A stretch of 26,959 nt of DNA from Methanoregula sp. (GTDB taxonomy: Archaea > Halobacteriota > Methanomicrobia > Methanomicrobiales > Methanospirillaceae), in the NCBI GenBank assembly GCA_026394635.1, contig JAPKXV010000308.1, forward strand, positions 1 through 26,959, in the 5' to 3' direction. This document shows positions 1 through 26,959 of this stretch, piece by piece; position 1 is the first letter of the stretch, and each line of letters starts with the position of its first letter. The notes beneath the pieces were generated by a model, which saw nothing but the letters and a program-made list of their open reading frames with translations, did not search any database and was not told the origin of the DNA. The position numbers and the translations under genes were made by a program.

Positions 1-1477
1 GCGCAGTTGCGCATCCTTAAGTACATTCATCATACCGGTGATGTCGTACGGGTCGACCGTTTCAACAAACGAGACCCCGCACGCGCGGCATATCGCATCG
101 AGCGATACATGCGGGCTTGCAATGCCACACGCGGTTACACCGGTATTCGGGTTCGGCTGGTGTCCGGTCATCGCGGTGATCCGGTTATCAAGGATCACCA
201 CCGTCATTGTCGCCCCGTTATAGACCGCGTTCATCAGGCCCGGGATGCCGGTATGCAGGAACGTGGAGTCCCCGATTGTACAGATGCTCTCGCGGGGTTC
301 TCCAGTATGTGAGATGCCGCTCGCAACGGTGATAGAAGCTCCCATGCAGATGGTGGTATCAACAACGCCAAGCTGGAGCCCCAGCGTGTAGCAGCCGATA
401 TCGCTGGGGTAAATTGCATCCTTAAAAACACGTTTAATCGCATAAAACGCAGCGCGGTGCAGGCAACCCGCACAAAGGATCGGCGGGCGCAACGGTAAAT
501 TCTGAACAGGATTTGCCGCAGGATAAAGATTCCTGATAATAAATCCTGCTTTCTCCATGATTGCGGTAACAGCGGGCAGGGACAATTCACCTTCATAGGG
601 AGCGTAACCATTTTTCTTGCCCAGGACTTTTACCATGCCGGCAACCTGCAGGACCTGCTCCTCGACTTCCGGCGCAAGTTCCTCAATGACAAGCACCGTC
701 TTGTGCTTCCGGACAAACCCGGAAAGCCAGTCCTCGTCGATCGGGTACGCGCCGATCTTCATGGCCGCTCGCGATAACCGCTGTCTCCCCCTTGATGGAA
801 TAGGTATTATACCCAAGTTCAACCAGCCGTTTCTTTATTGCAGGCTGTTTTTCGTTGAGTTTTTTATGAAGGAGCCGGGTGTGCGCAGGAATTACAACGT
901 ACTGCCGTGGATCTTTTTTGAACTCTCCCTTCCTTGAGGATGGTACGATATCGCCGAGCACGACATCTCCCTTGGAATGGCAGATGCGTGTGGTGGGGCG
1001 GACTATCACCGGAAGCGAAAACTCCTCGGAAAGGGCAAACGCGTCCCGGAGCATGTCATGGGCTTCCTGGATCGTTGCGGGATCAAGGCACGGCACGCGT
1101 GCGAAACGGGCATAGCACCGGCTGTCCTGTTCATTCTGGGAACTATGGGCAAACGGATCGTCAGCGCTCATGATCACAAGCCCGCCGGTCACGCCGGTAT
1201 AGGCGCTTGTCATCAGGGGATCGGCAGCCACATTAAGCCCGACATGCTTCATCGTGCAGAGCGCACGCAGCCCGCACCATGCAGCGGCAAGGGCATTTTC
1301 CAGCGCAACTTTCTCGTTCGTCGACCACTCGATATAATAGGCCCGTTCCTGGCGGGAGCGAAGCACATCGATCACTTCCGACGAGGGGGTCCCGGGATAC
1401 CCGCTCACAAAATCCACGGGAGCTTCCAGACAAGCATGGGCGATCGCTTCGTTTCCAAGGAGATATTGTCGTTCCAT
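1..1477 (-). pseudogene. iorA: Indolepyruvate:ferredoxin oxidoreductase alpha subunit, split by a frameshift near 762-765; 3' end runs off the window
   Basis: The 1477-start ORF has IorA motifs (GNEAIA, GYPGTPS, WSTNEKVALE, MKHVGLNVAADP, DDPFAHSSQNEQD). Homology stops after TAVIASG. It resumes in another frame from ATG 762 down to base 1: MKIGAYPIDEDWLSGFVRKHKTVLVIEEL...RPPILCAGCLHR...SDIGCYTLG...IGDSTFLHTG...ILDNRITAMTGHQPNP (TPP-binding domain). Confidence 0.9.
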
Positions 1478-1623
1478 GATCCCAGATCCTGCTCTGTACC
1501 TTATCTTGGGACACCCTGGACTATTTATTTAACGAGCTTGGTGTTCCGATCCCGTGGCAGGGGATTCACAACCTATAAAACCTCTGGTGGGATACTTATT
1601 AGGGTAAATTTCAGGAATTTTCT

Positions 1624-1697
1624 GGGCCCGTAGCATAGCTTGGTGGTGCGCCCGGCTGATAACCGGGAGGTCATGCGTTCAAATCGCATCGGGCCCA
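1624..1697 (+). tRNA. tRNA-Ile (GAT)
   Basis: Cloverleaf: acceptor GGGCCCG/CGGGCCC, anticodon stem CCCGG-CTGATAA-CCGGG, T arm ATGCG-TTCAAAT-CGCAT, discriminator A; CCA not encoded. Confidence 0.97.
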
Positions 1698-1701
1698 TAC
1701 A

Positions 1702-1708
1702 TTTTTTT
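1702..1708 (+). terminator. Oligo-T tract after tRNA-Ile, probable archaeal intrinsic terminator
   Basis: T7 run 4 nt after the tRNA 3' end. Confidence 0.5.
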
Positions 1709-1765
1709 AACCGTTCCATACATATTCCGTATTTTGATATAGTTCCGACGCGCAAATCTTTGGAT

Positions 1766-2221
1766 ATGGAAAAACGATATACAATTATCCTTGTGGCAGG
1801 ACTTGTGGCCTGCATTATCCTGTTTTTCATCGATATTTACCTGGGCGGAATTGCAGCAATTCTCCTTGTCGTGCTCGCCATGTCATTTTTTATCATGCAG
1901 GATTCGCGTTTTCACCCTGATATCAGCATTTTCCTGCGGGATGATGCAAAGAGTATTATTGTCGCCAACCGTGGAAACGATATCGCAAAAAAGATACATG
2001 TGGCAATCGTCCCGTTTAACCTCGAATTTGATGTCCCATCTCTTGTTGTCGATGAAAAATATGAATACGCACTTACCGATATGATCAGCGAGGCAAAGGC
2101 AACCGTAAATTACCAGAATTCCCAGGGGTTTGAGTATTCCCAGACATTCAGGTTATCCGCTCTTGGAAAAAGTGATGATGACCTGTTGAAGCCGGCATTC
2201 CCGCTTTTTAAATGGAAATGA
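1766..2221 (+). CDS. Hypothetical membrane protein (151 aa, two N-terminal hydrophobic helices)
   Basis: The listed ORF start (1640) lies inside the tRNA. ATG 1766 gives MEKRYTIILVAGL..., a hydrophobic N-terminus followed by a soluble beta-rich domain. Confidence 0.75.
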   Translation: MEKRYTIILVAGLVACIILFFIDIYLGGIAAILLVVLAMSFFIMQDSRFHPDISIFLRDDAKSIIVANRGNDIAKKIHVAIVPFNLEFDVPSLVVDEKYEYALTDMISEAKATVNYQNSQGFEYSQTFRLSALGKSDDDLLKPAFPLFKWK

Positions 2222-2242
2222 TGGGGAGTACCATCCCGGTTC

Positions 2243-2773
2243 TTACGATTTATTAGGGAATACATAGGAGATGGTTTTTTCAAGAGCTTCAAGGAGTGCT
2301 TCTTCACCCTTGAGATAGTCATGCATTGCCTGGTAGAGCATATACATCGCATCGTACCCGTAGTTTTCGATGACGCCCCCGGCATCTATCGGGTTGAGGT
2401 ATGAGTCTGTTATGAATCCATCCGTACTGTACATCAGCTCGAAAAATTTTCCTTCTTCCGAAAGGACACAGAACTGATCGGTTATTTTTTTTGTCGTGTT
2501 ATCCGGACGGAACGGGGCGGGGTCGGTTTTTCCCAAAATGATCATCTTTTGTGGTTAATACTTCGGATCATAGATTTCTCCCTTTGTGTCCTGTTTTCCT
2601 TTCTGGAGCATTGCAAGGCCAATGGATTTCACGACAGGGATGGATGAGTGTGCCATCCTGTCAAGGAGTGCTGCATCGTTTTTTCTGATTTTTTCAGCAA
2701 TTCCTGCCTCTTTACCCTTTAGATCTTCTATTTTTTGTAGGATCTTCTCAAAGCCAGCTTCAATCTCATCCAT
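2243..2773 (-). pseudogene. Hypothetical protein (~176 codons) interrupted by one in-frame TAA at 2557-2555
   Basis: ORFs 2555..2773 and 2243..2545 are in the same frame: ...DPKY TAA CCA CAA AAG ATG ATC (Y*PQKMIILGK). Confidence 0.7.
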
Positions 2774-2834
2774 GTGATCATCACCCGGGAAATGTTTTTA
2801 AAGAGAATAGATATCATTGGCATTTGGAAATAAT

Positions 2835-3342
2835 AAGTACGCGTGGTAATGCACTACGTACAGTGTCCTGCGCAACCCCGTGCTATCTGGACAATCCCCT
2901 CGTGATCAGAGATTTCCTCCCCAGTATCACGGAACCTGTCATGGATAGATGGGGGGAGAATAAATGTCGGCGTGCAGACTGCCATGATTGCTTCCCGCTG
3001 GATGACAGCCATGCAGCCCATCACAGAGAGATCCCGGTTTTTGAACCGTGAGAGCCATCGCAGCATCCGCCGCCCGGTATCTGCGAACCCGTGCAGGTGT
3101 TGATGATCACTGCATTGGCATCTTCCTCAAGAATGGACAAAGGTGCATCTCTGGTGTTTGAGGATCTCTTTTAATTTCGCAGTATCCCCGAAATTATACC
3201 GGCACCCGTACATCTCAATAAATACCCATTTGCCGGTGAGATCGGCAAGACCATTTTGTGGGGGGAAATTTCCAGAACCGGATTGCGATGTTGCCATACA
3301 ATGTTGTCGGGGATGCTTTTCTTTGTAATAACCTTTGTCCAC
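2835..3342 (-). pseudogene. Decayed 5' fragment of a MiaB/MtaB-family tRNA methylthiotransferase (radical SAM)
   Basis: UPF0004 N-terminal motifs FIE(M)YGCRYNFGD, then ANAVIINTCT in a shifted frame, then VMGCM. The radical SAM triad reads GCAGHCT*CI, with TAG at 2856-2854. The rest of the protein is missing. Confidence 0.85.
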
Positions 3343-3448
3343 TGTAGTAAAAAAAGTATTAAAAAACTATACCCCGATCGCCAGATCTCCTCCAGAATGA
3401 AAGGGGCCAGCACAATGCTTAACCGATGGTACCCACTATCTTTTTACA

Positions 3449-4285
3449 ATGATCAAAATAGGTCTTATCGGCTGTGGTAACATCGGGCACATTATTGCTA
3501 ACCACGCCGGGGGGATCGAGATTGTTGCCCTCTTTGATATTTTTTTTGACCGGGCAAAGGAACTCGAAAAGATGACCGGCGCACGGGCGCACGAACAATT
3601 TGATACCTTTATTTCCGAAGATTTTGATATTGTTGTCGAGGCTGCCTCGGTGAATGCGGTAATGACCTACGCACACCGGGTTCTTGAACATGGCAAAGAC
3701 CTCGTCATCATGAGCGTCGGCGCCCTTGCTGATCCTGCATTCAGGGAGGGACTCCGTGAATCTGCCCGGAGCAACGGGAAAAAGATCTACATTCCCAGCG
3801 GTGCGATCTTCGGTCTCGACAACCTCAAGGTGGGACGGATATCTCCCATAAAAAAACTGCTCCTGAGGACAGTAAAAAGCCCCGCATCGCTCGGGGTTGA
3901 AGCAAAGGAGCGCCGCATCATCTTTTCGGGAAAAGCACACGAATGCATCAAGGCATTCCCCAAAAACGTCAACGTTTCTGTTGCCATGAGCCTTGCTGCA
4001 GGGAGGGACGTGGACATTGAACTCTGGGTTGATCCGGCGGTCGATCGGAACATCCACGAAGTCATTATTGAAGGTGACTTTGGCGAAACATTTATCCGGG
4101 TGACCAATGTGCCGAGCCCTGATAATCCTGCGACAAGTTACCTTGCCGCACAAGTTACCTTGCCGCTCTCTCGATCCTCTCGCTGTTACATGGACTCGAG
4201 GACCCGATCATTGTCGGCACATGACAATCACGATCCTGCAAACAGGAAGACAAACACCCGATCAAGGATAGAATTCGTATGGTAA
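3449..4285 (+). CDS. nadX: L-aspartate dehydrogenase; C-terminus frameshifted by a 17-bp duplication (native stop TGA 4222-4224)
   Basis: Rossmann GCGNIG, VVEAAS, SVGAL, SGAIFGLD, FPKNVNV, NIH and NPATSYLA motifs; adjacent to nadC. Removing one repeat copy restores a 252-aa protein ending LSILSLLHGLEDPIIVGT. Confidence 0.92.
   Translation: MIKIGLIGCGNIGHIIANHAGGIEIVALFDIFFDRAKELEKMTGARAHEQFDTFISEDFDIVVEAASVNAVMTYAHRVLEHGKDLVIMSVGALADPAFREGLRESARSNGKKIYIPSGAIFGLDNLKVGRISPIKKLLLRTVKSPASLGVEAKERRIIFSGKAHECIKAFPKNVNVSVAMSLAAGRDVDIELWVDPAVDRNIHEVIIEGDFGETFIRVTNVPSPDNPATSYLAAQVTLPLSRSSRCYMDSRTRSLSAHDNHDPANRKTNTRSRIEFVW
4133..4166 (+). repeat. Perfect 17-bp tandem duplication ACAAGTTACCTTGCCGC x2
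   Basis: 4133-4149 is identical to 4150-4166. Confidence 0.97.
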
Positions 4286-5118
4286 CGGTTGAATATCTCC
4301 TGAATTTTATCCGGGAAGACGCTCCCTTTGGGGACATAACCTCAGAAACCATCATTCCGGAAATTGAATGCAAAGCGAGAATCAGCATCGAAAGTCCGGC
4401 TGTCGTCGCCGGCCTTGAAGAAGCGTCAGCACTTTTCCGGTATTTTGAGGTGGACGTGGACCAGCCGGTCACGGATGGTTCCGATGTTCGTAGCGGGGAT
4501 ACGCTCCTGACCTTGCAGGGACCTGCAAAAAAGATCCTGCTTGTTGAACGCACGGCACTCAATATCATCGGACGGATGAGCGGGATCGCAACGGCAACAC
4601 GTGAATTTGTAGAACTGGTGCACCGCGTGAATCCTTCGTGCAGGGTGGCAGCGACCCGCAAGACATGTCCGGGACTTCGCGAACTTGACAAAAAAGCAGT
4701 ATCTCTTGGCGGTGGCGACCCCCACCGGGCAAACCTCAGTGACGGTATTCTCATAAAAGACAACCATCTTGCGATTGTCAGCCTCGACAATGCATTATCA
4801 ATCGCACAATCCCGCTCACCCCGGTATAAAGTCGAGGTGGAGGTGGAGACCAGCAAGGACGCGGTGCGGGCAGCGCAATCCGGATCAGATGTTATCATGT
4901 TTGATAACATGAGCCCCCGGCAGGTACAAAAATCACTCGATGCATTGATCCAGAAGGGGCTGAGGGACAGGGTAATTATTGAGATCTCAGGGGGGATTGA
5001 TGCAGATACTATCGTTGAGTATGCATCTCTTGGTGTCGATGTGATCAGTATCGGTGCGCTGACCCACTCGGTGAAAAACATACCAGTACATCTCGAAATC
5101 CAGTCATCGGAAACGTGA
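4279..5118 (+). CDS. nadC: Nicotinate-nucleotide pyrophosphorylase (quinolinate phosphoribosyltransferase)
   Basis: EDAPFGDITS, ERTALN, TRKT, GGGDPHR, LIKDNH, EVEV, MFDN and SGGI motifs. Confidence 0.97.
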   Translation: MVTVEYLLNFIREDAPFGDITSETIIPEIECKARISIESPAVVAGLEEASALFRYFEVDVDQPVTDGSDVRSGDTLLTLQGPAKKILLVERTALNIIGRMSGIATATREFVELVHRVNPSCRVAATRKTCPGLRELDKKAVSLGGGDPHRANLSDGILIKDNHLAIVSLDNALSIAQSRSPRYKVEVEVETSKDAVRAAQSGSDVIMFDNMSPRQVQKSLDALIQKGLRDRVIIEISGGIDADTIVEYASLGVDVISIGALTHSVKNIPVHLEIQSSET

Positions 5119-5224
5119 AATTTTTAACGTTCCTTTTTTAACGAAATATATTTCAGATCGGTGGCGTGACGTAAGAAAGATTAATAATACTCCATCGCAA
5201 ATGGAGGGCTATCGGGGATTTTGA

Positions 5225-5758
5225 ATGGAGGAGCAGGAGCCTGAGCTCATGGATGACCCGGAGCTTGTAGAGGAGCGCAGGAAACAACTGGCGAATGCAT
5301 ATATCACATTATTAAAAAGTCCGTATCTTGACTCCCGCTGGAAAGCTGCGGAGGCACTCGGTGATCACGGGGATGAATCTGCCGTTGAACCGCTCCTTGC
5401 TGCCCTCAATGACCCTTATGTCGACGTCCAGTGGCTTGCTGCAAAATCGCTCGGGAAGATTGGGGATAAACGAGCGGTCGGGCCCCTGATTGCATTATTA
5501 AAAAACGAGAGCACATGGGTGAGAACCGGCGCTGCATGGGCGCTGGGAAAACTCGGAGACCCGCGTGCTGTTGAACCGTTGATTGAAACGCTTAAAGATC
5601 CAAAACCCAGAGTCAGGAAGGATGCTGCATGGGCACTGGGTAGATTGGGAGATGCCCGTGCAGCAAGCCCACTCAATAATCTTCTGCAGGATAAGGATGA
5701 CGATGTCCGGCAGGCAGTAAAAACAGCACTCGATATGCTGAAAAAGAAAAGTACCTGA
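5225..5758 (+). CDS. HEAT-repeat (PBS lyase HEAT-like) protein
   Basis: About four to five repeats of the form R-x-x-AAxALGxxGDxxAVxPLxxxLxD. Confidence 0.9.
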   Translation: MEEQEPELMDDPELVEERRKQLANAYITLLKSPYLDSRWKAAEALGDHGDESAVEPLLAALNDPYVDVQWLAAKSLGKIGDKRAVGPLIALLKNESTWVRTGAAWALGKLGDPRAVEPLIETLKDPKPRVRKDAAWALGRLGDARAASPLNNLLQDKDDDVRQAVKTALDMLKKKST

Positions 5759-5792
5759 AAAAACTTTTGAACACCACAATAAATTTAAAAAT

Positions 5793-6356
5793 TTAATTTT
5801 GTGTCACTTTCAAATCATAGTGAATTTCGTCATTGTTCCCGCTGTACCGCGGGTCGATGATTAAAATGTATTTGCTCTTATTCTTCACAGTGAATGTCAT
5901 ATCTTTTGTCAACACATTACTCTGGCTGAAAAGAGGTATCACTGGGCTGTAATCCCACTGGTCTTTTCTTAAGTCCGTATTCCATGCCGGGGTGACAACG
6001 GGGAATTTGAGGTCATCTGCCTTGTCAATGACCAGCACATTCACCGGTTTGTCGGAGTTTAAGGAAATTGTAAAACTATCCTTCGGATAGAGATACTGGA
6101 ATCCATAATCCTCGAATGCATATTTCTTGTTTGCTGTCGACGGCAGGTTGATCTTCTCATTGATAATAACCCTTCCGGAAGATACTGTGGTGGCTGCTAC
6201 ACCTACCGGGGCCGTTGTTGATATCGTGGTTGCCTGCTGGGCTCCGGTGACCCCGGAAGTCGTCTGAGAGGATTGCGGTGCTGTGCCCGTGCACCCGCAC
6301 GACAATACGAGGCCAACGACAGCAATCACGAGAACAAAGACAAGGATTTGTTTCAT
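5793..6356 (-). CDS. Predicted lipoprotein / surface protein
   Basis: Basic-hydrophobic signal ending in a lipobox-like SCGCTG, a Ser/Thr/Gln-rich linker, then a beta-rich domain. Confidence 0.75.
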   Translation of the reverse strand: MKQILVFVLVIAVVGLVLSCGCTGTAPQSSQTTSGVTGAQQATTISTTAPVGVAATTVSSGRVIINEKINLPSTANKKYAFEDYGFQYLYPKDSFTISLNSDKPVNVLVIDKADDLKFPVVTPAWNTDLRKDQWDYSPVIPLFSQSNVLTKDMTFTVKNKSKYILIIDPRYSGNNDEIHYDLKVTQN

Positions 6357-6459
6357 AGGCTTAATGTTGCGTGTTCAGATAAAAAGGATTTTGAATAATC
6401 ACATGGTCTCTTTGTGCTGATTGATAAGAAGAGATCTCTTTAAAAAATTTCCTTTCAGG

Positions 6460-6825
6460 TCAGGGGTTTGATGCTATATCGGACCCTGACTGGACAACCA
6501 CTTCCTTTTTTCCCTGGTAGGTCTGGACGAGCCCCACCACAGAAATATTTCCCCCATTTTGCAGCGTCATATCTGATGCAATCTGACCCGGGATAAAAAC
6601 AGAAACATTATTGATCTGGAAGATGAAATGCCCCCCGTTCTTCGTAATCACGAGATGATCAATCATTCCAGACAGGTATACAAGATCCCCATCGTGAGAC
6701 ATGTCCGAAAAAGGAGCAGCAAACGAGCGCTTTCCCGCATTCTCAAGGATCAGGTGAGCTGCAACTACCAGGATCACCACCCCAACCAGTATCAGGAGAG
6801 CCAGCCGTTCCTGACGTTCGAACAT
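6460..6825 (-). CDS. Membrane-anchored OB-fold-like protein (121 aa)
   Basis: ATG 6825 (MFERQERLALLILVG...) avoids overlap with the divergent HTH gene. N-terminal TM helix; C-terminal ISVVGLVQTYQGKKEVVV is an OB-fold-like pattern. Confidence 0.7.
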   Translation of the reverse strand: MFERQERLALLILVGVVILVVAAHLILENAGKRSFAAPFSDMSHDGDLVYLSGMIDHLVITKNGGHFIFQINNVSVFIPGQIASDMTLQNGGNISVVGLVQTYQGKKEVVVQSGSDIASNP

Positions 6826-6895
6826 CAATAACAATTCAGAGAGGAAGTATAAATCAGCGATACATTGATATGTTAACAGTGTTAACATCACGATC

Positions 6896-7141
6896 ATGTA
6901 TTCCACACCACTGCCACCCTCGTCAAAGACCGTATTCCAGATACTTGATACCGGGGGTGCGATGACGCACAAGGACCTGGTCAAAAAGAGCAACCTTGCT
7001 CCCCGCACGGTGCGATATGCCTTGAAAAAATTAAAGGAGCGGCAGATGATCATCGAGAAATTCAACTTCCGCGATGCGCGACAGATCATCTACCAGAACA
7101 GACCTCAGCAATCCGGTGAAACTCCCAAAGCCTGCGCATGA
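6896..7141 (+). CDS. Winged-helix (MarR/ArsR-like) DNA-binding protein
   Basis: MTHKDLVKKSNLAPRTVRYALKKLKERQMI HTH followed by a wing. Confidence 0.85.
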   Translation: MYSTPLPPSSKTVFQILDTGGAMTHKDLVKKSNLAPRTVRYALKKLKERQMIIEKFNFRDARQIIYQNRPQQSGETPKACA

Positions 7142-7455
7142 ACCACGAACCCTGCCTGCTCATCCACTGCGATGTGCTGGTGCGCAAGATGCTTCCGAGT
7201 ATGCGTGCCGAGATGGTATCCCGGCTCGTCAATGAGCGGGGACTTTCCCAGAGCGAAGCCTCACGGAGGCTCGGGGTGACGCGGGCTGCAATTTCCCAGT
7301 ATGTCAGCAGGAAGCGGGGGTGCAGCGAAGCGCAGTTCTCTTCCGAGATCAGCGCGGTAATCGACCGTTGGGCGCTCGCCGTAGACACGGGGGAAAGCGA
7401 CATCAATCTCTGTGATGTCTGCAAATGTGCCAATAAGAAGTTTGACAGGATGTAA
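7138..7455 (+). CDS. XRE-type HTH regulator (COG2522-like), Cys-containing termini
   Basis: GLSQSEASRRLGVTRAAISQYVSRKRG HTH; ATGA overlap with the upstream HTH gene. Confidence 0.85.
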   Translation: MNHEPCLLIHCDVLVRKMLPSMRAEMVSRLVNERGLSQSEASRRLGVTRAAISQYVSRKRGCSEAQFSSEISAVIDRWALAVDTGESDINLCDVCKCANKKFDRM

Positions 7456-7500
7456 ATTCTGGTTTTTTTAATTACCTGTGATGTATCGTTGACCCATCAC

Positions 7501-9165
7501 TCATATTCTTCGTAGTCTCCAGATAAAGAAGATGATGAGTCCCGCAACAACCGCAACCAATCCGGCGATTTTGAGATAATCGAAAGTCCGGGCAGTTGTA
7601 TGCCTGACCGGTTGCCAGTCATCCTCAAATACTTCCTTAAAATACTGCGCTACTTCCGTATTTTCAATGATCACCCCGACTTCCCGGTTGAAATTGGGGG
7701 AATTACTATTCCAGTTGATACTGGAAACCAGCACGCTCCGGTTATCCACGATCACTCCCTTGTTGTGGACCTTCTCCAGATTGTTTGATTCGAGATCGGC
7801 GCATTTTGCCTCCAGCGGGATTTTCTCAGTGATACCGATATGGTTGATGAGCGCGGCCATCTCGTCGTTGTCCTTCTCGTCTTCAATATTATACCAGTAC
7901 GCATCAAGCAGGACCCTTACGTGCACCCCGCGCCGGGACGCATTGATGGCAGTAGCGAGGTACGGGTTCAGGGTGTAGGCAGATTCGTTTGTTATATAGG
8001 CCTGCTCAATATCAATCGTCCCCTGCGCACTGTTCAGGAGGTCATGGATCACGTAACTTGTATCAGGTGCAAGGACGGGAGTAACCGTTGCACCCGCAAA
8101 TCGCCGGGAAGAGAATTCCGGGGTGTAAGGAACAGATGAGGGAGATTCGGGTGCACCCTGCGTTCCGGCAATCGGGATCGAACCGGGGCCACGAATATCT
8201 GAAAGAAAAACATCCTCAAAATATTGAGCGGTCTCCGTATCTTCAAGGTATACGCCCCAACCCCGGTTGCCTCGTGTCCCTTCTGAGGGAAATCCGCTGG
8301 CCTTGAAATTCTCACTGGTGAGAAGGACAGCACGGCTGTCAATGACCAGATATTTTGCATGGTCAAACCGGTAGGGTGCTTTCTGGCCACCAGCCGCGGT
8401 CATCTGGTAGACCGGGATCCCGCTCTGGTTCATTGTCCATATTGCCGCTTTCTCCTCCGGGCTGATGCCCCCCACCGGGCCCCCCTCAACAAGGATACTG
8501 ACATCTACCCCGCGTTCGTGTGCATCGGTGAGTGCCTGGGCCATGACCTGACTTGAGAATTCATAGACATTGACGTGAACGGTCCGGTCTGCTGATGCAA
8601 CTGCCTGTAAAAATACATTGTTTGAGTTGTCAGGGGAGACAAATGTGGTGACGCTAACGTTTTTATACGCTTTTGTTAAAAACCGGGACTGCCCGAGCAA
8701 CAGCGGGCGCCGGTCCCAAACACCGTCTTCAAGGTAATGCACCTGTCCCTCGCGGGGTTTGACATCCTTTGGCCATGATACGGTCTGGATAAGCGCCCCA
8801 TGGTCGTAGACCATAAGTTCGTCCCGGGAATTTGCCATCCTGAGTTTATCGCCCGATATCACATCGGGGACCACCGGTGAATAGTCGTACCACTCATAAT
8901 CGGGCATTCTGTTATGCGTTGTGTTAAAAGAGATCGCATCTCGTGCAATGGTGATTTTTCCGTTGATCATAGTCCCGGGAGGGAAGCGAAACCCGCTTTC
9001 ACCATCCGATACCGTAATTCCATCAAGGGACCCGGTACCGGATAGTACCAGGTATTCATCCGCATCATCGTGGAGGTACGGGTCGGGGCAGAACTCGATG
9101 ATCCGGACGGCACCGCACTGGACAACGCACACCAAGAGGATGAGAGCGGCAATCGTCCGGCGCAT
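7501..9165 (-). CDS. Phospholipase D-family protein: signal peptide, lamin-tail-like domain, two HKD domains, C-terminal TM anchor
   Basis: Probable start ATG 9165 (MRRTIAALILL). IIEFCPDPY...DEYLVL is lamin-tail-like. HKD motifs HAKYLVID and HNKGVIVD with SxN downstream. Ends in a hydrophobic helix plus WRLRRI. Confidence 0.88.
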   Translation of the reverse strand: MRRTIAALILLVCVVQCGAVRIIEFCPDPYLHDDADEYLVLSGTGSLDGITVSDGESGFRFPPGTMINGKITIARDAISFNTTHNRMPDYEWYDYSPVVPDVISGDKLRMANSRDELMVYDHGALIQTVSWPKDVKPREGQVHYLEDGVWDRRPLLLGQSRFLTKAYKNVSVTTFVSPDNSNNVFLQAVASADRTVHVNVYEFSSQVMAQALTDAHERGVDVSILVEGGPVGGISPEEKAAIWTMNQSGIPVYQMTAAGGQKAPYRFDHAKYLVIDSRAVLLTSENFKASGFPSEGTRGNRGWGVYLEDTETAQYFEDVFLSDIRGPGSIPIAGTQGAPESPSSVPYTPEFSSRRFAGATVTPVLAPDTSYVIHDLLNSAQGTIDIEQAYITNESAYTLNPYLATAINASRRGVHVRVLLDAYWYNIEDEKDNDEMAALINHIGITEKIPLEAKCADLESNNLEKVHNKGVIVDNRSVLVSSINWNSNSPNFNREVGVIIENTEVAQYFKEVFEDDWQPVRHTTARTFDYLKIAGLVAVVAGLIIFFIWRLRRI

Positions 9166-9305
9166 AACAACACCGTTTATAAGTGCTGGTTTTATAACCT
9201 GACGATATCCATTTCCAGAATCCATTCAAGAGAGACGGTCGGCCTGATGCAATCTTTTAATGGTAATCAGGTCAGATAGTATAGGAACCGAGGGTGAGAG
9301 TATCC

Positions 9306-9467
9306 ATGGAGAATAAAAAATGTACATCCTGCAACGCTCCGCTTGCAGAAGAGGGCGCAACAAAATTCGGGTGCCCGTCGTGTGGTTTTGAGATCAGACG
9401 GTGTTACCGGTGCAGGGAGCAGAGTATCCCCTATATCTGCCCGAAATGCGGATTCCGGGGACCGTAA
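9306..9467 (+). CDS. Small Zn-ribbon protein, HVO_2753/COG2888 (DUF1610) family, 53 aa; not in the ORF track
   Basis: MENKKCTSCNAPLAEEGATKFGCPSCGFEIRRCYRCREQSIPYICPKCGFRGP: four CxxC pairs and a GFxGP end, directly upstream of EF-1beta (known archaeal gene pairing). Confidence 0.93.
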   Translation: MENKKCTSCNAPLAEEGATKFGCPSCGFEIRRCYRCREQSIPYICPKCGFRGP

Positions 9468-9471
9468 CATT

Positions 9472-9729
9472 ATGGGCAGCGTCGCAGTCATAGCCCGGGT
9501 GATGCCGGAATCACCCGACGTCGACCTTGAAAAACTTAAAGTCGCGCTCAAACAGAAATTGCCCGGCATACAGGACATCAGGGAAGAACCGATCGGGTTT
9601 GGTTTAATAGCGCTGAAGCTTGCAGCGGTCATCAAAGATGCCGGTGGCGAGACCGATGCGATCGAACAGTCGCTTTCCGAAGTAGCCGGTGTCGAGCGGG
9701 CAGAGATTATTGAAGTTACCCTCATGTAA
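9472..9729 (+). CDS. ef1b: Translation elongation factor aEF-1 beta (85 aa)
   Basis: VMPESPDVDLEKL and EEPIGFGLIALK motifs; true start ATG 9472. Confidence 0.96.
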   Translation: MGSVAVIARVMPESPDVDLEKLKVALKQKLPGIQDIREEPIGFGLIALKLAAVIKDAGGETDAIEQSLSEVAGVERAEIIEVTLM

Positions 9730-9771
9730 GGGAATTGTCCGACCCCCAACTTTTTTAACCGTTTTCAACTT

Positions 9772-10728
9772 TTAACCGGAGTCCTGCGCCATTGCAGAAA
9801 AGACCTGCTTGGTAATTGTCCGGATCTTTTCAACTGATTCCCGGAACGCGATGACTTCAGATTCATCGATTCTTATAGTCACCGGGAATACCCCGCTGCG
9901 GTTGACCCGTGCCGGCACACCGATGCAGATATCGCCGATATCATGCACCTCGCTTTTAATATAAGCCGAGACGGTCAGGATACGGTTCTCGTCACCGAGC
10001 ACGGTCTTGACGAGTGAGGCGATCGCTTCACCCGGCCCGTAGACCGTTGATCCTTTGTTCCTGATGATAACCTCCCCGCTGCATTTGACGGAAGTGATGA
10101 ACTCCTGTACCGGAAGGTGAGAGAACGCGGGCAGATTGGAGATCCTGATCCCCCCGATCGTTGTCGCCGACCAGAGCGGCACCATACTTTCGCCATGTTC
10201 ACCGATGATGCGGGTATGCACTTCACTGACATGCACTTTGAAATACGAAGCAATAAGAGATTTCAGGCGCATCGAGTCCAGGTGCGTGCCCAGCCCGAAC
10301 ACATGGTTGGGTTTCATGCCGGAGAATTTGAGCGCGACGCAGGTCATCACGTCGACCGGGTTGGTCACGACAAGGATCTTTGATTCCGGTGCAACAACAC
10401 CAATGGTCTGGGCAAGTTGTGCAATTATCCGGGCATTTCCCCGTGCAAGGTCGAGGCGGTCCTGTCCCGGTGTTCGCGGGGATCCGGCAGAAACAACGAC
10501 AACATCCGAACCAGCCGCATCTTTTAAATTCGTCGTCCAGTTGATTTTTATGTCAGTCCCCCGTGCAGCAAATGAGTCAACAAAATCCTGGGTAATTCCC
10601 TTGAGCAGGGCATCCCGTCCTTCCCGCCCATACAGCAGGATCTCGTGCACATGCGGGATGATGGATATCGCGTGCGCTGCATAACTACCGACGTTGCCGG
10701 TTGCACCGACGATGGTTACTTTGGCCAT
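9772..10728 (-). CDS. mdh: LDH-like malate dehydrogenase, MJ0490 type (318 aa)
   Basis: Start ATG 10728 (MAKVTIVGATGNVG). PRTPGQDRLDL has the MDH-type Arg; also VTNPVD, LDSMR and GEHG. GRE in place of the NAD-specifying Asp suggests NADP(H) is accepted (inference). Confidence 0.92.
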   Translation of the reverse strand: MAKVTIVGATGNVGSYAAHAISIIPHVHEILLYGREGRDALLKGITQDFVDSFAARGTDIKINWTTNLKDAAGSDVVVVSAGSPRTPGQDRLDLARGNARIIAQLAQTIGVVAPESKILVVTNPVDVMTCVALKFSGMKPNHVFGLGTHLDSMRLKSLIASYFKVHVSEVHTRIIGEHGESMVPLWSATTIGGIRISNLPAFSHLPVQEFITSVKCSGEVIIRNKGSTVYGPGEAIASLVKTVLGDENRILTVSAYIKSEVHDIGDICIGVPARVNRSGVFPVTIRIDESEVIAFRESVEKIRTITKQVFSAMAQDSG

Positions 10729-10740
10729 GGTAATCGCAAA

Positions 10741-11049
10741 TGGGGACGCGTTATCGGTCGACTGTACGTTTCTGCTTTCACCAGAACATCCATCCTCTGC
10801 CCCGTTACCCCATGGGCGCCGGATGTCTACGGTAAGTCTGCTCCCTTCCGGGCCTGAACCGGTCCCCGCAGCAACAGGTCGCCATTCCCTCCGGAATCTT
10901 GAACCCTGTCCATCGACCTCATGGGACGAGGTTTCATTGTCAGAACGCACCGGTTCCAGCAGGTCGTTGCAGCCTCGGTCAAACTTCGCCCCCGGCATAC
11001 CGACGGTTTCAGGTTACAGGTGACGCCGAACCACCCGGGCTAGTCCCCA
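10741..11049 (-). ncRNA. ffs: Signal recognition particle (7S/SRP) RNA
   Basis: Ends pair as helix 1 (TGGGGAC/GTCCCCA). Alu-domain start GGACTAGCCCGGGTGGTTCGGCGTCACCTGTAACC. Helix-8 signature TCAGGCCCGGAAGGGAGCAG. Length about 309 nt. Confidence 0.95.
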
Positions 11050-11145
11050 TATACCTTTGTCAACCACGGGAAAAAAGGCTTTGTTCCTGATGAGCTCCGG
11101 CGCTTAAAGGTGAGGGTGATGCTGGATCACGGGAGTAAAACAATT

Positions 11146-12177
11146 TTATGGGATGAAAACCTCGCCACCCACCTTCGCCAGCCATTCTTTCTGGATCGCC
11201 CCGATCTTAGCCTGGTCATTTTTATCAAAAATATCGATCGCGGTAAGTGGTGTGCCAGCGGACAATACCCGGTACAATAACCGGAAGTCACCCTGGTACA
11301 CTTCTATCACCTGTTCCCCCTCGGTTTCCGCAATTTTTACGGGTTCTTTTGCGACCGGGTGTTTCTGCATATCCTGGTACTGCTCGTAGATTTTTATTCT
11401 TTTGAGTTTTAAGCAGTCCCGGTTCACCTCGAGGTTAAATGCCGACCAGAATGCCCATGCATACCATGCGGCGTTCATGACCACATGGGGGACACCCATG
11501 CATGCAGCGGTCAGGCCAAGAGTCCCTGCACCGGAACAGGCATCGATAAAATTCGGGACCGGGGGCTTGCCGACGCGCTGCTCAACAGCACGGATCTTCA
11601 GGTCGTTGCCCCGGGGGAACTCGATGTGGATCAGGGACTGCTGTTTATACATCACCAGCGGGCCGGTCCACAAGAAAAAGACATCCGCCCTGACATCACA
11701 GCCTGCGAGAAGGTCATAGACTTTTGGGACCGAGTTGAGATCGGGGTCGGCGATGCCGGGCGTGAAATGGTCAGACTTCACCACACCGCGAAGCTCCGGA
11801 ACGTCCCGGATCAAAATTTCCGCGGTCGGTTTTGTGATGCGGGGGGAGAGCAGGACAAGGGATTTTTCAGGAAGGAACGGGGGTCGGTCCATTGCATACC
11901 CCGGGTGGACGAGCGGTGTTCCCACGGCGATCAGCGGGTCTGTCTTTTTCAGGTCGCCCTGCTCCACCATGATGACATACATGTGCGCAAAGACGTCATC
12001 GATGAACCTTTTCCCGCAGGAGCAGGGCAGATTGTAGGAGAGCCCGGGAAGGGGGGCCCGTTTATCAAGGGCGCGGGCGTTGCACTCTGCACAGGGAAGA
12101 AAAATTGCCGGGAGCGAGGTGAGGATCTCCTTTGCAGACTTCACGCAGTCCATCTCGCACACGGGACACTTCATCAT
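11146..12177 (-). CDS. Uncharacterised protein: Cys-rich N-terminus plus class I SAM-methyltransferase-like motif
   Basis: CPVC, CAEC and CSCG clusters; FIDACSGAGTLG resembles motif I; VYQGDF and AIDIF resemble downstream Rossmann strands. Confidence 0.75.
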   Translation of the reverse strand: MMKCPVCEMDCVKSAKEILTSLPAIFLPCAECNARALDKRAPLPGLSYNLPCSCGKRFIDDVFAHMYVIMVEQGDLKKTDPLIAVGTPLVHPGYAMDRPPFLPEKSLVLLSPRITKPTAEILIRDVPELRGVVKSDHFTPGIADPDLNSVPKVYDLLAGCDVRADVFFLWTGPLVMYKQQSLIHIEFPRGNDLKIRAVEQRVGKPPVPNFIDACSGAGTLGLTAACMGVPHVVMNAAWYAWAFWSAFNLEVNRDCLKLKRIKIYEQYQDMQKHPVAKEPVKIAETEGEQVIEVYQGDFRLLYRVLSAGTPLTAIDIFDKNDQAKIGAIQKEWLAKVGGEVFIP

Positions 12178-12233
12178 GCTTGCTTTTGTCCTGGGTCATT
12201 GAAAAGGTTACGAATTAAAATTAACAGGATGCC

Positions 12234-12244
12234 AAAAAACAAAA
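12234..12244 (-). terminator. Oligo-T terminator after the tRNA pair
   Basis: Minus strand reads TTTTGTTTTTT directly after the tRNA-Ile2 discriminator. Confidence 0.55.
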
Positions 12245-12319
12245 TGGGCCCGATGCGATTCGAACGCATGACCGCCCGGTTATGAGCCGGGCGCTCTAAC
12301 CGGACTGAGCTACGGGCCC
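12245..12319 (-). tRNA. tRNA-Ile2 (CAT anticodon, agmatidine type) rather than tRNA-Met
   Basis: GGGCCCGTAGCTCAGTCCGGTTAGAGCGCCCGGCTCATAACCGGGCGGTCATGCGTTCGAATCGCATCGGGCCCA. Acceptor, anticodon and T stems match the tRNA-Ile(GAT) at 1624; no A1-U72 initiator pair. Confidence 0.9.
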
Positions 12320-12324
12320 ATAAA

Positions 12325-12397
12325 CGCCGCCAACAGGACTCGAACCTGTGACATGCTGGTTAACAGCCAGCCACTCTACCAACTGAGTTATGGCGGC
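12325..12397 (-). tRNA. tRNA-Asn (GTT)
   Basis: GCCGCCATAACTCAGTTGGTAGAGTGGCTGGCTGTTAACCAGCATGTCACAGGTTCGAGTCCTGTTGGCGGCG; 5-nt spacer to tRNA-Ile2. Confidence 0.97.
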
Positions 12398-12529
12398 AAT
12401 TTTGCTGTGCTTTATATGATTCTTTTTAGGGCTTTTTAAAGGTAGCTATCGGTCTTTTGACGATATCAAAATTCAAGGCCGCAGATAGTTCAACGCAGTG
12501 AATACATGCTTAAGAATTCGTTTTTTTTG

Positions 12530-12736
12530 GGCTCTGGAGAAATCCCTGACCAACCTCCGGTATCAGCGTTCCATGCTGGATCGATTTTCCCCGGATATCA
12601 CAAGAGGGGATGCAAAGGTGGCGGGGGCAATGTACATCGAAGATGTCCCAATGGACATCTTCTTTTGGTTTGCTCCTTTCCTCCCGGGAACGGCAAACAT
12701 CCCCAAGAACGTTAAAAAGATGATTTCTCCAGGTAC
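12530..12736 (+). mobile_element. MITE-like repeat, copy A (~207 bp)
   Basis: Left end GGCTCTGGAGAAATC, right end GATTTCTCCAGgtac (11-bp perfect inverted match). Alignable end to end with 17804-18010. No coding capacity. Confidence 0.75.
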
Positions 12737-13017
12737 GTTTTTTTCATCTCGTTTAACAGACGGATGAGATCATCGAGATCGTCGTCGAGGTGCGTGAACA
12801 TCTCGGCAGCCTGCGATGTCGCCACGGCACCGTCCGGTGATGCGCGGATGTACCCCATCTGTTCCAGTACATGCAGCGAATAGCGGATACGGTGGGAGGG
12901 GAGGGAAAGCAGCTCGGAAAGTTTCATGATCCCGATCGGCTGGTGGTCGACAACGGCGCGTGCCACCTCGATGTGCCGGCTTAAGAGTTCGATCTCATCT
13001 TTCATCTTTTTTAACAT
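12712..13017 (-). CDS. Archaeal winged-helix protein (COG3388-like)
   Basis: QPIGIMKLSELLSLPSHRIRYSLHVLEQMGYIRASPDGA wHTH pattern. Confidence 0.8.
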   Translation of the reverse strand: MLKKMKDEIELLSRHIEVARAVVDHQPIGIMKLSELLSLPSHRIRYSLHVLEQMGYIRASPDGAVATSQAAEMFTHLDDDLDDLIRLLNEMKKTYLEKSSF

Positions 13018-13092
13018 GGCAAATCTGTGGGGGGTTCTGCCGCATCACGAATTTTGTTCTTTATTACTTTTTTCTTTTCATCCTAGGGAATA

Positions 13093-13683
13093 TTATCTGA
13101 GGTCTTGTCCACATTCCGGGCAGAATTTTTCATTATGAATTTTTTGATGGCATCGTGGACAAACCTTTTTTTCCCAGGGAATTTCTGTTCCGAGCGTAGA
13201 TCTTTGGATTACTCCCTCATTTTGGATATCAGTTTGCGTTTTATCTCCGACTTGAACATTTCCTGTGACAGGGTAAATTATTTGAGGGCGTATTTCAATT
13301 TTTTCTGCGAATGCGGCTTCATTCTGTGGATTTCGCTTGAGTTCTTTTAATGCATCCCCTTTATTATTCAATGACAGCACATTTTTCGGATCCGGTTCGA
13401 TTGCCTTGTCACAAGAGGCAAGTGCATCTGCATGCAGCCCGGGTTTATTTGGCGCACCTGCATGTTCTTCGAGCCACGCCCGGGTATCCCTGTACCTTTT
13501 TTTAAAGGTGATCGAGAGGTAAACAACCAGCACGATCATCACCAGTACCAGCGGGATACGGTACGGCTCGGGGGTAATGAACAATGCCATCACGGTCAGC
13601 GCAGCCAGCAGGATGACAGCATTGAGCTGGAGCGCCAGTTTATAGAATTTCAGTCGGAACAGCTCTTTATTCTCCGGATCCAT
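13093..13683 (-). CDS. Mosaic hypothetical protein: two TM helices, TPR-like fragment, C-terminal double-CxxC Zn ribbon
   Basis: Hydrophobic pair at about residues 15-60; ALASCDKAIEPDPKNVLSLNNKGDALKEL is TPR-like; ends CPRC...CPECG. Confidence 0.55.
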   Translation of the reverse strand: MDPENKELFRLKFYKLALQLNAVILLAALTVMALFITPEPYRIPLVLVMIVLVVYLSITFKKRYRDTRAWLEEHAGAPNKPGLHADALASCDKAIEPDPKNVLSLNNKGDALKELKRNPQNEAAFAEKIEIRPQIIYPVTGNVQVGDKTQTDIQNEGVIQRSTLGTEIPWEKKVCPRCHQKIHNEKFCPECGQDLR

Positions 13684-13743
13684 TACTCATACGTCACCTC
13701 CATGATAAAAGTACTTGACGTTTCAGGGTTCATATCAGGTACA

Positions 13744-14871
13744 ATGGATGCACTGGACCATGCGATTGTTCTGAGCGGTGCCGATGCCTACGTGGTGTAC
13801 GCATCGTCTGATGATGCAGACATGAGATATCTTTCAGGTTTTACAACGAGTGATCCCTTCATCTTTTTTAAAAAACCCGGGCGGCGCGGGGTGATTATCA
13901 TCTCCCAGATGGAACACGCCCGCGCAGTCCGGGAATCCACGGCAGCCGTAATGACACGGGCCCAGGCGGGTCTTGTTGAGATCCTGAAAACGGAGAAGGA
14001 TCCATGGCGGGCGACGGCAAAAATGATCGCGGGGCAGGTGCAGGGCAGGATCCTCGTCCCACCACGGTTCCCTCTTGCGCTTGCCCGTGCGCTGCAGGAT
14101 TCATCAGAGCTCGTGGTTGACCACAGCGCCCTTGCATCGATGCGTGCAGTAAAGACACGCCCGCAGATTGCAGCGATAAAAAATGTTCAGAGGGTGACGG
14201 AGTCTGCTCTCGATCTCGGGATATCCCTCATCAGGAAATCCACGGAGAGAAAAGGCATCCTCCTGTCGGGGGGAAAACCGCTTACCTCAGAGCGCGTAAA
14301 AGCTGCAATGCACACCTGCCTTATCGAACACGGGTGCATTGCAAAAGATTCCATCGTGTCCTGCGGTAATGATGCGGCGATCCCCCACTGCCTGGGGAGC
14401 GGTGCGCTGAAAGCGCACCAGCCCATCGTGCTTGATATTTTTCCCCGGCACGAACAGTCGGGCTATTTTTCCGATATGACCCGTACCGTATCAAAGGGCG
14501 AACCCGATGCAAAAGTAAGGGATATGCATGCGGTGATATGTGAAGCCCAGGCGCTTGCAATCGGGCAGGTGCGGGAGGGGGTATCCGGGTCCGCCATCCA
14601 CCAGACGGTTGTAGATTTTTTCCGGGACCACGGGTATGGCAACACGACAACAGGGTTTGTACATAACCTCGGGCATGGGATCGGTCTTGAGGTGCATGAA
14701 CCCCCTTCGCTCGGTCCCTCCGGCACCAGCCTTGTCGCTGGCAACGTCATTACCATCGAACCCGGGCTGTACTACCCGGGCGTTGGCGGTGTCCGCCTGG
14801 AAGATGTCGGGATTGTGACGAAAAAGGGCTTTTTACGGTTCACAAACTACCCCATGGATCTCGTGGTATGA
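13744..14871 (+). CDS. pepQ: Xaa-Pro aminopeptidase/dipeptidase (M24B), about 375 aa
   Basis: Creatinase-like N-terminus (DMRYLSGF); metal ligands in LDIFP, FSDMTRT, HNLGHGIGLEVHE, TIEPGLY and RLED. Probable start ATG 13744. Confidence 0.9.
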   Translation: MDALDHAIVLSGADAYVVYASSDDADMRYLSGFTTSDPFIFFKKPGRRGVIIISQMEHARAVRESTAAVMTRAQAGLVEILKTEKDPWRATAKMIAGQVQGRILVPPRFPLALARALQDSSELVVDHSALASMRAVKTRPQIAAIKNVQRVTESALDLGISLIRKSTERKGILLSGGKPLTSERVKAAMHTCLIEHGCIAKDSIVSCGNDAAIPHCLGSGALKAHQPIVLDIFPRHEQSGYFSDMTRTVSKGEPDAKVRDMHAVICEAQALAIGQVREGVSGSAIHQTVVDFFRDHGYGNTTTGFVHNLGHGIGLEVHEPPSLGPSGTSLVAGNVITIEPGLYYPGVGGVRLEDVGIVTKKGFLRFTNYPMDLVV

Positions 14872-15746
14872 TGGACGACAGCACATTTGATAATTACCGC
14901 CAGGCAGGAGAGATCGCAGCCAAGATCCTCCGTGAAGGTGCAGCAGGCATCCGTGCCGGTGCTTCCTACTTAGAGGTCGTGGAATCGATCGAGTCGCGGG
15001 TTACCGGGGCAGGTGCAGGGCTCGCATTCCCGCTGAACCTTTCGTTGAACGAGGATGCCGCCCACGATACCGCATCGACCGGCGATGACCGGATCTTTTC
15101 CCATGGGGACGTGGTAAAACTTGACCTCGGCGTCCATATCGACGGTTATATTGCAGATACTGCGACCACAGTCGATCTCGGCTCCCATGCAAACCTTGTT
15201 GAGGCATCGTTCCAGGCGCTGGAGCATGCGATTGCAGCCGTGCGCCCCGGTGTGACTGCCGGGGAGATCGGGGCTGCGATCCAGTACGAAATCGAGAGCC
15301 GGGGGTACCGCCCCGTTTCCAACCTGACCGGGCACGGGCTCGACCGCTACGTCATTCACCGCCCGCCAACCATCCCCAATATCGGGATTGCCGGAGGGGT
15401 CAAGATTGAGGAGGGCATGGTCTTTGCGATCGAACCCTTCGCGAGCACCGGCAGCGGGCGCGTGAGTGAAAAATCCAGAAAAGAGATCTACCAGCAGATC
15501 TCCACAAAACCGGTGCGCACTCCCTCGGGCCGGTCAGTTATGGAGCGGATCCGGGACCGGCACGGGCTCCCGTTTGCACGGCGCTGGGTGCCGGACAAAA
15601 AAGCTGATATCGCCTTGTCCGGCCTCGTGAGAACCGGGCACCTTCATGTATATCCTGTACTTGCCGACATCCCGGGATCGCTTGTCTCCCAGCACGAGCA
15701 TACCCTGGTTGTAACGGAAAACGGGTGCGTTGTCACCACACGGTGA
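14868..15746 (+). CDS. map: Methionine aminopeptidase type II
   Basis: AFP, AAH, KLDLGVHIDGYIADTA, NLTGH, AIEPFA and SQHEHT motifs; ATGA overlap with pepQ. Confidence 0.96.
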   Translation: MMDDSTFDNYRQAGEIAAKILREGAAGIRAGASYLEVVESIESRVTGAGAGLAFPLNLSLNEDAAHDTASTGDDRIFSHGDVVKLDLGVHIDGYIADTATTVDLGSHANLVEASFQALEHAIAAVRPGVTAGEIGAAIQYEIESRGYRPVSNLTGHGLDRYVIHRPPTIPNIGIAGGVKIEEGMVFAIEPFASTGSGRVSEKSRKEIYQQISTKPVRTPSGRSVMERIRDRHGLPFARRWVPDKKADIALSGLVRTGHLHVYPVLADIPGSLVSQHEHTLVVTENGCVVTTR

Positions 15747-15790
15747 GATAAGCTTATGCCATTTTGGAGATTATACTTATAGTTACAACC

Positions 15791-17065
15791 ATGTCCGGAG
15801 ATGCTGACACGTTACATGTGATGGAAATCGTCCTGACCGCCGATATCTTCAACCGGCACCCGGAACTCGATATCAATGACCTAACTCCTCTCTGCCGGGA
15901 AATTTTTACATCGGTGAGCGCACCGGGTATCAAGCGCCCGGTCTCGGTCAGCGAGGGAATGATCAAACGCTCACTGGGAATCGCCGATGCCCATGAAAAG
16001 CTGGGCCAGAACCCCTTTGTCAGCTTTGAGGAGTTTGGGCAGCGCCTGAAACTTACGGCGCTGGAACCCGGAGCTCTCTGGTTCCTCAAACAGGGTGGCA
16101 GGCCGCTGATCGAGAAGAACCCTGCGCTTGCGTTCTATTTCGAAAAGATCGATTCGGTCGGTGTCTCGTACGCAGCAGTCCGGGCAGCAAATCCCCCCTT
16201 TGAGGATACCAAGGGATTTCTCGATACCAAGATCTCAAAGCTTGTTGCAGAAGATGAGAAACTGCGCGCTGCACTTGACCTTGTGATCATCAACTCGCCT
16301 GACGAAGTGGAGCAGAAAATGGAAGACCTGGTCTGCACGCCCGACCAGACCCGCCTCATCGCAAAGATCCGGCACGCGATCGAGCACCAGGAATTCCTGC
16401 ACCGGCACCGGATCTTTGAGATAGGCAAACTCCTCTTTGTCGGGCCCCCGGGGACCGGCAAGACATCGCTTGCCCTTGCGATGTCCCGCACCCTGCACAT
16501 GCCCATCCTTGAAGTCCGGCTCTCGATGATCACCTCCCAGTATCTCGGGGAGACCTCGAAAAATATTGACCGCATCTTTGAGCTGGCAAAGAAACTCTCG
16601 CCATCGATCCTGTTTGTCGACGAATTCGATTTTGTGGCAAAGAGCCGGGTCGCCGATGACCATGGCGCCATGAAACGCGCAGTGAACTCGCTGTTAAAAA
16701 ACATTGACAGGATCAGCCTCGTAAAAAACGGCGTGCTGCTGATCGCTGCCACCAATCACCCCCAGCTGCTTGACCTGGCGGCATGGCGGCGGTTTGATGA
16801 GGTGGTGGAGTTCTCCCTCCCCAACGAAGAGATGCGCAGGGAGATCTTAAAGAAAGTGACTGCATCCATCAACTGTTCCTGTGATTATTCGGAGCTTGCG
16901 GCACAGACCGATGGGTTCTCCGGTGCCGACCTTCGCCTGATGATAAAAGAGGCGATGCTCTCGGCGCTGATGGACCGCCGTGAGGCAATCGACCGCAGCG
17001 ATATCGAGAGGGGCATCATCATGGTGAAGAACCGGGATGCGATCCAGCGCATGAACTGGCTGTAG
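15791..17065 (+). CDS. AAA+ ATPase with an uncharacterised N-terminal domain
   Basis: Walker A GPPGTGKT, Walker B LFVDEFD, SRH ATNHPQLLDLAAWRRFD, lid GFSGADL. Probable start ATG 15791. Confidence 0.92.
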   Translation: MSGDADTLHVMEIVLTADIFNRHPELDINDLTPLCREIFTSVSAPGIKRPVSVSEGMIKRSLGIADAHEKLGQNPFVSFEEFGQRLKLTALEPGALWFLKQGGRPLIEKNPALAFYFEKIDSVGVSYAAVRAANPPFEDTKGFLDTKISKLVAEDEKLRAALDLVIINSPDEVEQKMEDLVCTPDQTRLIAKIRHAIEHQEFLHRHRIFEIGKLLFVGPPGTGKTSLALAMSRTLHMPILEVRLSMITSQYLGETSKNIDRIFELAKKLSPSILFVDEFDFVAKSRVADDHGAMKRAVNSLLKNIDRISLVKNGVLLIAATNHPQLLDLAAWRRFDEVVEFSLPNEEMRREILKKVTASINCSCDYSELAAQTDGFSGADLRLMIKEAMLSALMDRREAIDRSDIERGIIMVKNRDAIQRMNWL

Positions 17066-17066
17066 C

Positions 17067-17786
17067 ATGAAACTCACCCTGCTGGGCACCGGTGATGCGA
17101 TCGGCACCCCGAAGATCGGGTGCTCCTGCCCCCAGTGTGCTCGCGCCGGCAAAACCGGTGTCATGCGCCTGCGGACTTCCCTGCTCCTCGAAAATGAGGG
17201 CGCACACATCCTTATCGACTCTTCCCCCGACCTCCGGCAGCAGCTCCTTCTCCACGGCTCTCCGAAAATCGATGCGGTTATCTGGACCCACGGGCACTAC
17301 GATCATTTCATCGGGTTTGGTGAGTTCTACCGTGTGCAGGACGTGCCGCCGGTCTATGCAGCGCCGCCGGTGCTCTCCTATTGTGCCGAGCTATTCAGGT
17401 TCCTCCCGTTTGAAAAACACCCGGTAAATCCCTATGAAACGTTTCACCTTTCCGGGTGCGCCATCACCCCGTTTCTGGTAAAACACCCCCCTGCATACAC
17501 CTGCGGCATGCTCATCGAATGCAACGGGGCACGGATCGGGTTCACCTCGGATACAAACCCGGATATCCCGGAAAAAAGCCTCGACCTGTTATACGACCTT
17601 GACCTCCTGCTCGTCGATGCCCTCGTCCCGTCGGATATCAGGGTCCACAAGCATATGAATTACCTTGATGCCTGTACCCTCGCGCAGAAACTCAAACCAA
17701 AGGAGTTCCGGTGCATCCATGCAAGCCACATGATCTCCTGGGACCTTCCCCACGTTGGCAGGGACCGTGAAACATTCGAATTCTAA
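17067..17786 (+). CDS. Metallo-beta-lactamase-fold hydrolase, PhnP/YycJ-like
   Basis: LGTGDAIGTP, CSCPQC, RLRTS, THGHYDH, FTSD and HASH motifs. Confidence 0.92.
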   Translation: MKLTLLGTGDAIGTPKIGCSCPQCARAGKTGVMRLRTSLLLENEGAHILIDSSPDLRQQLLLHGSPKIDAVIWTHGHYDHFIGFGEFYRVQDVPPVYAAPPVLSYCAELFRFLPFEKHPVNPYETFHLSGCAITPFLVKHPPAYTCGMLIECNGARIGFTSDTNPDIPEKSLDLLYDLDLLLVDALVPSDIRVHKHMNYLDACTLAQKLKPKEFRCIHASHMISWDLPHVGRDRETFEF

Positions 17787-17803
17787 AAAACCATTCCTTT
17801 TCA

Positions 17804-18010
17804 GGCTCTGGTGAAATCTCTATTCTCACAATATTTCCAGAGATCCACGATGAGCCGGTTTTCGATGGATATCGCAAGGGGGGATGCCACAGTGGCGGGG
17901 GCAATGTAAATCGAAGATGTCCTGATGGACATCTTCTCCAGTTTGCCTTCCCTGCGGGAACGGCAAACATCCCCAAGAACGTTATGAAGAATGATGATTT
18001 CTACAGAGCC
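17804..18010 (+). mobile_element. MITE-like repeat, copy B (207 bp)
   Basis: TIRs GGCTCTGGTGAAATC (17804-17818) and GATTTCTACAGAGCC (17996-18010), 13/15 complementary. Shares an exact 30-nt run with copy A. Confidence 0.8.
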
Positions 18011-18105
18011 CCTTCTCTCCTCTTTTCTTTTAAAAGACTCGCCCCCGGCGCCCATCCCCCGCTCACCCATACATTAATAGTTTTCAGCTCCCCAAACATA
18101 GGTGC

Positions 18106-18372
18106 ATGATTGTAAAAGTACTCGAGCTGGAGAGCAACAAGGCCCGTCTCCTCGTTCAGGGCGAAGGACATACCTTCATGAACGCCCTCACCGATGAGAT
18201 CCTCCGCGACCCTTCTGTGGACGTCGCAAAATACCTCATCGAATTCCAGTTCTCGGAACCGGAACTCCTCATCACCACCAAGGGTAAAAAAGACCCCCTC
18301 GTTGTCATAAAGGACGCATGCAAGCGGCTCTCCAAAAACTGCGATAAACTGGTTAAGGGTCTTGGAAAATAA
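18106..18372 (+). CDS. rpoL: RNA polymerase subunit L (Rpo11)
   Basis: GEGHTFMNAL...DPSVDVAKY...EPELLITT pattern; 88 aa. Confidence 0.93.
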   Translation: MIVKVLELESNKARLLVQGEGHTFMNALTDEILRDPSVDVAKYLIEFQFSEPELLITTKGKKDPLVVIKDACKRLSKNCDKLVKGLGK

Positions 18373-18495
18373 ACGGCATTTCCCTTCATTTCCCCTGGTC
18401 CGTTATCTCTTTTTTTAAAAAAATCATCAAAATTATGGATGACTGGCCTGATAACGACCATCAGGATATTTAAAAAAAAGTATTCACTTCAGGGC

Positions 18496-19110
18496 CTAAA
18501 CCGCCCGTTCGGTAAAAACAATCGAACCGGAGACGCGGGTGATCTTGACTTTCACCTGCTGGCCGGGTTTTGCATTTGCCACGTAGATGATGTACCGCCC
18601 CATCTTCACGACCCCGTCCCCGCGACGGGAGAGCGACTGGATCTCCAGGTCGAGGATTGCACCCTCTTCAAGGTTCTTTTCCACCGGTTCGGTGCGTGCC
18701 TTGCGCTTCCTCACCGGCCGGTGACCTCCGCAGGCATCGCAGCGCAGGAGCTGCACCCGGTCATCCTTGACAAGTTTGGTATCCGGCCTGCCGCATTCGG
18801 AACAGATGACGTAATCATCAACATAATTCTTAATGATCGCTTTTATTAAGGAGATCTCGAACTTCCCGTTGAAAATGGCGCGGTTGCCGTCTATCTTTCC
18901 CGAAGTCCCGAGCTCACCTAACAGGAATTTCATGAGGTGGTCATGGTCGCGCCGGACCTTGTCTGCGATCTCCACAAAATTTTCAAGTACGGTTGTCTTG
19001 CCTTCGATGTACGCTTTGGCTTCGGGTACGACAAACCGTTCTGACGAGGTGCTCACCTCGGAAATATTGGTGTATGCCTTTTTTAAGAGGTTTTCATAGG
19101 GATCAGTCAT
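18496..19110 (-). CDS. eif2b: Translation initiation factor aIF-2 beta with C-terminal TRAM domain
   Basis: IEGKTT..NF, ELGTSG, Zn finger CSECGRPDT...CDACG, then TRAM ([27 protein letters not shown]). Confidence 0.96.
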
Positions 19111-19217
19111 CGTACATATAAGAGGGGGGATTCAAGCAAAAGGCTTTCCCAGTGTCGTGGAGGCCGCTCCGGCCGGTTACAGGAGCTATTTTGTAATTTT
19201 ACGATCCATCACTGATC

Positions 19218-22160
19218 ATGGATTCTTTTATCCACCGGATAGAAGTTCACTATAAATCTGATCCACGATTGCAGTCCAGGTCCGACCGGATCCGCTCCCT
19301 GGGGTTTCCCCTCAGCGAACTGCACCTCATCGATATCTATACCATTGCGACGGGCTCGCGGGATTTTTCAAAGGACGAGCTCGCACAAATCGGCGCACAA
19401 CTTATCAACCCCGTCGTCCAGGAATATACCATCGATACGGCGACAACGGCAGATTTCGATTACGCGATCGAAGTCGGGTTTCTCCCGGGGGTCACCGACA
19501 ATGTCGGCACGACGGCAAAACAGACCATCGAGGACTTTTTCTCGTTCCGGTTTTTGGACGGGGAATCGGTCACCAGCTCGCAGCTCTTCTTTGTACGCGG
19601 GGCCCTGTCGCCGGATTCGGTGCAGGAACTCGCGTCGACACTGGCAAATCCTCTCGTAAACCGGGTCCATATCAGGACACGCAGGGAGTACGGCAGCCGG
19701 GGCATGGACCCCGTCGTGCCATCGGTCCACCTCAACGAGATCCCGACAGCAGAGACCGTTGATCTCGATTTGGACGACGCGAACCTTGCGAGGCTGGGAA
19801 AAGAGGGGATACCGGATGCGGCAACCGGGCAGCGGAGAGGTCCGCTTGCCCTTGACCTTGCCCAGCTCCACACAATCCGCAACTATTTTAAAAAGAAAGG
19901 CAGGAAACCGACGGACGTGGAACTCGAGTCCCTCGCCCAGACCTGGAGCGAGCACTGCAAGCACACGATCTTTGCGTCGGCAATGGACGACGATATCCCC
20001 CAAGGCCTCTACAAATCCTGCATCCAGGCAGCCACCAATAAGATCCGCAAAGAGAAAGGGAAGAAGGATATCTGCGTCTCGGTCTTTTCGGATAACTCCG
20101 GCGCGATCATCTTCGATGAGACGTACCTGGTGACGCACAAGGTCGAGACCCATAACTCGCCGTCGGCCCTCGACCCCTTCGGCGGTGCCCTGACCGGCAT
20201 TGTCGGGGTGAACCGGGACACGATCGGGTTTGGCCTCGGGGCAAAGCCATGCCTTAACTATTACGGGTACTGCGTCGGGGATCCCGATACCGATCCGAAA
20301 TTATTCCGGGGGAAAAACAGATTGAACCCCATCCTCTCCCCCCGGCAGATCCTCGACGGCGTGGTCCGCGGGGTGGGCGTCGGCGGCAACTGCTCGGGCA
20401 TCGCAACCCCGCAGGGCTGGTGCTGTTTCCATGACCGGTACACCGGCAAACCCCTCGTGTTCGCCGGGACAGTCGGCGTGATGCCCCGGGAACACAAAGG
20501 ACGGAAACTCTCCGAGAAGCGGGCGAAAGCCGGCGACCTCATCGTCATGGTGGGAGGCCGGGTGGGAAAGGACGGGATCCACGGCGCCACGTTCTCCTCG
20601 GAGCCACTTGACCCGGCAAGCCCGGTCACTGCCGTCCAGATCGGGGACCCGATCACCCAGAAGAAACTCTCCGATGTGATCGTCAAGGAAGCCCGCGACC
20701 CCGGGCTGTACCGCAGCATCACGGACAACGGGGCCGGCGGCCTCTCCTGCTCCGTTGCAGAGATGGCAAAGGAGTGCAACGGCTGCCATGTCGCCCTTGA
20801 CAAAGTCCCGTTGAAATATCCCGGCATGGCGCCGTGGGAGATCTGGATTTCCGAATCCCAGGAGCGCATGACGCTTGCGATCCCCAAAGAGAACCTGAAC
20901 GCGTTCCTGGACCTGGTGCAGAGGCGGGAGGTCGAGGCAACGGTGATCGGCACCTTCACGGATACCGGGAAGTGTGTTGTTGAGTGCCATGGCGATGTCG
21001 TGATGGACGTGGACCTGGATTTCCTTCATGACGGCCTGCCGAAAAAACATCTGAAGACCACCTTCACACAAAAAACCTATCCGGAACCGGATCCTGCCTG
21101 CCCGGCCCGGCTTGATGAGACCCTGCTCTCCCTGCTGCAGCGGAAGAACATCTGCTCAAAGGAGTTCATCTCCATCCAGTACGACCATACCGTGCAGGGC
21201 GGCCATGTGCTCGGGCCGGTGCAGGGTAAAGGGCGGGTGCAGGCGGCAGCTTCCCTGACCAAAGTCGTGCCGGGTTCGAAAAAGGGGGTCGGGTTATCGC
21301 AGGGCCTGTTCCCTTCGTATTCGGAGATTGACCCCTACCGCATGGCGGCTGCAGGGATCGACACGGCCATCCGGGGACTGATCGCGATCGGCATACCGCT
21401 GGACCAGATTGCGCTTCTCGATAATTTCTGCTGGTGCTCGTCCGATAACCCTGAACGGCTCGGGCAGCTGAAACGGGCCGCACAGGGATGCTATGATGTT
21501 GCCACCGCGTTTGGCACCCCGTTCATCTCCGGGAAAGACAGTATGTTCAACGATTTCTCCGGGTTCGATGCCAAGAGCAACCCGGTGAAGATCTCCGTGC
21601 CCCCGACGCTCCTCATCTCCTCGATCGGCATTCACCCCGATGTGATCAGTGCCGTATCCATGGATGCCAAGTTCGAAGGCGACCTCATCTACGTCATCGG
21701 GGAGACATCGGAAGAACTGGGCGGGTCTGAATATTTCGCGAGCCTGGGTAGCACCGGAAATACGGTCCCTGCACTGGATGCCGGAAAAGCGAAAGCACGG
21801 TACCGGCGGCTGACCGATGCGATCGGGAAGGAGCTCGTAGCTTCTGCACACCCGGTCAGCCACGGGGGCCTCGCCGTCGCTCTTGCGAAGGTCGCGATCG
21901 CAGGCCGGATCGGCATGGACATCACCATTCCTTCCGGCATGCGGCCGGATTACTATCTTTTCTCCGAATCGCTCTCCCGGTTCGTTGTCACGGTTTCCCC
22001 GGCGAACCAGAAAGCCTTTGAGAAGATCGCCAGCACGGATGCCGTGCTGCTGGGACAGTTGAGCGGCAGGTCTTTGCGGGTTGCCGCACAAAAAAATCTT
22101 ATCGACATCCCGGTGGACGATCTGGAGAACGCCTATAAATTACCATTCCGGGGGTACTGA
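19218..22160 (+). CDS. purL: Phosphoribosylformylglycinamidine synthase, synthetase subunit, long form (980 aa)
   Basis: QTWSEHCKH, KVETHNSPS, DGIHGATFSS, DNGAGGLS, SESQERM, YDHTVQG, LDNFCW and SGKDS motifs. Confidence 0.96.
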   Translation: MDSFIHRIEVHYKSDPRLQSRSDRIRSLGFPLSELHLIDIYTIATGSRDFSKDELAQIGAQLINPVVQEYTIDTATTADFDYAIEVGFLPGVTDNVGTTAKQTIEDFFSFRFLDGESVTSSQLFFVRGALSPDSVQELASTLANPLVNRVHIRTRREYGSRGMDPVVPSVHLNEIPTAETVDLDLDDANLARLGKEGIPDAATGQRRGPLALDLAQLHTIRNYFKKKGRKPTDVELESLAQTWSEHCKHTIFASAMDDDIPQGLYKSCIQAATNKIRKEKGKKDICVSVFSDNSGAIIFDETYLVTHKVETHNSPSALDPFGGALTGIVGVNRDTIGFGLGAKPCLNYYGYCVGDPDTDPKLFRGKNRLNPILSPRQILDGVVRGVGVGGNCSGIATPQGWCCFHDRYTGKPLVFAGTVGVMPREHKGRKLSEKRAKAGDLIVMVGGRVGKDGIHGATFSSEPLDPASPVTAVQIGDPITQKKLSDVIVKEARDPGLYRSITDNGAGGLSCSVAEMAKECNGCHVALDKVPLKYPGMAPWEIWISESQERMTLAIPKENLNAFLDLVQRREVEATVIGTFTDTGKCVVECHGDVVMDVDLDFLHDGLPKKHLKTTFTQKTYPEPDPACPARLDETLLSLLQRKNICSKEFISIQYDHTVQGGHVLGPVQGKGRVQAAASLTKVVPGSKKGVGLSQGLFPSYSEIDPYRMAAAGIDTAIRGLIAIGIPLDQIALLDNFCWCSSDNPERLGQLKRAAQGCYDVATAFGTPFISGKDSMFNDFSGFDAKSNPVKISVPPTLLISSIGIHPDVISAVSMDAKFEGDLIYVIGETSEELGGSEYFASLGSTGNTVPALDAGKAKARYRRLTDAIGKELVASAHPVSHGGLAVALAKVAIAGRIGMDITIPSGMRPDYYLFSESLSRFVVTVSPANQKAFEKIASTDAVLLGQLSGRSLRVAAQKNLIDIPVDDLENAYKLPFRGY

Positions 22161-22162
22161 CC

Positions 22163-23038
22163 ATGGCAGGGGGAAACGGGAGGGAAAAGAAGAAACCGCA
22201 GCGACAGGCAACAGAGAGGGCTCCGGACGCTCCGGTACAGGTAGGTGCAAAGGCCCTCATCATGAGCGGCTACGGGATCAACTCCGAGATGGAGACGCAG
22301 GAAGCGCTCGCCCGGGCCGGCATGGGGTCGGACATCGTCCACAGCAACGATTTGATCGCGGGAAGAAAAACGCTCTCCGGTTACCGGCTGCTGGTCTTCC
22401 CCGGCGGTTTTTCGTATGGCGACGATACCGGCGCCGGTAACGCGTACGCAAACCGGGTGCGGAACAACCTGTGGGGCGACCTTGAGAAATTTTTAGACGG
22501 CGATAACCTCGTGCTGGGGATCTGCAACGGGTTCCAGATCCTCGCAAACCTCGGTCTTGTGCCGGCGTTTGACAAAAAATATACCCGCGAGATCGCCCTG
22601 ATGCCCAACCGGAAAGGGGTGCTGGAATGCCGGTTTGTTACCATCAAACCCGCAGCCGACAACCTCTGGACAAGGGGCATCGAACGCATCTCCTGCCCCG
22701 TCTCCCATGGCGAGGGGAATTTTTACTGTTCACCTGATACCCTGCAGCGGTTGAAGGACCAGAAGATGATCACGTTCCGGTACTGCCGGGACGATATGAG
22801 CCCTGCAGACGGGGAGTACCCGCACAACCCCAACGGTTCGGTAGAAGACATCGCCGGCATCACGTCCGAAGACGGGAAAGTGTTGGGCCTGATGCCGCAC
22901 CCGGAGCGGGCCATGGAGTTTGTCAACCTGTATGACTGGCCGTACCAGAAAGAGATGATGAAACGCAAAGGCATAGAACCGCCGCAGGAATCCTTAAACA
23001 TGCAGTTTTTCAAAAATATTACACGATATTTCCAGTAG
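22163..23038 (+). CDS. purQ: FGAM synthase glutaminase subunit
   Basis: GYGINSE, PGGFSYGD, catalytic GICNGFQ, SHGEG, NPNGS and MPHPER motifs. Confidence 0.96.
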   Translation: MAGGNGREKKKPQRQATERAPDAPVQVGAKALIMSGYGINSEMETQEALARAGMGSDIVHSNDLIAGRKTLSGYRLLVFPGGFSYGDDTGAGNAYANRVRNNLWGDLEKFLDGDNLVLGICNGFQILANLGLVPAFDKKYTREIALMPNRKGVLECRFVTIKPAADNLWTRGIERISCPVSHGEGNFYCSPDTLQRLKDQKMITFRYCRDDMSPADGEYPHNPNGSVEDIAGITSEDGKVLGLMPHPERAMEFVNLYDWPYQKEMMKRKGIEPPQESLNMQFFKNITRYFQ

Positions 23039-23181
23039 GGTAAACTACCATTTTAACACCCTAATCATCACAGCCTTTTCGACGTATTCAATAAACGAAA
23101 CGCTGTTCCTGAAAAAACGTAAAGGAAAAGTGAATGCAGATATCGTGTAATTTTTTACCGTTGAATGTCAACCTCCTGTCC

Positions 23182-23255
23182 GTCTATCGCAACCGGGGGA
23201 TGCCCCAGCGGCGGGGGCGGAGGCCCAGCCGAAGCCCCCAAGAGCGACTATAGAC
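23182..23255 (+). repeat. Structured intergenic repeat sharing the MITE central core (copy D)
   Basis: TATCGCAACCGGGGGATGCCCCAGCGGCGGGGGC resembles copy B TATCGCAAGGGGGGATGCCACAGTGGCGGGGGC; closed by GTCTAT...ATAGAC. Confidence 0.55.
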
Positions 23256-23428
23256 TGCTGATTCAATCATAGATCCAGAAAAATTTTGGTGCAAAGTGAG
23301 CACGTTACCCTTCCCGTAATGGGAAAGGTCCGGGTACCACCCGTTCCCCTCTTCACTCGTCCGGTTCGCCCCGGACAGGCGCGGGATTCTTCCCCGGCCG
23401 TACGCCAGAAAAATACGCCGGACGGTTC

Positions 23429-23911
23429 TTATTCTGTCATCGAGGCATTGACCCTGACGATCAGCTCATTGAGCCGTTTCCCATCCGACAGATCGTTTTT
23501 GGTGAAGATGTAGACCCCGATGACCTTTACGCCCTTTGCCTCGAGCGCCTTCTTCATGATATCGAGGGTCTCGCCCGGTTTGCCCCCGCACGTCGCAAAG
23601 ATGATCGCTTTTTTCCCCTCACACCCTTGTAACGCGGCGATTGCGGCATTGGTGGCAGGCGTCGGTTTCCCGGCCCATACCGGGGTGCCAAGGACAACCA
23701 TGTCATATCCGGCAACATCGATCTTTTTCTGCTCGATGGGGTCCTGCCTGCCCTTCATCGCGCGGTACCCGCCCAGCACATACACCGTAAGTGCATTGTA
23801 TTTCTTCTGGGGCATCACTTCGATCAGGTCACCCCCGCAGGCAACTTTCACCTTCTTCGCTATGCGGCGGGTGGTGCCGGAGTGCGAGTGATAGAGGATA
23901 CATCGGGACAT
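23429..23911 (-). CDS. Flavodoxin-like protein
   Basis: FMN phosphate loop SHSGTT; LGTPVWAGKP; FATCGG. Confidence 0.9.
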   Translation of the reverse strand: MSRCILYHSHSGTTRRIAKKVKVACGGDLIEVMPQKKYNALTVYVLGGYRAMKGRQDPIEQKKIDVAGYDMVVLGTPVWAGKPTPATNAAIAALQGCEGKKAIIFATCGGKPGETLDIMKKALEAKGVKVIGVYIFTKNDLSDGKRLNELIVRVNASMTE

Positions 23912-24017
23912 ACCTGAGATATCAGCATTGCCAGAGAAAAAAGGTTGGCGGAAGGAAGTCTGGCAGGAAACGGGGCAGCTTCACCTGTACATCGAAGGTA
24001 CCCTGCCTTCCCTGCGC

Positions 24018-24503
24018 TCAGGCGCGGGTAGCGGCACTGACCATGGTGAGGATCTCTTTTGTTTTTTTCTCGTTCTCAATCTCTTTTTTGTGGATCGTCA
24101 TGGTGCCGCGGACCTGCATCGTGCGCCCTTCACACCACGTTGTGAACGTTTCTTCTGATGACCCCGGCATACCGCCATGGCAGAAAAATCCGATGACCGG
24201 TTTTCCCTCGCAGCCTTTCAGGGCCAGTATGGCTGCATGGATGACCGGCGTCGGTTTGAATGCCCATACGGGGGACCCCAGGACAATGAGGTCATACCCC
24301 GAGACATCGATGGATGCCGGTTCAATGGGGGTCGTCTCTTCACCCTGCGCTTTTTTGCACCGGCTCATAAAGCGCGTGAGGGGGACATAATATGCACGGT
24401 CATACACCTCGATAAGGCGCACATCGGTGCAGGCCGATGCGAGGTGCTGCGCCACGTGCCGTGTCGTGCCGGTTTCAGAGTGGTAGATGATGCAAATCTT
24501 CAT
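24018..24503 (-). CDS. Flavodoxin-like protein, tandem paralogue
   Basis: SETGTT; LGSPVWAFKP; FFCHGG. Confidence 0.9.
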   Translation of the reverse strand: MKICIIYHSETGTTRHVAQHLASACTDVRLIEVYDRAYYVPLTRFMSRCKKAQGEETTPIEPASIDVSGYDLIVLGSPVWAFKPTPVIHAAILALKGCEGKPVIGFFCHGGMPGSSEETFTTWCEGRTMQVRGTMTIHKKEIENEKKTKEILTMVSAATRA

Positions 24504-24535
24504 CCAGATACTATGGGAATGTTCAATAAAAAAAG

Positions 24536-24627
24536 GGCTCTGGTGAGATCCCTGATCTTACATCATTACCAGAGATCCATGATGAACCGGTTTTCGACGG
24601 ATATCGCAAGGGGGGCTGCCCCACGGG
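24536..24627 (+). repeat. 5'-half fragment of the MITE-like repeat (copy C)
   Basis: Begins GGCTCTGGTGAGATC; 44/47 identical to copy B over CCAGAGATCC...CGCAAGGGGGG; 3' half and right TIR are absent. Confidence 0.8.
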
Positions 24628-24647
24628 CAAAAAAGGAAGAGAGAAGA

Positions 24648-25724
24648 TTATCTTTTCCGCTTGACGGCTTTCATGGCCGGTTTTTTTGCTGTATTGCCCG
24701 CGGGGGCTTTCTTTGGTGCCGTCTTTGCGGCAGGCTCCTTCTTGAACTGGGGCATCATCGCACGGACTTCGCGCCCGACATCCTCGATGAGGTGCTCCTC
24801 GTCTGCTTTGGTGAGCGCATTAAAGACCGGGCGGTTTGCCATGTTCTCAAGCATCCATTCCCGTGCGAATTTCCCGGTCTGGATATCCTCGAGGATCTTC
24901 TGCATCGCGAGATATGTTTCCGGACCAATGACCTTTGGACCCCGGGTGAGATCGCCATATTGCGCCGTGTTGCTGATGTATTTGCGCATGTTCGTGAGCC
25001 CGCCCTCATAGATCAGGTCAACGATCAGCTTGAGTTCATGGAGCACTTCGAGATAAGCCATCTCCGGTGAATACCCGGCGTTGACGAGCGTCTCGAACCC
25101 TGCCTTTACGAGCGCGGTCGTCCCCCCGCAGAGGACTGCCTGCTCCCCGAAAAGATCGGTCTCGGTCTCCTCGCGGAAGGTTGTCTCCAGCACGACCGCC
25201 CGTGTCGCACCGATCGCCTTTGCGTACGCGAGCGCGATCCTGTGGGCATTCCCGGTATAGTCCTGGTGGATGGCGATAAGTGCGGGGACGCCTTTCCCGT
25301 CCTCGTACTGCCGGCGCACCATCGCGCCCGGGCCTTTGGGCGCGACCATGATCACGTCAACGGTCGGGGGAGGGACGATCTGCCCGAAGTGGATATTGAA
25401 CCCGTGCGAGAACATCAGGCATTTTTTGTCCGAGAGGTTCGGCTGGATCTCCGAGCGGTAGATTGCTCCCTGGTGCTCATCGGGCAAAAGGACCTGGATG
25501 ATGTCGGATTTTTTCACGGCTTCCGCGACGGACAGCACCTTCATGCCGTCCCTGGTTGCCGCGTCCCAGCTCTTCCCCTTGCGGAGCCCGATGACCACAT
25601 CGAGCCCGGAGTCCCTGAGGTTCAGGGACTGCCCCCGCCCCTGCGAACCATACCCGATCACGGCAATTTTTTTGCCTTTCAGCGCACCGATGTCGGCATC
25701 GGTCTCATAATATTTTTTTACCAT
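24648..25724 (-). CDS. ilvC: Ketol-acid reductoisomerase (class I) with Lys/Ala/Pro-rich tail
   Basis: [41 protein letters not shown] and ISNTAQYG motifs. Confidence 0.97.
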
Positions 25725-25823
25725 AGCACTTCCCTATGATATCAGCAACAAAGCACATAAATATTATATGAATAAGACTCAAGAGCACACGATCACACGA
25801 GCACGTGGTGAACAACCACCAGG

Positions 25824-26831
25824 ATGCGATCACCTATTCCCCCCACACGCACCCAAGAGAAGCCCGAGAATTCGTTTGCCCGCGAACTCCCCGATATCCA
25901 GGCAACATCACCCGACGTCCGGATAAACCTGACCCGGGTCGGGGTAAAAAACGTCAAGAAGCTTGTCGAAGTTGCACGGCACGAGAAACGCCCGGTTATT
26001 TTTATCTCCACCTTTGATGTCTTTGTCGACCTGCCCGGGTCCTTAAAAGGGGCAAACCTGTCCCGGAACTTTGAGGTCATCGATGAAGTGCTCCAGCAGG
26101 CTATCGATGGTGATGTAGGCGAGATCGAGAACCTCTGCAGCGCCGTTGCGCGCAAACTTCTCGACCGTCACGAGTATGCCGACCGCACCGAGGTATTTAT
26201 GCGCAGCGAATTTATGGTCAAGCGCGAGACGCCGGTCAGTCACAGCACCTGTCATGAGGTGGTGAAGGTGCACGCACGGGCAGTCGCCCGCAGGACATTC
26301 CGTGCACCCATCGTGAGAAAGAGCATCGGTGCGGAAGTCACCGGCATGACCGCCTGCCCGTGCGCCCAGAATATCATGAAGGAGCGGGCGATGCACGTCT
26401 TCCACACGCTCGGTGTCAGCGAAGAGGTGGTCAACGGGTTCTTTGCAGAAGTCCCCATGGCGACGCACAACCAGCGGGGGCGGGGGTTCCTCTGCATCGA
26501 GACCGATGACGACCAGCACGTGGACCTGGAAAAGATCATCGGGATCGTAAAAGATTCCATGAGTTCGGGGATCTACGAGCTCCTCAAACGTGGCGACGAG
26601 AGCCATGTGGTGCTTGCCGCGCATAAAAATCCCCGGTTTGTTGAGGACTGTGTCCGTGAAATGGCAAAGAAGGTGCTGGCCGAATTCGAGTATCTTTCCG
26701 GCGATTCGATGGTCACCATCAAGCAGACCAACGAAGAGAGCATCCACCAGCATGATGCCTATGCAGAGCGGCGGGCGACTATTGCTGAGCTCGTGGATGA
26801 ACTCAATGGTGATCGGCTGCACGGGTCGTAA
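25824..26831 (+). CDS. mptA: GTP cyclohydrolase MptA (FolE2 family; methanopterin biosynthesis)
   Basis: LPDIQ..., LTRVGV, KGANLSR, GMTACPCA, THNQRG, ELLKRGDE, NPRFVEDCVR and ESIHQHDA motifs. Exact start uncertain. Confidence 0.93.
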   Translation: MRSPIPPTRTQEKPENSFARELPDIQATSPDVRINLTRVGVKNVKKLVEVARHEKRPVIFISTFDVFVDLPGSLKGANLSRNFEVIDEVLQQAIDGDVGEIENLCSAVARKLLDRHEYADRTEVFMRSEFMVKRETPVSHSTCHEVVKVHARAVARRTFRAPIVRKSIGAEVTGMTACPCAQNIMKERAMHVFHTLGVSEEVVNGFFAEVPMATHNQRGRGFLCIETDDDQHVDLEKIIGIVKDSMSSGIYELLKRGDESHVVLAAHKNPRFVEDCVREMAKKVLAEFEYLSGDSMVTIKQTNEESIHQHDAYAERRATIAELVDELNGDRLHGS

Positions 26832-26959
26832 GATAACCGGTGATGGTTGGGGACAGATCAGGGTTAATAATTATATTTTAATTTTTTGTGATGCTGAATA
26901 TTTTTATTAATAGATCAATCCGGAGATAAAACCGACAACCCTTTTCTTTTGAAATATTC

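Follow-up and report, generated by a model that had tools for sequence, protein, structure and literature searches.

The best comparison for the repeats described here is offered by the MITEHsal elements of Halobacterium salinarum, archaeal miniature inverted-repeat transposable elements (MITEs) that have been assigned to insertion sequence (IS) families by their termini (PMC7002104). Like our family, they are short and non-coding, are bordered by target duplications, share the termini of a resident class of IS and are attributed to mobilisation in trans (PMC7002104). Our family differs from them in its host, a member of the Methanoregulaceae, in its sequence and its partner, in its number (about 60 copies), in having a partner that is unassembled in the same genome and in the modular construction of its interior.

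On the side of the autonomous elements, the ISH1 subgroup of the IS5 family comprises insertion sequences of 900-1150 bp with 8-bp repeats and one ORF (PMC6352166). The candidate partner of our repeats is similar to members of this subgroup such as ISH1 of Halobacterium and ISTth7 of Thermus in its size of 1009 bp, its single DDE ORF and its 8-bp duplications, but the nearest named relatives of its transposase in tblastn searches, the haloarchaeal IS5-like ISHvo2, ISH28 and ISH19 families, are just ~30% identical to it. An IS5-family element on plasmid pMETHO01 of Methanomethylovorans hollandica (NC_019972, 261670-262670) encodes a transposase 57% identical to the partner's and, like the partner, is about 1 kb long (~1001 bp), with the ends GGCTCTGTAGAA and GGCTTTGTAGAA; it differs in that its host belongs to the order Methanosarcinales and its flanking repeat agrees at only 6 of 8 positions. 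The open literature that we searched contained no report of a MITE in Methanoregula, nor of this particular element. As far as could be checked against that literature, this is an element of an ordinary kind that is characterised here for the first time.

Three copies and an empty site

The window, by which we mean the whole stretch of 26,959 nucleotides that was analysed, contains three copies, A, B and C, of one non-coding MITE (Table 1). The earlier note had described A and B as repeats of equal length with inverted ends and an exact 30-mer in common, and so they are: both measure 207 bp, they are identical at 165 of 207 positions and the 30-mer is found at 12685 in A and at 17955 in B. The inverted ends of GGCTCTG type that it had ascribed to both are complete in B (GGCTCTGGTGAAATC and GGCTCTGTAGAAATC, at 17804-17818 and 17996-18010), whereas A has an intact left end and a degenerate right one, which reads inward as GTACCTGGAGAAATC. 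C had been taken for the 5' part of the repeat, and over the first ~92 nt of B it matches at 78 of 92 positions; since it replaces ~36 nt of ancestral spacer, C is a deletion derivative.

Table 1. Positions of the MITE copies and their parts in the window
Feature	Position	Strand	Description
MITE copy A	12530..12736	+	207-bp long variant of the alternative-left-arm subfamily; relatives lack A
Left target-site duplication of B, 8 bp	17796..17803	.	CCTTTTCA
MITE copy B	17804..18010	+	207 bp, long variant, complete, with the 15-bp inverted repeat at either terminus
Core module of B, 5' part	17870..17902	+	TATCGCAA-GGGGGG-ATGCC-ACAGT-GGCGGGGGC, GC-rich
Double-hairpin insert of B	17903..17968	+	about 66-68 nt, in long copies; short copies have GAAG(C)
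Core module of B, 3' part	17969..17984	+	ATCCCC-AAGAACGTTA
Right target-site duplication of B, 8 bp	18011..18018	.	CCTTCTCT
Copy of a second MITE-like family	about 23039..23318	+	ends GGGTAAA.T.CCA...; only the core module in common with A and B
MITE remnant C	24536..24628	+	5' 93 nt only

All three copies lie on the + strand, in line with the common orientation that had been proposed, but their supposed uniform position next to gene 3' ends did not hold up: B begins 17 nt past the stop codon of a + strand gene and lies upstream of the gene for RNA polymerase subunit L, while A and C adjoin the 3' ends of - strand genes. In one case the insertion has altered a coding sequence. The last seven codons and the stop codon of the ORF at 12712-13017 (-) come from A, so that the protein has the C-terminus ...KKTYLEKSSF*, against ...KKTNS* for its orthologue from a sister genome. 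A possible fourth relative, at 23185-23218, turned out to belong to the second family listed in Table 1, whose copy is absent from a sister genome and for which a search for a partner found none. No transposase is encoded in the window, again as the earlier note had it.

One trace of transposition is an empty site. The closest sister genome (G010) has the syntenic position precisely without B; the flanks are 90-93% identical and their alignments abut at the site with an overlap of 8 bp, a single CCTTCTCA. The same empty form is present on one co-occurring metagenome contig. Together with the terminal inverted repeats and the exact 8-bp duplications, this clean empty site agrees with what had been suggested from the window, a non-autonomous element mobilised in trans.

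The family in its genome

The high copy number predicted from the window is real. BLAST gave 56 matches in the 2.2-Mb assembly of the same genome, and clustering placed the family at about 71 places (in round figures 60-70), with ~17 long copies (~207 bp), ~27 short copies (~143 bp) and fragments besides; many of them stand at contig ends. The 15-bp terminal inverted repeat is GGCTCTGKWGAAATC, and more than 40 copies have both ends. The long and short variants are 68 nt apart, and because this is not a multiple of 3, the copies have no common reading frame.

The target duplication is exactly 8 bp long: identity between the two flanks stays within 55-76% from position -1 through -8 and falls to 26% at -9. 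Among the 62 leniently called candidates for which flanking 8-mers were scored, 13 had a perfect repeat (8/8) and 15 had one at 7/8, so that 28 were identical or had one mismatch; in a control that paired flanks across copies, a mean of 2.6 of the 8 positions matched. The repeat family is thus far above chance expectation. The target itself is AT-rich, of the form S-WWWWWW-N, with G or C at position 1 in 74% of the sites and 74-96% A+T at positions 2-7; the genome as a whole has 52% G+C. Of 74 flanks scored with crude gene calls, 48 have the 3' end of the gene turned towards the copy, a bias that follows from the AT-richness of the target.

The probable partner and its rivals

Two sister genomes supply the candidate for the autonomous partner, a 1009-bp insertion sequence present in 7 copies in the closed genome G006, of the same genus, and also found in G004. 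Its ends in G006 are GGCTCTGTAGAAAACCTGATCT and GGCTCTGTAGAATTCC (short form GGCTCTGTAGAAAT), with GGCTCTG termini, and perfect 8-bp repeats border 6 of the 9 copies examined in the two genomes. The single ORF encodes a DDE transposase of about 290 aa, which scores 83.9 bits (1.6e-23) against Pfam DDE_Tnp_1 and 215.7 bits against the NCBIfam model NF033579 IS5_2 (cut-off 140). By its size, ORF count, 8-bp duplication and HMM match, it fits the ISH1 subgroup of the IS5 family. The first 13 nt of its ends are those of the commonest MITE end, and 26 of 32 aligned positions agree between the left ends of MITE and IS, which bears out an IS5-family origin of the termini. The interior of the MITE is unrelated to the IS except for ~25 nt on the left, and the MITE is no simple deletion derivative of it. 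G006 also carries the MITE family, as elements of 209-318 bp with perfect 8-bp duplications, together with elements of 93-94 bp made solely of both IS ends.

The expected transposase with the same terminal repeats thus exists in the sister genomes, but not in the assembly from which the window comes, that of a freshwater Methanoregula-like methanogen: neither tblastn and blastn with the G006 element nor searches with NF033579 and PF01609 found the partner or an IS5_2-type transposase among its 465 contigs, which represent a genome 84% complete. Metagenome contigs that match the G006 element are diverged relatives, mostly less than 90% alike, and unassignable to the window's genome. One partner-like metagenome contig has a MITE-like end, ...TCTGTAGAAATCC. 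Each MITE copy of the window's own genome has its nearest relative at 82-95% identity, with no identical pair, which argues against recent activity there, although near-identical repeats are dropped by assemblers; in conjunction with the lack of an assembled partner, this makes them look like old orphans.

We regard it as very probable that A, B and C are MITEs moved by a ~1-kb IS5-family element of the ISH1-subgroup type, on the strength of their termini, duplications, copy number and empty site and of a partner in sister genomes with the same termini and duplication length. The element encodes nothing; its 15-bp inverted termini would be bound by a DDE transposase supplied in trans by such an IS, which would excise the MITE and insert it at a staggered 8-bp cut in an AT-rich target, and repair of the cut would give rise to the 8-bp direct repeats. 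Such targets are frequent in the T-rich tracts just 3' of archaeal genes, which accounts for the crowding of copies in intergenic DNA near gene 3' ends. We infer that a transposase of the G006 type moves the MITE in this way, and that the family has by now become an orphan in the window's own genome, its partner being lost or unassembled.

Three other origins were weighed against the ISH1-subgroup partner. Derivation from, and movement by, an ISL3-family element deserves consideration because elements of that family have GGCTCT... ends and 8-bp duplications, because one contig of the window's own genome terminates in a C-terminal fragment of an ISL3 transposase (28 residues) beside the end GGCTCTCCGACATTTCATG, and because a complete ISL3 element, bounded by GGCTCTTCGCT ends and an 8-bp duplication, occurs in another genome of the order. 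The ISL3 ends, however, do not match those of the MITE past the first 6 nt, and the closed genome G006 carries the MITE family with zero ISL3 domain matches and with 7 IS5-family copies whose first 13 nt are exactly the MITE ends, so that we consider this origin extremely improbable. A weak ISL3-like match in another genome (G005) belongs to a G+C-rich element with unrelated ends. The earlier note had guessed at the IS903 group, to which the partner's membership of the IS5 family, the ends starting GGCT.TG and the ~1-kb size would point, features that we take to resemble IS903. Members of that group make 9-bp duplications and are common on enterobacterial plasmids. Here both MITE and IS have duplications of exactly 8 bp, and a tblastn search of 72,556 plasmids with the partner transposase matched haloarchaea, Methanomethylovorans, Roseomonas and Xanthomonas but, among the 209 records at E<=1e-5, no enterobacterial plasmid; the IS903 assignment is therefore very improbable.

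It might also be supposed that selection by the host, for a structured RNA or a regulatory (REP-like) role, is what primarily maintains the repeats, and that they are not a selfish transposon. Their interior does form conserved hairpins in which a few changes are compensatory, a GC-rich core is common to several MITE families and genera, and there is the bias towards facing gene 3' ends. That bias is explained by the AT-rich target, and the terminal inverted repeats, exact duplications and empty site are those of transposition. The repeats have no match in Rfam at gathering or permissive thresholds, no Y1/RAYT transposase (PF01797) was found in any of five genomes (G000, G006, G119, G058 and G121), and the uniform conservation of the short subfamily (about 0.93) does not point to selection acting on single copies. 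We therefore hold a primarily host-selected family to be highly unlikely. On contig C1 a candidate pair of ends spanning 2.1 kb proved coincidental: inside it an IS1595-like element, bounded by GGTGATT ends of its own, abuts the remnant of another MITE.

A shared core and what the family means

Between its termini the MITE is built of modules. Long copies differ from short ones by the double-hairpin insert, and the joint 17902>17971, with GAAGC between, was seen in four metagenome runs. The GC-rich core of ~45 nt that surrounds the insert is common to two other MITE families with other termini, which makes at least three such families in this genus, and recurs in repeats of other Methanomicrobiales genera, where a single genome may have as many as about 24 occurrences. 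Its motifs follow in the order TATCGCA, G-run, TGCC, GGCGGGGGC, loop, GCCCCC and RAGARCGT; one covarying base pair lies next to the hairpin, and nested or tandem hairpin inserts occur in the loop only. Within the short subfamily the core shows no conservation beyond that of the other regions, all being conserved equally. Different non-autonomous elements could have captured it repeatedly, either as a binding place for some factor of the host or of transposition or as an RNA motif; that it is a functional module and not filler seems to us unlikely.

For the host, the family partly explains the fragmentation of Methanoregula-like metagenome-assembled genomes, in which many contigs end in the MITE repeat, and its insertions are ready presence/absence markers between close species; copy A, which has rewritten the final codons of a gene, is an instance of its effect on genes. 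The shared core with its expandable hairpin loop is a tidy system in which to study how MITE interiors are assembled. More widely, an IS5-family element of ~1 kb that terminates in GGCTCTGTAGAA, of which public records say only "IS5 family transposase", is now documented across the Methanomicrobia.

The repeat family in the window and its genome

The repeats A, B and C belong to a MITE family whose partner is an IS5-family (ISH1-type) insertion sequence (IS); elements of this kind are well known. An earlier note, made without database searches, had picked out these three stretches, and they were confirmed in the sequence (see table), as were the equal length of A and B (165/207 identity) and the exact 30-mer common to both. 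The inverted ends attributed to both copies proved correct for B and for the left side of A, and failed at the right side of A. As had been claimed, C corresponds to the 5' part of B; it is a deletion derivative, because its 93 nt replace ~36 nt of ancestral spacer.

Copies of the MITE and of two other families that contain its GC-rich core (C numbers are contigs of the window's own genome)
Feature	Location	Description
MITE copy A	window 12530-12736	207 bp; left terminus intact, right degenerate; rarer left-arm subfamily
MITE copy B	window 17804-18010	207 bp; 15-bp inverted termini complete at both ends
MITE copy C	window 24536-24628	93 nt; 78/92 match to first ~92 nt of B
~154-bp family	C39:5627-5780, C77:3054-3208, C230:5947-6101, C210:9268-9421, C255:652-886	own genome
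~275-bp family, MITE-like	window 23039-23318	ends GGGTAAA.T.CCA...; only core in common with the A/B/C family

The window is archaeal, with an archaeal SRP RNA at 10740-11050, and the sequencing runs that contain it are freshwater lake and sediment metagenomes. Two window tRNA genes, 1624-1697 (+) and 12245-12319 (-), lie 10.5 kb apart as an inverted repeat of 61 nt (89%) and are likely duplicate or isoacceptor genes.

The high genome-wide copy number anticipated from the window was borne out: the own assembly (2.2 Mb, 465 contigs, 84% complete) holds 56 matches to B, and ~71 places by a more sensitive search. The copies have the termini GGCTCTGKWGAAATC, two left-arm subfamilies and two length classes, ~17 long (~207 bp) and ~27 short (~143 bp), the latter with GAAG in place of a ~68-nt double hairpin. 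MITE fragments are numerous at contig ends, so that the repeat breaks the assembly. The copies at C1:8924-9131 and C217:21-229, with the same flanks and 97% identity, are one locus assembled twice, by assembly redundancy or from two co-binned strains. Apart from this pair, copies are 82-95% identical to their nearest relative (mean identity among all copies, 83%), and within one subfamily all regions are equally conserved; the copies therefore look like neutrally decaying orphans, with the caveat that near-identical repeats can be lost by assemblers. The window was correctly said to lack a transposase, and no partner IS is assembled in the own genome. Diverged IS relatives, not assignable to the window's organism, are present in the samples that contain the window (one contig ends ...TCTGTAGAAATCC).

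At C1:6127-7071 lies a ~918-bp element with GGTGATT... inverted ends and a zinc-ribbon and DDE ORF of 284 aa, which we take to be IS1595-like from a reading of its sequence alone. It is probably a nested insertion, since it directly adjoins 27 nt left over from a MITE end of the GGCTCTG type.

The probable autonomous partner

A search of the closed sister genome G006 with the terminus pattern returned seven pairs, each exactly 1009 bp apart: seven copies of one IS, and hence the transposase gene bounded by the same termini that the earlier note had proposed to look for. The ends are GGCTCTGTAGAAAACCTGATCT and GGCTCTGTAGAATTCC, the duplications are perfect 8-mers (e.g., GATTAACC, GGTATTCT, CATTTTTC), and the single ORF encodes an IS5-family DDE transposase (Pfam DDE_Tnp_1, 1.6e-23; NCBIfam IS5_2, 215.7 bits, cut-off 140). 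Each IS end begins with 13 nt identical to the commonest MITE terminus, which upholds the suggested IS5-family origin, and the left ends of MITE and IS agree at 26/32 aligned positions. The same genome carries members of the MITE family 209-318 bp long, with perfect duplications of 8 bp, together with 93-94-bp elements that are the two IS ends alone. Another genome, G004, has ~16 matches to the transposase model, some full and some fragmentary; numerous contigs there begin in an IS terminus. A Methanomethylovorans plasmid encodes a transposase 57% identical to the partner's, in a ~1001-bp element also ending GGCTCTGTAGAA.

Within IS5, the IS903 group to which the ends had been likened is very unlikely: its repeats are 9 bp, against 8 bp here, and a transposase search of plasmids gave no enterobacterial plasmid among 209 hits. 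The ISH1 subgroup is tabulated with a size of 900-1150 bp, a single ORF and direct repeats of 8 bp (PMC6352166), values with which the partner agrees; this is a fit and not a placement. The GGCTCT ends and the duplications of 8 bp had at first pointed to ISL3, and a full ISL3 with an 8-bp duplication does occur within the same order. However, ISL3 ends depart from those of the MITE after six bases, and the closed G006 has the MITE and no ISL3 domain. In the own genome, a contig ends inside an ISL3-family transposase gene, of which the C-terminal end is present (C289:6565-6705), with the IS terminus GGCTCTCCGACATTTCATG at 6565.

Empty sites and insertion preference

Mobility is evident from the empty orthologous sites, whose existence had been put forward as a check. 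In the closest sister genome, G010, the region syntenic to B is 90-93% identical and B is missing exactly; an 8-bp overlap joins the alignments on either side, and the target is present once, in the sequence ...CCATT CCTTCTCA CCTCTTTTCT..., whereas in the window the MITE stands between CCTTTTCA and CCTTCTCT. The site is likewise empty in one contig of a metagenome run that contains the window, and A and C are similarly missing in relatives. A overlaps the 3' end of ORF 12712-13017 (-), to which it gives the last seven codons and the stop (...KKTYLEKSSF* vs ...KKTNS* in a sister genome); sister-genome orthologues stop 2-3 residues past the common ...EMKKT. This small ORF is HTH-like, with a weak CggR_N match.

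The target duplication is exactly 8 bp: left and right flanks are 55-76% identical at each of eight adjoining positions and 26% at the ninth, and among 62 leniently called candidates 13 are perfect (8/8) and 15 match at 7/8. As reconstructed, the target starts with G/C and continues with six positions rich in A/T; the genome has 52% G+C. By crude gene calls, 3' ends make up 48 of the 74 gene ends facing a copy, often with the stop codon at a distance of 7-50 nt, which is consistent with insertion into the T-rich tracts that follow archaeal genes. Orientation follows no rule, as the three window copies differ in arrangement relative to neighboring genes.

The GC-rich core

The MITE interior does not derive from the IS. 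At its center is the core (TATCGCA, G-run, TGCC, GGCGGGGGC, loop, GCCCCC, RAGARCGT), which recurs in a ~154-bp family with related termini (GGCTCTGTTGAAAAC and GGCTTTGTTGAAATGC) and 8-bp duplications, one copy of which (C255) also has a 68-nt hairpin insert, and in a ~275-bp family whose termini are quite unlike the MITE's. The latter has ~6-7 copies in the own genome and others in G010, G005 and G002; its window copy is missing at the syntenic site of G010, and a search for its partner IS found none. In three other genera, spread over two families of Methanomicrobiales, the hairpin part of the core reaches ~24 instances per genome, against zero matches to a reversed control pattern, and an adjacent base pair covaries (T..A or C..G) in 35/35 aligned instances. 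Its loop accepts inserts of 4 nt, the double hairpin of 68 nt, or hairpin units in tandem, the last giving elements of 256, 315, 318 and up to 462 bp in G006. There, L133 (G006:C1:1299609-1300070) and its neighbors L130-L132 carry tandem ~50-nt units in the core loop. Rfam gave no match to the repeats, and a Y1/RAYT transposase is absent from the five genomes searched. The simplest reading is that the core is shared by common descent and recombination between MITE families; it may possibly have a functional role in mobilization.

No description of the MITE family or its partner was found in the searchable literature; archaeal examples of MITEs are catalogued for haloarchaea (PMC7002104).
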